Shown here in pieces: positions 1 to 55,501 of a stretch of DNA of 55,501 nucleotides. Origin of the DNA: Candidatus Yanofskybacteria bacterium RIFCSPHIGHO2_02_FULL_43_17. Its GTDB lineage: Bacteria > Patescibacteriota > Minisyncoccia > 2-02-FULL-40-12 > GWA2-44-9. Each line of letters starts with the position of its first letter. Within the stretch, counting starts at the first letter, position 1. The position numbers and the translations under genes are program-made. Below the pieces are notes generated by a model. It saw only the letters and a list, made by a program, of their open reading frames with translations. It made no database searches and was not told the origin of the DNA. The stretch spans positions 157,196-212,696 of the forward strand of contig MGJU01000013.1 of NCBI GenBank assembly GCA_001794435.1, read 5' to 3'.

Positions 1-13
1 ATCAAAATTTTCT

Positions 14-757
14 TCATTTTTTGGTAAATAGGTTGTATTTGATGATATGGAAAATTCCCGCCAATCCATCTTTCCAGTTAATTTTTTTACCCTCTTCATA
101 GGTACGGCCTCTATAAGATATCGGTACCTCTATTATTCTAAGATTCAATTTCCCCACCCAGGCAGTAAGTTCCGGATCAATTCCGAATCGCTTAGATGCA
201 AGATGGGGATATATTTGTCTCATCGCATTTCCCGAAAACACTTTATAACAAGTGTACATATCGGTCAGTCGAACACCGCTCAAAACGTTAGAGAACCAAT
301 TCAGCGCTTGGCTGAACAAATAACCGTGTTTATAAACAATCTGATTGTTCGATTTTGTTTCGAGAAAGCGCGACCCGTAAACAACGTCGACTTTCCCATC
401 AATGATCGGCGCAATGAGAATAGGGTATTCTTTAGGGTTATACTCCATATCAGCATCCTGGATAAGCACGATATCGCCAGTCGCTTCCTTGAATCCCCTC
501 TTTACGGCCACCCCCTTGCCTTGATTCTTCTCCAAAAAAATCACCCTGTGGATAATCGACTTCGCAAGTCGATTATCCACAGCTGTAGGTATGGATCTCA
601 GGATTTCCCGCGAACCGTCGGTTGAACAATCGTCAACGATAATTATTTCCTTTTCAAGCGACAACTCCACGCTTTCCACGGCAGAAATAAGCTGGGACAA
701 TGTCCTTTCTTCATTAAAAACAGGTATTATTATGCTTAACTTTCTAAATTGAGTCAT
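14..757 (-). CDS. Family 2 glycosyltransferase, Dpm1/Ppm1/GtrB-like polyprenyl-phosphate sugar synthase
   Basis: 247-aa ORF with GT-A motifs IIIPVFNEE, VDDCSTDGS, QDADMEYNP; carries an in-frame REP palindrome at 546-582 (read as VDNRLAKSIIHR). Confidence 0.8.
   Translation of the reverse strand: MTQFRKLSIIIPVFNEERTLSQLISAVESVELSLEKEIIIVDDCSTDGSREILRSIPTAVDNRLAKSIIHRVIFLEKNQGKGVAVKRGFKEATGDIVLIQDADMEYNPKEYPILIAPIIDGKVDVVYGSRFLETKSNNQIVYKHGYLFSQALNWFSNVLSGVRLTDMYTCYKVFSGNAMRQIYPHLASKRFGIDPELTAWVGKLNLRIIEVPISYRGRTYEEGKKINWKDGLAGIFHIIKYNLFTKK
546..582. repeat. REP palindrome copy 1 (17-bp arms, 3-nt loop), inside GT2 CDS
   Basis: ctgtggataatcgactt-cgc-aagtcgattatccacag, perfect inverted arms; identical to copies at 18514, 20279, 30223, 30500, 31217. 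Confidence 0.95.
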
Positions 758-1892
758 AAAGATTTTTAAATTGGTCGGCTATTTTATCCCAAGTATATTT
801 TTCTTCAACCAGCTTGCGTCCGTTCAGTATCAACCTGTTCCGCAGGTCGTCGTCGGTTAAAATTCTGTTGATCTTTTCCGCTATATCCTCGGGGTCATTA
901 ACCTTGCAAAAAAGACCCGTAGCTTGCCCTGAGTGAGTCGAAGGGTCTTTAAGAAAGTCGGGAATACCGCCGACGGGTGTGGCCACTATCGGCAAACCGG
1001 CCGCCATAGCTTCAAGGAACGCGATCCCAAGCCCCTCCGACAGGGATGGACGGACAAAGATCGACGCCGATGATAAATATTCCTGAAGTTCGACGTTAGG
1101 CACGCTCCCCGCGAATTCGACTCTATCTTTCAGTCCTAGCCCACTCGCTAAATTAAATAGCTCTTCTCTCTGTTTGCCGTCGCCAATGATCAACAACTTC
1201 GTATCTTGTATTTTGTATTTGGTGTTTAGTATGCGGAATGCCTTTATTAGGTCGCCTAGGCCGTTTTTTGGTACTAGCCGCGAGACAGTAATAATCGTCT
1301 TCCTTTTTTCTGTAATTGGAAATTGGTCCGCCGGCTGGCGGATAGAAATTGGAAAATTTTTGAGATCCACGCCGTTCGGTATCAAAAAAATGCTCTTATT
1401 TTTCGATACTTTCTGCACATATTCTTTAAGATAGTTGCTTATTACCGTAACCATATCGGCTTTTTTTATTATCAATCCCCTCAGCCAATTCAACAAAAAC
1501 AACTGCCCGTCCAGCTTCTTGCCCTCCTGCATAGTAAGTATGAATGGCAAGCGCGGAGAGAATAATTTGACTAGCCACGCCGCTCCGCCACCCTGACTGG
1601 CTTGATATGCGTGCACTGCGTCGTATTTATTGCTTTTCATCAATTGTCTGGCCTTGATAAAACCCAGAACGGGAAAAAATATTTTGGCCGACTCAAATCC
1701 CGGCCCGACCCGGTGAATACAGAAATTACCACCCACTTCAAGCGGCTTATATTCCTTACTGTGCCTCGGGGTAACGATATCAAAAAAAATGTCCGGCAAC
1801 CGGCGGATCATTTCTTCCAGCGCTATTTCCGAGCCGCCTATCATCGGCCGATAGGCAGTGGTGAATACTAAAATTCTTGATTTTTCCTGCAT
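744..1892 (-). CDS. Family 4 (GT-B) glycosyltransferase
   Basis: 382-aa ORF; C-terminal Glycos_transf_1-type signature EGLGIAFLEAMAAGLPIVATPVGGIPDF; 14-nt overlap with downstream GT2 gene. Confidence 0.8.
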   Translation of the reverse strand: MQEKSRILVFTTAYRPMIGGSEIALEEMIRRLPDIFFDIVTPRHSKEYKPLEVGGNFCIHRVGPGFESAKIFFPVLGFIKARQLMKSNKYDAVHAYQASQGGGAAWLVKLFSPRLPFILTMQEGKKLDGQLFLLNWLRGLIIKKADMVTVISNYLKEYVQKVSKNKSIFLIPNGVDLKNFPISIRQPADQFPITEKRKTIITVSRLVPKNGLGDLIKAFRILNTKYKIQDTKLLIIGDGKQREELFNLASGLGLKDRVEFAGSVPNVELQEYLSSASIFVRPSLSEGLGIAFLEAMAAGLPIVATPVGGIPDFLKDPSTHSGQATGLFCKVNDPEDIAEKINRILTDDDLRNRLILNGRKLVEEKYTWDKIADQFKNLYDSI

Positions 1893-1914
1893 TTATGTTA
1901 TCATTTTACTCTAA

Positions 1915-3120
1915 ATGCCCCACAAAATCAATCATTCGGAATCCACACAAGAAAGCCTCAAAAAAAGGATTTTATTCGTAATCACGCAGTCAGAGTTCGG
2001 AGGCGCCCAAAGATTTTTGCACACACTAGTTACCCGCTTAGACAGAACCAAATATGAAATACTTGTCGCTGCTGGTCCAAGCTTCGGTAGCAAGTATGAT
2101 CTTCTGGATCTGCTTGAAAAAGAAGAAATAAAAACACTAAGATTAAAATACCTGAAAAGAGAGATAAGTCCCCTTTCTGATATCCGAGCATCTTTTGAGC
2201 TTAGGAAAGCGTCTAAAAAATTCAAACCGGATACGCTGTTCCTCTTAAGTTCCAAGGCGGGATTTATTGGTTCTTTTGTCTCAAAATGCTTAATACGAAA
2301 TACTGAGTACAAAATACTGTATAGAATCGGCGGCTGGACTTTTAACGACCCCTGGCCGAAATGGAAAAAACTGCTTTGGATAATTATTGAACGAATTAGC
2401 GCAAAATGGAAAGATCTCATAATAGTCAACAACAAACATGATTTTGAACAAGCAAACAAATTTAAGATAAGGCCGAAAGAAAAAACGGTAATCATTTATA
2501 ACGGCCTGGATGTTTATAAAACAGGAATTCTTCCCAAAGAAGATGCGCAATTAAAACTATATGAAAAAGCAATCCAGCAATCAGGCAGGGTCTTTCAAGA
2601 CAGAATAATCATAGGCACGATAGCAAACTTCTATCCAACTAAGGGGCTTGGGTATTTAATTGAGACCGCTGAATATTTTAAAAACAAGGATAATATTGTT
2701 TTTATGGTTATTGGAGACGGCCCCGAAAGAGCGAGTCTTGAAAATTTAATAAAACAAAAAGGTCTGCAGAAAAAAATTATCTTTTTGGGTCAAATTCCGG
2801 ATGCACATAAACTGCTTAGCGCATTTGACATATTCGTTCTGCCATCGATTAAAGAAGGCTTTCCGTGGGTTGTAATCGAAGCCATGGCGGCAAAACTTCC
2901 AGTTGTGGCGACAAGGGTTGGCGCCGTGCCGGAAATAATAGAAGATGGCAAAAATGGTTTTATCGTAGAACCGGCTCGCCCCGAACAAATAGCCTCCAAA
3001 ATTCAAGACCTCTTGAATGATGAGCGCCTCCGACAGGAACTTGGTATCCAGGCTCATCAAACGGTTCTGTTCAAGTTTTCACTAGATAAAATGGTTAGAG
3101 AAATTGAAGATTTGTTATAA
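1915..3120 (+). CDS. Family 4 (GT-B) glycosyltransferase
   Basis: 401-aa ORF; signature EGFPWVVIEAMAAKLPVVATRVGAVPEII; divergent from 744-1892 with 22 bp between the start codons. Confidence 0.8.
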   Translation: MPHKINHSESTQESLKKRILFVITQSEFGGAQRFLHTLVTRLDRTKYEILVAAGPSFGSKYDLLDLLEKEEIKTLRLKYLKREISPLSDIRASFELRKASKKFKPDTLFLLSSKAGFIGSFVSKCLIRNTEYKILYRIGGWTFNDPWPKWKKLLWIIIERISAKWKDLIIVNNKHDFEQANKFKIRPKEKTVIIYNGLDVYKTGILPKEDAQLKLYEKAIQQSGRVFQDRIIIGTIANFYPTKGLGYLIETAEYFKNKDNIVFMVIGDGPERASLENLIKQKGLQKKIIFLGQIPDAHKLLSAFDIFVLPSIKEGFPWVVIEAMAAKLPVVATRVGAVPEIIEDGKNGFIVEPARPEQIASKIQDLLNDERLRQELGIQAHQTVLFKFSLDKMVREIEDLL

Positions 3121-3200
3121 TAACATTGTTACATTGTTCAGCCGCTACGCGGCTCATTACTATATTGCTAACAATCCAACAACTTAACAATATAACAGTT
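3121..3200. repeat. 8-nt-period ATTGTTNN / NNAACAAT inverted array element with central GC hairpin
   Basis: attgttac attgttca, then gccgc-tac-gcggc hairpin (3141-3153), then reverse-oriented aacaat/caacaa/taacaat units; same unit family as 17931-18045 and 47347-47380. Confidence 0.6.
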
Positions 3201-3240
3201 AAAACACAAAACTCTCCGCAAGCGGAGAGTTTTGTGTTTT
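3201..3240. terminator. Bidirectional intrinsic terminator between convergent genes
   Basis: aaaacacaaaactctccgc-aa-gcggagagttttgtgtttt, a perfect palindrome (19-nt arms, central aa) with A/T runs on both sides; lies between the stops of 1915-3120 (+) and 3243-6836 (-). Confidence 0.85.
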
Positions 3241-3242
3241 AA

Positions 3243-6200
3243 CTACGGGATTATGTAGAAGAGGCGCAAGGCGTTAGCCATACCGCTGCCTTCAAAGAAT
3301 CTGGCGAACAACCCGTTGGCTTCGCAAATTTTACCGTTCCATGTCCTGCCTAACTGCTGACAGTGCATTGCCATATAGTGAGGATATAAACCCGATGTGG
3401 GTGGCGGAGGCGAAGAATTTAAGTCTGCTGGAGGTGGTGAATAAGGAGGCGGAGTAGCTTCATAAGTAGGCGGGGGTGTATATTCTGTTGTTGGATAAGG
3501 GGTGTAAGTTGTCGCAGTTGCGTTATCTACGCAAGATGTGCCATTCCAGTATTGAGTTGACGAACATGTTGGCGATGGAGTGTAGGTAGAGGTTGGATAT
3601 GGTGTATAGGAAGTTGAAGTAGAAGATTTACAACTGCTGGTTGTATAATCCCACCACTGATCGGAAGGACAGGATGGGGGCGGGATATAAGAAGTGGTGG
3701 GATTGGGTTTACAGATATTACCCGCCGAATCCCAGTAGTAGCCCGAACCGCAAGAAGTGGCAGTCGAAGTACATGATTGCCTTGCTGTATCCCACCACTG
3801 ACCAGACGGACAAGAGGGAGAGGGAGTATAAGTTGTTGAGGTCGGATAAGGTGAGTAGGTACTTCCCTGATAAGTGCTGCAGGATCCAAAACCGCTTACA
3901 CTTGTAGAGTTCAATGGTCCGCATTTGGTCCCATCGGAGTCGGACATACAGTAACCGCCGGCATTATTCACATACATCGTATGCGAACCGCTCGGACAAG
4001 AACCACTGCTGGTTGGCGTACCAGACGGATATGGATATGGAGAAGATGTCGGCTGAACGGGACAGTTTATTTTGCTTGTACCAGCAGAGTTATAACAAGT
4101 GCCGCCGTAATTCTCCTGATCGTTCAGACAGAACCCCCCTGATTCACTATGGTAGTGATGGCCGGATGGACAACCTCCGACACCAGGCGATGGATATGGT
4201 GAATAAGTGACTCCGCCACAGTCGTTAGGACACGAAGCAGATGTCTCGTTTGAATCGCAAAATTTATTATTGTTACAGCTTTGACCCTGATATCCGCTTT
4301 CACAACTGCTTGGTGCCCCCAAACTAACACCATCCAAACTTATAGAGGGTCCCGTGTTACTCCCTTCGTGGCAATTAAAGTAGCCCTTCTCGCACCAAAC
4401 TGTATAGCCGGGAGAAGTTCCGTTTTTGGTTGCATTCGGGTAAAAACAACTATATATTTCGCCAGTGCCGCCGGTAGTAGTCGGGTATGGGGAATAGGTC
4501 GGAGATGTCCCCGGAGAACCAGTCGGATATGGCGAAGGAGAAGTTGAAACTGTGTCGGAACAAATAGGAATACCGAATTCTTGCCATTTGCTCTGATCGC
4601 CACCGCCTGGCTTCCATCCGGCAAAGTATTTAGTTGAACAACTATTATAGACATTATTAATGTGGCCGGTATATTCACTATCAGTTCTATTGAGAATTGA
4701 TGAGGATTGTGTAGAGCCGTCTTTAAACTTCCATGTCTTATTTATCCAACCCCTATCCGGACCGGGCAAGTATGTCGGGGATGGAGAATAGAGCGGGTCC
4801 GGAAACCGGCAGTCATTGACGTATGGATCCCAAACACCGCCGCGTTTCTGGCATTCAAGTACCGGATTGCCTGACGGCGAGTAGATCGGATATGGCCCCG
4901 GCGAGTAAGTCGGCGGGGATTGGCACTGTCTACCGTCCCAATACTGGCCTTGAGGACAAGTCGGAATCGTAATTGGCGGACCGATAGGCGTAAATGATGG
5001 CAAAGGAACAACTGTCTTTGATTCACAAAGCGTTTTTGCTCTTACAAAATCCCCCGATTGGATCGCCGCAAAACATTCCGGTGACGGACCGACCGGCCTC
5101 GGTCCGGGATAATATGGCTGTCCGGGCGGAGGACTGAATCCGGGACCGGGTTGAGTGAATCCCGGAAATTGCCCCGGCGGAACATCGCCCGGTTGAAAAC
5201 CGGGGTACGGGCCTTGACCTGGAAATTGAGGGTATCCTCCGTCAGAAGGATATGCCCTGTATTCATTTGAAGTAACGTCCGAGGATTTCTGTACATTTTG
5301 ATTGTACTCCTGAAATTTCTGAATTGCCTCTTGCCCCCTGAAACCGGAAACATCATGTTTTGATCCAAAAGAAATACATTCTGGACCATTGATCGGATTA
5401 GAACAATATGAAAAACACTCTGCCTCAGAACGACATCCTCCCGGACCTCCTTGTTGGCTAAATACTTGTCTAAATTCATCCTTTCTTTGATTCATATTCT
5501 CGCCATCGGCTAGATGTCCCTTAATTTCTTCTATAATAAATCTAGCTTCCTGGGATTTGTTTGCTAAACCCAAACTTTCAATTTTTACCAATGCTCTCTT
5601 TGATCCTTCAAAACACCTCTGGCTAATGGATTCATCCGCTGCACCTCGTTCGCACTGTTGCGGATCAAATCCTATTTCACTTCTCATGATCTCAAAGATC
5701 TGGCTTCCGGCATCAAACCTGTTTCTTTCTTCATCCGGTATAAAGTCCCTGCACGTTTCCGGATTAGTTACACATTGCTCAAATTTGACGCCTGGAGCTT
5801 TCTGAGTGAAGAACTCCACCAACTTTAATCCCCTATCTACATCGGATTGAGTAGCAAAACCATTCTTTACGGCAAAACTGCCACAGGCCTTAGCAATTTC
5901 TATATCACGGTTTGAAAATGCCAGATCACAAGCATTTCTTATCTGACCTTCACCAACTAGTTCCCGCCCGTCAGGAAGAGTTAAAATGAACTTCTTAGAA
6001 TAATAATCCTTGACTTGCCCGACTTGCTGATGAGCCGCTTCAAGTTGTTTTACCCCGTCTTGTCCAAAAATTTCAGATGCAATTTGAGCGCAAACCGGAG
6101 GAATGCCCATTCCTTGGGTTGGATTCAAACAAAAGTTGCCGCAACCTTCCAAAGTACCGTCACCACACTGATATTTGCCGGCAGACAAGGCCTCTCTTAG

Positions 6201-6836
6201 TTTAATGGTAGCAGAGTCCTCGAATTGTTCAGCAAGCACTCTTTTTTCTTCGGGAATATATTTCTGAACTCGAGAGTCTTTAGCTAATTTTGCACATTTT
6301 CTTAACAGATCAATCGAAGCCGTATCCGGATCCATCGCTTCGCAATCGCGGAAATTTAATCCAACTTCTTTTGCCGCTTGAACTACGGAGTTTTTCTCCT
6401 CAATTATTTTTGCGGTTAAATTAAAATCAGTAGCTAATTTCGGATTTTTGGTTTTAAGTTTTTGGGCTAATTCGTTGGCTACTTTAACCAAACACTCCTC
6501 ATCTAAACACGTCTTTATATCGTTAAGAATCTTGCCTTTAATTTCGCTTAAAAAATCGTCAACGTGCTTAATTTCTTCCGCCGTATAAAGATCGTGCTTC
6601 TTCCCGATATCAGCGCAGACATCAATATATTGCTCCTGATTACATAATTCTAATGCCTGGTCCTTCGATGTTATGTCCTGACCAGTAGCAGAGCTTAAAT
6701 CATTAATAGCGGCTTGAATTTGGGCTTCTTCGGCGGCATTAGCAATAGATAAAAATAAAACAGCCGATGCCAAAAAGACGCCGGCCACAACAAACAATAC
6801 GACCCAGTGGTTTTTACAACAATATATTAAGTTCAT
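3243..6836 (-). CDS. Giant secreted/anchored Cys-rich, Pro/Ser/Thr/Tyr-rich surface protein (function unknown)
   Basis: 1197-aa ORF; N-terminal hydrophobic anchor; Pro/Gly/Tyr-rich centre; C-terminal third has repeated C-x3-[QY]-[WY]-W-[DN]-x-C mini-modules separated by TYSPYPT-type linkers. Confidence 0.7.
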   Translation of the reverse strand: MNLIYCCKNHWVVLFVVAGVFLASAVLFLSIANAAEEAQIQAAINDLSSATGQDITSKDQALELCNQEQYIDVCADIGKKHDLYTAEEIKHVDDFLSEIKGKILNDIKTCLDEECLVKVANELAQKLKTKNPKLATDFNLTAKIIEEKNSVVQAAKEVGLNFRDCEAMDPDTASIDLLRKCAKLAKDSRVQKYIPEEKRVLAEQFEDSATIKLREALSAGKYQCGDGTLEGCGNFCLNPTQGMGIPPVCAQIASEIFGQDGVKQLEAAHQQVGQVKDYYSKKFILTLPDGRELVGEGQIRNACDLAFSNRDIEIAKACGSFAVKNGFATQSDVDRGLKLVEFFTQKAPGVKFEQCVTNPETCRDFIPDEERNRFDAGSQIFEIMRSEIGFDPQQCERGAADESISQRCFEGSKRALVKIESLGLANKSQEARFIIEEIKGHLADGENMNQRKDEFRQVFSQQGGPGGCRSEAECFSYCSNPINGPECISFGSKHDVSGFRGQEAIQKFQEYNQNVQKSSDVTSNEYRAYPSDGGYPQFPGQGPYPGFQPGDVPPGQFPGFTQPGPGFSPPPGQPYYPGPRPVGPSPECFAAIQSGDFVRAKTLCESKTVVPLPSFTPIGPPITIPTCPQGQYWDGRQCQSPPTYSPGPYPIYSPSGNPVLECQKRGGVWDPYVNDCRFPDPLYSPSPTYLPGPDRGWINKTWKFKDGSTQSSSILNRTDSEYTGHINNVYNSCSTKYFAGWKPGGGDQSKWQEFGIPICSDTVSTSPSPYPTGSPGTSPTYSPYPTTTGGTGEIYSCFYPNATKNGTSPGYTVWCEKGYFNCHEGSNTGPSISLDGVSLGAPSSCESGYQGQSCNNNKFCDSNETSASCPNDCGGVTYSPYPSPGVGGCPSGHHYHSESGGFCLNDQENYGGTCYNSAGTSKINCPVQPTSSPYPYPSGTPTSSGSCPSGSHTMYVNNAGGYCMSDSDGTKCGPLNSTSVSGFGSCSTYQGSTYSPYPTSTTYTPSPSCPSGQWWDTARQSCTSTATSCGSGYYWDSAGNICKPNPTTSYIPPPSCPSDQWWDYTTSSCKSSTSTSYTPYPTSTYTPSPTCSSTQYWNGTSCVDNATATTYTPYPTTEYTPPPTYEATPPPYSPPPADLNSSPPPPTSGLYPHYMAMHCQQLGRTWNGKICEANGLFARFFEGSGMANALRLFYIIP

Positions 6837-7081
6837 TAATTAAACGGGTTAAGCACCTTCTTGGCTTCTTCAAAAGGATTGGATTCGACGCCTTCAAGCG
6901 GATTAGTCGCCTTGAAAGGATTAGCCGCTTTCGCCGCATCTTCTGCCGCTTTTTGCGCCGCTACTTCCTGAGCTTTTTTGACATCATTCTGCGACCTAGA
7001 ATATCCCTGCCAGTCGCCCACCCAATAACCTAAAACACCAACTGCGACAACAATCGCCCACCACAATTTGTTGTTAACCAA
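6836..7081 (-). CDS. Small membrane-anchored protein with NPF repeats (hypothetical)
   Basis: 81-aa ORF; TTG start; one N-terminal TM helix; NPF x3 in the tail; its TAA stop overlaps the ATG of the 1197-aa gene by 1 nt (TAATG). Confidence 0.45.
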   Translation of the reverse strand: MVNNKLWWAIVVAVGVLGYWVGDWQGYSRSQNDVKKAQEVAAQKAAEDAAKAANPFKATNPLEGVESNPFEEAKKVLNPFN

Positions 7082-7177
7082 ATTAGTGACTGCAAAAAAA
7101 CTACCGGCTAAGAAGTTATCTTAACGGGATTAATTTTTATTGCATGTTAAAAAATTACAGATAGAGTTTGTAGTTTA

Positions 7178-7206
7178 ATTATAGTTTAATTTGAAAACTT
7201 GTACAA
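7178..7206 (-). promoter_or_regulatory. Candidate sigma70-type promoter for the 7081-3243 operon
   Basis: On the minus strand TTGTAC (7206-7201), 17-nt spacer, TATAAT (7183-7178), about 95 nt upstream of the TTG start. Confidence 0.35.
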
Positions 7207-7231
7207 AAGAGCAATTGTCCACAAACCATTA

Positions 7232-9481
7232 TCAGAGTTCTCTACCTAAGCTTTTCACAAACACTTCGGCATCACCCCTAAAAGACGGGTCAACTTGAAC
7301 CGCTTTGCGAGCCGTTTCTACGGCATCGTCAATCCTGCCCAAGTTTGCATACGCAGTCGCCAGTGACGCATAGTATTGAGGTTCGTTTGGATTTATTATT
7401 ATAAGCTGTTCATATATCCAAGCAATGCGGCCAAAATCATTTGTTTTTAGATATGCGCTAATCAGCCTCTGAAAGTCAACTTCGCGCGGATAATATGGAT
7501 ATTCGGCATTAAGAGCTCTCTCCAAATCCTCTGCCCCGCCCAAATCACCGCTTTCTATCTTAGCCGCCCCCAAATAAGCATGGGATATCCCCGCTTTGGG
7601 ATTTAAATCGGTAGCTTCTTGAAAATATTTAATTGCGTTGGAATAATCTTTTTTATTCAAATATGCTTGAGCTATTTCATAATATGTCCTGACGAAAGCA
7701 GGCGAGAGCTCAAGTGCTTTCATTGAATATCCCAAAGCCGCGTCATTATACGGCGACTCAGTATCGTCTTTGCCAAGTAAAATATTTAATCGGGATATAT
7801 ATAAGTATGGCAGATAGTCAATTGGATTCTCTTTAATATTTTTTTCTACCTCCGCCATTGTAAATTTATAGACCTCTCTAACTTTTTCTTCTTTAACGCT
7901 TGGCCCGCCGACACCAACCAAATATTGCGCGAGACGATGTCTGTATTCATACTTTCCGGGAACATCATAAGACAACGCTTCTCTATATTTTTCAACGGAG
8001 CCGTTAAAATCACCGGCCCAACTTCTGACAATGGCCCTGGTCGTCGCGTAGTTCGCTTTGGCTGGCAATATATTTGTCTTATATATTAAGACCGGGACAA
8101 AAAACGCAAAAAGCACTCCTAGTACGCCGATCGTGGAAATATTTTTTATTATCGGCTTAGCCACGCGCGGCTCCTCTTTATCTTTTGTGCCCAAATAGGA
8201 CACAAACCCCAAAATAGTAAAGAAAACTACAAAATTCGCCGACGTATCAAATATAAAGGAGTTGTGAATCATATAAGCAACTGTTGCGGAGATAAAACCG
8301 ATACCGTACACCGCAAGGTCGTGCTCTTTAAGAAATTTGCGCAAAGAACCAAATAAGGCAATAAAAACATTAAGATAAGCCAGAAGGCCAATTATACCCA
8401 TTGTCACCATAACTTCTATAAACATATTATGAGCTCTGTCAAAAAGCGTCTCCGCTCCGGGGCCCCTAAAAAACTTCGGGTTAAAGTGCCTGGAAAAAGG
8501 AATATTAAAATTCTCCGGACCCCACCCGACAAGAATTGTTTTGGGGCTTTCAATCCATCCCTTAAACCCTGCCTGCCAAGCCCAAAAACGGGTTTGTACG
8601 GTAGTGGCTGTTAGAGATAAATTGGTGACCCTGCTTAAATACCCGGATTTTTTAACAAAAGACGAGTCGTTAAAAATAATAGAAAAAACGCTCCAAAAAA
8701 TAACCGAGCCAATTAAAATTTTTAAGATTAGGTTGCCAAAATGAGATTTATTCTGCCTTGCCCATAAAAACGTAAAGATAATTATCCCCACAGCATAGCC
8801 CAAAAGCGAACCTCTTACGGCAGTCATCAATATTGCAATAGAATTTAAAATAAAAGCGCTTAGATACCATGTCTTGTGTTTGTGGTTGATTTTGGAACTG
8901 AAATACATTGTTAAAGCTAAAAATGCAATTAATATCTGATAACCAGCAAATAACGCTGCGTTTCCAAGAGTTCCAAAAATTCTAGCCCTGTCCCCCGAAC
9001 CGACAAAAAATTCTATGGATGTTTTTTGGCCAAAACCATAAAAAGCCGACAAGACGCCGGCAAATATGGTCAAATTTAATAATTTTTGCCAGTGTTCTCC
9101 CTTGGTTAAAATAGAAGTTAAAATTATATAAAACAAAAAGTAGTGCCAAAATGTCCAAAGCCCGCCCATTCTTTCCAAAGTTCCCCAAAAACTCTGATAG
9201 GGAATAACACTGGTTATGGTGGCTACCGTAAAAGCAAGAACAAACAAAAGAAAAGACCAAAATATCTTGTCGAGACGAGGCAGATAAGATTTGTTTTGTA
9301 AAATTAGTAATAAATAAATAACGCCCAGAACCTCAATAATGGATCTAAAAACAAGAACCTTTCCAAAGTGAAAAGGAGAAATAAAATCCTTAAAAATAAT
9401 AAGCGGCACAAATACAGTTAAATAAATCCCGAAACGGAGGAATTTGGCTAAGTTGAGTTCTGCCATATTTTGTCTAGTCAT
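7232..9481 (-). CDS. O-antigen ligase/polymerase-like (Wzy_C-type) polytopic membrane protein with C-terminal TPR repeats
   Basis: 749-aa ORF; about 12 predicted TM helices in the first 470 aa, then TPR-like repeats (AQAYLNKKDYSNAIKYFQEA, ATAYANLGRIDDAVETARKA). Confidence 0.55.
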   Translation of the reverse strand: MTRQNMAELNLAKFLRFGIYLTVFVPLIIFKDFISPFHFGKVLVFRSIIEVLGVIYLLLILQNKSYLPRLDKIFWSFLLFVLAFTVATITSVIPYQSFWGTLERMGGLWTFWHYFLFYIILTSILTKGEHWQKLLNLTIFAGVLSAFYGFGQKTSIEFFVGSGDRARIFGTLGNAALFAGYQILIAFLALTMYFSSKINHKHKTWYLSAFILNSIAILMTAVRGSLLGYAVGIIIFTFLWARQNKSHFGNLILKILIGSVIFWSVFSIIFNDSSFVKKSGYLSRVTNLSLTATTVQTRFWAWQAGFKGWIESPKTILVGWGPENFNIPFSRHFNPKFFRGPGAETLFDRAHNMFIEVMVTMGIIGLLAYLNVFIALFGSLRKFLKEHDLAVYGIGFISATVAYMIHNSFIFDTSANFVVFFTILGFVSYLGTKDKEEPRVAKPIIKNISTIGVLGVLFAFFVPVLIYKTNILPAKANYATTRAIVRSWAGDFNGSVEKYREALSYDVPGKYEYRHRLAQYLVGVGGPSVKEEKVREVYKFTMAEVEKNIKENPIDYLPYLYISRLNILLGKDDTESPYNDAALGYSMKALELSPAFVRTYYEIAQAYLNKKDYSNAIKYFQEATDLNPKAGISHAYLGAAKIESGDLGGAEDLERALNAEYPYYPREVDFQRLISAYLKTNDFGRIAWIYEQLIIINPNEPQYYASLATAYANLGRIDDAVETARKAVQVDPSFRGDAEVFVKSLGREL

Positions 9482-9520
9482 AATTGATATAATACCACAA
9501 ATTCATTGCCATTGTTACAA

Positions 9521-10921
9521 TTAATTTATTGGTCTGACCCGATAAATTACTCCTGTCACATCGTCGGAAATATATAGATTTCCGCCATTATCAAACTTAA
9601 GATCGACCGGCCGGCCGTAAACTTCTTTTTTGTTATCGCTTATCCATCCTGAAATAAAATCAACCGGCGCTTGTGATATTACATTTCCGTTTTTATCCAA
9701 ATCATATCTGACAACTTTATACCCCGTCAGTTCGCTTCTGTTCCATGAACCGTGAAAAGCCACCAACAAATCCCCTCCCCACTCCTTGGGCCATATCTTG
9801 ACATCGGATGTCCCTCGGCCATCCGATGTCGTTAATGAATTGCTGGGAACAAAAGCAAGCCCTAACGGCGCCGAATGAGCCGGAATTTCGATAACCGGCG
9901 GCTCCGTCTGACTACAGTCGTCGGTAATATCAATTCGTTCCCATTTTTTCGGGTTAAATTTTTTATCCTTAACTTTATCGCCATAGCAGAACGGCCAGCC
10001 GTAACGACGAGCGCCGAATTTATGTTCCGGACCGGCAACCTTGATAATATTTATTTCGTCCGGCGGCAAGTCATCGCCTAAATTGTCTCGCCCCATTTCT
10101 GTCGCCCATATTTCTTTTGTCACCGGATGAAAGACAAAGAAAACAGAGTTCCTCAAACCGCCGGCAAACTCCGCCGTATAACTGCCTTCAGAATCCGATT
10201 CTAATATCGCCGCTCTCTTCCATGTGCTTTCTTCGCAAACATCACAAGACGAACCGATGCTAATATAAAGTTTTGTGTCCACTTGAGTATTAACGCTTGT
10301 CCCTTCTAATATCTGCTTGGTTCGAAAGTTCGGCCCGAACGCGATAGTTCTAGTAAAATGCCCGCCTGCCGGCGAGGCAGGTCCTCCGTCGGCCGGAAGG
10401 TTGACAATGTTTTCGCCTGTTGTGCTGATAAGCTTACCGACACCTGCATCATAAGAGTATCTATTCACTCGATGCGTTTCGGCGACATATAAATAAACAG
10501 TCCCCGTCTTAGTGTCTTTATAAAAATCCAGTCCGTGAGGCGATTTCAATCCGTCAATCAAAACACGCTTGTTTTCAAAACCGCCACTTGCCCCGAGCAC
10601 TGTCGAGAAATCTAAAATACTGACCCTGCCCGCCTTTGTCTCGCTAATCAGCATTCTGCCTTTTGAGTCAAATACTATAACTCGAGGATTTTCCAAGCCC
10701 CTAGCAACAACAGAAATTTCAAAACCCTCCGGAATATCTAAAAATGGCAGTTCTCCGCCATCCACCGAAACCGTCTCCGGCTCCTTAAATTCCGGGGCGT
10801 TATCGCCAATAAATTTTTTAACAAAATTAAAGTCAGTAAAAAAAAGATGGGCAAAAATTACTACCGTTATCAGCGATACGGCCCATAATTTAAAGTTGGA
10901 AATTAAAAATTTAAAACTCAT
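9521..10921 (-). CDS. PQQ-dependent sugar (glucose/sorbosone) dehydrogenase-like beta-propeller, membrane anchored
   Basis: 466-aa ORF; N-terminal TM; motifs GLENPRVIVFDSKGRMLISE, LKSPHGLDF, YGWPFCYG, PAHSAPLGLAF, GRPVDLKFDNGGNLYISDD; in-frame hairpin element at 9797-9835. Confidence 0.7.
   Translation of the reverse strand: MSFKFLISNFKLWAVSLITVVIFAHLFFTDFNFVKKFIGDNAPEFKEPETVSVDGGELPFLDIPEGFEISVVARGLENPRVIVFDSKGRMLISETKAGRVSILDFSTVLGASGGFENKRVLIDGLKSPHGLDFYKDTKTGTVYLYVAETHRVNRYSYDAGVGKLISTTGENIVNLPADGGPASPAGGHFTRTIAFGPNFRTKQILEGTSVNTQVDTKLYISIGSSCDVCEESTWKRAAILESDSEGSYTAEFAGGLRNSVFFVFHPVTKEIWATEMGRDNLGDDLPPDEINIIKVAGPEHKFGARRYGWPFCYGDKVKDKKFNPKKWERIDITDDCSQTEPPVIEIPAHSAPLGLAFVPSNSLTTSDGRGTSDVKIWPKEWGGDLLVAFHGSWNRSELTGYKVVRYDLDKNGNVISQAPVDFISGWISDNKKEVYGRPVDLKFDNGGNLYISDDVTGVIYRVRPIN
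9797..9835. repeat. T-hairpin element copy T1 (39 nt, short form), inside CDS
   Basis: cttgacatcggatgtcc-ctc-ggccatccgatgtcgttaa; 14-bp arms with 1 mismatch; read in frame as LTTSDGRGTSDVK. Confidence 0.8.
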
Positions 10922-12497
10922 AGATGAAAAATGATTGCCCTATCTTATCAACCGGTTTATACAACGCCAGCCAATTCAAACCAGGATCTTTTCTTTGGTT
11001 GCTTAATAGTTGCATACGGATTAACAAGAAAGTATTAACGGCATACCTGCCTTTCGGCTCCCGCCACCAGCCGGAATCATCGGCCATCATAAAATTCTTC
11101 ACTCCATAGTATTCGGGGCTTGAATTTTTCCACGAATAAACAACTTTAGTATCCGGATTTTCCGCTTGATATTTCCCCAGCCGCTTCAAATCCTGCCCCC
11201 ACTCAACATTGGAATCATCCAAATATTTATACCCGTTTTCCGGCCCCCCGACAAGTTCATTAAAATAGGACATGTGGTCAGGATAAGCGCGGACCGCCGA
11301 AGATATTTGCCAAAGGCCTAAAATCATAATCGCAATCATTCCCGCCCTTATGCTTGTTTTATAATTTCGATATTTCGATATTTCGATATTTCGAAATGTT
11401 TCAGTTATCCCGCCGGCATAAAGAATTAAAAACGGATAAATCGGCAAAATATATCTGATGCTGATATCGTGGGCCTTTATGCTTGTGACAAAAGTAAAGG
11501 AGATCACCGGCAGAAACACGAACACCTTGCCCCAACCGTCCATCTTTATTTTTTTATAAAATAAAATTGAGGTCACAAACACGATAAGGGCGGGGATTGG
11601 TGTTTTTATTACAAACGCTTCCAAAAAGTAGTACCACCAACCGTCAGGCGAGAAATTGCCATTCAGATAAAAATTATAGCCGGGCTTCCAGTCGGCGTAA
11701 ATTGTTCTTAATCCTTTTATATAAAATCCGAGATCAGAAGGCATTAAATAAATGAAATAAAGAATGATAAAAGCCGGGACAATGGCAATCAAAGAAAAGT
11801 TGGCCAACCGACGTATCTTTGTATTGATCTCCCCTCCGCACCGCCATGCGTAAACAAGGATAAACAAAGAGATCACGGGCAGAAACACGATAGCAGAAAA
11901 TTTTGAACCTAGCGTCAAGCCGAGAAAAATACCAGAAAAAACCAGTTGTTTCTTATCGTTGAGCTTGATGAAGCGCCATAAATAGTAAAATGTTATAAAT
12001 GAAAAAGCAGCAAGAGCTAGATCGGTTGTAACAAACTGGGCATTAGCGATAATGACGGGCATAAAGGCATACAGAAATAAGGATAAAAATCCCGCCTTGC
12101 GACTAAATATTTCTGAAGCCCATTTATAAACATAAAAACCAAGCAAAACAGAGATAAGCATCACCGACAGCCGACCCCACAACAGCAACTTGTCCATATT
12201 GTTGGAAGATAGGAAATTTTGGCCAAAGGCCCACTCGTTTCTGATCGGTCCGATTAAATTGGGGTCTTTATCGTTAAATTTAAAATCCATAAAAAGTAAA
12301 GGAAAAGAGGCCAACAATTTTACTAGCGGAGGATGTTGGGGGTTTAGAACAACCTGGCCTGTTTTCCAGTAAGAATATCCGCTTGGAAGATGGGTTATTT
12401 CATCAGTTGCCGGACTGAAATTCTGCGCGCTGAAAAACGGTAGCAGAAAAACGACACTCAATAAAACGATAACGACCGCCTTGTAATACTTAAACAT
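10911..12497 (-). CDS. GT39/GT83 family (PMT/ArnT-like) lipid-carrier-dependent glycosyltransferase
   Basis: 528-aa polytopic ORF; N-terminal loop DEITHLPSGYSYW...NPQHPPLVKLL typical of PMT_2/ArnT enzymes; 11-nt overlap with downstream gene. Confidence 0.7.
   Translation of the reverse strand: MFKYYKAVVIVLLSVVFLLPFFSAQNFSPATDEITHLPSGYSYWKTGQVVLNPQHPPLVKLLASFPLLFMDFKFNDKDPNLIGPIRNEWAFGQNFLSSNNMDKLLLWGRLSVMLISVLLGFYVYKWASEIFSRKAGFLSLFLYAFMPVIIANAQFVTTDLALAAFSFITFYYLWRFIKLNDKKQLVFSGIFLGLTLGSKFSAIVFLPVISLFILVYAWRCGGEINTKIRRLANFSLIAIVPAFIILYFIYLMPSDLGFYIKGLRTIYADWKPGYNFYLNGNFSPDGWWYYFLEAFVIKTPIPALIVFVTSILFYKKIKMDGWGKVFVFLPVISFTFVTSIKAHDISIRYILPIYPFLILYAGGITETFRNIEISKYRNYKTSIRAGMIAIMILGLWQISSAVRAYPDHMSYFNELVGGPENGYKYLDDSNVEWGQDLKRLGKYQAENPDTKVVYSWKNSSPEYYGVKNFMMADDSGWWREPKGRYAVNTFLLIRMQLLSNQRKDPGLNWLALYKPVDKIGQSFFIYEF
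11363..11396. repeat. Octamer tandem array (ATTTCGAT)x4 ending in palindrome atttcgaaat, inside CDS
   Basis: atttcgat atttcgat atttcgat atttcgaa at; translated FRNIEISKYRNYK within the GT39 gene. Confidence 0.85.
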
Positions 12498-12514
12498 TCT
12501 TACGTCATTTTAAT

Positions 12515-12544
12515 CAAAAAACCTTGTTTTTACAAGGTTTTTTG
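12515..12544 (-). terminator. Intrinsic terminator after 12583-13788
   Basis: caaaaaaccttgt-tttt-acaaggttttttg, 13-bp stem with flanking T/A runs. Confidence 0.8.
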
Positions 12545-12582
12545 TCAATTACTTATTTACTAAATTACTCAATTACGGCTAT

Positions 12583-13788
12583 TTATATTGCTTCCAAATA
12601 ATTCCCGTGCACCCAAGCGTCTTGACCTTCAAACGTTATCTTGTGCCATACACCGTCTTGAGCCAAACTTGTCACCACGTCGCCAGCGGTAAGCTGTCCT
12701 AAAACCGCACTTGCAGTACTGGCTGACACTCTGACATTGAGATAACCGGCGCTTGATACAACCTTATATTGATTGGGTGTCGGAACAGAAGAACTGGCTG
12801 AAAAAACACCTCTTGTATAATCCGGTATTTGATTTACTGAAGCATAATCAGTCCCCTTTGGATACCAATTAAATTCGTTGGTGTTGATGCAGAATACTTT
12901 CTTGAAAAATTCCGGATCATCGGCAACGGCCTGCTCGCCGGTCGTATTGACCCAATGGAGCATGCCGGTATCTTCTCCAGTCGTTTCCACGCCATAAACC
13001 TTGGGATCTTCCGTTTCGCAGTTTCTAAAAAGACCCGAAGTTACAAATACGTCTCTTGTTGCAGAAGTAGTGCCCTTAACCTTATCAAATCCCAGATGTC
13101 CGTAAAATCCGAATATAACAGGATTCAAGAATAATCTTTTATAACCGTGGGGATTAACGATATAAACATCCGGATCATCGGAACCGGCGGCGCTAACCAC
13201 GTCACCGTCATTTAAACTCACTGACTCCAAATTTACGAAACCTCTTGAAGCCGGGGTTGCCTGCCCTGAGCTTGTCGAAGGAGCTGGCGTAGGAGTTGCT
13301 GAAACGGCAGGACTTGTTGTGGGAGTAGTAGTTGGTGTTGGTGTTGGAGTACTTGTGATCCCGCCTCCACCGCCTCCTCCTCCGCCGCCGCTGGTACCGG
13401 CAGTACCGCCGCTACTACCACAAGTCGAAGAACTAGGGGTTACTATAACGGTTTGGGTAGCTGCGGCAGTAATGGACAACCGCGATTGGGTTGGTTCACA
13501 AGTAAAGCCGTAACCGCCGCTGTTGGATAAAAGCAGTTGATCCGACGACAAGAGAACTATCGTCTGGTCGGCAGACATTGAAATGGTAATATTTGTGTTA
13601 GTAGATGTAACCTCGTCCACCTCGGAAGAACCGCCCTCTATGGTAATGTTGCCAACACCCAAAGCAAGCGTGGTATTTTGAGCGAAAGTAACAACCGCTT
13701 TTGCCTGATTGACTCCGACCAATAACAGCCCCGCCATTAAAGCGACAACAAGTAACGGCAGAGAAAAGTTAATTTTTAATGTTTTCAT
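12583..13788 (-). CDS. Secreted protein: signal peptide, poly-Gly/Thr-Pro linker, shared 135-aa module, C-terminal bacterial SH3 domain
   Basis: 401-aa ORF; G10 run plus TPTPTPTTTPTT linker; residues 192-327 paralogous to residues 49-183 of 21594-25280; C-terminus YLNVRVSASTASAVLGQLTAGDVV...WHKITFEGQDAWVHGNYL is SH3_3-like. Confidence 0.65.
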   Translation of the reverse strand: MKTLKINFSLPLLVVALMAGLLLVGVNQAKAVVTFAQNTTLALGVGNITIEGGSSEVDEVTSTNTNITISMSADQTIVLLSSDQLLLSNSGGYGFTCEPTQSRLSITAAATQTVIVTPSSSTCGSSGGTAGTSGGGGGGGGGGITSTPTPTPTTTPTTSPAVSATPTPAPSTSSGQATPASRGFVNLESVSLNDGDVVSAAGSDDPDVYIVNPHGYKRLFLNPVIFGFYGHLGFDKVKGTTSATRDVFVTSGLFRNCETEDPKVYGVETTGEDTGMLHWVNTTGEQAVADDPEFFKKVFCINTNEFNWYPKGTDYASVNQIPDYTRGVFSASSSVPTPNQYKVVSSAGYLNVRVSASTASAVLGQLTAGDVVTSLAQDGVWHKITFEGQDAWVHGNYLEAI

Positions 13789-13805
13789 TAGGTTTAGATA
13801 TTTGT

Positions 13806-14213
13806 TTATTTTTGCTGCATATTCTGAATTGTTTTGACGACTTGAGAGTCAAACTTCAGATTCTCCCAAAACAGAACTTGGTCTTGGTTTATTATCATTT
13901 TGTCTTGAGGGCCATGTGGTTCGCCCGCGCCAAGCTTAACGAGCTGACCGGTGCCGCTCTGATCTATCTTGACATAATAAACATCGGATAGGATCAAATA
14001 ATCAGAATTGATATTTTTTAAGTGGCCAAAGTATATCTGGTCGTTCGTCAAAAATATGGCTTGATACGCATCAGAGTTGATAAATTCTTGTTTATCGTAA
14101 CGATCATATTTAAGAGAACTTATCGCTGGAAAAATACTTATAACCCCTACTGCCACAGCCAGAACCGCAACGCTTATCGCCAAAATAATTGGAACGTGTT
14201 TACTGCTAATCAT
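13806..14213 (-). CDS. Hypothetical membrane-anchored protein
   Basis: 135-aa ORF with a single N-terminal TM helix; tightly packed in the same-strand gene array. Confidence 0.45.
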   Translation of the reverse strand: MISSKHVPIILAISVAVLAVAVGVISIFPAISSLKYDRYDKQEFINSDAYQAIFLTNDQIYFGHLKNINSDYLILSDVYYVKIDQSGTGQLVKLGAGEPHGPQDKMIINQDQVLFWENLKFDSQVVKTIQNMQQK

Positions 14214-14230
14214 AACTGTAATTACTCACT

Positions 14231-15073
14231 CTAGTTGCATTCAGTGGTGCTTAATGTTGGTGTCGTAGCACCAGTGAAAAATCTCATATATATCCAAGTT
14301 CCATCAGTACTCTTAAGCTGGAAACATGTACCCGTTGATGAAGAATTACCGCCGAATAACAAACTGACGGTACCAGTATCAAGTGTGCCGAATTCAGCAA
14401 CGTAAGTCGTGCTTGAACTGGCCGTACGTCCGGAGTTCGCCAAAACATTAGTCTTGGCAACGAAGGTGGCCGCGGATGCCACGCCTCCCACTTCAAAGTC
14501 GGTTGAAACGGAAGCGCTTCCGGATACTTCAAATTTAGTCGTCGGGGCATTAGTTCCAACACCGACATTGCCAGTTTTGCCGTTAGTACCGATCCAAAAA
14601 GCTTGGGACATAGAAGCTACTCCGGCAAAAGATACAGTTGCTCTAACCTCTAAGTCACCGGAAATAAATACATCATTTGAGCTTGCAATATAGTGACCGT
14701 GGGTAGTGGCGGTAGTGCCAAATCTGTTGTATGCCACTGACGCAAAACCGCCTACTTGGATCGTGTTGCCGGTTAAGAAGTATGACGCCGATGCCGTACC
14801 CTGAACTTCAAATGATGTCTGGGGAGTGGCAGTATTAACACCAACCCTATTATTTGTGGTATCCACGGTAAGGGTGTTTACGTCGCCAGCCGCATTTTGG
14901 AATTGAGCCGCCGTAGCTGAACCGACGGTTTGAGTAAATGTCCCCGTAGTACTCATATTAGTCCCTATCGTGCTGGCCGCGTACACGCCGCTAGCCAAAA
15001 AGACAAAAGAAAAGACCACAAACACTGCAGTCATAGAAACGATCGACCTCAAGAAACATTGAGATTTGTTCAT
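14231..15073 (-). CDS. Secreted Thr/Ser/Gly/Ala-rich repeat protein (hypothetical)
   Basis: 280-aa ORF; signal peptide; internal duplication NRVGVNTATPQTSFEVQGTASAS / GNVGVGTNAPTTKFEVSGSASVS. Confidence 0.5.
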   Translation of the reverse strand: MNKSQCFLRSIVSMTAVFVVFSFVFLASGVYAASTIGTNMSTTGTFTQTVGSATAAQFQNAAGDVNTLTVDTTNNRVGVNTATPQTSFEVQGTASASYFLTGNTIQVGGFASVAYNRFGTTATTHGHYIASSNDVFISGDLEVRATVSFAGVASMSQAFWIGTNGKTGNVGVGTNAPTTKFEVSGSASVSTDFEVGGVASAATFVAKTNVLANSGRTASSSTTYVAEFGTLDTGTVSLLFGGNSSSTGTCFQLKSTDGTWIYMRFFTGATTPTLSTTECN

Positions 15074-15209
15074 TTTTACTTTTTTATTTTCTAAGATACT
15101 AACCCTTTTACGCTAAAAGCGGCAGAGAAATTAGTATGTTAGATATCAACAATTATTTACAATTATAAAACAGATTCGAGACAATACAACAGCAAAACTG
15201 TGGATAACG

Positions 15210-17072
15210 CTACAAATTTCCTTTAGAGATCTGCATCATTTCCTCTATTTCCTTGGCCATATTGCCTAATTCTTGAGCCAATTTGAGATAAAATAAGGCC
15301 TGCTTGTAATCGCCTTTGACAAAATACGCCGTACCGGCCAAAGCGCTAATATCAGGATGGTTCAGGTCATCACCAAGATAGTATTCTATCGTTTTGATGG
15401 CTTCATCCGGATTATTCAAAGCTATCTGCGTATAAGCATATCTGATGACATATTCGGTAACCGGATAAAAATCTATTACTTGCTTGAAATAAACTCCCGC
15501 CTCCTTAAGCCGGCCCTGTTTTGCGTATAATTCCGCCAGATTTATTTGGGCGTTGACCGCATCGGGATTAAGCTCCAGCGATCTTAACCATTTCTCTTCG
15601 GCCAGATCCTGGTCATTTTTATGATCGGCAATTATCCCCCACAAATTCTGAACCCGAGAATTATCTTCATATATATTCAGAGCGATGTTCAACTGCTCTT
15701 CGGCGCTGTCCCATTTGTTTTCTGTAACGTCAACCGCCGCTAGAGCCATTCTCGCTATCAAACTATTCGGCGATTCTTCAAGCGTCGCCGTAAAAAGAGT
15801 TCTGGCGTCGTGCCAATCATTGTTTCTGATCATTGTCCGGATGCTGAAAAATATGATTATGGCGGTTAGACCGGCATAGACAAATTTTTTGTTTATCTTT
15901 TCGAACAACTTATACAAGGCGTAAGAAACGAGCAGTAGAAAACCAAAAGAAGGAAAATACATCAGCCGCTCGCCCATTATCGTTCCGACCGGTTGTATTA
16001 AATTTGAGACCATCAGATAAGGCGCCAGAAAGACCAAAGCGCCGAATGCGCCAATCAGATGGCGCATTCGGCCAAAAAACAAAAGCCACACCAAAAAGAC
16101 AAAAAATATTGCGCCGACCAAAAAAGTCGGATCTAAAAAACTCTGAACTGGCAAAATAGTGTTGTACGAGTAATCAGCCGAAAGATGAATCGGCCAGACA
16201 AGCCGTTCCAGATACATATATAACACCTTGAATGCGGTCGCTATCCTTTCGGACCAATCCATAAATTTCAATGGATTCTCAACAATGGTGGTAGTCGCAT
16301 CGCCTAAAAAATAAGCGCCTAAGGCCTTATAGCGGAGTATGACATAGACCAAGACCGGCAGCGCAAAAACAAGAGTTCTTCTGGTCGTTGCCAAAAAACT
16401 GTTTTTAAAATGAATCCAGCTAATATAGAAAAGGATCGGCAAAACCATTAAAGCAACCTCCTTGCTAAGCAGAGCAAAAAGAAGAGAAACGGAACTCAAC
16501 AAAATATCCTTTTTGACGAAAAAGTAGATAGCAACAAGAGACCAGAAAAACGCCAGCAATTCCGCTCGGCCGACGATGGATGTCACCGCTTCGGTGTGAA
16601 TGGGATGGGTTAAGAACAGCAAGAATGTCGCATACGATAAAAATTTGTTCTTATCCGCCAGAGGCGGATCCGCCTTTGGCGGAAATAAGTATCTTACTAA
16701 CCAAAAAACAAGGAAGGAGTTTAGCGCGTGAATAATTATATTTACCGCGCGAAAACCCGCTGCCTGCTGGAAACTAGAAGAAGAAGCAGGAAGGACGGCG
16801 TCATTTATATAGTGATTGATGGCGTAAGTAGCCATCGTGAGAGGTCGAAAAAGACCGATCTTCTCCAGATGATGATAGGGTGAAATAAACAAATTAAAGA
16901 AGTTGGAAGGATCTTTCAGGTCTCCCCTATTCTGCACGACCGATACGTCGTCAAAAGTAAAGTCGTTAAAGATACCGTTTCCGAAAATAGCAAAAGACAA
17001 AACAACCGCTAATACGAGAACAAATGCGAATTCATTGTTTTTAATAAAATGTCTAACCGTGCTGTTTCCCAT
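15210..17072 (-). CDS. TMTC-like (DUF1736-type) polytopic membrane protein with C-terminal TPR repeats, putative protein O-glycosyltransferase
   Basis: 620-aa ORF; N-terminal FNDFTFDDVSVVQN motif, about 10 TM helices, then TPR repeats; in-frame 30-nt palindrome at 16654-16683. Confidence 0.6.
   Translation of the reverse strand: MGNSTVRHFIKNNEFAFVLVLAVVLSFAIFGNGIFNDFTFDDVSVVQNRGDLKDPSNFFNLFISPYHHLEKIGLFRPLTMATYAINHYINDAVLPASSSSFQQAAGFRAVNIIIHALNSFLVFWLVRYLFPPKADPPLADKNKFLSYATFLLFLTHPIHTEAVTSIVGRAELLAFFWSLVAIYFFVKKDILLSSVSLLFALLSKEVALMVLPILFYISWIHFKNSFLATTRRTLVFALPVLVYVILRYKALGAYFLGDATTTIVENPLKFMDWSERIATAFKVLYMYLERLVWPIHLSADYSYNTILPVQSFLDPTFLVGAIFFVFLVWLLFFGRMRHLIGAFGALVFLAPYLMVSNLIQPVGTIMGERLMYFPSFGFLLLVSYALYKLFEKINKKFVYAGLTAIIIFFSIRTMIRNNDWHDARTLFTATLEESPNSLIARMALAAVDVTENKWDSAEEQLNIALNIYEDNSRVQNLWGIIADHKNDQDLAEEKWLRSLELNPDAVNAQINLAELYAKQGRLKEAGVYFKQVIDFYPVTEYVIRYAYTQIALNNPDEAIKTIEYYLGDDLNHPDISALAGTAYFVKGDYKQALFYLKLAQELGNMAKEIEEMMQISKGNL
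16654..16683. repeat. 30-nt GC-rich near-perfect palindrome inside CDS
   Basis: tccgccagaggcggatccgcctttggcgga; translated PPKADPPLADK. Confidence 0.7.
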
Positions 17073-17146
17073 TTAACATTTACCGTTTTTGTCCTTTATT
17101 TAATCGTCTCGCCATTTAACAATTAAAAATGGAAAGGAGTAAATAC

Positions 17147-19066
17147 CTATTTGATAGTTAGTTGTCGAATAAGTTCCGCTATCAACTTCCCCGTCTCCGG
17201 GTCAACGCTGGAATACTTCAGTCCTTCGTTAAGATCAATGAGCGCTTTCTCTTTGTTGTTAAGGGCGACATAAACAAGCGCGGAATTGTAGTAGACGCGA
17301 GGATTACCGGGGAGAAGTAGTTTTAATTTTTCTATATTTATTACCGTTTGAATAAAATCCCCCCGCTGTGCATAGATAACCGCCAAGTTTTGGTACGGGT
17401 AAAAAAAGCCGGGGTCAATCTCTATGGCCTTATTGAACTCTGCAATCGCGCCCTCAATGTCGCCCCTCGACTGCAATATGCTCCCGATATTAAAATGCGG
17501 CTGGGCAAAATCGTTCCCCGACCCGACGGCTTTTCTGTAATAAAACTCGGCCCGATCCATATCTCCTTGATTAAAATATCGGTTGCCAAGATTATTATTT
17601 ATCTTGATGCTGTCCGGCTCGTATTTGAGAATGTCTTTATAAAATTCGACGGGATTGCCCCATAAGACATTTCGCTGGACAGATTGATAACCAAAGAAAA
17701 GCAGGTAAGCTAGCAAGCCCGTAAGCAATAAGCCACGAAAAATTAGGTTTTTGGATTTTAAGAAATCAAACAGTTTAATCAAATAAAAAGAAGCTATGAG
17801 CCAAAAGCCGACCATCGGCAGATAAAGCCAGTGTTCGTATATTAAGGCGTTGATTGGCGTAATCCCGGAGACCATCGCCAGACCGATGAAAAACCAACCC
17901 GTTCCGAATAGCCAAATTCGGAATGGGAAAATTGTTACATTGTTAAATTGTCGAATTGTTGCACCTTCAGATTGTTGAATTGTTACATTGTTAAACCTCT
18001 CCTTCTTATACATAACAATTAAACAATATAGCAATATAGCAATGATTGTAGCACCAAGCCAGACCGGCCACTGGAACAGCGATGTATGCACCACCATACT
18101 TCGTTCCATATGAAGACCTGTGGGCACGAACAGTAAGCGGAAGTAATCAATCAGAACGTGCATAAAGGTAAAGAGGCGATAAATTATATTTTCCGAATAT
18201 GGGTTGGCTTTACTGTAGAAATTCAGAGTATTTTGAAAATTCAAAACCGTTAAGCGTAATATTCCGTAAACAGCAACAACCCCGAAATAAGGCAATGCTT
18301 CTTTAAACGCGTTCTTGACATCGAACACCTTAACGCCTGATGTCCCGCGGCCATCCAATGCCCGCCCGTCCTCTGGCGCGGTCGTTAATTTATTCTTATC
18401 GGAAAACGCGATATAAAACACCATCAAGAGAAAAGGAAATATAACTCCCGTTTCCCGGCTCAAAATCGCCAAAACAAAAGCCGCCAAAGACAAGGTTTTA
18501 AGCCACCGAAACCCTGTGGATAATCGACTTCGCAAGTCGATTATCCACAGGTAGAGGGCGAGGAGAATAAAGAACACCGACAACGGATCGCCACGGCCGG
18601 AGATATATGCAACAGCTTCGGTGTTGAGAGGATGAATAGCAAAAAAAAGCGCGGTTAAGAAGGCCACAATCTGGCCGGCATATCTTCGCAATAAAACAAA
18701 TACCAGCACTGCGTTGGCAATATGTATTGAGTTGCTTACTAAATGCCAAAGGAACGGTTTCGTTTCGGATACAACCCAATTAAGAGCAAAAGTGAAAAAG
18801 AGGAACGGTCTGTAATAGTTGCTCTGAAGTCCGATTCCAGCTAACGCATTGTTGGAAAACCAAAACTTTATACTTTCCCAATTTATTGAGTGGACGTAAA
18901 CATTGTTGATTATCCAATCATCGTCATCCCAAAAAAGCTCGTTGTTCAAGTTAAAAGAATAGACAAAACCGCCTATTACCACCAGGAATATAATCGGCAA
19001 CCATGCTTCTTTTTTATTCAGCAAGTTCATATTTATACTTTGAAAAAACCGGCCTATTCTTATCAT
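17147..19066 (-). CDS. TMTC-like polytopic membrane protein with C-terminal TPR repeats (paralog of 15210-17072)
   Basis: 639-aa ORF (alternative ATG at 19030); LFWDDDDWIINN motif, multiple TM helices, TPR repeats; contains three different mini-elements in frame. Confidence 0.6.
   Translation of the reverse strand: MIRIGRFFQSINMNLLNKKEAWLPIIFLVVIGGFVYSFNLNNELFWDDDDWIINNVYVHSINWESIKFWFSNNALAGIGLQSNYYRPFLFFTFALNWVVSETKPFLWHLVSNSIHIANAVLVFVLLRRYAGQIVAFLTALFFAIHPLNTEAVAYISGRGDPLSVFFILLALYLWIIDLRSRLSTGFRWLKTLSLAAFVLAILSRETGVIFPFLLMVFYIAFSDKNKLTTAPEDGRALDGRGTSGVKVFDVKNAFKEALPYFGVVAVYGILRLTVLNFQNTLNFYSKANPYSENIIYRLFTFMHVLIDYFRLLFVPTGLHMERSMVVHTSLFQWPVWLGATIIAILLYCLIVMYKKERFNNVTIQQSEGATIRQFNNVTIFPFRIWLFGTGWFFIGLAMVSGITPINALIYEHWLYLPMVGFWLIASFYLIKLFDFLKSKNLIFRGLLLTGLLAYLLFFGYQSVQRNVLWGNPVEFYKDILKYEPDSIKINNNLGNRYFNQGDMDRAEFYYRKAVGSGNDFAQPHFNIGSILQSRGDIEGAIAEFNKAIEIDPGFFYPYQNLAVIYAQRGDFIQTVINIEKLKLLLPGNPRVYYNSALVYVALNNKEKALIDLNEGLKYSSVDPETGKLIAELIRQLTIK
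17931..18045. repeat. 8-nt-period inverted array (ATTGTTNN)n ... (AACAATNN/AGCAATNN)n inside CDS
   Basis: eight 8-nt units at 17931-17994, seven starting ATTGT (17-nt direct duplication attgttacattgttaaa); reverse-oriented units aacaatta aacaatat agcaatat agcaatga at 18014-18045. Confidence 0.75.
18314..18388. repeat. T-hairpin element copy T2 (long, composite form), inside CDS
   Basis: cttgacatcg...ttaacgcctgatgtcccgcggccatccaatg-cccgcccgtcctctggcgcg-gtcgttaa; shares about 55 nt with T4 in opposite orientation; read as LTTAPEDGRALDGRGTSGVKVFDVK. Confidence 0.7.
18514..18550. repeat. REP palindrome copy 2, inside CDS
   Basis: Identical 37-mer; read in frame as LWIIDLRSRLSTG. Confidence 0.95.
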
Positions 19067-20624
19067 TGTTTTTAACCAAGATTATAGCATTTTCGTTAAT
19101 AAACACCACTTTCCAGTCAGAATTCCTAATTATACTTTTTAAGAACGCTTGCCCCCACGGCGTCGCGTCAGTGTGGCCGAAAAATATGAAGTTAATACCA
19201 TATTTGTTGGAAAACTCCTCCCACTTCTCTCTGTTTTCCTGCATCGGCTTGTATATCTCGCTGAAAAATTCTACTGAATATGCCTCCGGGCGGTTATCAA
19301 CGAATACTTTTTCCTCCGGCAATTTCCATATCAGATAGCCGCCAATGTCAAAATTATTGAACATAGGCCCCTCTATATTATTCTTCTTAACAAAACTAGC
19401 CGCACGTTCCAGTCCGTCTGGAACTGAAAAACCGAAAGTTTTTGATAATCTCGCCCATTTATAATAACCTCCGCTCGCCACAAAAAAAATCATAAAAACC
19501 AGAAAAACGACCAGCAACATCTTGGCCGCCCACTGAAGCCTGGCTTCTGCCTGCCTCCAGAAGCCTGGCTTCTGGAAAGCTGAAAACACATCGGTTAGCA
19601 AGATTACCATCACCGGAAAAGATGCCAGCGCGTATAAGGGCAAATTGCGAAGCATCCTGAATCCGGCATAAATAAAGAAGGTGGAAATTAAAATTTCGAA
19701 AATCCTTTCTTTTGTCTTCTTGACGGTCAGCAAAAAAGAAACAACCAGAACCGCCGTTGAGATCTTAAAAATAAAAATCGACAAATTAAAACCGAATAAA
19801 TCAGCCAAAAAAGCAAGCGTTTGGTTTTCAACAATGCTGTAACCATATTCTTTCAGGATATTAAAAGGCAGTAGCGCTCCCTGAATTCCGGCGGGATTTA
19901 TAAGAGTAGCCAATCCGATCAATCCGCCGACCAGTAACAATTTTTGTATTACGTATTTCGTATTTCGTATTATGGGATCAAATAAGCGGTCAATAAAAAA
20001 GGCCAAAAACAAGATTGGGCCGATGAAGAAATAGATGTGGAGGTTAACCCACAACAACTGCGCCAACGGCAAAAACCATAACCAAGACGGAGTTTTAACA
20101 TCGGGAGTCCCGCGGACTTCCGATGTTGTTAATTCGTATTTCGCCTTAAACAACGCGGATAAGAAAAACGCTAGTATCAAAAAACTGAAAATCTCCGGCC
20201 TCACCTCCGTCCGGGAAATAAATATAAATATTGAGAGAACGAAAGAAACAATTATTGGCCAAAAACCTACTCTAACCCCTGTGGATAATCGACTTCGCAA
20301 GTCGATTATCCACAGGGGTTTAATGGTTAAAAGCAAGAGTATAAACGTCGCCAGAACTACAAAAATCTTAAGCAAGATAAGGCCGGTGAATCCGCCCAAA
20401 TTATAGACGCCGTAAAATATTACTTCGCTTAGCCAATGATGATTTGTAAACGGAAAGTCCGGCTCGGTGAAAGAGAATAGGTTGGTTGTCGGAACACTTT
20501 TTGTCTCCCAAATTATCTCCCCTGTCTTCAAATGCCGCCCGATATCCTGGCCGATAGAATCAAAATTGTGAACCAGAAAAACGGCCAGAAGACCGAAAAG
20601 AAGAATAAAAGTCAGGAGTTTCAT
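19014..20624 (-). CDS. Polytopic membrane protein, possibly GT-C-type glycosyltransferase (function uncertain)
   Basis: 536-aa ORF with more than 10 TM helices and a soluble C-terminal domain; contains four different mini-elements in frame; overlaps the start of 17147-19066. Confidence 0.5.
   Translation of the reverse strand: MKLLTFILLFGLLAVFLVHNFDSIGQDIGRHLKTGEIIWETKSVPTTNLFSFTEPDFPFTNHHWLSEVIFYGVYNLGGFTGLILLKIFVVLATFILLLLTIKPLWIIDLRSRLSTGVRVGFWPIIVSFVLSIFIFISRTEVRPEIFSFLILAFFLSALFKAKYELTTSEVRGTPDVKTPSWLWFLPLAQLLWVNLHIYFFIGPILFLAFFIDRLFDPIIRNTKYVIQKLLLVGGLIGLATLINPAGIQGALLPFNILKEYGYSIVENQTLAFLADLFGFNLSIFIFKISTAVLVVSFLLTVKKTKERIFEILISTFFIYAGFRMLRNLPLYALASFPVMVILLTDVFSAFQKPGFWRQAEARLQWAAKMLLVVFLVFMIFFVASGGYYKWARLSKTFGFSVPDGLERAASFVKKNNIEGPMFNNFDIGGYLIWKLPEEKVFVDNRPEAYSVEFFSEIYKPMQENREKWEEFSNKYGINFIFFGHTDATPWGQAFLKSIIRNSDWKVVFINENAIILVKNNDKNRPVFSKYKYELAE
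19534..19575. repeat. 17-nt direct repeat of a palindromic unit (gaagcctggcttc) inside CDS
   Basis: ctgaagcctggcttctg at 19533-19549 and cagaagcctggcttctg at 19558-19574 (16/17 identical); translated QKPGFWRQAEARLQW. Confidence 0.7.
19944..19971. repeat. Heptamer array (NCGTATT)x4, inside CDS
   Basis: ttgtatt acgtatt tcgtatt tcgtatt; translated IRNTKYVIQ. Confidence 0.75.
20095..20132. repeat. T-hairpin element copy T3 (short form), inside CDS
   Basis: ttaacatcgggagtcc-cgc-ggacttccgatgttgttaa; read as LTTSEVRGTPDVK. Confidence 0.8.
20279..20315. repeat. REP palindrome copy 3, inside CDS
   Basis: Identical 37-mer; arms extend to 20 bp (cccctgtgg...ccacagggg, 20276-20318); read as LWIIDLRSRLSTG. 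Confidence 0.95.
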
Positions 20625-20632
20625 TTATTAAT

Positions 20633-20663
20633 AACTTCGCAAGTCCAATGGACTTGCGAAGTT
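20633..20663. repeat. REP-core variant hairpin (no DnaA-box arms), intergenic
   Basis: aacttcgcaagtcca-a-tggacttgcgaagtt; shares the cttcgcaagtc / gacttgcgaag core with the REP; sits between the stop of 20684-21355 and the start of 19014-20624. Confidence 0.6.
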
Positions 20664-20683
20664 GATAATCACCGGCATTGCGT

Positions 20684-21355
20684 TTACGGCAGAACTACTG
20701 TTATTTTCCCGTCGCACTGTTTCTCAAACACTTTCACATTGCCTCCGACTGTTACGAAATTGCCTTTATCGTCCACAAGCCGGCCATACTGCATCTTGGC
20801 GGTTAATTCGTATTGTTCATATTTAGGATTTTCCGGCAAAGTGATGCTTAGTAAATTTTCTCCGTTCGGCAGAACCAATCTACCGAAAATATTCGGCCCA
20901 ACCGATAAATCGTCTTGGGGAATTACCGTCCAGAAAATATTCCTTGCCGGATGGTCAACACCGCTGTAAATGAATTTCGCGTCTTGGTTGTCGTAAGTAT
21001 TGTGATTAAGAAATTTGATTTCGCCTTGCAAACGGCACGATGCCTGGCCCAAAAGCAAACTCCACGGCACCGGCTCGTCTGTAAAGGAGGTCCTACCATC
21101 TCCGGTAGGCAAAGGCACGCTTGACGCGATCGGTCTGGGAGTTGGCATTGGAGAAAGATTGTCTGTTGCTTGCGGTGAGCCAGTCGAATCCGCTGACGGT
21201 TCCGGAGAATTAATGGCCGCGCCAGAGGACGGGCGGGCATCGGATGGCTGTTGGACATCCGATGTCCAACGCCAAAATCCCCCGAAATAAACAGCGGACA
21301 AAACTGCTCCGATGATCACAATTAATAAAAATAATTTGTTTTTTAATATAGTCAT
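20684..21355 (-). CDS. Membrane-anchored hypothetical protein
   Basis: Start moved to the ATG at 21355 (MTILKNKLFLLIVIIGAV, TM helix); the longer 21487 start would read through a structured palindrome; T4 element sits in frame near the N-terminus. Confidence 0.5.
   Translation of the reverse strand: MTILKNKLFLLIVIIGAVLSAVYFGGFWRWTSDVQQPSDARPSSGAAINSPEPSADSTGSPQATDNLSPMPTPRPIASSVPLPTGDGRTSFTDEPVPWSLLLGQASCRLQGEIKFLNHNTYDNQDAKFIYSGVDHPARNIFWTVIPQDDLSVGPNIFGRLVLPNGENLLSITLPENPKYEQYELTAKMQYGRLVDDKGNFVTVGGNVKVFEKQCDGKITVVLP
21210..21273. repeat. T-hairpin element copy T4 (long form), inside CDS
   Basis: ttaatggccgcgccagaggacgggcgggcatcggatggctgttggacatccgatgtccaacgcc; the first 34 nt match the reverse complement of T2 at 31/34. 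Confidence 0.7.
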
Positions 21356-21398
21356 AATCTTAAAATAGTAACTAAATAATCTTCTAAAATCAAGTAAA

Positions 21399-21469
21399 CC
21401 AGGTAGTAGATTTTTGAGATGCGGCTTTGGCCGCAAGTGGCAGAGCCAACTCAAAAATTCACTACCTGG
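21399..21469. other. 71-nt structured palindromic element (possible sRNA, leader structure or MITE)
   Basis: 20-nt arms ccaggtagtagatttttgag / ctcaaaaattcactacctgg (18/20 complementary) enclosing the gcggc-tttg-gccgc hairpin. Confidence 0.5.
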
Positions 21470-21477
21470 CAAACCAA

Positions 21478-21506
21478 AACCCCACACATAAATTATGTGT
21501 GGGGTT
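21478..21506 (-). terminator. Intrinsic terminator after the 1228-aa gene
   Basis: aaccccacacat-aaatt-atgtgtggggtt, 12-bp stem; followed on the minus strand by TTTGGTTTG. Confidence 0.75.
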
Positions 21507-21593
21507 GGTTATCATAACCGATCTCATCGCAGATCAGTCAGATATTTACCAGATTACCTCTGGAGAGTCTAACTCCCCTTCAGATAGCTACTA

Positions 21594-24500
21594 CTATCTT
21601 TGGAAGGTAGGACCGTACAAGGGCAAACTCTTTAGAGTACCGGTTACTGAAGCGGTATCCGCGGCAGTTGTTCCGTTGTTGTAGTCAGCAACCCAGTTGA
21701 TCAATCCGGCTTCGTTATCAAGCAGCCGTACTTGGAAGTAGTCAGCCGCTCGTCCTGTGTCGGTTGTCTTAGCATAGTTCGTGTTCGGGTTGGTGATCTG
21801 GATGTAGAAGGTCTTTGTCAAACCTCCGCCGATCTCCACATCTTTGCTTGAGAAGTCAAAGGTTAGAGATGCGACATTCGGCGAGGATGTCTTAGCATCC
21901 TGCGTCAAGGTATTGTTGTCAATCAACACATTGCCTTCATCATATACAGAGAAAGCAGTGCTTGCGCCTTCTCCAACAATATACTGACCGGATGATACCA
22001 CGCCAAACTTGAAGGAACCTGAACCAGCGGCTTCGTTGTCAAATCGCAGCGTTGAGTCGGAAAGACCTCTCGCCGTGATCGAGAACTTGAACACCGTTGG
22101 TGTGCCTGTAAAGCTGTAAGGCGCCGCCAAGGCAACCTGTGCGATTTCCGGATACACCCTATAGACATACTGGTCGTTTGAACCAAGCACATCATTGATG
22201 TTTGAGGATGTACCGTCAAGAACCGTGCCTGAACCGTCTCCAACCGCTCTGAATCCGTTAGCGTGACTTCCGTTGTACTTGTCAACTAAGTCCAACGAGA
22301 AGTACACGGATGCCGGCGAAGCGTTAGTCGGTGTCGCACCTTCTGTCTTGGTCTTCATATCGGCATTAACCGCTATATCCAACGAAGAATCCTGCGGTAC
22401 ATAAGGCCTGTTGGCGTCTCCGGTTGACCACGCAAAGTTCACAGAAGCCGCATTACCAATCGATTGACTGGTCGTTAATGTGCTTCCCGCTTTGTTCTTA
22501 TAGGTCAAGTGAACTGTCTTGACATTGTTCTTGGCATGAGTGTTTTCCGTGGAATCAGACGCAGTGAATGTCAATTTCTCGATGTATTGGCCTTCATCCG
22601 TAGAGCTCAACCTGAACTTGGATACCGGAGCGTTGGCCTGTCCCCAGTAGATAGCACCTTTCTGCGGACTGTCTGCCGAGGTCGCCAAGGTCATCGAACC
22701 GTTGTTCTTTACGGTCAAGACCTGCGTCGGAGCGGCAGCAGTGCCGTTCACTTTTTGGTTGCCCGGGTTGACCGTGTTGGAATCAACATCCAACGCGGTT
22801 ACATCTGCCGTTCCGGCGATATCAAAGGCGTAATCGTCTCCGGCTGTACCGGACGCGGTGTTGTTGGACAAGTCAACCCTGACCAACATCGTCTTTGAAG
22901 TACCGGCTGGAATGTTCCAGTTCAAATTGCTGAAGGTCATCGTACCGGTTCCGGAAGTACCCAGAATGTTGCTGGTTACCTTGTCGGTACCGGCAATCAA
23001 AGTGCCTGTCTCTGACTCATACAACTGAACTTTGGCCATAGCGTTGGCAACCGTTACAGCAGTGTCTTCGTCAGGCGATACACCTTCGTCAAATGTCGTT
23101 TCAGACGAACCGTTATCGTTCGCGTAACCGGTGATCTTGATGGTGGTTACCTTAAGCGCGGAGGCTTGGCCTGCGGCAAAAGTAACACCTACGACATTAG
23201 TATCTTTCGTGCCTCTGATCTTTGTTTGATCGGCAGGACTGCCGGCCAAGCTCAAAGTCAATGCGGAAGAAGAAAGCGTGATGTTGTTACCGGCGATATC
23301 CGCTCGCGGAACTATGTCGGCAGCGGCAACCGAGGTATTCGTGCCGGCGTATTTCAACACCGTCACATCTCCAGCATCATCCGAGTAGTCGTCAAGAACG
23401 GCTCTCAAGACATCTCCTGAAGCAAGCAAAACACCACTACCAGTATCGTCAGCGGTTATATCAGCCGTAACTTTGTAGTTGTATGTCTTACCGGCCATCC
23501 AATCAACAGTATCAGTAAACGATTTCTCAGCTCCTGTTACTGCATCAGGGCATGCGCCAGAATTAGATGCGGTGAATGCAGAACCATCCTGCGGACCGAT
23601 AACAACAGCGTTGAGATCTTCATCCCAAACCTTGAAATCGGTCAGGTCACCCCAGCCGTTTGTCGTGTCGGCAGCAGCATCGTATGTGCCATTGCCGGTG
23701 TCGTCCTTACAGAGAACGAATTCGTGCTTCTTGGCTTCAATGTTTGAAGCGGCGGTTACGGTGTATCGGAGCAGAGTAACATCAGTTACCGTGGTTCCAA
23801 CCGTAGTAGCCGAAGGACCGACGAATGTAAGCGTCAATGCGCCTCCCTGAAGAGTCAAGGTGGTAGCATCTGATGCGCTGTCTAAGGCCGTATCAGTTAC
23901 CGCCATCGGCTGACCAAACTGGTCGCCGATAACATAGGTGTCGGTGTCATACTCAAAGTAAAGGTCAACGGTTTCATCTTTCTTTCCACCCACATCACCT
24001 AATACTTTGAAGACCGCATTACCGCCTTTGGCGATAAAGTGGCCGGAACCGAGGTCAAAGACCACATAACCGTTGGAAGTTGAAGTGCCTGCCCACTCCT
24101 GACCAGTTAAGGTTTGTAACTTAACATTGGTCAAGTCGGATGGTTTCAAAGTTCCGCCATTGATCATGGTAATTCTCTTTACGGTTCCGCCTTCGGTCGC
24201 GGTTGTGTACTTGAATTCAGACAACAACGCCTGCCTCTGACCGACAGTTGGGTCAGACAATGAACCGGATTTCGCGACTGTTACTGTGCCGGATGAAGCT
24301 CCTGATACAGTGAAACTGTTGCCGCTCACGGGCAAACCGGATACTGAAGCTCCTCCGGTTAAGGTTACTCCTGTCAACTGAACGTAGTTGACATTGCCAA
24401 CCGTAGCCGTCGCCATATCACCGACTACTGAGAGGTCTTGAGTACCGCTAACAGCTTTGTTCAGCAAGAATGTGAGAGTACCGTCCGCGGATGAAAATGA

Positions 24501-25280
24501 TTTACCCGAAGTCAGACGAGTAGCTCCCTCATAGACATAAACATTGCCAAAGTCGGCCGCAACGCCAGGACCAGATCTTTTGACGGTTAAAGTGTTAACC
24601 GTACCGGAACCGCTTAGTCGGAATCTCAAGTATTCAACTCCGACTGCGTTTCTGGTGATAGTCGCACCAGCTGGGTTGCCGGGAGCCAAGCTCGCGGACA
24701 ACGGACCAGATGGAGCCGGTGTAACTGAACCGCCTCTTGTGTATGCGGGAACCTGATTTACCGAAGTATAGTCGGCACCCATACCATAGAGAGCTTTTTC
24801 AGCTGCGTTGATAACGAAGACTTTCTTGAAGAAGTTCGGGTCATCAGCGACTGCCTGCGCTCCGGAGGTATTAACCCATCGGAGATTGGCTACGTCTTCT
24901 CCTGTTGTTTCCAATCCATAGACCTTCTCATCTCCGTCAACTCGGAATAATCCGGAGGTTGGGAATGCATCTCTCGTTGCCGGAGAAACATTCTTCACCG
25001 CGGCGAATCCGCCAAGATGACCATAGAGTCCGAAGATCGCGGGATTCAAGAACAATCTCTTGTATCCCTGTTCATTGACGATATATACATCCGGATCGTC
25101 AGAACCGGCTGCGCTGACAGTGTCGCCCTCTTTGAGGCCATAGTCAGCTGGAGTCGCGCCCCATGCTGTTGGAGCAAGATACGCGACACCCGATAGCACC
25201 AATACGGTCGCTACCGCAGTAAGCACCGTGAAGGTTTTCAAAAACCTTTCTTGGGCCTTTTGTTTGAATAAAATATCCAT
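21594..25280 (-). CDS. Giant surface (S-layer-like?) protein with many Thr/Ser/Gly/Ala/Val-rich beta-type repeats
   Basis: 1228-aa ORF; signal peptide ending AWG/ATP; residues 49-183 paralogous to the 12583-13788 module; remainder low in Cys and charge. Confidence 0.7.
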   Translation of the reverse strand: MDILFKQKAQERFLKTFTVLTAVATVLVLSGVAYLAPTAWGATPADYGLKEGDTVSAAGSDDPDVYIVNEQGYKRLFLNPAIFGLYGHLGGFAAVKNVSPATRDAFPTSGLFRVDGDEKVYGLETTGEDVANLRWVNTSGAQAVADDPNFFKKVFVINAAEKALYGMGADYTSVNQVPAYTRGGSVTPAPSGPLSASLAPGNPAGATITRNAVGVEYLRFRLSGSGTVNTLTVKRSGPGVAADFGNVYVYEGATRLTSGKSFSSADGTLTFLLNKAVSGTQDLSVVGDMATATVGNVNYVQLTGVTLTGGASVSGLPVSGNSFTVSGASSGTVTVAKSGSLSDPTVGQRQALLSEFKYTTATEGGTVKRITMINGGTLKPSDLTNVKLQTLTGQEWAGTSTSNGYVVFDLGSGHFIAKGGNAVFKVLGDVGGKKDETVDLYFEYDTDTYVIGDQFGQPMAVTDTALDSASDATTLTLQGGALTLTFVGPSATTVGTTVTDVTLLRYTVTAASNIEAKKHEFVLCKDDTGNGTYDAAADTTNGWGDLTDFKVWDEDLNAVVIGPQDGSAFTASNSGACPDAVTGAEKSFTDTVDWMAGKTYNYKVTADITADDTGSGVLLASGDVLRAVLDDYSDDAGDVTVLKYAGTNTSVAAADIVPRADIAGNNITLSSSALTLSLAGSPADQTKIRGTKDTNVVGVTFAAGQASALKVTTIKITGYANDNGSSETTFDEGVSPDEDTAVTVANAMAKVQLYESETGTLIAGTDKVTSNILGTSGTGTMTFSNLNWNIPAGTSKTMLVRVDLSNNTASGTAGDDYAFDIAGTADVTALDVDSNTVNPGNQKVNGTAAAPTQVLTVKNNGSMTLATSADSPQKGAIYWGQANAPVSKFRLSSTDEGQYIEKLTFTASDSTENTHAKNNVKTVHLTYKNKAGSTLTTSQSIGNAASVNFAWSTGDANRPYVPQDSSLDIAVNADMKTKTEGATPTNASPASVYFSLDLVDKYNGSHANGFRAVGDGSGTVLDGTSSNINDVLGSNDQYVYRVYPEIAQVALAAPYSFTGTPTVFKFSITARGLSDSTLRFDNEAAGSGSFKFGVVSSGQYIVGEGASTAFSVYDEGNVLIDNNTLTQDAKTSSPNVASLTFDFSSKDVEIGGGLTKTFYIQITNPNTNYAKTTDTGRAADYFQVRLLDNEAGLINWVADYNNGTTAADTASVTGTLKSLPLYGPTFQR

Positions 25281-25748
25281 TTTAATTTATTTATTTGCCC
25301 TGAACCGTAACTGTTCTATCGCTCTTACTATGAGGATAGATCGACCAGTTCCGGAACAGAGTTTGATTACTGTTTTATTTTACTATCTTTAATTCCCTCA
25401 CTGTTTTAAGGTCTTATTTCATCGTCGCCGAATTTACTTTTAATTCGACCGGTAAATTATTGGAGACGACTTTTTTCGACTCAAGACCTTTGTTCGCAAA
25501 TTTAATATACTTTTCTGATTTCGCTACATTATTGTCTTTCTCCTGATTTTCAACGTTCGTTCGTTAGCTATCCGCTTCTGATAACGACCTGGGTCATCTC
25601 CAGAAGCGGCCAGCCCATATGATTCGACACTACTCACCACAAGAAACACAAAGCAGCCAAAACGTGGCTACACCTTAGTCGAGTTAACTATTGCATTTGT
25701 CATAATTTACGCTGTTTTGCTGGATATATGCGAATTTTTGACTTTCTT

Positions 25749-25776
25749 ATGCTAGCAAACTAGTTGAGAAAGTCAA
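25749..25776 (-). promoter_or_regulatory. Weak candidate promoter within an inverted repeat of TTGACT boxes
   Basis: Minus strand TTGACT (25776-25771), 16 nt, TAGCAT (25754-25749); 10-bp inverted repeat ttgactttct / agaaagtcaa at 25738-25747 and 25767-25776. Confidence 0.2.
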
Positions 25777-25870
25777 CGTCCTATTTAGTAATTATATATT
25801 GCCTGTATAGGGCCGCAAGGCCGTCAATTGTGGATAATTAAGTGTTTGTCCAAGAGCGTAGCAATTGGCT

Positions 25871-25978
25871 ACAAACACTTACCCCGCACCAATCCCGCCC
25901 AATTTCTGAATGGCGGTCATCCATTCGACTACGCTCAGGATGACCCTGAGTATAATCGAACGGGTCAGCGGTAAGATT
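25871..25978. other. 108-nt nested-hairpin element directly 3' of the 1231-aa gene
   Basis: Perfect 14-bp closing stem accccgcaccaatc / gattggtgcggggt; inner hairpins ccgcc-N12-ggcgg and ctcagg-atgac-cctgag. Confidence 0.6.
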
Positions 25979-25995
25979 GGTGCGGGGTCACTACA

Positions 25996-28900
25996 TTACT
26001 TTGCGAGGACTACCCTGCCCCCATAACCCCACACCAATCCATGTTCGGTAAGGGCCGGAGAAATCGTTGAGTTTGAGCCGGAATTGATAGCCCAGCGCTG
26101 ATTTCCTGTGTTATCTACACTAAATAACTTGCCGTTTTGAGTGGAGAAATAGACATTACCGGCGCCGTCTACGGCCAATTGTGCATTGAGGAGACCGTCG
26201 GCCTGGAATGGGGCTGGCCATTTCGCCGCGAGGTCTGATTTATTCAAGGCAAAAACCTGCGAACCGGAAGCGAAACTGGGGCTGTTGAAACCGACATAGA
26301 GCGTGTCTGACGATATGGCAACCATCGTGGCGGCGGAATAGTCCCACGGGGCAATACTGCTGGAATTTAAAATTGAACCGTCGGATGGAATATTGAATAA
26401 TTTGGGACCGGCGGCGGAGTAGGTTATACCTGTTGCCTTATCGTATGAGGGATTGGCGGGAGTGCTACCATTGGCGCCGGCATAGGATACCTGCCAAAGT
26501 TGAGCGCTGTCGGATGAATAAGTAGTGAAAAATTGATTCCCGCTTACTTTTCCGGCCACGATCATTATACCGTCATCCAACACAACTGGCGCAAATCCGC
26601 TCAAACCGGAAGCGCTTATCGGAAAGGGTGTTTTTATTGAACCGTCGGCGTTTAAAACAGCCAGCTTATCGGTGCCGCTTGTGTAAGTAAGGTGCGGTTC
26701 GCCTTTTGATGATACAGTAAACGTCAAAACCGTACTTGTATCGACGTAATCCCACTTGTCAGAACCATCCGAGGCCAGAGCGGTAAATGCCAGCACTCCG
26801 CCCGCGCCAATGCGGCCGAAGTATACGGTTCCGTCGGAAAGAACCGCCGGCGTGCCGATGCTTACATAAGTCTCATATTCCCATTGTTTGACGCCATTTT
26901 TATTCAGTTTAATCAATTTGTGGGACGAGCCGTCCGTAGCGCCGAAATAGATATTGCCGTCAGCGTCAGCCACCGGCTGGCTTACAATGTATCCTGATTC
27001 CAGTTCGTTAAATTCCCAGCTTACGGTTGCCGTCAGGCCTGGACCGACTACATCAGCAAAAGAAGTATGAAACTGGTCCTTGCCGAACATCGCCCAAGCG
27101 CCATGATCTAAAGCGGTCGGAAAACTAACCGTAGCCACATTCGAAATCCCCGAACACTTATCTGCATGACCGACATCGCAAGTCGGACTGTGGATAACTT
27201 TGGTCCTCAAAGCGAGGTAAAGCGTCAATCCGTATTCAGGAACAACATTAAAAGAAATACCTTGTTGCGCCCCCTTTATACCAACGCTCGGCAAACTGGA
27301 ACTGGCAACTTGTATAGCGACAGACCACCAGCTTTCACTTGCGGCATCGCTAAAACTGGTAGACGAGTAGCGCAGATCATAGCTTAAACTTGCCGTATTA
27401 TAATCGCCCGGATCGGGTGCAGTCCAGGTTGCGGTAATAGTGGGGGAACCGTGGGCGGCGATGAGATTGGTAACGACAGACGGTTTTGATGCTACGTCAC
27501 CGACCGTTATCAAGTCTTTTATGTTGTTAAATGTAACCGGGCCGATACCGCTGACATTCTGAATATCCTCTATTTGCGCGAAGGGGCCGTTGGTTGTGCG
27601 ATAATCAATAATTGCTTGCGATTTTACTTCACCAATACCGGGAAGAGACATCAACTCTTCTTTGTTTGCGGTGTTAATATTGATTTTCTCGGTTGATGAT
27701 TCTTCTTCCGGTTCTGGTGACGGCGATGGTGTCACCGACGGAGATGGTATCGGGGTTGGTGTCGAAGACGAACTTCCGCCACCGCTTCCGCTTCCGCCAC
27801 CTCCGCCAGTCGACGTAACAACCTGAATTGCCGTGCTATTACTGGTTTTGGGCGTTCCGTTGATACTATTTCCACTAGCATCTTTGTTTGTTGGCGTCCC
27901 GGAAAAATTTTTCCAATTTGAAGCATTGTTTCCAGCTTTCATCGGATCTATTCTCTCCATCGAATTTTTTGATATTGAGTCGCCGAAATACCAGGCCTCA
28001 CCAGCACCGCCAACTACATCTACAACGGCCCCGGCGCTATCAAATAGTCTTACTATTTCGCCCGTGTTGCTCAAACCTCCCTGACCGAAACTTACAGCCA
28101 AATCAGCTGTTGTGTCGCTTATTGTGTTGTCATCTGTTCTTTCGATGAGAAAGTAGGAATTAGCTTGGATAATCGTCCCTTCTGGAAAAATAATATCCGG
28201 AGAATCATCGGTTGAAACAAGTTGCCAGCTAGATATGTCTACTGGTGTGTTTTCAGTATTATACAGCTCGACCCACTCGTCGGTCGCGGAAGCCGAGGTT
28301 CCCGCCCAAGCAATTTCATTGACCACTACTCTGCCCAATGTCTTGGCTGCGGATAACTTTGGAGTAGGTGACGGAGTTGGTGTTTTTGGTGGTGTCGGTG
28401 TGGGAGATGGTGACAACTTTGGTGACATTGATGGTTTTGGTGATACCAATGGTGACAGAGATGGTGACATTTTGTTGTCACCTTTAGCGTCACCGCTGTC
28501 ACCATTATTTGTCACCACTGGTAAGGGTTTAATGTCGGGTGTCGCTAATTCGTCGTTAGCATCTGATGTCGAACTTGTGCCTAACTCTGCTAATTCATCG
28601 CTGTTATTACCGCCAAACCCAAACAAACTGGCAATCTGTGCCCAAAAGCTTGGCTTTTTTTGCTCTTGTTTCGCTAGATATTCTTTCTTTGCTATCTCTG
28701 CTTCTTCTAAAAATAATTTTAGGGCGCCGGCGCCGCTAATAACAACTTCTTTAGACAACCTCTCCCAGTACCCGTCAAGGATGTAGGAGCCAATTTCTGA
28801 CGAATAAACATAAAAATTAATATTGCCGTCTTTTTCTTCCTGCACAAATGCTATCGGAAAGTCGGCTCCATTTTTATCCTGGTTAGTAACAAATAATCTT

Positions 28901-29691
28901 TCTGTACCATTGACTCTTATTCTTTTTAGATTGTTTATACTTGGTTTTATGTATTCTCTGTTGCTAATGGTGTCTCTGCTAAAGAAATTGTTATTAGAAT
29001 AATTCGCAACTCTATCCAAGTAACTGCCAATATCAGATAACACGACTGGTTTTTCTCTGTTTCTAACCAATCTTGAAACAACTTGAAAATTATCCGGATT
29101 CCATTTAGCCATTTCGTGTTCGTAAGGACTGCCTAAATCAAGAACAGGTGGGTGTGGGTCATTTCTAGTGTGGTCTGGCACTCCGGCGTCTTCCAATAAG
29201 TGCAATACATGGCCGAAAGCGATGAAAGCCCTTTGTTTATCGCCTTTTGCGTAATCCTGAATCGCCCTATCGTATGAGAAATCGTGTATTGAATCAGCGC
29301 CCGATATGGCCGCGTATCCGGTCATTTGGCTGTTATAGAAGTCCTTCTGCGTACCACCAAAAGCCCACTTTTTTGAGGAAAAGGTAGGTACGCCTGCGGT
29401 GAATACCGACTGAAGCCCTCGGTCATAAACCGGGTCATAAAAATGGCTGAAAAACCTGCCCCCGTCGTCCTCATCAATTGAGCCCTTTATAAGCCACTGT
29501 TTCTCCTCTTGAGTTATCGTCTTGTCTGTAAAACTTAAATTATAGAAATTAGCTATCTCGTCAGTCAGCGCCGGATGAGTGGTGTTTTGAGAATAAGCAA
29601 AAATCGGGCTCGCGTTTACGAGTACCAAAAGGACGCTTAATAGCGCCCCTCCTAAAATAAATTTATGGTTTATAAACCTTCTATTTTCCAT
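25996..29691 (-). CDS. Secreted multidomain protein: Zn-PLC/P1-nuclease-like N-domain, lamin-tail domain, ComEA-type HhH DNA-binding domain, beta-propeller repeats
   Basis: 1231-aa ORF; HVLHLLEDAGVPDHTRND (PLC/P1-like); VVVNEIAWAGTSASATDEWVELYN...SNTGEIVRLFD (LTD); ININTANKEELMSLPGIGEVKSQAIIDYR...VSGIGPVTFNNIKDLI (ComEA HhH, about 27505-27692); DGNIYFG / DGTVYFG repeats. Confidence 0.7.
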   Translation of the reverse strand: MENRRFINHKFILGGALLSVLLVLVNASPIFAYSQNTTHPALTDEIANFYNLSFTDKTITQEEKQWLIKGSIDEDDGGRFFSHFYDPVYDRGLQSVFTAGVPTFSSKKWAFGGTQKDFYNSQMTGYAAISGADSIHDFSYDRAIQDYAKGDKQRAFIAFGHVLHLLEDAGVPDHTRNDPHPPVLDLGSPYEHEMAKWNPDNFQVVSRLVRNREKPVVLSDIGSYLDRVANYSNNNFFSRDTISNREYIKPSINNLKRIRVNGTERLFVTNQDKNGADFPIAFVQEEKDGNINFYVYSSEIGSYILDGYWERLSKEVVISGAGALKLFLEEAEIAKKEYLAKQEQKKPSFWAQIASLFGFGGNNSDELAELGTSSTSDANDELATPDIKPLPVVTNNGDSGDAKGDNKMSPSLSPLVSPKPSMSPKLSPSPTPTPPKTPTPSPTPKLSAAKTLGRVVVNEIAWAGTSASATDEWVELYNTENTPVDISSWQLVSTDDSPDIIFPEGTIIQANSYFLIERTDDNTISDTTADLAVSFGQGGLSNTGEIVRLFDSAGAVVDVVGGAGEAWYFGDSISKNSMERIDPMKAGNNASNWKNFSGTPTNKDASGNSINGTPKTSNSTAIQVVTSTGGGGGSGSGGGSSSSTPTPIPSPSVTPSPSPEPEEESSTEKININTANKEELMSLPGIGEVKSQAIIDYRTTNGPFAQIEDIQNVSGIGPVTFNNIKDLITVGDVASKPSVVTNLIAAHGSPTITATWTAPDPGDYNTASLSYDLRYSSTSFSDAASESWWSVAIQVASSSLPSVGIKGAQQGISFNVVPEYGLTLYLALRTKVIHSPTCDVGHADKCSGISNVATVSFPTALDHGAWAMFGKDQFHTSFADVVGPGLTATVSWEFNELESGYIVSQPVADADGNIYFGATDGSSHKLIKLNKNGVKQWEYETYVSIGTPAVLSDGTVYFGRIGAGGVLAFTALASDGSDKWDYVDTSTVLTFTVSSKGEPHLTYTSGTDKLAVLNADGSIKTPFPISASGLSGFAPVVLDDGIMIVAGKVSGNQFFTTYSSDSAQLWQVSYAGANGSTPANPSYDKATGITYSAAGPKLFNIPSDGSILNSSSIAPWDYSAATMVAISSDTLYVGFNSPSFASGSQVFALNKSDLAAKWPAPFQADGLLNAQLAVDGAGNVYFSTQNGKLFSVDNTGNQRWAINSGSNSTISPALTEHGLVWGYGGRVVLAK
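27171..27197. repeat. Degenerate/rearranged REP remnant inside CDS
   Basis: cgacatcgcaagtcg (14/15 to the REP centre) followed by ctgtggataa (10/10 to the REP arm start); translated VIHSPTCDVG. Confidence 0.4.
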
Positions 29692-30191
29692 ACTTCGCTT
29701 GGATACTTTATAAACATTACTTCATTTGTATAGTTTCCTGCGGGAATTGTTAATTTTTGTCCTTCAAATTCTACAATTTTATCTTCTTCAACCACGTTAG
29801 GATAAGTAAACGATGCTGCTGTATCATCGCTTTTTTCAGATTTCTTCCATATTTTTTTGGTATTTTCTAGTTCAAAAATAAATTCTTCCAGACTATCGGA
29901 GCTTTGAAATTTTTCAAATGTTTCCTGCCAATTATCCTGTTTTTCCAATATAAAATACTTACTTGCCAACTCAACATCGCCGTCCTTAAGAGCCTCAATG
30001 AACATATCGTAGGTTTCTTCGGGAGTAGCGCCGCCGTAGGTGTCGGCGTAATAGGGCTTCTCTATTTTGTCGTAAGCACGTTTTAACTGCCAGCTTTTGT
30101 AGCCTGGAAGAAACCAAACAACAGCCAACACAACCAAAATTAAAACCGGCACCCCGGTCCAGCTCTTAAAAATATTTTTCCAATTCAACAT
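29670..30191 (-). CDS. Membrane-anchored hypothetical protein
   Basis: 173-aa ORF; N-terminal TM; 22-nt overlap with the start of the 1231-aa gene. Confidence 0.45.
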   Translation of the reverse strand: MLNWKNIFKSWTGVPVLILVVLAVVWFLPGYKSWQLKRAYDKIEKPYYADTYGGATPEETYDMFIEALKDGDVELASKYFILEKQDNWQETFEKFQSSDSLEEFIFELENTKKIWKKSEKSDDTAASFTYPNVVEEDKIVEFEGQKLTIPAGNYTNEVMFIKYPSEVWKIEGL

Positions 30192-30222
30192 GAAATAAGG
30201 TGGCTAAAGCAAAATCACACAC

Positions 30223-30259
30223 CTGTGGATAATCGACTTCGCAAGTCGATTATCCACAG
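30223..30259. repeat. REP palindrome copy 4, intergenic
   Basis: Identical 37-mer, loop cgc; 39-nt with flanking c/g. Confidence 0.95.
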
Positions 30260-30499
30260 GTTACTATCGCCAACAACACACGAAAAAGGCGAAGCGTTAA
30301 ACTTTTGTAACCTGCCACAATCTATTATACAAAAGTTAGACCAGCAAGTTAAGGAGGGACATGACTTACCGTTCTAACAAGTACAATTAAAATCGCGGCA
30401 GATTATAAAAATTCAAAAAAATAAAAACAGAAGCTAGCGTCTGTATAGATAATTCTTTATCAAATCATCCTTTCCTAGTCAATACTGTAAGCTCACAAC

Positions 30500-30536
30500 C
30501 TGTGGATAATCGACTTGCGAAGTCGATTATCCACAG
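30500..30536. repeat. REP palindrome copy 5, immediately 5' of the RAYT gene
   Basis: Identical arms, loop gcg (opposite orientation to copy 4); ends 13 nt before the ATG at 30550. Confidence 0.95.
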
Positions 30537-30549
30537 GTATACTGCTGGA

Positions 30550-31215
30550 ATGGAAAATGTTTATCACACATTAAATCGTGGAGTAGAGAAACGAGAAATC
30601 TTTATGGATAAACAAGATTATCTTAGATTTATCCACAATCTTTATGAGTTCAATGACGAGGATAGGATTGAGAATTCTATCAAGATTTTTCTAACTGATC
30701 CTAAGCTAGCCGATACTACTACTAGAAAGAGAAGAAAAACCCTCGTTGATATTCTTGCTTTTTGTTTGATGCCCAACCATTATCACCTGATGCTTTCACC
30801 GCAAGTCAAAAACGGAATTCCCAAGTTTATGGCTAAAGTTAATATCGGTTACGCCAAATATTTCAACCAAAAATACGAAAGAGTTGGCGCATTGTTTCAG
30901 GGAAGATACAAACAAGTACCAATCACTGACAATACTCATTTTCTCCATTTGCCGTTCTATATTCACTTTAACCCCCTCGACTTAAAATTTCCGGAATGGA
31001 GAGAAAACAAAATAGCAAGTCCGCAAAAGACGCTCGAGTTTCTCGAGTCCTACAAATGGAGTAGCCACTTAGAATATCTCGGCGTAAAAAATTATGGCTC
31101 GGTTTTAAATAAAAAAGTTTTAAACGAAGTTTTCGATGGAAGCGCCGGTTATAAAAAACTTGTTGAGACATATCTAAAAGACATCCAGGTAGATAGCGAA
31201 GTTTCTCTTGAATAA
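30550..31215 (+). CDS. REP-associated tyrosine transposase (RAYT; IS200/IS605-like HUH Y1 transposase family)
   Basis: 221 aa from the ATG at 30550; HUH motif in LMPNHYHLML, catalytic Tyr context FQGRYKQVPI, N-terminal YHTLNRGVEKREIF; flanked on both sides by REP copies. Confidence 0.8.
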   Translation: MENVYHTLNRGVEKREIFMDKQDYLRFIHNLYEFNDEDRIENSIKIFLTDPKLADTTTRKRRKTLVDILAFCLMPNHYHLMLSPQVKNGIPKFMAKVNIGYAKYFNQKYERVGALFQGRYKQVPITDNTHFLHLPFYIHFNPLDLKFPEWRENKIASPQKTLEFLESYKWSSHLEYLGVKNYGSVLNKKVLNEVFDGSAGYKKLVETYLKDIQVDSEVSLE

Positions 31216-31216
31216 T

Positions 31217-31253
31217 CTGTGGATAATCGACTTGCGAAGTCGATTATCCACAG
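31217..31253. repeat. REP palindrome copy 6, immediately 3' of the RAYT gene
   Basis: Identical arms, loop gcg; starts 2 nt after the RAYT stop; lies between convergent genes so may also terminate both. Confidence 0.95.
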
Positions 31254-31269
31254 GTGGGACTATGCGGAG

Positions 31270-31995
31270 TTATCTAAGGTTTCGGTTTTTGCGGACGAGA
31301 AGATTGGCTTGGTGGAGTGACTCAAATGTACCGGCATCTATCCAGAACTTCTTAGTTTTGATGAAGTCCATTGTGCCTTCATTAATATAGCGGTTGTTCA
31401 CATCAGTTATCTCATACTCACCTCGAGCAGACGGCTTGAGCGATTTGATAACATCAAAGACACGGTTGTCGTACAAATACAATCCGGTTACCGCCCAGCT
31501 GGAAGGTGGCCTTTTTGGTTTTTCGATGATCCGTTCAACCTTATGACCTTTGAACTTGGCTACGCCAAATCTCTTCGGATCCGGAACCCGCTTCAAGACA
31601 ACGGCCGCACCTTGGTCTCTTTTATCAAAACTGGCGAAGGCCTTACTGAACTCATCGCCGAAAATATTGTCTCCCAGGATAAGAGCAATTTTCTGGCCGT
31701 CAGAAAATGATCTGGCGAGGCCGAGGCCGTGGGCAATCCCAACTGGCTCCACCTGAATCGTGTAGTAGAGGTTCACACCAAATTCTTCGCCTGAACCAAG
31801 CAATCTGACATACTGCTCCGTATGTTCAGGGCCACAGACGATAAGTATATCTTTAACCCCGGCCTTTTTCAGGGTTAAGATGGGGTAGTATATTATCGGC
31901 TTATCGCCTACGGGAAGAAAATGCTTACCCGCTACTTTTGTGACCGGCCAGAGACGAGTACCTTTGCCCCCAGCCAAAACAACTCCCTTGATCAT
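31270..31995 (-). CDS. Sugar-phosphate nucleotidyltransferase (glucose-1-phosphate thymidylyl/uridylyltransferase-like)
   Basis: 241-aa ORF; N-terminal LAGGKGTRLWPVT signature of the NTP_transferase family. Confidence 0.8.
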   Translation of the reverse strand: MIKGVVLAGGKGTRLWPVTKVAGKHFLPVGDKPIIYYPILTLKKAGVKDILIVCGPEHTEQYVRLLGSGEEFGVNLYYTIQVEPVGIAHGLGLARSFSDGQKIALILGDNIFGDEFSKAFASFDKRDQGAAVVLKRVPDPKRFGVAKFKGHKVERIIEKPKRPPSSWAVTGLYLYDNRVFDVIKSLKPSARGEYEITDVNNRYINEGTMDFIKTKKFWIDAGTFESLHQANLLVRKNRNLR

Positions 31996-32013
31996 ATTAG
32001 TCTATTACTAGAT

Positions 32014-32089
32014 AATCGCAGTTCATATTTACTTCTCTCGCTCGGAAAAACAGATTTAATCTGCTTTTCCCTCGCTCGCTTGAAAATAG
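32014..32089. repeat. About 75-nt repeat (copy A) forming the 3' end, stop codon and hairpin of 32056-32790
   Basis: About 80% identical to 32810-32881; hairpin aaaaacagat-tta-atctgctttt with the stop codon at the apex; supplies C-terminus YFQASEGKAD. Confidence 0.8.
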
Positions 32090-32790
32090 TACACGGCTAT
32101 GCCGTCGGATCTTTTTTTCAGGAAACCTTCGTCAGTCAGTTCCTTTAAACTTCTTTTGACCGTCCTGCCGGATAATGCATTAAACTCGTTCATAACATCT
32201 TTGGCGCGCACATCGGATGTCTTTTTTATGTAATTGAATATCCGCTCCTTGTTGGAATTTGACTTCAAAGCCAAACGAGGAGTTTTAGTTTTGGTCGATG
32301 GTTTTGATATCACGATACCTGCCGTTACCGGAACATCAGACGAATGTGAAATATCCAATACTCCGGTAGTTTCTGATACCCCTTTGGTAAACCCGGCGTC
32401 TCTGTTTCTTTTTAAAATATGTAGTTTGAATTTTAACAAATTTCTCTGAGCCAAGAGTGGGGGAGTAGTATCATTTTTTGATATGTGCGCTAAATATTCC
32501 AAATAATCAAGAAGATTATCTACGGAATTTAGCAAATTTACTTGCCGATATTGTGCGACATAGTTGGGGTCTCTCCTGGCATCATCTGATTTTATCGGAT
32601 TGTTGGCGTTGCGAGGTTCTGAATTATGCGACAAAACAATTCGATCTGTTCTATGTTCCACAAACGCAGAAACCATATTCGCCATTTTCCCATACAACTT
32701 CTCCCTCAAAAACTTATCCTCTACCCCAGTAAGCAGTTTGGAAAGCAAGACAATGGAATTCGTAAATTTTAATATATCTTGTTTTTCCAT
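32056..32790 (-). CDS. Hypothetical protein with C-terminal winged-helix-like DNA-binding region
   Basis: 244-aa ORF; C-terminal SGRTVKRSLKELTDEGFLKKRSDGIAVYY resembles a wHTH. Confidence 0.4.
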   Translation of the reverse strand: MEKQDILKFTNSIVLLSKLLTGVEDKFLREKLYGKMANMVSAFVEHRTDRIVLSHNSEPRNANNPIKSDDARRDPNYVAQYRQVNLLNSVDNLLDYLEYLAHISKNDTTPPLLAQRNLLKFKLHILKRNRDAGFTKGVSETTGVLDISHSSDVPVTAGIVISKPSTKTKTPRLALKSNSNKERIFNYIKKTSDVRAKDVMNEFNALSGRTVKRSLKELTDEGFLKKRSDGIAVYYFQASEGKAD

Positions 32791-32809
32791 TTTTAGAGTG
32801 ATTCAAAAT

Positions 32810-32881
32810 AACTGCAACTCATATTTTCCTCGCTCGCTCGTAAAAGCAGATTAAATCTGCTTTTCGCTCGCTTGAAAATAG
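32810..32881. repeat. About 75-nt repeat (copy B) forming the 3' end, stop codon and hairpin of 32851-33555
   Basis: Perfect hairpin aaaagcagat-taa-atctgctttt; supplies C-terminus YFQASEKQI. Confidence 0.8.
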
Positions 32882-33555
32882 CTTTTTACGAAATCGTCCA
32901 TTGTTTCTGCTGTTATCAGATGAACTGATCCATTCCTCAAATAAGACATCCCCACGACTATGCCGGAATTACTTATAACTTTCGAACCGCTCAAAAAATA
33001 GTTCGGTTCAGTATCCATAACCGTATCCTTAGAAAGGATATAGCTTATCATTCCTCTTTGAGCAAAAACTGCCGAATTAGACAGTTCAACCATCTTGCCG
33101 GAAACAACCATATCCTGGCCCGGCTGAAACTGATAATTACGGTCAAAACGAGTGACATCCATATCGGCAGAATTGACTTTAAGCAGGGCTAAATTTTTGA
33201 AGCCGTCATATCTCATTACTTTGGCGCGCAGTATCTTGTCTTTGTGGAAAACTTGCAGCACATCGGCGCCTGAGATAACGTCGAAGGTTGTAATAATTAT
33301 ACCGTCAGAAGAAACTACGATCCCGCTTCCTTCCCGAATTATGTTTCCGCCTTTAAATGATTGAACGGCCACGGTACTTAAAATGTGGTCGGATACTATC
33401 TTCTGCCAAAAGTCAGAAGAAACAACGATTGGTATTGGTGTCAGAGCCAAAACCGGTTCTTTTGGAGTATTTCCGGACAAAGACAAAAATAGAAACCAGG
33501 CCGCAGTTCCGCCTAAAAAACCAAGAAGAATTGTTTTTATATGGTTCATTCTCAC
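32851..33555 (-). CDS. Trypsin-like (HtrA/S1C-like) fold protein without PDZ domain, probably catalytically degenerate
   Basis: 234-aa ORF; GSGIVVSSDGIIITTFDVISGA aligns by eye to GSG..dG.i.TN.HVv (His replaced); NLALLKV versus DlAllKv (Asp replaced by Asn). Confidence 0.5.
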   Translation of the reverse strand: MRMNHIKTILLGFLGGTAAWFLFLSLSGNTPKEPVLALTPIPIVVSSDFWQKIVSDHILSTVAVQSFKGGNIIREGSGIVVSSDGIIITTFDVISGADVLQVFHKDKILRAKVMRYDGFKNLALLKVNSADMDVTRFDRNYQFQPGQDMVVSGKMVELSNSAVFAQRGMISYILSKDTVMDTEPNYFLSGSKVISNSGIVVGMSYLRNGSVHLITAETMDDFVKSYFQASEKQI

Positions 33556-33611
33556 AACTCTATATCACTAATAACCTTTTTAACATGTTCGATGGGAATA
33601 GCAAGATATGG

Positions 33612-34619
33612 TCAATCGAATAGTTCCTTGGCTCGCTCCCAATGTTCGGGGTATCCATTTAGCTTTAACCAATACCACCACTCCGCACCCCACAGATAAA
33701 AACCATCAAAGCCGGACTTGGCTGAAAAATCAATCATCTCGTTAAATTTGTCTATACCCATCCTGTCCAGTTGAACTTCAATAGGTGTTTCAATTATCGG
33801 CTGGAGCAGCCACGGCTCTGCCGATAATTCAATGACAAGGGTTGGTTTGGCGCCAAGAATAAGGCGAGTAATATTGTATTTAAGTCGGAAAAATCCTGGT
33901 GTGATGGGATATCGGATAGGAAAATCTATCGATTTTGGCCAAACATATAAATACAAGCTGGTGCCGAAAACATCGGCTCGCGAATAAGCACGGAACCAGT
34001 CGCCAAATTCTCCGCTGTCTGTGATTATAATCGGATGTTGCGAATCCAGTTGTCGAACCAAGTCTATCTCTTTTTTTAAAATTTCGTTGACTTTTTCATT
34101 GTGTATCCCGCAGTAAGCCCTGCTGAAAGATATGAGAAACGGTTCATTTTCAATCTGCCAATATTTCAATGATGGGGAGTCCTTATATCTCTTGACGACG
34201 GTTTCGACGTATTTTAAAAGTTCTTGCTGGTGTTGTTCTTGAGACAATCCTTCAACCCACTTCGGGGTATGGCATTCCGGCCAACCGGGAAGACGGTGGC
34301 CTACGGCTAAAACAATCGAGGCATTCATCCTTTCAGCTTCTTCAAATTGAAAATCAAGCTCTGAAAAATTAAATTTATCCTTTTCCGGCTCCGTTGTGGG
34401 CCAGTGTGCAGAAAACCTGAAATTCCTAATACCCAGATCATTCAGGAGAGCAAGATATGTTTCTTTCCAATTCAACCCAAGTTCATCGACATGAAAACGA
34501 CTGAAAGAAGCGCCGTAAATCGGCTCGCTGATATTTTCCGAAAAATCCAAAGAAAACACCCAAAGGACAGCGACAATGATCAATAAAATTTGAATGATTA
34601 TTTTATTTCTCTTTTTCAT
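33612..34619 (-). CDS. Membrane-anchored clan GH-A (TIM-barrel) glycoside hydrolase-like protein
   Basis: 335-aa ORF; N-terminal TM; WQIENEPF motif (NEP catalytic acid context), RFSAHWPTTEP. Confidence 0.5.
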   Translation of the reverse strand: MKKRNKIIIQILLIIVAVLWVFSLDFSENISEPIYGASFSRFHVDELGLNWKETYLALLNDLGIRNFRFSAHWPTTEPEKDKFNFSELDFQFEEAERMNASIVLAVGHRLPGWPECHTPKWVEGLSQEQHQQELLKYVETVVKRYKDSPSLKYWQIENEPFLISFSRAYCGIHNEKVNEILKKEIDLVRQLDSQHPIIITDSGEFGDWFRAYSRADVFGTSLYLYVWPKSIDFPIRYPITPGFFRLKYNITRLILGAKPTLVIELSAEPWLLQPIIETPIEVQLDRMGIDKFNEMIDFSAKSGFDGFYLWGAEWWYWLKLNGYPEHWERAKELFD

Positions 34620-34643
34620 TAGTAAAGTTATCTGCAGTTTTCA

Positions 34644-34670
34644 CATGATCGACATCACAAGTCGATCATG
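34644..34670. repeat. REP-core variant hairpin, intergenic (likely terminator of 34694-35572)
   Basis: catgatcgac-atcacaa-gtcgatcatg, perfect 10-bp stem; core atgatcgacatcacaagtcgatcat matches REP core ataatcgacttcgcaagtcgattat at 21/25. Confidence 0.6.
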
Positions 34671-34693
34671 TCGACATACTGACTGATTTAAAT

Positions 34694-35572
34694 CTATACA
34701 TTCTGCACAAAAAGAATTAGAAACCCCACCAGCACCACTAAAATACCAGAGAGCTTGTGCGCAATTGTTGCCCTATCGGTTTTTTCTTGAACTCCAGAAA
34801 CTTTTCCCCCCAAAAACAGAACCAGCACAAATGTGAGTAAAAATTGTATTCCCAAAAGACCGTTCACCAAAGAAACATTGCCAAGGTTAATTGCAAAATA
34901 AAGAATTATAAAACCGGCGGCGGCAAGCAACTTATTAAAAACAAATAAAGTCTTTGACTTTAATGGAGAGTAATCATACGTAAACTTAACCTCTTTCCGG
35001 ACATGCGGGAAAATAAGAGAAACAAACGCACCGCCGACAAAACCGACTCTTGTCCAGAACAAGCCGTTGACGAAACCGGCCGTATTAAATGAAAGTTTCA
35101 GCAAAACGTAATACATTCCGAACAATACCCCGGCAAATATCGCCCAAACCAGAACACGTTTTTCTATCCTGCCTAAAAGAAATATCCCCGAAACCAAAAA
35201 CAGGAAAGCGACAGAATTAAGCGGAGAAAGAACTTCTTTAAGAATAATAACCGAGAATAAATATGTAAAAATAGCTCCTACGGTTCCTACTTGAGTTGCC
35301 GCTATCGAGACGTCGCTTTCTTTGATCGATTTGTAAAGAAGCAATAGCCCTGCGAAAAAAACAACTCCCGCTCCAACCATTAATAAAAAGCTGCCGAAAC
35401 CCGGCAGGTTAACCCCAAAAGGAATAAGAAAAACGGCTCCCAAACTTAAAATAGCCACACCGAAAGCATAGGCATGATATTTGGGTATGTGGCCGGCAAG
35501 AAGATATTTGTCAATTACAAAAACAACGGCGTTGATGAAGTAGGCGAGTAGTGCGAGATAAAGCCAGATCAA
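34694..35572 (-). CDS. DMT/EamA-family transporter
   Basis: 292-aa ORF; about 10 TM helices in two similar halves. Confidence 0.6.
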   Translation of the reverse strand: MIWLYLALLAYFINAVVFVIDKYLLAGHIPKYHAYAFGVAILSLGAVFLIPFGVNLPGFGSFLLMVGAGVVFFAGLLLLYKSIKESDVSIAATQVGTVGAIFTYLFSVIILKEVLSPLNSVAFLFLVSGIFLLGRIEKRVLVWAIFAGVLFGMYYVLLKLSFNTAGFVNGLFWTRVGFVGGAFVSLIFPHVRKEVKFTYDYSPLKSKTLFVFNKLLAAAGFIILYFAINLGNVSLVNGLLGIQFLLTFVLVLFLGGKVSGVQEKTDRATIAHKLSGILVVLVGFLILFVQNV

Positions 35573-35579
35573 ATTAATT

Positions 35580-35625
35580 ATAAAGTTAAAAAGTTATAAA
35601 GTTTATAATAATCAGTATAAACTTT
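35580..35625 (-). terminator. Octamer array (ANAAAGTT x3) plus 10-bp hairpin overlapping the stop of the GH1 gene
   Basis: ataaagtt aaaaagtt ataaagtt; hairpin aaagtttata-N8-tataaacttt (35598-35625) includes the last codons SLY and the stop. Confidence 0.6.
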
Positions 35626-36880
35626 CGACTTTTAACTCGTTCTCTCTACATATTTTAGCATATTCATAAGCTGAAGGACGAATTTTTCTTTCTAGCGTCG
35701 CATAATCAATTTCAACTAACCCGAACCGGGGTTTAAATCCAAGATGCCATTCAAAATTATCCAAAAGAGACCAATATAAGTACCCGCGCACATCAACACC
35801 GTCCTGGATGGCCTGCCAGATCCATCGCAGATGATCTTTGATAAATTTTTCTCTTTGCAGATCGGCTCCGTCAGCAATCCCGTTTTCGGTTATGAAAATA
35901 GGTTTTTTAAACTTACTTAAATCCTTCAATACATGATAAATTCCTTCCGGATAAATTTCCCAGTTCATTTCTTTCATAAATTCCTGTTTTGAAACAAGCT
36001 TCTTATTTTCACCAAAAAACGGTTTTCTACTTATGTGATAGTAGTTAAGACCTATAAAGTCGTAGTGGGGGGTATTTTCTTTAAAAAAATAAAAATTTCT
36101 GAAACGCTTATACATTCTCCTCACCAGTATCGTCCAAAAATTTTTTGTATCTGGAACATAAACGTTATTCTCTGTTATTCCCACCATTACATTGTGCGAC
36201 GTTAGGAAAGATTGACTTGAATTAGACGAAACATCGTATATTTTCTTTACCTCTCGATAGGCGAGTACGTGTGCCTTAGATATATTTCTTCTCATTCTTA
36301 AGAAATTTAAAATACCTCGACCTCTCGAAGGCCAAATAGCTGTTAAGTTGGTATATCCGGCATATACCGTAAGAGCTTCATTAAAAGTTATCCACAGCCC
36401 CACCTCGTCCTTTAAGTTATCCACAACATACTTTGCATACCTTGTAAAGTACTCGGGCGATTTTTTATTTAAGAACCCCCCCTTTTCCGCAAACCAGATT
36501 GGATTAGTAAAATGCCAAAGCGTTACCATCGGCTCCATTCCCCTGTCCCGCAAAACCTTGACTAAACGTTGATAATGTTTGATAGCTTCAAAATCGAACT
36601 TCCCCTCTTCCGGTTCTATACGCGACCACTCGATAGAAAAACGGTGAATGTTTTGATTCAGTTTTTTAGCAATATCGAAGTCTTCTTCATAGCGGTTGTA
36701 GCTGTCGCAAGCACGACCGGAAATAAAATCAGAGGGTGTTTTCCCCTCTTTCTTTAGTTGAGCAATTCTTTCAGGCGAACTTTCCCATTCGGACCAATCA
36801 TTGTGGTTGTTGCCTTCAATCTGATGAGCCGACGTAGCGCTCCCCCACTTAAATCCGTCGGGGAATTTATAAATAGACAT
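35612..36880 (-). CDS. GH1 family beta-glucosidase
   Basis: 422-aa ORF; FKWGSATSAHQIEG, WITFNE (acid/base), ITENG (nucleophile), WSLLDNFEW. Confidence 0.9.
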   Translation of the reverse strand: MSIYKFPDGFKWGSATSAHQIEGNNHNDWSEWESSPERIAQLKKEGKTPSDFISGRACDSYNRYEEDFDIAKKLNQNIHRFSIEWSRIEPEEGKFDFEAIKHYQRLVKVLRDRGMEPMVTLWHFTNPIWFAEKGGFLNKKSPEYFTRYAKYVVDNLKDEVGLWITFNEALTVYAGYTNLTAIWPSRGRGILNFLRMRRNISKAHVLAYREVKKIYDVSSNSSQSFLTSHNVMVGITENNVYVPDTKNFWTILVRRMYKRFRNFYFFKENTPHYDFIGLNYYHISRKPFFGENKKLVSKQEFMKEMNWEIYPEGIYHVLKDLSKFKKPIFITENGIADGADLQREKFIKDHLRWIWQAIQDGVDVRGYLYWSLLDNFEWHLGFKPRFGLVEIDYATLERKIRPSAYEYAKICRENELKVESLY

Positions 36881-36884
36881 GCGG

Positions 36885-37379
36885 CTATTTTTTAGTCACA
36901 CTGACCAGTTCTATCTCAAAAAGAAGAGTTGAGTTTGGAGGAATGATGTCGCCTGCTCCTCTTGCGCCATAACCAAGTTCGGGTGGAATTATTAACTTCC
37001 TCTTCCCGCCTTCTTTCATTCCAATTAAGCCAAGCTCCCAGCCCTGAATCAACTGACCCGAACCAAGCACGAACTGAATCGGCTGTCCCCTACCGTAAGA
37101 TTCGTCAAAAACGGTTCCGCTCTCAAGAGTACCGACATAATGAGCGTTTAAGGTGTCGCCATTCTCTGCAATCTTTCCAGTACCAACAACCACATCCTGG
37201 ATTACTAAACCGTTATCCTGTCTGGTTGGCTCACCGGCTTTGGGTGTTGGTATCGGAGTAGCAGTAGGAACCGGGACTTCCGCCGCTTTATTTACTTCTC
37301 TGGTTTTCTGAATGACAAACCAGGCTGTAATAGCGACAAACAATATTAAAATTGTGGAGATTAAAACGGTTTTGGTCAT
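36885..37379 (-). CDS. FKBP-type peptidyl-prolyl cis-trans isomerase, membrane anchored
   Basis: 164-aa ORF; N-terminal TM; HYVGTLESGTVFDESYGRGQPIQFVLGSGQLIQGWELGLIGMKEGGKRKLIIPPELGYG. Confidence 0.9.
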   Translation of the reverse strand: MTKTVLISTILILFVAITAWFVIQKTREVNKAAEVPVPTATPIPTPKAGEPTRQDNGLVIQDVVVGTGKIAENGDTLNAHYVGTLESGTVFDESYGRGQPIQFVLGSGQLIQGWELGLIGMKEGGKRKLIIPPELGYGARGAGDIIPPNSTLLFEIELVSVTKK

Positions 37380-37410
37380 GTTTATATGATTATATATAAT
37401 CGGTTCTCTC

Positions 37411-37440
37411 GGATGGACAAAAATTTATTTTTGTCCATCC
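37411..37440 (-). terminator. Intrinsic terminator after 37451-38386
   Basis: ggatggacaaaaat-tt-atttttgtccatcc, perfect 14-bp stem. Confidence 0.75.
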
Positions 37441-37450
37441 TCGCTGCCGA

Positions 37451-38386
37451 TTATAGAGGTCTTGGCTTGGTTAGTTGAAAAAAGTCCGGATCGATCGTCC
37501 TTTCAAAGCAAGTACGCCCTAAATCGTGCTGCCAGCCATAATCCTGGCCTCTCGGCGGATATATCATCGGGACGGCGCGCTGGTCATCTTCTCCTTTTGT
37601 TGTAAATGTCGCGCATAGTTCAAAAGTTAAATTTGAAACAACCCGATATTCATACGGCTCACCCGTTTCGGGATCAACCGGAACAACGGTTCCCAAAAGC
37701 GGGTCCTCTAGGTCGCGCAAACTAGTCGGCAATTTTTCTTTGTTCTGCCAATAGTTAGTTATGTAATTCTGGACCATAGATAAGTCTTGTATTCTCCTTT
37801 CATCAAATCTTTTGTCCCTTTGTTGGAAAGGCGAACCGATAACGGCAAATCCCCACCCTACCGCTAAAATAACTGCCGCTACGATGACCCACGAAAACAG
37901 GTCCAGCCACTTGACAGTCTTTTCTCTTAGTTGGGCCAGATAGTAATAAAATACCGAACCAGATATAAAGAATATCGTCAGCGCTTTAAGTGTAAATCTA
38001 GTCGTCAGTTCGCCTCTTAGAAAATTATTAACAACTGTCACAAAATCCCCTATTATGACGAGCGCAGCGGCAAACAGGGTGAGATACAAAAGCCATTTCC
38101 TTATTCTTAATTCTTTTTTCTCTGGATGAAGGGCAACGTCTTTCCTTAAAAATCTTGATACCCACAGAAACACCGGAAACACAACGATAAGCATCGCCAT
38201 CGCCTGTCTTATCGGCGATTCGTAGGATGAGGCGCTTTTATAATAGTCAGTTGCCAGATCCGGGAAATAAAAATCAATATAATTAAAAACAGCCATTCCA
38301 AAGCCCACTGCCACTACGACCAAGGTTATGATAGCCAAAAGATAGAGAAACGTATCTCGAGGCAAATTTTTAGAAACTTCTGACAT
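37451..38386 (-). CDS. Polytopic membrane protein (DUF5671-like) with soluble C-terminal domain
   Basis: 311-aa ORF; about 6 TM helices. Confidence 0.45.
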   Translation of the reverse strand: MSEVSKNLPRDTFLYLLAIITLVVVAVGFGMAVFNYIDFYFPDLATDYYKSASSYESPIRQAMAMLIVVFPVFLWVSRFLRKDVALHPEKKELRIRKWLLYLTLFAAALVIIGDFVTVVNNFLRGELTTRFTLKALTIFFISGSVFYYYLAQLREKTVKWLDLFSWVIVAAVILAVGWGFAVIGSPFQQRDKRFDERRIQDLSMVQNYITNYWQNKEKLPTSLRDLEDPLLGTVVPVDPETGEPYEYRVVSNLTFELCATFTTKGEDDQRAVPMIYPPRGQDYGWQHDLGRTCFERTIDPDFFQLTKPRPL

Positions 38387-38404
38387 GTATCCATACTACC
38401 GTAA

Positions 38405-38437
38405 AAGCAAAATCCCCGCAATGCGGGGTTTGTTTTT
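38405..38437 (-). terminator. Intrinsic terminator after 38465-39004
   Basis: ccccgc-aat-gcgggg stem (38414-38428) with T/A runs on both sides. Confidence 0.7.
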
Positions 38438-38464
38438 AATAAAAATGGGGCAAGAGGCCACGCC

Positions 38465-39004
38465 TTAATGAATGGCGTTGCTTGAAGGAGGAAAAATAAG
38501 CAAAGAGTTGTTAATGGAAATATTCCTTATTGCCCTGAAAACCGCACTGCCTGTCAAACGAACATCCGCGCCCACACCTATCCAGCCCAATTCCTGAGAT
38601 TTTCCATCATGCCTGTCGCTCCTCACCACAAAAAAGCCAGAAACGCCGTGACCAAAACTCTCTTTCTTGACTTCCAAGTTCAGACCTCCCAAGAACCTGA
38701 CGACCTGAATAATTTTGACCCCGCTTTGCTTGGGATGAGTCACTTCCAAGGTAACCCGAGAAGCATATCCACTGTTGTCTCTTGATGTCTCAAACCCGAT
38801 GATGGTCCCCTTTTTGAGCATCGGAATGCGGACGCCCTCATTCATTTGATCAACCGGCGGTCTATCGGCTTTCGCCAAAGAATACCACAGGTTATGCATG
38901 GCCGCAGTTGTCTTGCTTGTCGTTCTCATTCCCGCCTCTCTTGTCTTGTCGAAGAACCGGCTACACAATACCCTGATTATAAACCTTGGCATCGTTGTTG
39001 TCAA
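38465..39004 (-). CDS. Hypothetical protein
   Basis: 179-aa ORF bounded by terminator hairpins on both sides; start uncertain (internal Met at residues 5 and 26). Confidence 0.4.
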   Translation of the reverse strand: MTTTMPRFIIRVLCSRFFDKTREAGMRTTSKTTAAMHNLWYSLAKADRPPVDQMNEGVRIPMLKKGTIIGFETSRDNSGYASRVTLEVTHPKQSGVKIIQVVRFLGGLNLEVKKESFGHGVSGFFVVRSDRHDGKSQELGWIGVGADVRLTGSAVFRAIRNISINNSLLIFPPSSNAIH

Positions 39005-39032
39005 TTACAAACCATGAGTCGAACTGTCTATT

Positions 39033-39060
39033 AAAATGCCCCGTTACAACGGGGCATTTT
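39033..39060 (-). terminator. Intrinsic terminator after 39063-39254
   Basis: aaaatgccccg-ttacaa-cggggcatttt. Confidence 0.75.
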
Positions 39061-39062
39061 AA

Positions 39063-39254
39063 TTATAGTGTCTCAACCTCTTTATTTATTTCTTTAAATT
39101 CGTCGTCCAAGTTATTTACATCCAGACCCTCCAGTTCTTGATTGATGTCGTTTGTCTCCAAAGGCGTTTCGACGTTTGCTTGTCTTGACCACCACCAAAA
39201 CACCACAACAACGATTAATACGGCGGCAGCAATTATATATGATTTTTTATTCAC
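39063..39254 (-). CDS. Small membrane protein with acidic tail (hypothetical)
   Basis: 63-aa ORF; one TM helix followed by a D/E-rich tail. Confidence 0.4.
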   Translation of the reverse strand: MNKKSYIIAAAVLIVVVVFWWWSRQANVETPLETNDINQELEGLDVNNLDDEFKEINKEVETL

Positions 39255-39281
39255 TTGGTTTAATTGATTATTTTTTAATAA

Positions 39282-40106
39282 CTATTCGTCCTCGGTCGGC
39301 TCCGGACTTTCTGTGGCTTCAGGGGTAGGCGTCGGTCTGGGAAGTTGCGCGAGGGTTTTAGCTGCCTGCCTTACGGCTTCATGAGCCGCTTTGACCACCA
39401 ACCTCACCGCAGTCAGGTCTTTGTGTAAAGCTTGCCTGGCTTTGCCCACATCATTCTTCAAGCCCTCTTCGGTGCTTATTTGAATGGTGTATGTTTTACC
39501 TGATTGTGTCTCAATAGCTGATCGGGCGGCAACAATCGCGCTGTTGGCCGCATCTACCGCCGTTCTTACGGCCGCAACATCAACACCCCTTTCTTCGGCC
39601 TTATCCGTTCTTGTTGATATTTTTACCAAAACATCGCTAAGTTTGTCCAGAACATTAAGATAATGTTTCAATAATCTGTCGTTAAGCGCGTCCATCTGCC
39701 CGTCTATCCTCTCGACGACCTGCTTCTTTCTCTCGTCTTTGATCTTGTCTAAACGCTGTTTCAATTCTTCTCTCTTTGTTTCAACCTTGGTCTTAAGCTC
39801 TTCTCTTTTTTGCTCAACTCTTGTTTTGAGCTCTTCTTTTCTTTGTTCTGTCTCTTTTTTAAACGCCTCGGTTGCTTCCCTGGTTCTTGTCTTTATTTCT
39901 TCTCTTGTCTCGTGGACAGTAGCCCGGACTTCTTGCCTCTTTTCCTGAACATTAGTCTTTATCTCTTGCCTTTTCTCGCGGATATTTTCTCTAACTCCTC
40001 TACTGCCGGTATTGGATTCTTCAGCCAACACCCAGCCGCCGAACAAAACGGCTCCGACCACCAAAATTGATAAGATGTGTGATTTTTTGATATGTTTATA
40101 CTTCAT
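39282..40106 (-). CDS. Secreted coiled-coil repeat protein (hypothetical)
   Basis: 274-aa ORF; signal/anchor; tandem 11-residue-type repeats EKRQEIKTNVQ, EKRQEVRATVH, EQKREELKTKVE, TKREELKQRLD. Confidence 0.5.
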   Translation of the reverse strand: MKYKHIKKSHILSILVVGAVLFGGWVLAEESNTGSRGVRENIREKRQEIKTNVQEKRQEVRATVHETREEIKTRTREATEAFKKETEQRKEELKTRVEQKREELKTKVETKREELKQRLDKIKDERKKQVVERIDGQMDALNDRLLKHYLNVLDKLSDVLVKISTRTDKAEERGVDVAAVRTAVDAANSAIVAARSAIETQSGKTYTIQISTEEGLKNDVGKARQALHKDLTAVRLVVKAAHEAVRQAAKTLAQLPRPTPTPEATESPEPTEDE

Positions 40107-40115
40107 ATTTTAATT

Positions 40116-40385
40116 TTACAAACCATTGATCTCAGAGTCAATCTCTTCAAATCCCTTCTCAAAAGCATCCAGATCGATCTCTTCTATGCTACGACCTATC
40201 TCGGCGGACAACCTTACGTCGCCGTTCCTGACGACACTATAAAATGAGCCCTCTATTAAAGCAAGGCTCGTTATTGTGTCCGCTACTTCAAGCATAACAA
40301 AACCACCCATTGCTGTTATGGCAACTAAGGCGATGGCAAAATAAAAGTGTTGCCTATTTCCATCCATATAATTTATATTATACAC
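40116..40385 (-). CDS. Small membrane protein (hypothetical)
   Basis: 89-aa ORF; one TM helix. Confidence 0.35.
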   Translation of the reverse strand: MYNINYMDGNRQHFYFAIALVAITAMGGFVMLEVADTITSLALIEGSFYSVVRNGDVRLSAEIGRSIEEIDLDAFEKGFEEIDSEINGL

Positions 40386-40445
40386 GATTTAATTATTATA
40401 GGGGTGTGGATATTATAATAAATAGCTAGCAGACGAGATGAGTGG

Positions 40446-41033
40446 TTAATTTATCAACTTGATTACATTTGCCACTCCTATCGCATAAATAGAGTTGAAT
40501 ACCATATTCCCGAAAAACACCGGCAACAATATATAAACAGATCTGTAGCCAAGAAAAGCCATGGGTATAACCATGATTTCATTGGGAAACGGAACGAGAG
40601 ATGCGAATAAGAATAATATCAAAACTGGAGACCAATGCAGCTTTTCCTTGATAATCTCAAATTTATTAATAACCTTTTTTTCAAACGCAGACAAAACCAT
40701 GTGTCTACCCGTCTTGCCAAGTAGATACGCCACAAAATCGGCAAGCGTCATACCGGCCGCTATTATTATTACCACCGCAAAAGCATTCAAGCCAGATGCA
40801 AGGAAAACCGGTAAAAAAGAAATGGCTGGAATGGGTATAACCAGATTAAATCCACTCACGACCGCCATAAGAAATATTCCGCCATACCCAAACTTTCTTA
40901 TTAAATTGCTTATAAAATCACCGTCCTTAAGCGTATCGCTTGCCCAAAAAGCGAAAACTCCCACTAATACGAGAAGGATTATCCTTATTAAATACTGGTG
41001 ATTATTAATAAGTTTTCTAAACATTATTATCAA
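40446..41033 (-). CDS. DedA/TVP38 (VTT-domain) family membrane protein
   Basis: 195-aa ORF; YGGIFLMAVVSGFNLVIPIPAISFLPVF and AAGMTLADFVAYLLGKTG resemble the VTT domain. Confidence 0.55.
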   Translation of the reverse strand: MIIMFRKLINNHQYLIRIILLVLVGVFAFWASDTLKDGDFISNLIRKFGYGGIFLMAVVSGFNLVIPIPAISFLPVFLASGLNAFAVVIIIAAGMTLADFVAYLLGKTGRHMVLSAFEKKVINKFEIIKEKLHWSPVLILFLFASLVPFPNEIMVIPMAFLGYRSVYILLPVFFGNMVFNSIYAIGVANVIKLIN

Positions 41034-41059
41034 TGTTTATAAAAGATTATGTATTAAGT

Positions 41060-41725
41060 TTAATTAAGATTATTAAGATTTTTAATCCCATCTATCCAAC
41101 CGGCTATTTGCCGGGCAAGTATAGAGCTCTGCGCCACCTTGATCCTTAAAAATCCCGATTTCTGAAGATATATATTAGAAAAATCTTTCTTTAAAAACCC
41201 GGTAACTTGCGACCAGTAATTAGTGGTCTCATCAATAATCTTACCGATATTTTTACTCTTTCTATTTCCTTTCATAAAAATATCAAACCTTATTTCTTCG
41301 TCTCGAATACCTCCAATATCTCGAAGCCATTTCAAAAATAATTTTATCATATCGGGATCAGAACTTGAAAAATGAACTCCCTTTTTCAAGTTGGTTTTAT
41401 TGCCATTCTTCCAATAAAGAACAATGCCCATTAGCCATAATTCTTTTTTTGAAATTTTTTTCACATCCTGCGAAGAAGATATCTTTACCTCTTCTATCAT
41501 CCGCAGAGTCCTGGAAATTTTCTTCAGCGCATTGGCTTTGGCAGTCTTTGTTCTTTTCTCATTCAATTTTTTAACTTGTTCTGGGGTCAGTTTTATGTTT
41601 TTTAACCAATACGACAGCGTCGACTTGGGAATATGGAGTCGATTTTCTATTTCAGAATATGAACACCCGCGCTTGCGCATCTCAATGGCAATGTTTTGTT
41701 TATACTTTTCCAGATATTGAATCAT
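41060..41725 (-). CDS. HTH-domain protein, possibly a LAGLIDADG-like homing endonuclease
   Basis: 221-aa ORF; N-terminal HTH (GCSYSEIENRLHIPKSTLSYWLKNI); LWLMGIVLYWKNGNK resembles the G.LYWGEG.K variant of LAGLIDADG motifs. Confidence 0.35.
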   Translation of the reverse strand: MIQYLEKYKQNIAIEMRKRGCSYSEIENRLHIPKSTLSYWLKNIKLTPEQVKKLNEKRTKTAKANALKKISRTLRMIEEVKISSSQDVKKISKKELWLMGIVLYWKNGNKTNLKKGVHFSSSDPDMIKLFLKWLRDIGGIRDEEIRFDIFMKGNRKSKNIGKIIDETTNYWSQVTGFLKKDFSNIYLQKSGFLRIKVAQSSILARQIAGWIDGIKNLNNLN

Positions 41726-41898
41726 CGTAATAGTCGTTAGACTACGCTAGTTATAACTACTTACATATTATCAATGTTCGAATATGTGTGCAAATAGTAC
41801 TTATAAACAGCAGGCTTTTAATAGCTTCTCGACACTACGTTGACTGGTGGCTGCGAGCCGTAATAGGTCTTAGAATCTGGATTATGAGTAATCATAAC

Positions 41899-42411
41899 TT
41901 ATTTCATCTCAATAATCTTTCTAAAAACATCGGCAGTAATTCTGCAATCTTCTAACGCATTATGTAGTCCTCTTGGCTTTGCTCCAAATTGTCGGAATAT
42001 CTCTTCGGAACGAATACTGCCTTCATAACCTTGCTTAAGAAGATAGATATAGGCAACAGGCCAGATATCCAAGATATGATAATCATACTGCTTTATATCT
42101 AATCCCGCAGCAGTAATAATTTTTTCAAAATTTTTCATATCTGCATTTGCAACCCAAGAACCAATAAGAATATCTACGCCGAACTTTTCAAAAATCATCT
42201 TGCCAACTTCAGACTGCAAAGGCGCGCCCTTCAAGGTTTCTTGAGATATACCCGAAGCAACTTTAACTTCTCCTTTCAAGTCAGTCCAAATATAACTTAA
42301 AAAACTATCTTTTTCTTTCAACGTTTCTTTGTCTAAAAGCACACCTCCTATTTGAACTGGTTCAGCAAGACCTTCAAAGTCAATTATCAAAATGTCTTTA
42401 AAAAATTTCAT
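41899..42411 (-). CDS. DEDDh-type 3'-5' exonuclease domain protein
   Basis: 170-aa ORF; ExoI LIIDFEG and ExoIII HNALEDCRITADVF motifs. Confidence 0.65.
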   Translation of the reverse strand: MKFFKDILIIDFEGLAEPVQIGGVLLDKETLKEKDSFLSYIWTDLKGEVKVASGISQETLKGAPLQSEVGKMIFEKFGVDILIGSWVANADMKNFEKIITAAGLDIKQYDYHILDIWPVAYIYLLKQGYEGSIRSEEIFRQFGAKPRGLHNALEDCRITADVFRKIIEMK

Positions 42412-42458
42412 TTTGGTTTAGGTTCTAACTTATAATTTATCCGGAGTCCGTCGAAGGA

Positions 42459-42722
42459 CTAACCCACTACATTACTTGGTTTACCAAATTTAATTAAATT
42501 TAACTTCTTTTCGCGTCGCCAACCCTTGACTTGCCTCTCTCGTTTTAATGCTTCGGGTTTTGTTTTAAATTCTTCAGTTCTTAAGATTTTAATTGCGGGA
42601 TAAAGTTTAGTGTGCCAACCACCAGATTTGGTTTTGTGTTCGGCAAACCTACGTTCTAAATTATCCGTAACTCCAGTATAGATACTATCATTTTCACAAA
42701 GTATTAAATATAAATAATACAT
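42459..42722 (-). CDS. GIY-YIG nuclease family protein
   Basis: Start taken at the ATG at 42722 (MYYLYLILCENDSIYTGVTDNLERRFAEH...RERQVKGW); the longer 42764 start reads through a 9-bp hairpin (42729-42759). Confidence 0.8.
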   Translation of the reverse strand: MYYLYLILCENDSIYTGVTDNLERRFAEHKTKSGGWHTKLYPAIKILRTEEFKTKPEALKRERQVKGWRREKKLNLIKFGKPSNVVG

Positions 42723-42793
42723 AAATTTGAAGTGCCCTTCGATAAACTCAGGGCACTTCTCCAATCTCAGCTTGCGCTGAGCTTGTCGAAGTG

Positions 42794-42864
42794 CTGCGGG
42801 ACAGGGATTCGAACCCCAATTTTTTGGTTCAGAGCCAAACGTCCTACCTTTAGACGATCCCGCA
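42794..42864 (-). tRNA. tRNA-Gln (anticodon CUG)
   Basis: Hand-folded cloverleaf: acceptor TGCGGGA/TCCCGCA, D GTCT/GGAC, anticodon stem TTTGG/CCAAA with loop CTCTGAA, T arm TGGGG-TTCGAAT-CCCTG; U1-A72 and G73 as in bacterial tRNA-Gln; CCA not encoded. Confidence 0.85.
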
Positions 42865-42867
42865 ATA

Positions 42868-43398
42868 TTATTCTCTTGTAAAATCAGGTATTTCTTCTTT
42901 CTTTACATCAACCATTGCAACGTACAAATCTAGATCTAATTTTTTGCCTTCTTTTGCCGCTTTGGTTATTGCGGCGCATCGATGCATACCTTCGGCGATA
43001 ATTATGCCGATGTCGGTATTCAAAACAATGATAGTCGTTGTTGACGGAAAGTTCTTTAGGAACTCCCCTGCCGCTGGATGTTCTTTCATCTCACTGAATG
43101 TCGGAAGTTCTTGGCCTTTGTAAAAATTTTCTTTCCAACCCTTGTAATTCCCTCCGCGGAAATTAGGTACCGACGCAAGCGGATCTTTCACCTTGACCAA
43201 GTACCAGTCCTTATTGAGTGCGGCATAAGCATCGATATATTTCTTGCGCCACTCTTCCCAGGACTTGTGGCCCTTTGATTCGTAGTACTTCTTCCAATGC
43301 TCTTCATTTATCTCGTTACTACGCCAAATTTCGGCGACATCTTCCCATGTCAATGATTTTACAAATTCAAACTGTGCCTTATCTAACTTCATAAGCAC
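42868..43398 (-). CDS. Hypothetical protein
   Basis: 176-aa ORF ending 3 nt from tRNA-Gln; no motif I can assign with confidence. Confidence 0.4.
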   Translation of the reverse strand: MLMKLDKAQFEFVKSLTWEDVAEIWRSNEINEEHWKKYYESKGHKSWEEWRKKYIDAYAALNKDWYLVKVKDPLASVPNFRGGNYKGWKENFYKGQELPTFSEMKEHPAAGEFLKNFPSTTTIIVLNTDIGIIIAEGMHRCAAITKAAKEGKKLDLDLYVAMVDVKKEEIPDFTRE

Positions 43399-43613
43399 CC
43401 AAATTTTACAACAAAAAACAGCGTTCTACAACGCTACGCTTGCTTGAATTTAGAACGCGGCTGGCTTGGCCAAGATTGAGGCAAAAGCGAGTATTGCGAC
43501 GAGCCATATTATAATATGGTGAGGAGCAAACGGAGCTTTTAACGAAAATATTGGTCAAGAGCGTACTGCCGTAGCGACGTAAGTCGCTGGCAGAGCGGCC
43601 AGCAAGTTATAAA

Positions 43614-44522
43614 CTAAACCTTGAGAAACCGGCGAATCGCCACAAAACTCGAGACGACACCAAGAAGAACGCCGACGGAAAATACAAGAAATAAGAATTG
43701 GAACATGTTGGACAAAAAATATGACATCAAACTGACTCCCGGCATCAGCAGTTCTATTTTGGAAGAAACAAGAAATATTGCCGGATAGAATATCACAACC
43801 GTAACTGCGGCGGCGAATGCTCCATATAATCCTCCCTCTACAAGATATGGGGCTTTGATGTGCCAATTGGAACCGCCGACAAGTTTCATTATCTCTATCT
43901 CCTGCCTTTGGTTATATATCGTAAGACGGATAGTATTAAAAGTAACCAACACAGCAATGACTGCTAGCAACATTGTGATAATGAAACCCCAGTTCTGGAT
44001 ACCGCCGGAAATGCTTTGAAGACGGCCGATAACTTTTTCGTTTTCGTAAAAATTAATCTTGTCTATGACGCTTCTGAACTTGTTGGCTTCAAGAAATTGG
44101 ACTATTGATGCAAACTGGGATGAATCGTCCGCTTTGATGTTCAAAGATGCCTGAAGAGGGTTGAAATCAAGTTCGGCCAGAGAATCCTGTATGACAGCGT
44201 CGCCGGCATGCCTTTCCTTGAATTCGTCCAAGGCTTGGCCAGCTGAAACATACTCAACCTTCTTCACGTTATTCAGCGACTCCAGCTCCGACTTGACGCT
44301 TAGTATCTCCTCTTCGGATATGTCCGTCTTGAAATAAGCGCTCACATCAACCTTTTCCTGAAGATTGGCTACTAACTGAGATGACAAAAAATTGACCGCC
44401 ATCAGGCCGGAGAATAATACAAGCACCAAAACCATAACCCCCGTCGTACCGACGCTGATATATCGGTTGCGCTTGAAGTTGGTCCATCCCACCTTAACAA
44501 TTCTTTGAAAAGATTTCTTCAT
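43614..44522 (-). CDS. ftsX: Cell-division permease-like protein FtsX
   Basis: 302-aa ORF; N-terminal TM, periplasmic domain, three C-terminal TM helices; directly downstream of ftsE. Confidence 0.85.
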   Translation of the reverse strand: MKKSFQRIVKVGWTNFKRNRYISVGTTGVMVLVLVLFSGLMAVNFLSSQLVANLQEKVDVSAYFKTDISEEEILSVKSELESLNNVKKVEYVSAGQALDEFKERHAGDAVIQDSLAELDFNPLQASLNIKADDSSQFASIVQFLEANKFRSVIDKINFYENEKVIGRLQSISGGIQNWGFIITMLLAVIAVLVTFNTIRLTIYNQRQEIEIMKLVGGSNWHIKAPYLVEGGLYGAFAAAVTVVIFYPAIFLVSSKIELLMPGVSLMSYFLSNMFQFLFLVFSVGVLLGVVSSFVAIRRFLKV

Positions 44523-44524
44523 GG

Positions 44525-45208
44525 TTATATTACGTATTTACCATTATCTCCTTGGTCGCGAACAATCTTGCCTTTTTCCATCGTCACCACACGCTTGCCT
44601 ATCGCATTCACAACTTCTCTGTTGTGGGTCGCAAGAATAACTGTCGTACCTAATTTGTTTATCTTCATTAGCAATTCTACCACATCATGAGCATTTACCA
44701 TGTCTAAATTGCCTGTTGGCTCATCCGCCAGAATTATCCTTGGGCGATGAATAAGAGCCCTTGCGATCGCAAGGCGTTGTTTCTCTCCGCCGGACAGCTG
44801 ATGAGGAAAGCTGTTTACCTTGTCGGATAGACCGACGATATTAAGCACCTTTGGCACATCATCTTTGACCTGGTCCTCGTCAACTCCGCAAACCTCAAGA
44901 GCAAAAGCAACATTCTCAAAAGCATTCTTATTAGAAAGAAGTTTGAAGTCCTGGTATACAGTCCCTATCTTCCTTCTTAAAACAGGAACCTCGCCGCTGG
45001 AGAGCGTGGCCAAATCGACGCTGTCCAAGACCACTTCGCCTTCTTGGGGACTGATCTCTCTTGTCAGAAGACGAAGGAGGGTTGATTTGCCAGCACCGGA
45101 GGGTCCAACAAGAGAAACAAATTCTCCCTGTCCAATCTTTAAATTAATGCCCCTAAGGGCCATTAAACTATCGTCGTATATTGTGGAAACGTTCTTGAGT
45201 TCTATCAT
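44525..45208 (-). CDS. ftsE: Cell-division ATP-binding protein FtsE
   Basis: 227-aa ORF; Walker A GPSGAGKST, ABC signature LSGGEKQR, Walker B ILADEPTGNLD. Confidence 0.9.
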   Translation of the reverse strand: MIELKNVSTIYDDSLMALRGINLKIGQGEFVSLVGPSGAGKSTLLRLLTREISPQEGEVVLDSVDLATLSSGEVPVLRRKIGTVYQDFKLLSNKNAFENVAFALEVCGVDEDQVKDDVPKVLNIVGLSDKVNSFPHQLSGGEKQRLAIARALIHRPRIILADEPTGNLDMVNAHDVVELLMKINKLGTTVILATHNREVVNAIGKRVVTMEKGKIVRDQGDNGKYVI

Positions 45209-45223
45209 CTCGATATATTAAAT

Positions 45224-45946
45224 TTACTTCGAATTGATGAATTTGTCCAACTCACCGTCAAGAATCTTATCCGGCTGAGATGATTTGACTCCAGTCCTAT
45301 GATCTTTGACCATCTGATAGGGGTGCAGAACATATGAGCGGATCTGACTTCCCCACTCTATAGAAACCCCAGGCTTAAGTTCGCTAATTTGGCTCGCTTT
45401 CTCTGCCTCCATCCGTTGGACCAGTTTTGAATAAAGCATTTGAAGAGCCCTCTCTTTGTTCTGAGCTTGCGACCGCTCGGACTGAACAGCAACGGAAGTA
45501 CCGGTCGGCAAATGAGTCACGCGTACGGCAGTTTCAAGTTTATTCACATTCTGCCCTCCCGGCCCGGAGGAACGGAATACATCAAACTTTAGGTCGTTTG
45601 GGTCCAGCTTAACTTCAGCGGCAACTATCTCTGGCAGAAATTCCACCATAGCAAACGATGTGTGACGAAGTTTCTTGGCCGAGAAAGGAGAAATCCTAAC
45701 CAAGCGATGCACGCCTGATTCACCTTTCAACAGCTCATAGACCCTTTCGCCCCTTATCTCCACTGACGCACTCTTCGTCCCGCCCTGCTCTCCAAGAGAA
45801 TGGTGAAGTACGACAAAAGACCAGCCCTTCTTATGGACATATCTCTGGTACATCCTGAAAAGCATTGAAGCCCAATCCTGAGCATCAACTCCTCCGGCTC
45901 CGGCATATATATTCAGCAGGGCCTTGTTTTTCTCATAATTTAACAT
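45224..45946 (-). CDS. prfB: Peptide chain release factor 2 lacking N-terminal domain 1
   Basis: 240-aa ORF; SPF anticodon-mimic motif (RISPFSA), GGQ motif ([10 protein letters not shown]); starts at the region equivalent to about residue 118 of E. coli RF2; in-frame TAA 4 codons upstream of the ATG. Confidence 0.85.
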   Translation of the reverse strand: [240 protein letters not shown]

Positions 45947-46063
45947 CTGGAGTTTTTACGATTTCACTCGAACCTACTTTATCAAAAATCCCCGACTACA
46001 GGAAATCGCCCTATCGTCATTCACTATTGCCTAAAAATTTTTGAGTCTTCGATAAAAATTAAT

Positions 46064-46555
46064 TCAATAACCAGAAAGCGCCTCGGACAAATCAAGGATA
46101 TTACCGATTTCAACGCTATTTTTTTCGACAAAGCCGGCGTTGACTTCCAACACATATTGAGCAGGTTTTTGCGATTGAAATATTTGAGGAAATGACCCCG
46201 GCAAAACATCTTTTGTAATATCAATGATTATATAATTCTCGTCTATCCAGATGATGTCGATTGGAAATTGCATATCTTTCATCCAGAAAGAATAAAAGCC
46301 TGGTTCATCGTATAAAAAAAGCATGCCTTGATTTTCTGGAAGCACCGTCCTCCCAGAAAGTCCGCGCATCTGTTCTTCCGACGTTCTTGCAAGCAGAATC
46401 TCAACAGGCCAGCCATTGATTTGAATCGTTGGCGGTTGTTGAGCAGACTCTTTTGATATTGAGGTAATTCTGTCCCGCAAAACAAATAAACCTCCAAAAA
46501 CGAGGAGGCCTGTGAGAAAAACGAAAACCAAAACGCTTGTTTTTTTTATTTTCAT
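46064..46555 (-). CDS. DUF192 domain protein
   Basis: 163-aa ORF; N-terminal TM; MRGLSGRTVLPENQGMLFLYDEPGFYSFWMKDMQFPIDIIWID. Confidence 0.8.
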   Translation of the reverse strand: MKIKKTSVLVFVFLTGLLVFGGLFVLRDRITSISKESAQQPPTIQINGWPVEILLARTSEEQMRGLSGRTVLPENQGMLFLYDEPGFYSFWMKDMQFPIDIIWIDENYIIIDITKDVLPGSFPQIFQSQKPAQYVLEVNAGFVEKNSVEIGNILDLSEALSGY

Positions 46556-46573
46556 GTTTATTTTCTACAAAAC

Positions 46574-46647
46574 TGGAGCCGAAGGAGGGAATCGAACCCA
46601 CGTTTCTGCTTTACGAAAGCAATGTTCTGCCATTGAACTACTTCGGC
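46574..46647 (-). tRNA. tRNA-Thr (anticodon CGU)
   Basis: Hand-folded cloverleaf: acceptor GCCGAAG/CTTCGGC, anticodon loop TTCGTAA, T loop TTCGATT (one U-U mismatch in the T stem), CCA encoded. Confidence 0.85.
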
Positions 46648-47093
46648 ATAACTAACAAACGACCTTCTTGAGCCCTTCTACTTAGGGCCCGATGTGTTCG
46701 TCCGTTTCCCTTGTTTAGCGCAGCAAATGTGGGACTTAGCGAATCACAATTTGGACAAATTAGGCGTAAATTCTCTTCTATATTATTTTTCCAATTGCCA
46801 TCAATATGATCAGCGACTAAAGGAATTTTTCCGGTTTTAATGTTAACCTTAGACCATCCGCATAAACAGCATTTATCCTTAAACTTTCTACGCAAATATT
46901 TTTTTATATATGGTGATACCAGACCTATACTATTTAAACCTTTCTTTTCGCCATTTTTCCATTTTTCAATGTAAGATCGGTACTGATATTCAAGCTGACA
47001 CGCATTGCTACAATACCTTCCTTTTACCTCTCGTGCCTCTTTGTTGCAAATAGGACATTTATTTCTAGGTTTTTTGGGATTTGGCATAAACAA
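46638..47093 (-). CDS. HNH endonuclease
   Basis: 151-aa ORF; Cys-rich N-terminus (CPICNK...CSNAC) and HNH core ADHIDGNWKNNIEENLRLICPNCD; last 10 nt overlap the 5' end of tRNA-Thr. Confidence 0.75.
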   Translation of the reverse strand: MFMPNPKKPRNKCPICNKEAREVKGRYCSNACQLEYQYRSYIEKWKNGEKKGLNSIGLVSPYIKKYLRRKFKDKCCLCGWSKVNIKTGKIPLVADHIDGNWKNNIEENLRLICPNCDSLSPTFAALNKGNGRTHRALSRRAQEGRLLVMPK

Positions 47094-47186
47094 AGTATAT
47101 CAAATCTAAAACCAAAGTAAAGTTTATAAGTGGTTGTGAGTTGGAAAAATAACAGTTATTGATAAGATGTATTTAAAATCGTAAAT

Positions 47187-47260
47187 GCGGGTGTAGTACA
47201 GTGGCAGTACGATTGCTTCCCAAGCAATAGACGAGGGTCCGATTCCCTTCACCCGCTCCA
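47187..47260 (+). tRNA. tRNA-Gly (anticodon CCC)
   Basis: Hand-folded cloverleaf: acceptor GCGGGTG/CACCCGC, anticodon stem ATTGC/GCAAT with loop TTCCCAA, CCA encoded. Confidence 0.9.
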
Positions 47261-47262
47261 AG

Positions 47263-47294
47263 AAAAATAACCAAGAAAAATCGAGGTTATTTTT
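47263..47294 (+). terminator. Intrinsic terminator after tRNA-Gly
   Basis: aaaaataacc-N12-ggttattttt. Confidence 0.6.
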
Positions 47295-47344
47295 GGTTAC
47301 AGGACAGGGGAAATAGAACTGACGACTATTTTCTAATCAATAGC

Positions 47345-47373
47345 TTGACAATATAGCAATGTGGTGCTATTGT
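47345..47373 (+). promoter_or_regulatory. Candidate promoter for 47406-47807, overlapping an octamer-family hairpin
   Basis: TTGACA (47345-47350), 17 nt, TATTGT (47368-47373); AGGGGGA RBS at 47394-47400; the region acaatata gcaatgtg gtgctatt gttgattt also has the 8-nt period of the ATTGTT family. Confidence 0.3.
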
Positions 47374-47405
47374 TGATTTAACCTTGAAAAACTAGGGGGA
47401 AATCA

Positions 47406-47807
47406 ATGAAAAACTTGCTTCAAATGTTTAATAAGTTCACAAGAACCCAGAATATTAAACTTCGAACAAGAGAGGCAACTTACGCCTATGATGAAGTTTC
47501 TACTTATCTTTTTACTGGCGGAATAACCCGTTTTTGCTTAATGGGCAGAGATGTGGCCTATGTCTATAGGTTTGAAGAAGGTATTTACTTCAGATTTTAT
47601 GGTTCGGAACAAGACCTTGAGTTGTTGAATGCCACTATTTCTAATTTCAGTAAGGTAGCTGGGGTACGGACTTTTGTCGAGATTGATAAGAGTAAGCGAC
47701 CTCTCTACCGAACAACCCTTGATGGAAGATGGGACTCCGCTGGCAACGATGAGGCAGAAAAAAGGATTAAAGAAAAGCTTAGAGCTTGTCCTGTGTTAGC
47801 CACTTAA
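47406..47807 (+). CDS. Hypothetical protein
   Basis: 133-aa ORF with a good RBS and a downstream terminator (gaccg-agaa-cggtc plus T6 at 47853-47872). Confidence 0.5.
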   Translation: MKNLLQMFNKFTRTQNIKLRTREATYAYDEVSTYLFTGGITRFCLMGRDVAYVYRFEEGIYFRFYGSEQDLELLNATISNFSKVAGVRTFVEIDKSKRPLYRTTLDGRWDSAGNDEAEKRIKEKLRACPVLAT

Positions 47808-47852
47808 GTCTGCCAAGCTTCATTGTATTTAATTGCTCTATAAGAGCTCGCT

Positions 47853-47872
47853 GACCGAGAACGGTCTTTTTT
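47853..47872 (+). terminator. Intrinsic terminator after 47406-47807
   Basis: gaccgagaacggtc followed by tttttt. Confidence 0.6.
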
Positions 47873-47962
47873 AATTGATTTTAACCGCTTTCTGATGATA
47901 AACTAGATATCTAAAATAAGTCAGTGAATGACTGGAAATTTGAACGTCATCCACTAACCCGC

Positions 47963-48328
47963 TCAAAATCCCAAGAGCCAATTCCACCATTTCTTGTAGT
48001 TCGGTGGCTCATCAGTAGAAAATTCTTGGGCTAAAGATGCCTTTTGCGGATTGAGGTCTCTATGGACGAATACCACTTCTTCGCCGGGCGCTTTATAATT
48101 CAGGCGAAGACGGGCTTCTTTTTCAAGAAATTCTGAATTTTCAATGTTTTTAATATACGCCTCAAGAGACGCATTATCCCTCTCAATATTAGTTATCTTG
48201 GCTTCTATGTCCTCTTCTTCTTTTTTTACCTCGTTCTTTTCGATCTCGACAAAAATCACCGAGAACAATATCCAAACCAGGGCAAGGGAAATAAAAACTG
48301 TAAAAAATTTAGAATTGAGGAGGTTCAT
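47963..48328 (-). CDS. Septum formation initiator (FtsB/DivIC-like)
   Basis: 121-aa ORF; N-terminal TM, coiled coil, then EKEARLRLNYKAPGEEVVF typical of FtsB/DivIC. Confidence 0.55.
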   Translation of the reverse strand: MNLLNSKFFTVFISLALVWILFSVIFVEIEKNEVKKEEEDIEAKITNIERDNASLEAYIKNIENSEFLEKEARLRLNYKAPGEEVVFVHRDLNPQKASLAQEFSTDEPPNYKKWWNWLLGF

Positions 48329-48809
48329 TTTGGATCTGTGTACCGGCCCTTATTTTATTTATGGCCTCAACTACTCCGGCCGGTGACGGAACCTTGTCAA
48401 AAGTTATCTCATTTCCCGACGGCGTCTTTATTATCAATTTTCCGTATCGGTTCATAAGCGCAGAAAAGCCGACTTGCTTAAAACTGATCTCATATATGTC
48501 GCGATAAAGAAGCTCTGTTACTGTCTGTGAAAGTGCTCCTTGTCTGATATTCAGTATCATTCTTTGGTTGGTTATGATTATGGCGTTTTTGCGCCAAAGA
48601 TATATCTTGTATAGAATGGTTAAGGTGGCTATAAGCATAACTCCGATGACGATTTCCCGGGAGTAGCCGAAAGCGTCGATTTTAAATTTAAAAAAGGTCC
48701 AGAAAACAAAACCCGTAAGCAAGGCGGACCGGATAATCGTCCCAGCTATAACAGAGCGGTGCTGCCTGATCATCTTGATTAACTTCTCATTTTCTCGCAA
48801 TGTAAGCAT
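48309..48809 (-). CDS. Membrane protein with bacterial PH (YdbS/YdbT-like) domain
   Basis: 166-aa ORF; two TM helices followed by a small beta-rich domain. Confidence 0.4.
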   Translation of the reverse strand: MLTLRENEKLIKMIRQHRSVIAGTIIRSALLTGFVFWTFFKFKIDAFGYSREIVIGVMLIATLTILYKIYLWRKNAIIITNQRMILNIRQGALSQTVTELLYRDIYEISFKQVGFSALMNRYGKLIIKTPSGNEITFDKVPSPAGVVEAINKIRAGTQIQNEPPQF

Positions 48810-48815
48810 TGGGCC

Positions 48816-48875
48816 ATTACGTATTACGTATTACGTATTTATTCGTAAATAATCCGTAATTTGTAATTCGTAATA
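48816..48875. repeat. Heptamer inverted array hairpin (ATTACGT x3 ... CGTAATN units)
   Basis: attacgt attacgt attacgt att / cgtaaat, cgtaatt, tgtaatt, cgtaata; starts 7 nt upstream of the start of 48309-48809. Confidence 0.8.
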
Positions 48876-48993
48876 AAATAATGTGATTAATAAAAAGTTA
48901 TTAAGAATTATAACAATTATCGTTGCGGTTCTGACCGCTCTAAGCATGGTGGGGTTTCTGCTCTTGCCTTTAGTATATTAAATTTATTGCCCT

Positions 48994-49017
48994 ATTACGA
49001 ATTACGGATTACGTATT
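48994..49017. repeat. Heptamer array, left boundary of the four-helix-bundle cassette
   Basis: attacga attacgg attacgt att; contains the stop codon of 49009-49386. Confidence 0.8.
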
Positions 49018-49386
49018 GTTTTTTCGGTATTTATCAAGATAAACAATAAACCCTCCGATTCTAGCACCCAATTCCTCAAGTTTTTCATTAACAAAATTAA
49101 ATTCTTCGATAGAAATGTAGCCAACAGCCAGTGCTATATGCAACTGATTCCGAGTTTCGCCAACCGAACCTTTAGACATTCTAAGAAATCTTATGAATTC
49201 GTTATTGTTACTCTTTTCAAAACCTTCCACGATGTTAGAACTAACAGAAACTACCGCCCTTCTTATTTGATCCCGCAGACCAAAATCTTTACTCCACTTT
49301 GAGTTAGAAGTTAAGTCGTATATAAATTTAGTAATTTTTAGAGCTAATTTCCAAATTGGTAACTCTTCAAATTTTTTGTATTTCAT
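49009..49386 (-). CDS. Four-helix-bundle protein (23S rRNA intervening-sequence protein family)
   Basis: 125-aa ORF; IWKLALKITKFIY, RDQIRRAVVSVSSNIVEGFE, FIRFLRMSKGSVGETRNQLHIA typical of this family. Confidence 0.85.
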   Translation of the reverse strand: MKYKKFEELPIWKLALKITKFIYDLTSNSKWSKDFGLRDQIRRAVVSVSSNIVEGFEKSNNNEFIRFLRMSKGSVGETRNQLHIALAVGYISIEEFNFVNEKLEELGARIGGFIVYLDKYRKNNT

Positions 49387-49410
49387 AATCCGTAATGCGT
49401 AATTCGTAAT
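49387..49410. repeat. Heptamer array, right boundary of the four-helix-bundle cassette (inverted relative to 48994-49017)
   Basis: aat ccgtaat gcgtaat tcgtaat; begins 1 nt after the start codon. Confidence 0.8.
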
Positions 49411-49419
49411 ATAATAATT

Positions 49420-51276
49420 CTATCTTTTTAACATTTTGAGAAAAACCTCCTGCGGCAAGTTCACCCTTCCCGCCTCTTTCATTTTCTTTTTCCCTTTTTT
49501 CTGCTTTTCCAGAAGTTTCATTTTTCTGGTTACGTCGCCGCCATATAGATAGCCGGTCACATCTTTGCGCTTTGCTTTGATGGATTCACGAGCAATTATC
49601 TTGCCTCCTATCGCCGCTTGTATCGCCACCTCGAACCATTGAGGCGGAATGACCTCTTTAAGTTTCGCCGCCATTGTCCTTCCTTCGTAGTACGCCTTAT
49701 CCTTGGGGACTATCCTTGAAAATGGTTCGACGAGCTCACCGGCAATCAAAATATCCAACCGCACCAAGTCATTGACCGCCATTCCCTTCAACTCATAGCT
49801 CATCGAAGCATAGCCAGACGATACGCTTTTCAATTTATCATAAAAATCGGTTATGACTTCCGATAAAGGCATCTCATATCTCAGAAACGCGGTCTCTTTG
49901 CCAAAATAATCAGTCGCCTGGTATGTATTCCTGAATGAAGATATGAGCTCCATAACGCTACCCAAATAAGAACTTGGGGTTATTATTTCGATATCGACCA
50001 CTGGTTCGGCTATGCTTTCGATTTTAGACGGATCGGGAAGTGAAGATGCCGACTTTATTCTTACTTCTTCTCTGTCAGCAAGTTTGATCAAATATTCAAC
50101 CGAGGGTGTTGAGATTATCAGAGGCAAATCGAACTCACGCTTTAGCCGTTCCGAGATTATCTCAACGTGTAGCATACCGAGAAAACCAAGCCGGAATCCC
50201 CTGCCCAAGCCGACAGAAGATTCGGGCTCATAGATCAGAGAGGCATCCGTCAGTTTGAGTTTCCCCAAAGCATCCTTGAGTAAATCGTAATCTTCAGCGT
50301 TTTCGGGAAAAAAGCTGGCAAAGACCATCGGCTTGGGTTCCTTGTATCCTGATAAGGGCTTGAATTGCGTATTGCGTATTGCGTATTGCGTATTATTTTT
50401 AATGCGTAATTCGTAATCCGTAATGCTTAATTGAGACGTAATAGTATCGCCGACACGGATAAGTCCGGGGTCCTTGAGTCCGGTGGCTATGTAGCCGATA
50501 TTTCCGGCAGACAGTTCAGAATTTAACGTAAGTTTGGGAGCAAAGAACCCGACCTCAAGAACATCAAATTTTGCTTTCGTTGCCCAAGACGCAACCTTAT
50601 CTCCTCTTTTGAAAGCACCGTCGAACATCCTGACATAAGCAATAATACCTTTATAAGCGTCGAAGGTTGAATCAAATATAAGCGCTCCCGATTCAACCGT
50701 ATCTAATTCTTGGTACTTAATATTTGCGCTTGGCGAAGGTACTTTTTCTATCACCGCTTGAAGCAATTTTTCCACATTTGCCCCGGTCTTGCCGGACACC
50801 TCCAATATCTCATCCTGTTCTATTTCCAAAAGATACGACAGTTCCTCCTTAACTTGTGCGGTTCTGGCGTTTGGCAAATCAATTTTATTCACCGCCGGTA
50901 TTATTTTCAGTCCTTGTGTCTTGGCAAGATGAAGATTGGCAAGCGTCTGGGCCTGTATACCCTTGGAAGCGTCGACGAGAAGTATCGCCCCCTCAACCGC
51001 AGCTAGAGACCGTGACACTTCGTATGAGAAATCAACGTGTCCGGGGGTATCAATCAGATTTAAGACATAGGCCTTAGAACCTAAAACATAGTTCATCCTC
51101 ACCGGCTGCAGTTTAATGGTAATACCTCTTTCTCTCTCCAACTCCATTTGATCCAGATACTGCTCTTGCATCTTTCTTTTCTCAACCGTCCCGGTCAATT
51201 CTAAAAATCGGTCCGCTAATGTGGACTTGCCGTGATCAATATGCGCAATTATACAAAAATTTCGTACGTTATTCAT
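49420..51276 (-). CDS. lepA: Translation elongation factor 4 (LepA)
   Basis: NFCIIAHIDHGKSTLADR, DTPGHVDF, NKID G-motifs and a conserved C-terminal LepA domain; ATG at 51276 preferred over GTG at 51294; in-frame heptamer-array insert at 50364-50424. Confidence 0.95.
   Translation of the reverse strand: MNNVRNFCIIAHIDHGKSTLADRFLELTGTVEKRKMQEQYLDQMELERERGITIKLQPVRMNYVLGSKAYVLNLIDTPGHVDFSYEVSRSLAAVEGAILLVDASKGIQAQTLANLHLAKTQGLKIIPAVNKIDLPNARTAQVKEELSYLLEIEQDEILEVSGKTGANVEKLLQAVIEKVPSPSANIKYQELDTVESGALIFDSTFDAYKGIIAYVRMFDGAFKRGDKVASWATKAKFDVLEVGFFAPKLTLNSELSAGNIGYIATGLKDPGLIRVGDTITSQLSITDYELRIKNNTQYAIRNTQFKPLSGYKEPKPMVFASFFPENAEDYDLLKDALGKLKLTDASLIYEPESSVGLGRGFRLGFLGMLHVEIISERLKREFDLPLIISTPSVEYLIKLADREEVRIKSASSLPDPSKIESIAEPVVDIEIITPSSYLGSVMELISSFRNTYQATDYFGKETAFLRYEMPLSEVITDFYDKLKSVSSGYASMSYELKGMAVNDLVRLDILIAGELVEPFSRIVPKDKAYYEGRTMAAKLKEVIPPQWFEVAIQAAIGGKIIARESIKAKRKDVTGYLYGGDVTRKMKLLEKQKKGKKKMKEAGRVNLPQEVFLKMLKR
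50364..50424. repeat. Heptamer inverted array inside lepA
   Basis: (attgcgt)x4 att - atttttaat region - gcgtaat tcgtaat ccgtaat; translated ITDYELRIKNNTQYAIRNTQ. Confidence 0.85.
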
Positions 51277-51314
51277 AAGATAAAGAGGTCCCACGAGGAG
51301 CGGGACCTGACTAC

Positions 51315-51572
51315 CTACTCTTCAAAAGGAAGAGAATCTGGGGAAAGTTCGCCTTTTGCCTTTCTGATAGCGTCGCGACATTGGGCGCAGCCGGAGTTAT
51401 GCTCTAATACTTTCATTCTTTGTCCAACAGGAAGACGCTCCTTCTCCTTATCATCGGTCAACTTCTCTATAAATGAAGGTTTGATATGACCATCTTTTCC
51501 CAAAACCGCCTCCGGCTTAGGTGGGAGGTCTGAAAATTCAGTAATGTGCATCGGTTTTTCTCTACTCCTCAT
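51315..51572 (-). CDS. Hypothetical small protein
   Basis: 85-aa ORF between DUF4012 and lepA; a hairpin ggtccc-N9-gggacc lies between it and lepA. Confidence 0.35.
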   Translation of the reverse strand: MRSREKPMHITEFSDLPPKPEAVLGKDGHIKPSFIEKLTDDKEKERLPVGQRMKVLEHNSGCAQCRDAIRKAKGELSPDSLPFEE

Positions 51573-51587
51573 TGCTATATATTCTAC

Positions 51588-54143
51588 TTATTCCAGCTTA
51601 AATTTCAACTCCAGGTCTTTGTTAAATTCCCCATAATATAGGAGGGAGTCGCCTACTTGGAACTCGAAATTGTCAACCTCAAGACCCGGCTGTTTTTGTA
51701 CATAAATATTATTGCTTTGCACGGATACGACATATTCCAGCTCAACCGTCTTTTGCTTTCCAGGGTCAGTGATAAGCCAAAAAGCAAAACCTGTTTTGCC
51801 TGATTCGCTATAGGTGCTAACTCCGTTTTCATTGTCAATCCCGTTAGAGGTCCGACCCGCCTGGAAGGCGTGGTCGGCAGACGACCCCGACTCAAGTCGG
51901 GGCGTCTTACCTCTAACGGGATGAAAGCCGGATTCCAGTTTTAATAAATCGCCGTCCTGCTTAAAGTCGCTGCCGGAATAATTTATGAGTGGTTTGTACC
52001 CCGGATCTGAATTGCCGGAGATGCTGACCAATTCCGAACCTTCTGGAACAAGCACGCGGACATAAGCCGGATTTTGCTTGTTATAAAATCCGTATCTTGT
52101 CGAACCGCCGTTGTGCTGGCGCGTAAGCTCAATCTTGTGTACCATCCTGCCTTCCTCAAACCGAACCGACACTTTAATGGAGTTATCGGTCACTATGTCG
52201 GTCTTTGAACCCTTTACGTTTGTAAATGTAATCATCAAGTAGTCCTCGTCAGTATTCTTGATAAGTCCGCCGAATCCCTTATCGGCCACGAATTGTTCTA
52301 AGTTCAGGTCTTTGAAGTACATCAACACGTCTTTTTTGTCCAACCCCGATATGAATACACTAAATATGTCCAGCCACTTACCAGGGTCCGATGAGTTTAT
52401 TCTTTCTAAAAGTTTAGGCGCCATATCTAAAACGACTTTCTTGGGTTGTTCCCGGTTGTCTCCGTATTCCACTTCCGCCTGAATGGTAGACAAGAAGTTC
52501 TCATCATTTATCGAAAAGCCGTACTCCGGCATTTCTATCGGCCCGACCACTTTCAATATGTCTGATATCATTCTCGGGCTCATTGTTATAACACCGTCAA
52601 TATCGTAGCCGGCTTCTTTATTAAAAAATTCCATGGTTTTCTGCGCAGAGACAGAAAAATCAATAAACCAATTGGCGTCTCTCATCCCCCAATTCGGAGT
52701 TATGTGCTGCAGAGGTTTGGGCGGGATGATATTTTCTTTAAGCTGTCCGTCCAGATTATAAACGTCGTCAACCAAAAAGCCGGCAAGACGCCCGTCCTTG
52801 AAGGTTACAACGGCATAAGTTCCGGGAAACCCGCCAGTCGGCCTCAATTCGCTGTTGTTTTGGAACAGGATTAGATATTTCTTTGTACCGTTTGAGCCGA
52901 GTAAGTTCTCCAAAAAACTGGTGTATTCCACGGCATCGGAGACAATGCTTCTAAATTCGGGGAGTTTGGATTGAAATTCCAAGAATGATTCCCTTTTATC
53001 CTCCGGCAAGGCTTCAGCGTTTACATCGGATAGAAGAGCGCTGGCTTTTGATAAGTTCTTGCTTGATGAGGCAAATGATTTTTTGAGGTCGCTGAAAATG
53101 TTCTGATGTCGAACATCATTATCTGTGACAACGTCCGACATCATTAAAATTAAACTCGTTTTCGACAACGCCGTAACCGCCTCCGACATTGACTTTCCCG
53201 CTTCAGCAAGCAGTTTTCCCGCCTCAACAAGGTTTTTTGCCGATTTCAATTTACCGGCGCCCGGCAGTTCGGCAAACAAAGAAGTAATGCTGGCCCCCAT
53301 AAAGTTCAGGCTTTCACCTGCTTTTGAAAATTCTCCATACGCTTCGGCGAAATCGTTTGATGCCGCTTCAAAATCAAACACTCTCAAGCTCTCGTTGGCT
53401 TGTTCGAGATTAGCCACCGCCAAATTGCTTTCTCTCAATACTTCGTTTTTTACGCTTATTCCGTACTGACCAAACGAAGTAAATATCAGAGCAGAAAAAC
53501 CAACGACGCCAAAGGTCAAAAAATTATTCCGTCTGAACAAATAATTTTTTGACCGGATTAAAAATTCTGGATTAAAAATTCCCGTAATTCGTAACTCATA
53601 ATTTTTGTTCCAACCTTGCCGAGAATTCTCGGTAGCTTTGTTGTCGGAATTTCTCGCGTACTTCGCCCAGCTTTCTATTTCCGATGACGCCGCTCCTGGT
53701 ATTTTTTCCGTCATCATCCCCAAAGAAATGGGATCTATCTTTCTCGGCTCCCCGATTATTCCCTCGCCGTGAACCGGCGCAACCCGTTGATTTATTTGAG
53801 AAAGTATCGCTTGGTAGGGATCGGCAACTTCCGATTTTTGCTTCGCAAAAATCGGGCGGTATCTCGGCCTTCCGGCCTTTTTCTTCATAACCGTTTCCCC
53901 GCCGATACTTTTTATTTCTTTTGCCACATCGAGGGTCTGGCTTAAAACCGCCTCGAATTCTTCTCGCGGAGAGAAGAATTTTTCATCCGCCCGACTCGAT
54001 AGTTCAGAAGGTTTGGTTTTAACTGAAGCAAGATTTACCACTGGCGCCACCTTCGCAATTTTCCGTACATCAACCAAGCCCGAATCATCTACGGGTTTAA
54101 TATCGAATAGCGCTTTCAGAATATTCGGTTTTTTATCAGACAC
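51588..54143 (-). CDS. DUF4012 domain protein
   Basis: 851-aa ORF; central TM; FQNNSELRPTGGFPGTYAVVTFKDG motif characteristic of DUF4012; heptamer units at 53582-53602 in frame (NYELRIT). Confidence 0.7.
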   Translation of the reverse strand: MSDKKPNILKALFDIKPVDDSGLVDVRKIAKVAPVVNLASVKTKPSELSSRADEKFFSPREEFEAVLSQTLDVAKEIKSIGGETVMKKKAGRPRYRPIFAKQKSEVADPYQAILSQINQRVAPVHGEGIIGEPRKIDPISLGMMTEKIPGAASSEIESWAKYARNSDNKATENSRQGWNKNYELRITGIFNPEFLIRSKNYLFRRNNFLTFGVVGFSALIFTSFGQYGISVKNEVLRESNLAVANLEQANESLRVFDFEAASNDFAEAYGEFSKAGESLNFMGASITSLFAELPGAGKLKSAKNLVEAGKLLAEAGKSMSEAVTALSKTSLILMMSDVVTDNDVRHQNIFSDLKKSFASSSKNLSKASALLSDVNAEALPEDKRESFLEFQSKLPEFRSIVSDAVEYTSFLENLLGSNGTKKYLILFQNNSELRPTGGFPGTYAVVTFKDGRLAGFLVDDVYNLDGQLKENIIPPKPLQHITPNWGMRDANWFIDFSVSAQKTMEFFNKEAGYDIDGVITMSPRMISDILKVVGPIEMPEYGFSINDENFLSTIQAEVEYGDNREQPKKVVLDMAPKLLERINSSDPGKWLDIFSVFISGLDKKDVLMYFKDLNLEQFVADKGFGGLIKNTDEDYLMITFTNVKGSKTDIVTDNSIKVSVRFEEGRMVHKIELTRQHNGGSTRYGFYNKQNPAYVRVLVPEGSELVSISGNSDPGYKPLINYSGSDFKQDGDLLKLESGFHPVRGKTPRLESGSSADHAFQAGRTSNGIDNENGVSTYSESGKTGFAFWLITDPGKQKTVELEYVVSVQSNNIYVQKQPGLEVDNFEFQVGDSLLYYGEFNKDLELKFKLE
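53582..53602. repeat. Solo heptamer units inside DUF4012 gene
   Basis: ccgtaat tcgtaac tcataat. Confidence 0.6.
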
Positions 54144-54144
54144 G

Positions 54145-55501
54145 TTATTTGGATTTGACTCCGCCTTTTATTTTGACTCCGCCTTTTATTTTTATGAGAG
54201 GGGTGGCTGCGGCTGCTCCCCCGCCTCGGTCCGTAATTGCTCTAATTTTCCAAAAATCATTTCTTGTGTCGTAGTCACCGGCAGCAGTACCGCGGCCAGC
54301 GATTCCGCCGTCAATATCGTCTGCGTCATCGTGCCGAGTGGTAGTAGCAGCCGTGTCATCAGCTGGTTCCCAATCAGGCGTTTCGTCAACTCCGATCCAG
54401 CCGGGATCAGATGGTTTGGTGGCGCCGTGGTCTAAAACCCACACATCAAAAGTAACCGCGCTCCCGGCCGTTCCGGTGCAAGCTAAACGAACAGTATGGA
54501 AATCTCCGACAGTATACGTGCCAATAACGTTATTTGCCAAAGTAGTGCGCGTGCCGGTATTCCACCGAGTCAAATTGTGATCAGCGCCACCCCCCCCATC
54601 ATCCTGAATAAAAACGGCGTAAACATCATCCGCGCCGGCATTATTGGCCCGGCAAGCCGCTGTCGGCAAGCGAATACTGGAACCGAGAATACCGGTAACC
54701 TGAACTTCCTGCTCGATACTGCCCGGGTCGGCAGAATCATATCTGACAAACATACTATCAGCAGCATCTGTTACAAAGTCCAATTCTCCATTTGCAGAAT
54801 CCCAGGCCACTTCCCCAAGCTCTACAACCCATGTTCCGGGAAAACCGGGATCGCTGGTAAAGTCGTCGAGATATTCCGTATTATGCGTTTCGGCAACCAA
54901 CTTTTCCGGGGGGCGATAAGCATTATGATTAAGATATGCGTAAATATCCTGAACTATTTTCCTTAAAGTGGTGTTATTATCATAACTGGCTATGTCTGCG
55001 CTAAAGCCTGATTTGTTTTGAATCTGACCGCCATAGTCGGTAAAACTATAAGCTCCTAGAAAAGTTCCCAGGGTATTTTGTAAAGTTGTTTTTTGCGAAA
55101 CTGTCAAATCTCCCAGTCGGGTGTCTAAAATTTTTCCTGGAAATAGAATCGTATTGGCATCGGGAGCGCCGATATTGCCTCTTAAACGAACAAGGGCATA
55201 AGGAACAGAGTACAAACCGGCAACAGAATCAAATGGCGGATAAGAAGCGTCTGTGCTTTCCGCCAATCTTGGGGTTTGAACCATTGCCGCAACCGTAAAA
55301 CCGCCGTCACTTTCCCGTACTATTCTTGATAATCCATATTGGCCGTCTAGTACGGTTACCGGGGCTGAAGATTCATCGGAGCCAAGACTGATGTAGCTTT
55401 GGTTGGTCTGATTGTTATTTTCCGTCGTAATCCAATCGGCTGATTTGATAACATCCGAAAAACGAACCTTATTAACCTCGGCGGGATTCTGATTGGTGGG
55501 T
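54145..55501 (-). CDS. Hypothetical protein, 5'-partial (runs off the window end)
   Basis: The reading frame stays open upstream of the listed Met at 55284 all the way to position 55501 (hand translation ...PTNQNPAEVNKVRFSDVIKSADWITTENNNQ...); stop lies 1 nt from the DUF4012 start; C-terminal IKGGVK x2 from an 18-nt tandem repeat at 54155-54190. Confidence 0.55.
   Translation of the reverse strand, partial: PTNQNPAEVNKVRFSDVIKSADWITTENNNQTNQSYISLGSDESSAPVTVLDGQYGLSRIVRESDGGFTVAAMVQTPRLAESTDASYPPFDSVAGLYSVPYALVRLRGNIGAPDANTILFPGKILDTRLGDLTVSQKTTLQNTLGTFLGAYSFTDYGGQIQNKSGFSADIASYDNNTTLRKIVQDIYAYLNHNAYRPPEKLVAETHNTEYLDDFTSDPGFPGTWVVELGEVAWDSANGELDFVTDAADSMFVRYDSADPGSIEQEVQVTGILGSSIRLPTAACRANNAGADDVYAVFIQDDGGGGADHNLTRWNTGTRTTLANNVIGTYTVGDFHTVRLACTGTAGSAVTFDVWVLDHGATKPSDPGWIGVDETPDWEPADDTAATTTRHDDADDIDGGIAGRGTAAGDYDTRNDFWKIRAITDRGGGAAAATPLIKIKGGVKIKGGVKSK

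Follow-up and report, generated by a model that had tools for sequence, protein, structure and literature searches.

What is a gene of the 23S rRNA intervening-sequence (IVS) family doing directly behind lepA, and what are the two inverted runs of a heptamer at its ends? Knowledge of IVS elements that carry an S23p ORF goes back to the early 1990s. The gene considered here lies in a 55,501-nt stretch of contig MGJU01000013.1 of Candidatus Yanofskybacteria bacterium RIFCSPHIGHO2_02_FULL_43_17 (hereafter the window), in which Rfam finds three tRNAs only, and it is therefore outside rRNA. A first-pass annotation had described it as bracketed by mutually inverted arrays, and had suggested that gene and arrays are the full-length form of an element whose gene-less arrays are scattered through the genome, in parallel to RAYT/REP. 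Our main reading, to which we give a probability of about 0.62, is that positions 48982–49419 are an IVS-type selfish gene cassette living in an mRNA operon outside rRNA.

The cassette and its protein

The gene (49009–49386, minus strand) encodes 125 aa and belongs to the PF05635/TIGR02436 'S23p / 23S rRNA IVS protein' family, scoring 110.5 bits against PF05635 (cut-off 33.8) and 105.6 bits against TIGR02436 (cut-off 24). The AlphaFold2 model (pLDDT 94) has four long helices and is matched by Foldseek to 2GSC (TM 0.82, rmsd 1.7) and also to 2RLD, identifying an up-and-down four-helix bundle (4HB). The sequence matches the same two PDB entries, which hold five chains each, and S23p has been described as a homopentameric toroid (Lin 2006, as cited in PMC4990558). 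No catalytic motif is known for the PF05635 family.

The cassette is 438 nt long (48982–49419) and carries a 7-base repeat in tandem at either end, one run being the mirror image of the other. The 5′ terminal inverted repeat (49387–49419, minus strand) reads aattattat-ATTACGA-ATTACGC-ATTACGG-ATT on the gene strand and is followed directly by the ATG, so that ATTACGN ×3.4 adjoins the start codon; on the plus strand its array is aat ccgtaat gcgtaat tcgtaat (49387–49410). It occupies the entire spacer between the lepA stop codon (49420–49422) and the start codon, itself a mutated last unit of the array (ATT-ATG-A). The 3′ terminal inverted repeat (48982–49017, minus strand) reads ACG-TAA-T CCGTAAT TCGTAAT and then agggcaataaat on the gene strand, its array being attacga attacgg attacgt att on the plus strand (48994–49017). 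The stop codon (49009–49011; tta, TAA on the gene strand) falls inside the third plus-strand unit, that is, within the first inverted unit as the gene is read, and the repeat terminates at the stop codon of a convergent small ORF. Each terminal repeat is thus about 35–40 bp, with a short AT-rich outer part and three to four tandem RTTA(A)CGR units, ATTACGN in this genome.

These coordinates confirm the bracket as first described. With up to two mismatches, ATTACGNATTACGNATTACG has 10 matches in the window versus 0.00 in 100 dinucleotide-preserving shuffles, and Tandem Repeats Finder reports period-7 arrays at 48816–48839, 48850–48874, 48994–49017 and 49386–49410. The proposal that the gene lies in the loop of a potential long stem agrees with folding of the sense RNA of 48975–49425, where the two arms are predicted to pair in both the minimum-free-energy and the centroid structures. 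Like an rRNA IVS, the cassette is accordingly an ORF enclosed by the predicted stem of its terminal inverted repeats.

Upstream and co-directional lies lepA (EF-4; 49420–51294, minus strand; TIGR01393, 805 bits), whose stop codon is the left insertion boundary. The right boundary is the stop codon of the small ORF (48883–48981, plus strand), which encodes a conserved hydrophobic protein of 32 aa; this protein, translated by hand from the sequence, is identical in the relative L083 despite numerous synonymous changes. Beyond the small ORF the neighbours are genes for a bPH protein and DivIC. No sigma-70-like promoter was found in the cassette region, which is weak evidence as CPR promoters may differ.

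Arrays and genes across the family

The first-pass annotation had expected inverted flanking arrays to be systematic in this gene family, and they are. RTTA(A)CGR cores were counted around 73 intact close homologues, which come from about 80 genomes, mostly CPR. Two or more strict cores lie within 60 nt upstream of 59 of these genes, and two or more inverted cores lie at or after the stop codon of 52. Units are spaced by 7 or 8 nt, a purine precedes the core in 158 of 161 cases, and the start codon stands in the context xRTT-ATG-A. A stricter detector, which requires at least three units of one period and misses arrays mixing 7- and 8-nt units, finds matched arrays of at least three units on both sides at 34/69 genes, versus 3/222 control ORFs. 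Because of the arrays that it misses, we added the core counts given above and a measure of arm-to-arm duplex energy, whose median is −29.5 kcal/mol, compared with −15.4 in controls (p = 1e-16).

The two arms of a locus belong together. Core type co-varies between them (44 concordant, 3 discordant), and own arms align better than arms of other loci (score 36 versus 26, p = 2e-8), the median alignment counting 26 matches over 31 columns. At the variable N positions the two arms are for the most part not complementary. Mismatches between arms are symmetric, 81 being G:U-compatible and 89 A:C; given this lack of strand asymmetry nothing marks the sense RNA as the selected structure, and as a test of RNA-level against DNA-level selection the mismatches are uninformative.

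The same bracket, built from unrelated heptamers, encloses distant family members in Nostoc (Nostoc PCC 7120 and Nostoc punctiforme among them), Calothrix, Geminocystis and Riemerella, and their 30-kb surroundings hold just 3–7 arrays, two of which are the arms of the gene. The unit sequence is lineage-specific. The stem cannot be the whole story, since in one distant member (L331) the arrays on the two sides are direct rather than inverted, and two others (L334, L335) have an array on one side only. Conserved 16S/23S motifs occur in 0/88 homologue loci; rRNA insertions bearing 23S_rRNA_IVP are on record for CPR (J Bacteriol 2024, 10.1128/jb.00074-24). In the searchable literature the Coxiella heptamers are the one case we found of flanking tandem arrays linked to a gene of the PF05635, S23p or GxxExxY type.

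Copies of the cassette show what moves. Two copies in one Moraniibacteriota genome (L010 and L024) share 90% identity over the interval −42 to +39 and not beyond it, with identical N positions; as identity is confined to this interval, the arrays travel with the gene. Identity among L010, L024 and L037 likewise stops at the outer edge of the ~40-bp terminal inverted repeats. This shows that the gene is inherited and duplicated together with both of its arrays, as a single unit. Such a unit bounded by terminal inverted repeats resembles a DNA transposon or MITE, but no transposase is encoded in it or found nearby: around 80 homologues there is no conserved partner gene, whether transposase, reverse transcriptase or nuclease. 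The largest gene groups shared among these 80 loci look like glycosyltransferases.

At the lepA locus the unit appears as an insertion. The 4HB gene is present in 0/80 other lepA loci, and in two relatives that lack it at this site (L090, L093) a small-ORF homologue directly follows lepA, with 8–9 nt between the lepA stop and the small-ORF stop. The relatives obtained by the lepA metagenome scan share only 48–70% amino-acid identity, so that the boundaries of the insertion rest on gene ends and not on a base-level empty site. The flanks being AT-rich, no consistent target-site duplication could be made out. In all 44 of 44 loci whose neighbours share a direction, the gene is co-oriented with both of them (p = 1e-13). 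Median gaps to the neighbours are about 50 and 40 nt.

Gene-less arrays

A hairpin without a gene lies on the far side of the small ORF (48816–48882), reading ATTACGA ATTACAA ATTACGG ATT, loop, ACGTAAT ×3 on the gene strand, with arms nearly the same as those of the cassette. Its existence had been noted in the first-pass annotation (48816–48875) and is real by folding: the z-scores of 48816–48874 are −3.6 for one strand and −3.8 for the other. The hairpin takes up all of the spacer that separates the small ORF from the bPH gene; this spacer has about 10 nt in the printed sequence of L090, and homology to L083 ends exactly at the edge of the hairpin. Gene-less derivatives with the same arms as a cassette also occur in L010 (1660–1850), L018 and L020.

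A second hairpin lies in frame within lepA (50364–50441, minus strand), in the linker that joins domain II to domain III, which is 36 aa here versus 17–19 aa in most of 80 other lepA genes. Over 50364–50431 it is ATTGCGT ×4.4 followed by inverted CGTAAT ×3–4. Read on the gene strand, it has ATTAAGC ATTACGG ATTACGA ATTACGC as its left arm and ACGCAAT ×4 as its right, and the whole encodes ...ITDYELRIKNNTQYAIRNTQ... The change from CGTAAT to CGCAAT in the right arm removes TAA stops. This hairpin folds on the antisense strand only (−32.2 versus −5.8 kcal/mol). It counts against the selfish-cassette reading that RNase III cleavage would be harmful to a copy within coding sequence; in the lepA copy the sense-strand hairpin is indeed lost.

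The first-pass annotation had listed three solo arrays, in lepA, in the DUF4012 gene and in ORF 19014–20624. All three exist as matches, but they are not alike. That in lepA is the hairpin just described; that in DUF4012 (53581–53604) is a degenerate two-unit remnant, cccgtaattcgtaactcataat, encoding NYELRIT; and that at 19942–19971, in frame in its ORF, has a different unit, ATTTCGT (ATTACGT ATTTCGT ATTTCGT ATTA, encoding IIRNTKYVIQK). The latter two are 2-mismatch matches (that in DUF4012 at 53583–53602) and at best related to the cassette arrays. Nor do the 55 kb covered bear out the picture of arrays scattered through the genome: the window has five strict ATTACGN-type arrays, all within 1.6 kb of the 4HB gene.

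That array abundance tracks the gene is borne out, with a caveat. Outside the cassettes themselves, 384 kb around 4HB genes hold 20 strict TTA(A)CG arrays, and 448 kb of gene-less CPR DNA hold none. However, the density of other unit types, too, is about 4× higher around 4HB genes than in the gene-less set, so that region type confounds the enrichment. Array hairpins that lack a gene are frequent in CPR DNA and come in many unit types, with recurrent hot spots inside lepA. Hosts of in-frame insertions were lepA, glycosyltransferases and a TPR protein.

Known systems, rival readings and a possible mechanism

The closest known parallel, drawn already in the first-pass annotation, is the 23S rRNA IVS of Leptospira, Coxiella burnetii, Brucella and Haemophilus. 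Its ORF is homologous (S23p / PF05635), its terminal inverted repeats form a long stem around that ORF, its size is similar (~430–440 nt), and its sporadic distribution suggests horizontal transfer, mobility having long been suspected. The likeness extends to the arrays: in the Coxiella 23S IVS three or four tandem heptamers, GACAGAT, stand directly before the S23p ATG, their number varying by strain; the first of these repeats holds the RNase III cleavage site, and the terminal stem is 28 bp long (PMC4990558). Unlike these IVSs the cassette is outside rRNA, in what is an 8–9-nt spacer between lepA and the convergent small ORF, and its arms are almost wholly tandem units with the start and stop codons inside them. 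We found neither gene-less derivatives nor in-frame copies in protein genes in the IVS literature.

Resemblance to REP/REPIN–RAYT lies in the design: a single gene between inverted short repeats, gene-less hairpin doublets in the same genome (48816–48882 and 50364–50441 here; also L010, L018 and L020), and one gene per repeat type. The comparison made in the first-pass annotation is thus supported for the gene-less forms with the same arms, but not as a mechanism: RAYT is an HUH/Y1 transposase with defined catalytic motifs, while the 4HB protein has none known and matches only PF05635 and, weakly, bAvd, with nothing IS200/IS605-like. REPINs moreover number tens to hundreds of copies genome-wide, whereas the gene-less copies here are few and within a few kb (55 kb of this genome and 3-kb flanks of the others covered), and REP is a single ~20-nt palindrome rather than a run of 7–8-nt units. 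Rickettsia palindromic elements (Ogata et al. 2000), like other MITE-like elements that enter protein genes in frame, are reportedly found at surface loops of conserved proteins. The Rickettsia elements are single palindromes of ~100–150 bp without a known coding master copy; here we have tandem 7–8-mers and a gene-bearing form.

Cyanobacterial STRR-type and TAACTGA arrays are, like the cassette arrays, tandem heptamers in 2–6 or more copies, mostly intergenic; they have been described as direct repeats without an associated gene or inverted partner. No link between them and 4HB genes was found in the literature searched. The taxa that carry them are those with PF05635 paralogues on plasmids in our data. 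A second gene type shares the bracket: GxxExxY / PDDEXK_3 ORFs (PF13366, TIGR04256; ~120 aa) are flanked by inverted tandem arrays of CGCAGAA, CACTGAG or CACAGAG in CPR (L083, L012) and Bacteroidota (L341, L342), and in one relative such a bracketed gene is embedded in frame in lepA. These ORFs have an unrelated fold (PD-(D/E)XK nuclease), and their arrays a different core, which is stop-free in both orientations. GxxExxY ORFs also occur in rRNA IVSs.

Two rival readings were considered. One holds that the array hairpins came first, as REP- or terminator-like furniture, and that the 4HB gene is a mobile ORF homing into their loops, the arrays being its target. In its favour are the abundance of gene-less hairpins of many unit types in CPR DNA, in lepA hot spots and elsewhere in the window, and the 13–18% of control ORFs within 4HB loci that have an array at one end; IVSs in rRNA, too, sit at helix tips (PMC4990558). 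We nevertheless hold it to be quite unlikely. Same-genome copies agree even at the variable N of each unit, and their homology breaks off exactly where the arms end on the outside. In many CPR classes the TTA(A)CG core is retained along with a protein ~70% identical among them, and this array type is absent from the 448 kb of gene-less CPR DNA. The start and stop codons, moreover, are themselves array units. The other takes it for a useful, vertically kept host gene, for example in defence or RNA metabolism, which does not move and whose arrays are cis-regulatory, serving as repeated binding sites on its mRNA or DNA by which the pentamer would autoregulate translation. In favour of this, the protein is under strong purifying selection, with ~70% identity between classes. 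Arrays adjoin the start codon, as do the TAACTGA arrays of Beggiatoaceae, cyanobacteria and Bacteroidetes, which most commonly end 1 nt before it and for which translational control has been proposed in Beggiatoaceae (PMC4679880); the 5′ arm is 100% identical between the window and relatives L081–L088, compared with ~82% identity of the flanking genes; and the L331 copy sits between cas6 and cas4, PF05635 genes being recurrent in cas loci (PMC3936711). Against this reading speak the absence of the gene from this site in the other lepA loci, its unrelated genomic contexts with no conserved partner, the several copies per genome with identity confined to the cassette, the pseudogenised copies (seen by eye) and gene-less derivatives, and near-identical proteins in bins assigned to different phyla. 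The host-gene reading is unlikely; autoregulation and selfish spread are not mutually exclusive.

Two further explanations were rejected. Avd, the accessory protein of diversity-generating retroelements, has the same fold (4DWL and 8UB7 match the 125-aa model at TM ~0.75) and its pentamer binds nucleic acid and reverse transcriptase, so the gene might be an Avd with the arrays as part of that system. This is very improbable: identity to Avd is 10–13%, the matches to NF033474 (27.6 bits, cut-off 80) and PF22296 bAvd (17.6, cut-off 40) fall below their cut-offs, no template or variable repeat lies nearby, and no reverse transcriptase is found among the adjacent genes or the families shared by many of the 80 loci. 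That the arrays are chance low-complexity or slippage products unrelated to the gene could draw on viral contigs, where tandem 8-mers occur at similar rates whatever the core: three copies of TTAACGNN (core TTAACG) are found on 50 contigs, versus 32 and 71 for two permuted cores. The viral collection (IMG/VR) has no 4HB relatives and none of the 50 viral array loci has a 4HB gene; with permuted cores so similar, we take the viral arrays to be ordinary tandem repeats, uninformative on the element. Around 4HB genes chance is refuted by the shuffles, by the matched inverted pairs absent from nearly all controls, by duplex energy and arm co-variation, and by the brackets in distant phyla, where so few arrays surround each gene and two of them are its arms.

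The reading that we prefer, an IVS-type selfish cassette, would work as follows. Read-through from lepA would transcribe the apparently promoter-less cassette, and its arms would pair in the transcript, an interrupted stem of ~25–30 bp closing off the ORF with the AUG at its base. By analogy with the IVSs of Coxiella, Leptospira and Salmonella this stem is a candidate RNase III substrate, and cleavage would take away most of the harm of the insertion while setting free an ORF RNA capped by the stem. In the DNA these arms would be the termini of the moving unit. As partner of the repeat units the presumably pentameric, Avd-like protein is the most plausible candidate, and it may bind the arrays for autoregulation, propagation or both. 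The cassette leaves or spawns gene-less hairpins with the same arms nearby, and copies within coding sequence would survive only with stop-free arms, as the CGCAAT arm in lepA fits.

A bolder extension is possible but speculative. PF05635 pentamers and GxxExxY nucleases may be the partners of 7–9-nt arrays in general, each paralogue recognising and propagating its own unit, with the bracketed cassette as the autonomous form and gene-less arrays as its offspring. This would take in the STRR-type heptamers of cyanobacteria, those arrays found in Bacteroidota and CPR, the repeats of rRNA IVSs and arrays translated in proteins, and would, if true, amount to a RAYT/REPIN-like system built on a non-enzymatic or new enzymatic fold.

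The gene-between-arrays design recurs in many phyla, which suggests a widespread, so far unrecognised selfish element. The same S23p gene known from rRNA is widespread outside it, as a compact, apparently promoter-less cassette always in sense orientation and with inverted-array ends. Some of the gene-less hairpins are translated inside essential proteins, and for annotation this means that NYELRIT or SVIRNP peptides at protein ends, and insertions in lepA, are translated repeat arrays. Three loose observations, the rRNA IVSs, the large paralogous 'four helix bundle protein' families and the unexplained heptamer repeats of cyanobacteria, Bacteroidota and CPR, would thereby be joined into one testable system.

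The cassette in the window

The four-helix-bundle (4HB) gene, a 125-aa ORF at 49009..49386 on the minus strand, scores 110.5 bits with PF05635 (cut-off 33.8) and 105.6 bits with TIGR02436. On the gene strand the order is lepA-TAG aattattat ATTACGA ATTACGC ATTACGG ATT ATG ... AAT ACG TAA T CCGTAAT TCGTAAT agggcaataaat; the upstream array directly abuts the start codon, and the stop codon is the TAA inside the first inverted unit of the downstream array. The first-pass annotation had described the gene as bracketed by inverted heptamer arrays, and this is borne out by the sequence, by a three-unit pattern (at most two mismatches) with 10 matches in the window vs 0 in 100 shuffles, by TRF, which recovers four period-7 arrays around the gene, and by the predicted fold of the sense transcript, whose arms pair in the minimum-free-energy and centroid structures and so place the ORF in a loop. 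The array hairpin reported nearby is also real (48816-48874 folds with z of about -3.7). Its picture of scattered solo arrays needs correction: that in lepA is a hairpin (50364-50441; ATTGCGT x4.4 plus inverted CGTAAT x3-4), those in the DUF4012 gene and ORF 19014-20624 have a degenerate or related unit, and the five strict arrays all lie within 1.6 kb of the one 4HB gene in the 55 kb window.

Just past the cassette and convergent to it is a 32-aa hydrophobic ORF (V/MINKKLLRIITIIVAVLTALSMVGFLLLPLVY; 48883-48981, plus strand) without a Pfam hit. Its amino-acid sequence is identical in the close relative L083 although there are many synonymous changes, and homologues directly follow lepA in L090 and L093. 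It looks like a genuine membrane micro-protein that has escaped annotation. Another array hairpin (3123-3197; ACATTGTT x2 ... TAACAATA-type units, with an inner GC hairpin) lies between two convergent genes and looks terminator-like.

AlphaFold2 models the 4HB protein with confidence as a four-helix bundle (pLDDT 94). Its closest structural neighbours are pentameric Xcc0516 (2GSC) and BT_0352 (2RLD); Avd comes next, both alone (4DWL) and in the DGR ribonucleoprotein (8UB7). We know of no catalytic function for this protein; a ring of five identical subunits would be a suggestive match to tandem repeated units.

The bracket across the family and beyond

At E < 1e-5 we count 917 relatives of the protein, many of them 68-75% identical. 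Their C-termini are often ...SVIRNP, ...QIRNS or ...EFTIR, which by eye are translated CCGTAAT- or CGTTAA-type arrays, and some N-termini (LRIM..) are array translated into the ATG. We collected 80 genomic loci, mostly from many classes of Patescibacteria (CPR) with a few bins labelled Spirochaetia, Omnitrophota or Firestonebacteria, and nearly all have 2-4 tandem units abutting the ATG and, inverted, another 2-4 at the stop or beyond it. With TTAACG, TTACG, TTGCG and TTAGCG as strict cores and an upstream search span of 60 nt, at least two cores were found upstream in 59 of 73 intact genes and downstream in 52 of 73. Core-to-core spacing is 8 nt in 53 cases and 7 nt in 23, a purine precedes the core in 158/161, and the most frequent start and stop contexts of intact homologues are xRTT-ATG-A and CGT-TAA-C. 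A stricter detector, which calls matched arrays of at least three units on both sides, was positive for 34/69 genes vs 3/222 control ORFs from the same loci. The check for systematic flanking that the first-pass annotation had proposed thus gives a positive answer. Flank-to-flank duplex energy has a median of -29.5 kcal/mol vs -15.4 in controls (p = 1e-16). The two arms usually share a core type (TTAACG/TTAACG 36, TTACG/TTACG 8, discordant 3), and the two arms of one gene match each other more closely than they match arms of other loci (p = 2e-8). By eye, several copies (L026, L031, L037, L062, L064, L077-L079) are pseudogenes with internal stops or truncations that still have their flanking arrays.

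Plasmids of Nostoc, Calothrix, Geminocystis, Pseudanabaena and Riemerella carry distant PF05635 genes of 30-43% identity. Eight such loci were sampled across the ranking. Inverted arrays stand on both sides in L329 (GGGAAAA / CCCTTTT), L330 (AGGTTCA / TGAACCT), L332 (GGGAAAA / TTTTCCC), L333 (AGTCAGG / TCTGACT, the array containing the stop codon) and L336 (GGGTGTA / TACACCC). L334 and L335 have a downstream array on one side only, and in L331 (Pseudanabaena galeata plasmid pPg_01, 45865-47024), where the gene lies between cas6 and cas4, the arrays are direct, not inverted (AAAAGCT x12 upstream, AAAAGCC x10 downstream); the placement of PF05635 genes between cas genes is already on record (PMC3936711). 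The 30 kb around two of these distant genes hold only 7 and 3 heptamer arrays, two being the gene's arms. On a Nostoc sp. C052 plasmid (L337 12252-12706) the heptamer of a 4HB cassette ~2.3 kb away (AGTCAGG / CCTGACT) surrounds an unrelated ~400 nt containing a 97-aa ORF, with the arms in opposite relative order.

Other small ORFs are enclosed by inverted repeats too. GxxExxY genes (PF13366/TIGR04256; PDDEXK_3) of Bernardetia and Bacteroides have CACAGAG-type inverted arrays on both sides, and in a Treponema copy the inverted repeat is a plain one. Several 4HB cassettes have small GIY-YIG ORFs (85-100 aa; L005 3893-4150, L021 713-976, L052 1918-2202, L016 983-1285, L319 3631-3930) in their vicinity; among the four with flanks examined, three (L005, L021, L052) are enclosed by ordinary, non-array inverted repeats, which adds a third type of small, nuclease-type ORF occupying a long-stem loop. 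In L319-L326 the spacer 5' of the GIY-YIG gene (L319 3497-3631, L321 3497-3715) has a ~65-nt repeat in 1 to 3 copies among otherwise identical contigs of different samples. Small IMG/VR contigs (L175, 13.7 kb; L189, 13.4 kb; also L179, L181, L190) have inverted terminal repeats (160 bp or longer), whose first ~60 nt hold TTAACG-type 8-mer arrays at the viral genome ends.

The parallel with 23S rRNA intervening sequences (IVSs), already drawn in the first-pass annotation, finds support in Coxiella burnetii, whose 428-nt IVS has an S23p ORF, a 28-bp terminal stem and, as in the window cassette, tandem heptamers abutting the ATG (three of GACAGAT plus a degenerate fourth); their copy number differs between strains, and the RNase III cleavage point is where the first repeat begins (PMC4990558). 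23S_rRNA_IVP ORFs are also found in CPR rRNA insertions (10.1101/2024.02.27.582315). In the literature searched, no paper ties the PF05635 family to flanking arrays in general.

Insertion and array derivatives

The cassette is an insertion. Two copies in one Moraniibacteriota UBA12141 genome (L010, L024) are 90% identical from -42 to +39 of the ORF and unrelated beyond, a third copy in another genome has the same end points, and the N positions of the units, elsewhere variable, do not differ among these copies. It follows that the arrays are carried along with the gene and were not already in place as its target. The inverted repeat of these copies reaches past the arrays, as TTATTATTTAG-(TTAACGNN)3 ... 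(NNCGTTAA)3-CTAAATAATAA. The lepA-4HB arrangement is kept in the closest relatives L081-L088 (~75-82% nucleotide identity to the window), where the 5' arm is 100% conserved and the coding flanks differ by ~18%. A 4HB gene within 2.5 kb is absent from 80/80 further metagenome lepA loci (48-70% amino-acid identity). L090 and L093 have a gap of just 8-9 nt between the stop codons of lepA and of the convergent small ORF, the same one that borders the cassette in the window. The 438-nt stretch 48982-49419 was thus inserted into a very short spacer.

Gene-less derivatives exist. The hairpin at 48816-48882 has nearly the cassette's arms (ATTACGA ATTACAA ATTACGG ATT / ACGTAAT x3); the spacer it fills is ~10 nt as read from the sequence of L090, and homology between the window and L083 breaks exactly at its edge. 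The bPH-domain gene at whose start it lies (48309-48809) is present in the window and L090/L092 and absent in L081-L088 (compared at L083 4510-4738). In L010 (1660-1850) TIRs as in the adjoining cassette enclose ~105 nt of AT-rich filler instead of an ORF, and short hairpins built from the local unit type occur in L018, L020 and L064. The count of strict TTA(A)CG arrays is 55 in the cassette zones of 4HB loci, 20 in 384 kb of these loci outside cassettes and 0 in 448 kb of lepA loci without the gene. On the co-variation check that had been suggested, array abundance thus follows the gene, although part of the 20-vs-0 contrast is confounded by region type, since other array types are also ~4x denser in 4HB loci (13.8 vs 3.6 per 100 kb).

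Arrays also sit in frame within genes. By hand, ATTACGN in sense is open in three frames and encodes ITNYELR, and inverted NCGTAAT has TAA in all frames. The lepA hairpin keeps its left arm and has ACGCAAT x4 as its right arm (TAA to CAA), so that it is translated as ...ITDYELRIKNNTQYAIRNTQ... and folds on the antisense strand only (-32.2 vs -5.8 kcal/mol). A comparison of 80 further lepA genes from CPR (L089-L168) shows two sites that repeatedly carry in-frame tandem 7-8-mers of many unit types, with or without inverted copies: the G-domain beta-turn, which lies between GITIK and DTPGH, and the linker of domains II/III. Many lineages have these sites filled, often with inverted copies present, for example L117 2660-2806, L104 1068-1256, L136 2675-2800 and L098 341-499; the inserts add up to ~50 aa. 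At the G-domain site L081-L087 carry a whole GxxExxY ORF in frame, bracketed by inverted CGCAGAA-type tandem arrays; window lepA is the empty site (51069-51088). In L083 the insert (1840-2309) lies between ...QPVRMKY and ...NLIDTPGHVDF, and lepA of the close relatives is 774 aa. In the window, in-frame 7-8-nt arrays also occur in two GT4 glycosyltransferase genes, PMT_2 and a TPR-protein gene (1201-1232, 2282-2323, 11364-11394, 17929-18047), with units including GTATTTT, ATTTCGAT x4 and NATTGTT x8 with inverted AACAAT; that of the TPR-protein gene forms a hairpin and codes for 40 aa.

Expression, mechanism and alternatives

Cassettes are strictly in sense orientation: where both neighbours share a direction, the 4HB gene follows it in 44/44 loci (p = 1e-13). 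Among 68 loci the upstream neighbour is co-directional in 56 and the downstream one in 60. With median gaps of ~50 and ~40 nt, the spacers are taken up by the arms. No sigma-70-like promoter was found in 48600-49700 of the window. The cassette looks promoter-less, relying on host read-through; it may instead be inserted strand-specifically. On the proposed reading the cassette would be expressed by read-through, and its arms would pair in the RNA and might be processed by RNase III as in IVSs; they would also be the termini of a moving unit, with the 4HB protein as partner of the arrays. The two arms lack complementarity at their N positions, mismatches between them have no strand bias, and the sampled distant members include one with direct arrays and two with a one-sided array; these points fit poorly with a pure stem and favour recognition of the units themselves.

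That the arrays are purely regulatory for the gene is unlikely in our estimate, and slightly less probable still is that array hairpins pre-existed as its targets, as in the L010/L024 copies identity spans gene and arms together. It is very improbable that the protein is the DGR accessory protein Avd, despite the structural likeness: it scores below the Avd cut-offs, and no adjacent gene is a reverse transcriptase. Chance arrays can practically be discounted given the shuffled sequences. The first-pass interpretation of gene and arrays as one element holds on the tests it had set.

What the window holds is a four-helix-bundle cassette of the IVS type that lies outside rRNA and ends in inverted arrays of tandem 7-8-nt units, one instance of a design common to the whole PF05635 family and to GxxExxY genes. 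It holds real promise as an explanation of IVS-ORF biology and, in part, of how bacterial heptamer arrays arose.

Follow-up and report, generated by a model that had tools for sequence, protein, structure and literature searches.

An in-frame heptamer-repeat hairpin in lepA of a CPR bacterium: a probable gene-less copy of an IVS-type cassette

The lepA gene of a Candidatus Yanofskybacteria genome carries, in frame, a 68-base hairpin of 7-base repeats (sequence inspection; positions 50364-50431 of the window, which is the whole 55,501-nt stretch of DNA analyzed here). It likely represents a 'solo-arm' copy, lacking the gene, of an intervening-sequence (IVS)-type hairpin cassette, tolerated and translated as part of its host gene. 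The preliminary description of this DNA had placed a repeat element with a 7-nt period in the domain II-III connector of LepA, and the sequence, the ORF, and Pfam bear this out. The array that it delimited (50364-50424) is present, although the element runs 7 nt further, to 50431. The element is not a lone one; it belongs to a family with a gene-carrying form 1 kb away.

The element and its host gene

The host gene and the parts of the element were located as follows:

49420-51294, minus strand: lepA (EF4), a 624-aa ORF
50364-50391, minus strand: arm 2, mRNA strand (ACGCAAT)x4, translated NTQYAIRNTQ; canonical unit NCGTAAT, with T->C in all units
50392-50403, minus strand: A/T loop, mRNA strand ATTAAAAATAAT, translated I K N N
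50404-50431, minus strand: arm 1, mRNA strand (ATTAAGC) ATTACGG ATTACGA ATTACGC, translated (LS)ITDYELR, stop-free in all frames
50436-50442, minus strand: native ATTACGT, from the conserved GDTIT codons (ACT ATT ACG T)

Read on the plus strand, the element consists of ATTGCGT x4 (50364-50391; 100% identity over 4.4 copies, score 62 in TRF), the 12-nt loop ATTATTTTTAAT (50392-50403), and GCGTAAT TCGTAAT CCGTAAT (50404-50424), followed by a degenerate fourth unit, GCTTAAT, which ends at 50431. The mRNA strand is ATTACGG ATTACGA ATTACGC ATTAAAAATAAT (ACGCAAT)x4, and its translation, ITDYELRIKNNTQYAIRNTQ, covers aa 291-310 of LepA. A weak CAATT(C)AAGC repeat was seen on both sides of the element; the other copies lack such a flanking repeat. 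At the gathering threshold, Rfam found three tRNAs only in the window and no known RNA family at the element.

The LepA domains GTP_EFTU, D2, EFG_III, EFG_C, and LepA_C were all intact and in order (Pfam), and the protein matched T. thermophilus EF4 with an E value of 1.9e-184. Domain II ends at aa 286 and domain III starts at aa 320 (Pfam). Between GDTIT and the (L/Y)PGF/Y motif, this LepA has a linker of 27 aa, against 9 aa in both T. thermophilus EF4 and the shortest relative (P0030), which gives 18 extra residues, as estimated earlier by eye (about 18). In an AlphaFold2 model built from a 49-sequence alignment, residues 293-309 had a pLDDT below 50, the model as a whole being mediocre (mean pLDDT 66.9), and the insert is probably a flexible loop between domains II and III. 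LepA/EF4 is highly conserved, yet dispensable in E. coli under standard conditions. Calling it 'essential', as had been done, was thus an overstatement, and tolerance of the insert is less surprising than that word suggests.

The identical LepA protein, insert included, was recovered on 11 contigs (ENA, JGI, and NCBI assemblies), and an assembly artefact was ruled out because the same protein is present on contigs of independent assemblies. No variation in insert length was found across the 11 contigs, which argues against a phase-variable switch, in which gain or loss of one 7-nt unit would shift the lepA frame and turn the gene on or off. Such a switch would be in keeping with a unit that is not a multiple of 3, with the four perfect copies, and with the stop found inside another lepA element on one relative's contig. 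Four copies are a short tract, however, and the heterogeneous arms of relatives suppress slippage, so that we regard phase variation as very improbable. On five contigs of one relative, a substitution cluster in lepA differed, and the number of units was the same.

Related copies in the window and cassettes elsewhere

The half-site CGTAATNCGTAAT was matched 14 times in the window with at most one mismatch (0.34 matches expected; 0 of 100 shuffles reached 14), and these matches fall at five or six loci within 55 kb. The design (ATTACGN)n-loop-(NCGTAAT)n was found at four further places, one of them flanking a PF05635 gene:

48994-49410, minus strand: full-length cassette, about 1 kb from the lepA element
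49009-49386, minus strand: four-helix-bundle ORF of the cassette, 125 aa; PF05635 '23S rRNA intervening sequence protein' (E 6e-32), TIGR02436 'four helix bundle protein'
48816-48874: gene-less intergenic copy, (ATTACGT)x3 ATT-TATTCGTAAATAAT-CCGTAAT TTGTAAT TCGTAAT
53555-53600, minus strand: degenerate copy, in frame in a DUF4012 gene (NYELRITGIFNPEFLIRS; NYELRITG...)
19942-19971, minus strand: solo array ACGAAAT ACGAAAT ACGTAAT, in frame in ORF 19014-20624 (IRNTKYVI)

On the coding strand of the cassette, the left array (ATTACGA ATTACGC ATTACGG ATT) abuts the ATG, and the 3' end reads AAT ACG TAA, then TCCGTAAT TCGTAAT. The right arm is ACGTAAT CCGTAAT TCGTAAT, and the TAA of its first unit serves as the ORF stop. 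Compared by eye, the loop and arms of the lepA element are about 83% identical to the cassette minus its ORF. The last 9 nt of the loop (mRNA strand) agree at 8 of 9 positions with AAAAACAAT, the 3' end of the four-helix-bundle ORF preceding the right arm, a likeness that spans only 9 low-complexity bases. Terminal inverted repeats form a stem in the cassette and in the intergenic copy, where both strands fold, and on the antisense strand only in the lepA copy. All but one of the four non-cassette copies are located no more than 4.6 kb from the cassette (p about 0.016, binomial estimate). The DUF4012 gene has an orthologue in the relative L001 that is without the degenerate copy.

The same architecture was found beyond the window. 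The closest homologue of the four-helix-bundle protein (95% identity) is encoded after lepA in a relative, at the same position and with the same arms; a copy in a Spirochaetia MAG is located between two permease genes and has ATTACGN arms, and the cassette of another lineage is built from the octamer ATTAACGN. A metagenome scan for related four-helix-bundle genes yielded 80 loci, 62 of which were non-redundant and had sufficient flank. A 7- or 8-nt array was present within 50 nt before the ATG in 57 of these 62 genes and after the stop in 48, and the stop was TAA in 61. The flanks paired more than 5 kcal/mol better than shuffles in 55 of the 62 (mean -26.0 vs -10.9). The full-length form has a four-helix-bundle gene (PF05635/TIGR02436) between inverted ATTACGN heptamer arrays, and the gene-less form was probably derived from such a cassette via ORF loss. 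Free-standing GxxExxY genes (TIGR04256/PF13366) in relatives are framed in a similar manner by CGCTGA-type arrays.

Insertion sites in LepA of relatives and removal of stop codons

The best LepA matches were named Candidatus Yanofskybacteria or Paceibacterota (CPR). Among the best 120 homologues, LepA length ranged from 566 to 786 aa (median 605), and 13 of the 120 carried the peptide signature of the ATTACGN element. An alignment of 49 sequences revealed at least four insertion hot spots in LepA of related Paceibacteria, which hold different repeat families:

Site A: after QPVRMxY
Site B: after VPPP
Site C: domain II-III linker, the site of the lepA element
Site D: after PSVEYxVKLK

The contents of site C in the relatives were:

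Closest relative (6-7% diverged): octamer array AANATTTN x4
L003 (9% diverged): ATTACGN element intact
L127 (24% diverged): intact, (CCGCAAT)x3
L126: ATTACGN element decayed
L125: reduced to (ATTATCN)x3
P0010 and P0015: array read as FRNIEIS.YRNF, which is the translated octamer (TCGAAATA)n
L128: AAACTCT/AGAGTTT inverted heptamers
L005: ACGGAC(N4-5)/GTCCGT
L001: periodic unit other than ATTACGN
P0030: no insert

Aligning LepA of relatives had been proposed in the preliminary description; L003, L126, and L127 turned out to have ATTACGN DNA, L001, L005, and L128 periodic DNA of other units, and P0030 no insert. A non-periodic homologous insert, named in that description as grounds for refutation, was not encountered; the extra residues of relatives were encoded by periodic DNA wherever present. 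Where the ATTACGN element is found at site C, its junctions are identical in several relatives, and in L003 and L128 an ATTACGN element occupies site B too. The octamer TCGAAATA also occurs in another gene of the window (11364-11394).

The inserts at site A include a complete GxxExxY domain, found in LepA of P0014, P0018, P0021, and P0022 (E 2.4e-35, full-length match). It is in frame, with translated arrays on both sides, and all four embedded domains retain the GxxExxY and D...ExK motifs. Full cassettes, beyond gene-less arms, can therefore be read through in LepA.

The copy described here probably entered the domain II-III linker codons in an ancestor, and it is shared by relatives whose LepA is up to about 24% diverged. 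We found neither a transposase nor a clear target-site duplication, nor any population with both an empty and a filled allele, and mobility is therefore inferred from distribution only. Movement could be due to nuclease-driven homing, to recombination over short range between arrays, or to hairpin-dependent transposition of single strands; the embedded GxxExxY domain hints at a nuclease that could drive homing.

Local microsatellite growth was weighed as another origin. Outside the array, the native ATTACGT (50436-50442) is separated by 4 nt from the array's last, degenerate unit and by 11 nt from the first canonical unit, and it could be a seed for slippage or a homology patch. The array would then have grown by slippage and template switching seeded by the ATTACG of GDTIT, with no mobile element involved; the 100% identity of the four ACGCAAT units suggests recent slippage, and the heptamer number of the Coxiella IVS differs between strains (PMC4990558). 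Growth in place does not fit the inverted arms around an A-rich loop that more than 60 cassettes and further gene-less copies have in common with the element, nor the unrelated units (AAACTCT, ACGGAC-N4-5, octamers) that relatives hold at site C without a seed, nor the ATTACGN element at site B, where there is no seed. We consider it unlikely as the origin of the element. It is partly compatible with descent from a cassette: slippage clearly reshapes arms after insertion, and probably did so with the arm in question.

ATTACGN in the forward direction is stop-free in every frame (I-T-x-Y-x-L-R). As 7 and 3 are coprime, three units of the canonical right arm NCGTAAT are enough to put a TAA in all frames, and therefore only copies with the in-frame TAA changed survive in an ORF, although the absence of an in-frame TAA within an open ORF is a partly circular argument. 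The right arm at site B of L003 and L128 reads CCGAAAT ACGTAAT ACGCAAT: GAA and CAA replace the two in-frame TAA, and the TAA that is out of frame persists. The same pattern was observed at site C of L003 and in the solo array at 19942-19971, where the in-frame TAA was changed to AAA and the out-of-frame TAA was kept. In the lepA copy, T->C (TAA->CAA) is present in all four units, only two of which needed the change, and the odd ATTGCGT unit is the outcome of this change in each right-arm unit; L127, like this copy, has T->C in every right-arm unit. The 100% unit identity, together with T->C in all units, suggests that the in-frame TAA mutated and that one purged unit was probably re-amplified by slippage to four. 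Another force, such as homogenization or selection against an mRNA hairpin, may also account for the extra T->C changes.

The two strands fold differently. As RNA, the plus strand, which is antisense to lepA, folded at -32.2 kcal/mol (z -4.56), and the mRNA strand of the element at -5.8 kcal/mol (z +1.07), as had been anticipated from G-U pairs on the one and A-C mismatches on the other. The fold is restricted to the antisense strand because T->C gives A-C on mRNA and G-U on antisense; the change would have removed the mRNA hairpin and left the antisense pairs. Better folding of the antisense than of the sense strand was seen for every one of 11 in-frame elements in LepA relatives. These folds are what a functional antisense RNA, or a DNA hairpin, regulating lepA or replication would lead one to expect. 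However, T->C purging alone yields the same asymmetry, GAA or AAA purging elsewhere breaks the pairing on both strands, the sequence turns over between close relatives, and folding with DNA parameters is weak for either strand. On the plus strand, neither a promoter or terminator consensus nor a site resembling one was found beside the element, and an antisense transcription unit or terminator was rejected on this ground. The strand asymmetry follows from T->C stop removal and does not speak for an antisense RNA, and we hold a regulatory hairpin to be improbable.

For the gene-less cassette copy preferred here, the ribosome would read through the element, adding an 18-residue loop to LepA. The element would be selfish DNA of neutral effect, kept as the linker tolerates the loop.

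Comparison with known systems and wider distribution

According to the summary of Ogata et al. (2000, 2002) in PMC10969869, Rickettsia palindromic elements (RPEs) are short palindromic repeats, translated within diverse and unrelated housekeeping genes that they enter in frame at fold-compatible positions. The lepA element is like them in the extra peptide and in having no known transposase, its inter-domain linker may likewise be a fold-compatible position, and it shares the RPE-like features of a multicopy short palindrome lying in frame with the host ORF open. The likeness is one of behavior. RPEs are unique-sequence palindromes of about 100-150 bp found in Rickettsia only. Unlike them, the lepA family has tandem 7-8-nt arms, several unit families, a gene-carrying form, and an ATTACGN unit that is found across phyla.

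The rRNA IVSs with an S23p/PF05635 ORF (Coxiella, Leptospira; PMC4990558) have the gene family, the terminal inverted repeats, and the ATG-abutting heptamers in common with the neighboring cassette. In the Coxiella 23S rRNA IVS, three tandem heptamers and a degenerate fourth extend up to the S23p ATG (PMC4990558). PF05635 ORFs were also described in insertions of CPR 16S and 23S rRNA genes, with no mention of repeats or protein-gene insertions (PMC11270868), and insertion into protein genes is unmentioned in PMC4990558 as well. Gene-less forms exist beside gene-carrying ones among rRNA IVSs, as they do in the cassette family. IVSs, however, sit in rRNA helices and are removed through RNase III cleavage at a terminal stem (PMC4990558), whereas the lepA copy lies in a coding frame without an mRNA hairpin and would have to be translated. 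Located outside rRNA, with a 12-nt loop instead of a PF05635 ORF, it is not a strict member of the rRNA IVS family.

The excision of the related 23S rRNA cassettes by RNase III (PMC4990558) brings up an IVS- or intron-like removal of the element from the RNA before translation, by which LepA would be made without the insert. RNase III acts without religation, however, the mRNA strand has no hairpin, and the frame and stop constraints, needless under excision, are obeyed in all copies examined. We give such removal next to no credence.

More broadly, and only tentatively, array cassettes with a TIGR02436 or a GxxExxY PD-(D/E)XK (TIGR04256) gene may form one unrecognized mobile class, with rRNA IVSs as its rRNA-resident members. 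In CPR, and sporadically elsewhere, such cassettes would be in-frame invaders that re-occupy permissive loops, and a major source of lineage-specific insertions. If true, they would be able to leave an intact nuclease domain in LepA. The gene-less cassette copy preferred here already links, as one architecture, three topics that had been kept apart, namely rRNA IVSs with S23p genes, intergenic heptamers, and Rickettsia-type in-frame selfish DNA. It provides the many lineage-specific insertions in conserved CPR proteins, which complicate annotation, phylogeny, and structure prediction, with a concrete source. It also gives a testable handle on TIGR02436 and TIGR04256, both very widespread uncharacterized families, for which the arrays could be binding or cleavage sites, and four loops of LepA are marked as tolerant of large inserts. 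Palindromic DNA in coding frames, S23p IVSs, and heptamer repeats were each known before; what appears to be new is that they are brought together, that the arms are tandem arrays, that several repeat families re-occupy the same loops, and that a nuclease lies in frame. The literature search returned no paper joining CPR with heptamer repeats and none containing ATTACGAATTACG or NYELRI. The lepA insert is one case among selfish DNA colonizing many genes in CPR genomes.

In species-representative genomes, ATTACGN x3 was found in more than 119 loci, with hosts including Cyanobacteria (matches in many Nostoc and other cyanobacterial genomes), Bacteroidota, Chloroflexota, Acidobacteriota, Planctomycetota, and Firmicutes. 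Most arrays outside CPR were solo direct intergenic repeats. A four-helix-bundle or GxxExxY gene was detected beside the arrays of other phyla at 2 of 119 loci (single-sequence phmmer), and the ATTACGN array is therefore not always tied to a detectable cassette. Of 133 arrays, 14 were inside ORFs, all in the stop-free orientation. In-frame ITNYELRI inserts were found in UvrC, DNA polymerase III delta', PheT, and a SIS-CBS enzyme, and an ORF from Acidobacteria contained a gene-less inverted copy with an arm purged to CCGCAAT.

The heptamer repeats of cyanobacteria and Beggiatoaceae are tandem repeats of 7 nt in which, as in ATTACGN, the last base varies (PMC4679880). They are direct and mostly intergenic, are located just before start codons, and have a proposed regulatory role; they were not described as gene-enclosing inverted pairs or in-frame inserts (PMC4679880). 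The window also contains a second kind of dispersed hairpin:

30502-31215: RAYT-like gene, flanked by 38-nt REP hairpins

REP/REPIN elements are likewise dispersed short hairpins. Those of the window (CTGTGGATAATCGACTT...) bear no relation in sequence to the heptamer arrays, on which ground the RAYT was rejected as mobilizer of the arrays. The 38-nt REP hairpins were also found in frame in three ORFs of the window.

Array-derived inserts beyond LepA

The DUF4012 gene of the window (51588-54143) and its orthologues at three loci in other genomes (L001, L005 and L128) were found to carry many differing array-derived inserts (LTTSDVRGTSDV and TRTVTDTKQTITDKSP, among others), which means that array invasion is proteome-wide and that LepA is not a special case. 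In-frame ATTACGA arrays encoding the peptide ITNYELRI were also detected in UvrC (Ignavibacteriales), DNA polymerase III delta' (Nitrospirae), PheT (Acidobacteria), and a SIS-CBS enzyme (Paludibacteraceae). An Acidobacteria ORF contained an inverted copy without a gene, its right arm being (CCGCAAT)x3.

ATTACGA arrays and the inverted copy outside CPR
L009, 4081-4108
L022, 962-982
L036, 2326-2353
L056, 2437-2457
L020, 1568-1633

LepA insertion sites in the window and in relatives

In the LepA protein P0014 of a relative (L005, 4001-6361), the G-domain hairpin carried an in-frame fusion of a complete PD-(D/E)XK nuclease domain of the GxxExxY type (TIGR04256/PF13366), and the same in-frame domain was present within P0018, P0021, and P0022. 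Its catalytic motifs were intact and it was bordered by ACGGAC(N4-5)/GTCCGT arrays; in the same lepA gene, sites B and C, both insertion hot spots in relatives, were occupied by such arrays without a gene. One contig of a relative (L129, ~680-690), compared with L130-L133, had four clustered substitutions in the site-B hairpin of lepA, resulting in an in-frame TAA that split the gene into two ORFs.

Site B of the window LepA (50690-50731, aa 189-202) read SANIKYQELDTVES, six residues more than in T. thermophilus EF4, and resembled the peptides found at this site in P0011 and P0015, N(A/S)(G/I)IKY(K/Q)ELSI. SANIKYQELDTVES may be a decayed remnant of another array. On the mRNA strand, the lepA element was flanked by a possible direct repeat, CAATTAAGC before it and CAATTCAAGC at its end (50355-50363 and 50432-50445), which is weak because CAAT belongs to the last unit.

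Start codon of the four-helix-bundle gene

Arrays directly abutted the start codon of the four-helix-bundle gene, leaving no room for a Shine-Dalgarno sequence, both in the window (49384-49410) and in 62 metagenome cassettes (L149-L228), and the stop codon was TAA in 61 of the latter. Speculatively, a near-leaderless mRNA might be released from the cassette by cleavage of the flanking stem.

Other repeat families in the window

A RAYT-like gene was flanked by 38-nt REP hairpins, CTGTGGATAATCGACTTGCGAAGTCGATTATCCACAG; three more copies lay in frame within ORFs, translated as LWIIDLRSRLSTG or AVDNRLAKSIIHR. The second inverted tandem array family was the octamer NNATTGTT/AACAATNN, whose in-frame copy in a TPR protein (ORF 17147..19066) encoded IIAILLYCLIV...FNNVTIQQ. 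The octamer array of the PMT_2 glycosyltransferase gave FRNIEISKYRNY, almost identical to the site-C peptide of LepA in P0010 and P0015, and the GT4 glycosyltransferase arrays gave ILNTKYKIQDTK and LIRNTEYKILY.

Repeat features of the window
30502-31215, plus strand: RAYT-like Y1 transposase gene (phmmer E 1.7e-29; Pfam Y1_Tnp in the L003 homologue)
30224-30258, 30501-30535, 31218-31252, 547-581, 18515-18549, 20280-20314: REP hairpins
3123-3197 and 17929-18043: octamer NNATTGTT/AACAATNN arrays, one intergenic, one in frame
11364-11394: perfect octamer direct array (ATTTCGAT)x3.9, in frame in the PMT_2 glycosyltransferase ORF
1201-1232 and 2282-2323: AAATACN-type heptamer arrays, each within the reading frame of one of two neighbouring GT4 glycosyltransferase genes
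54154-54192: perfect 18-nt direct repeat TTTGACTCCGCCTTTTAT x2.2, directly upstream of the DUF4012 gene start
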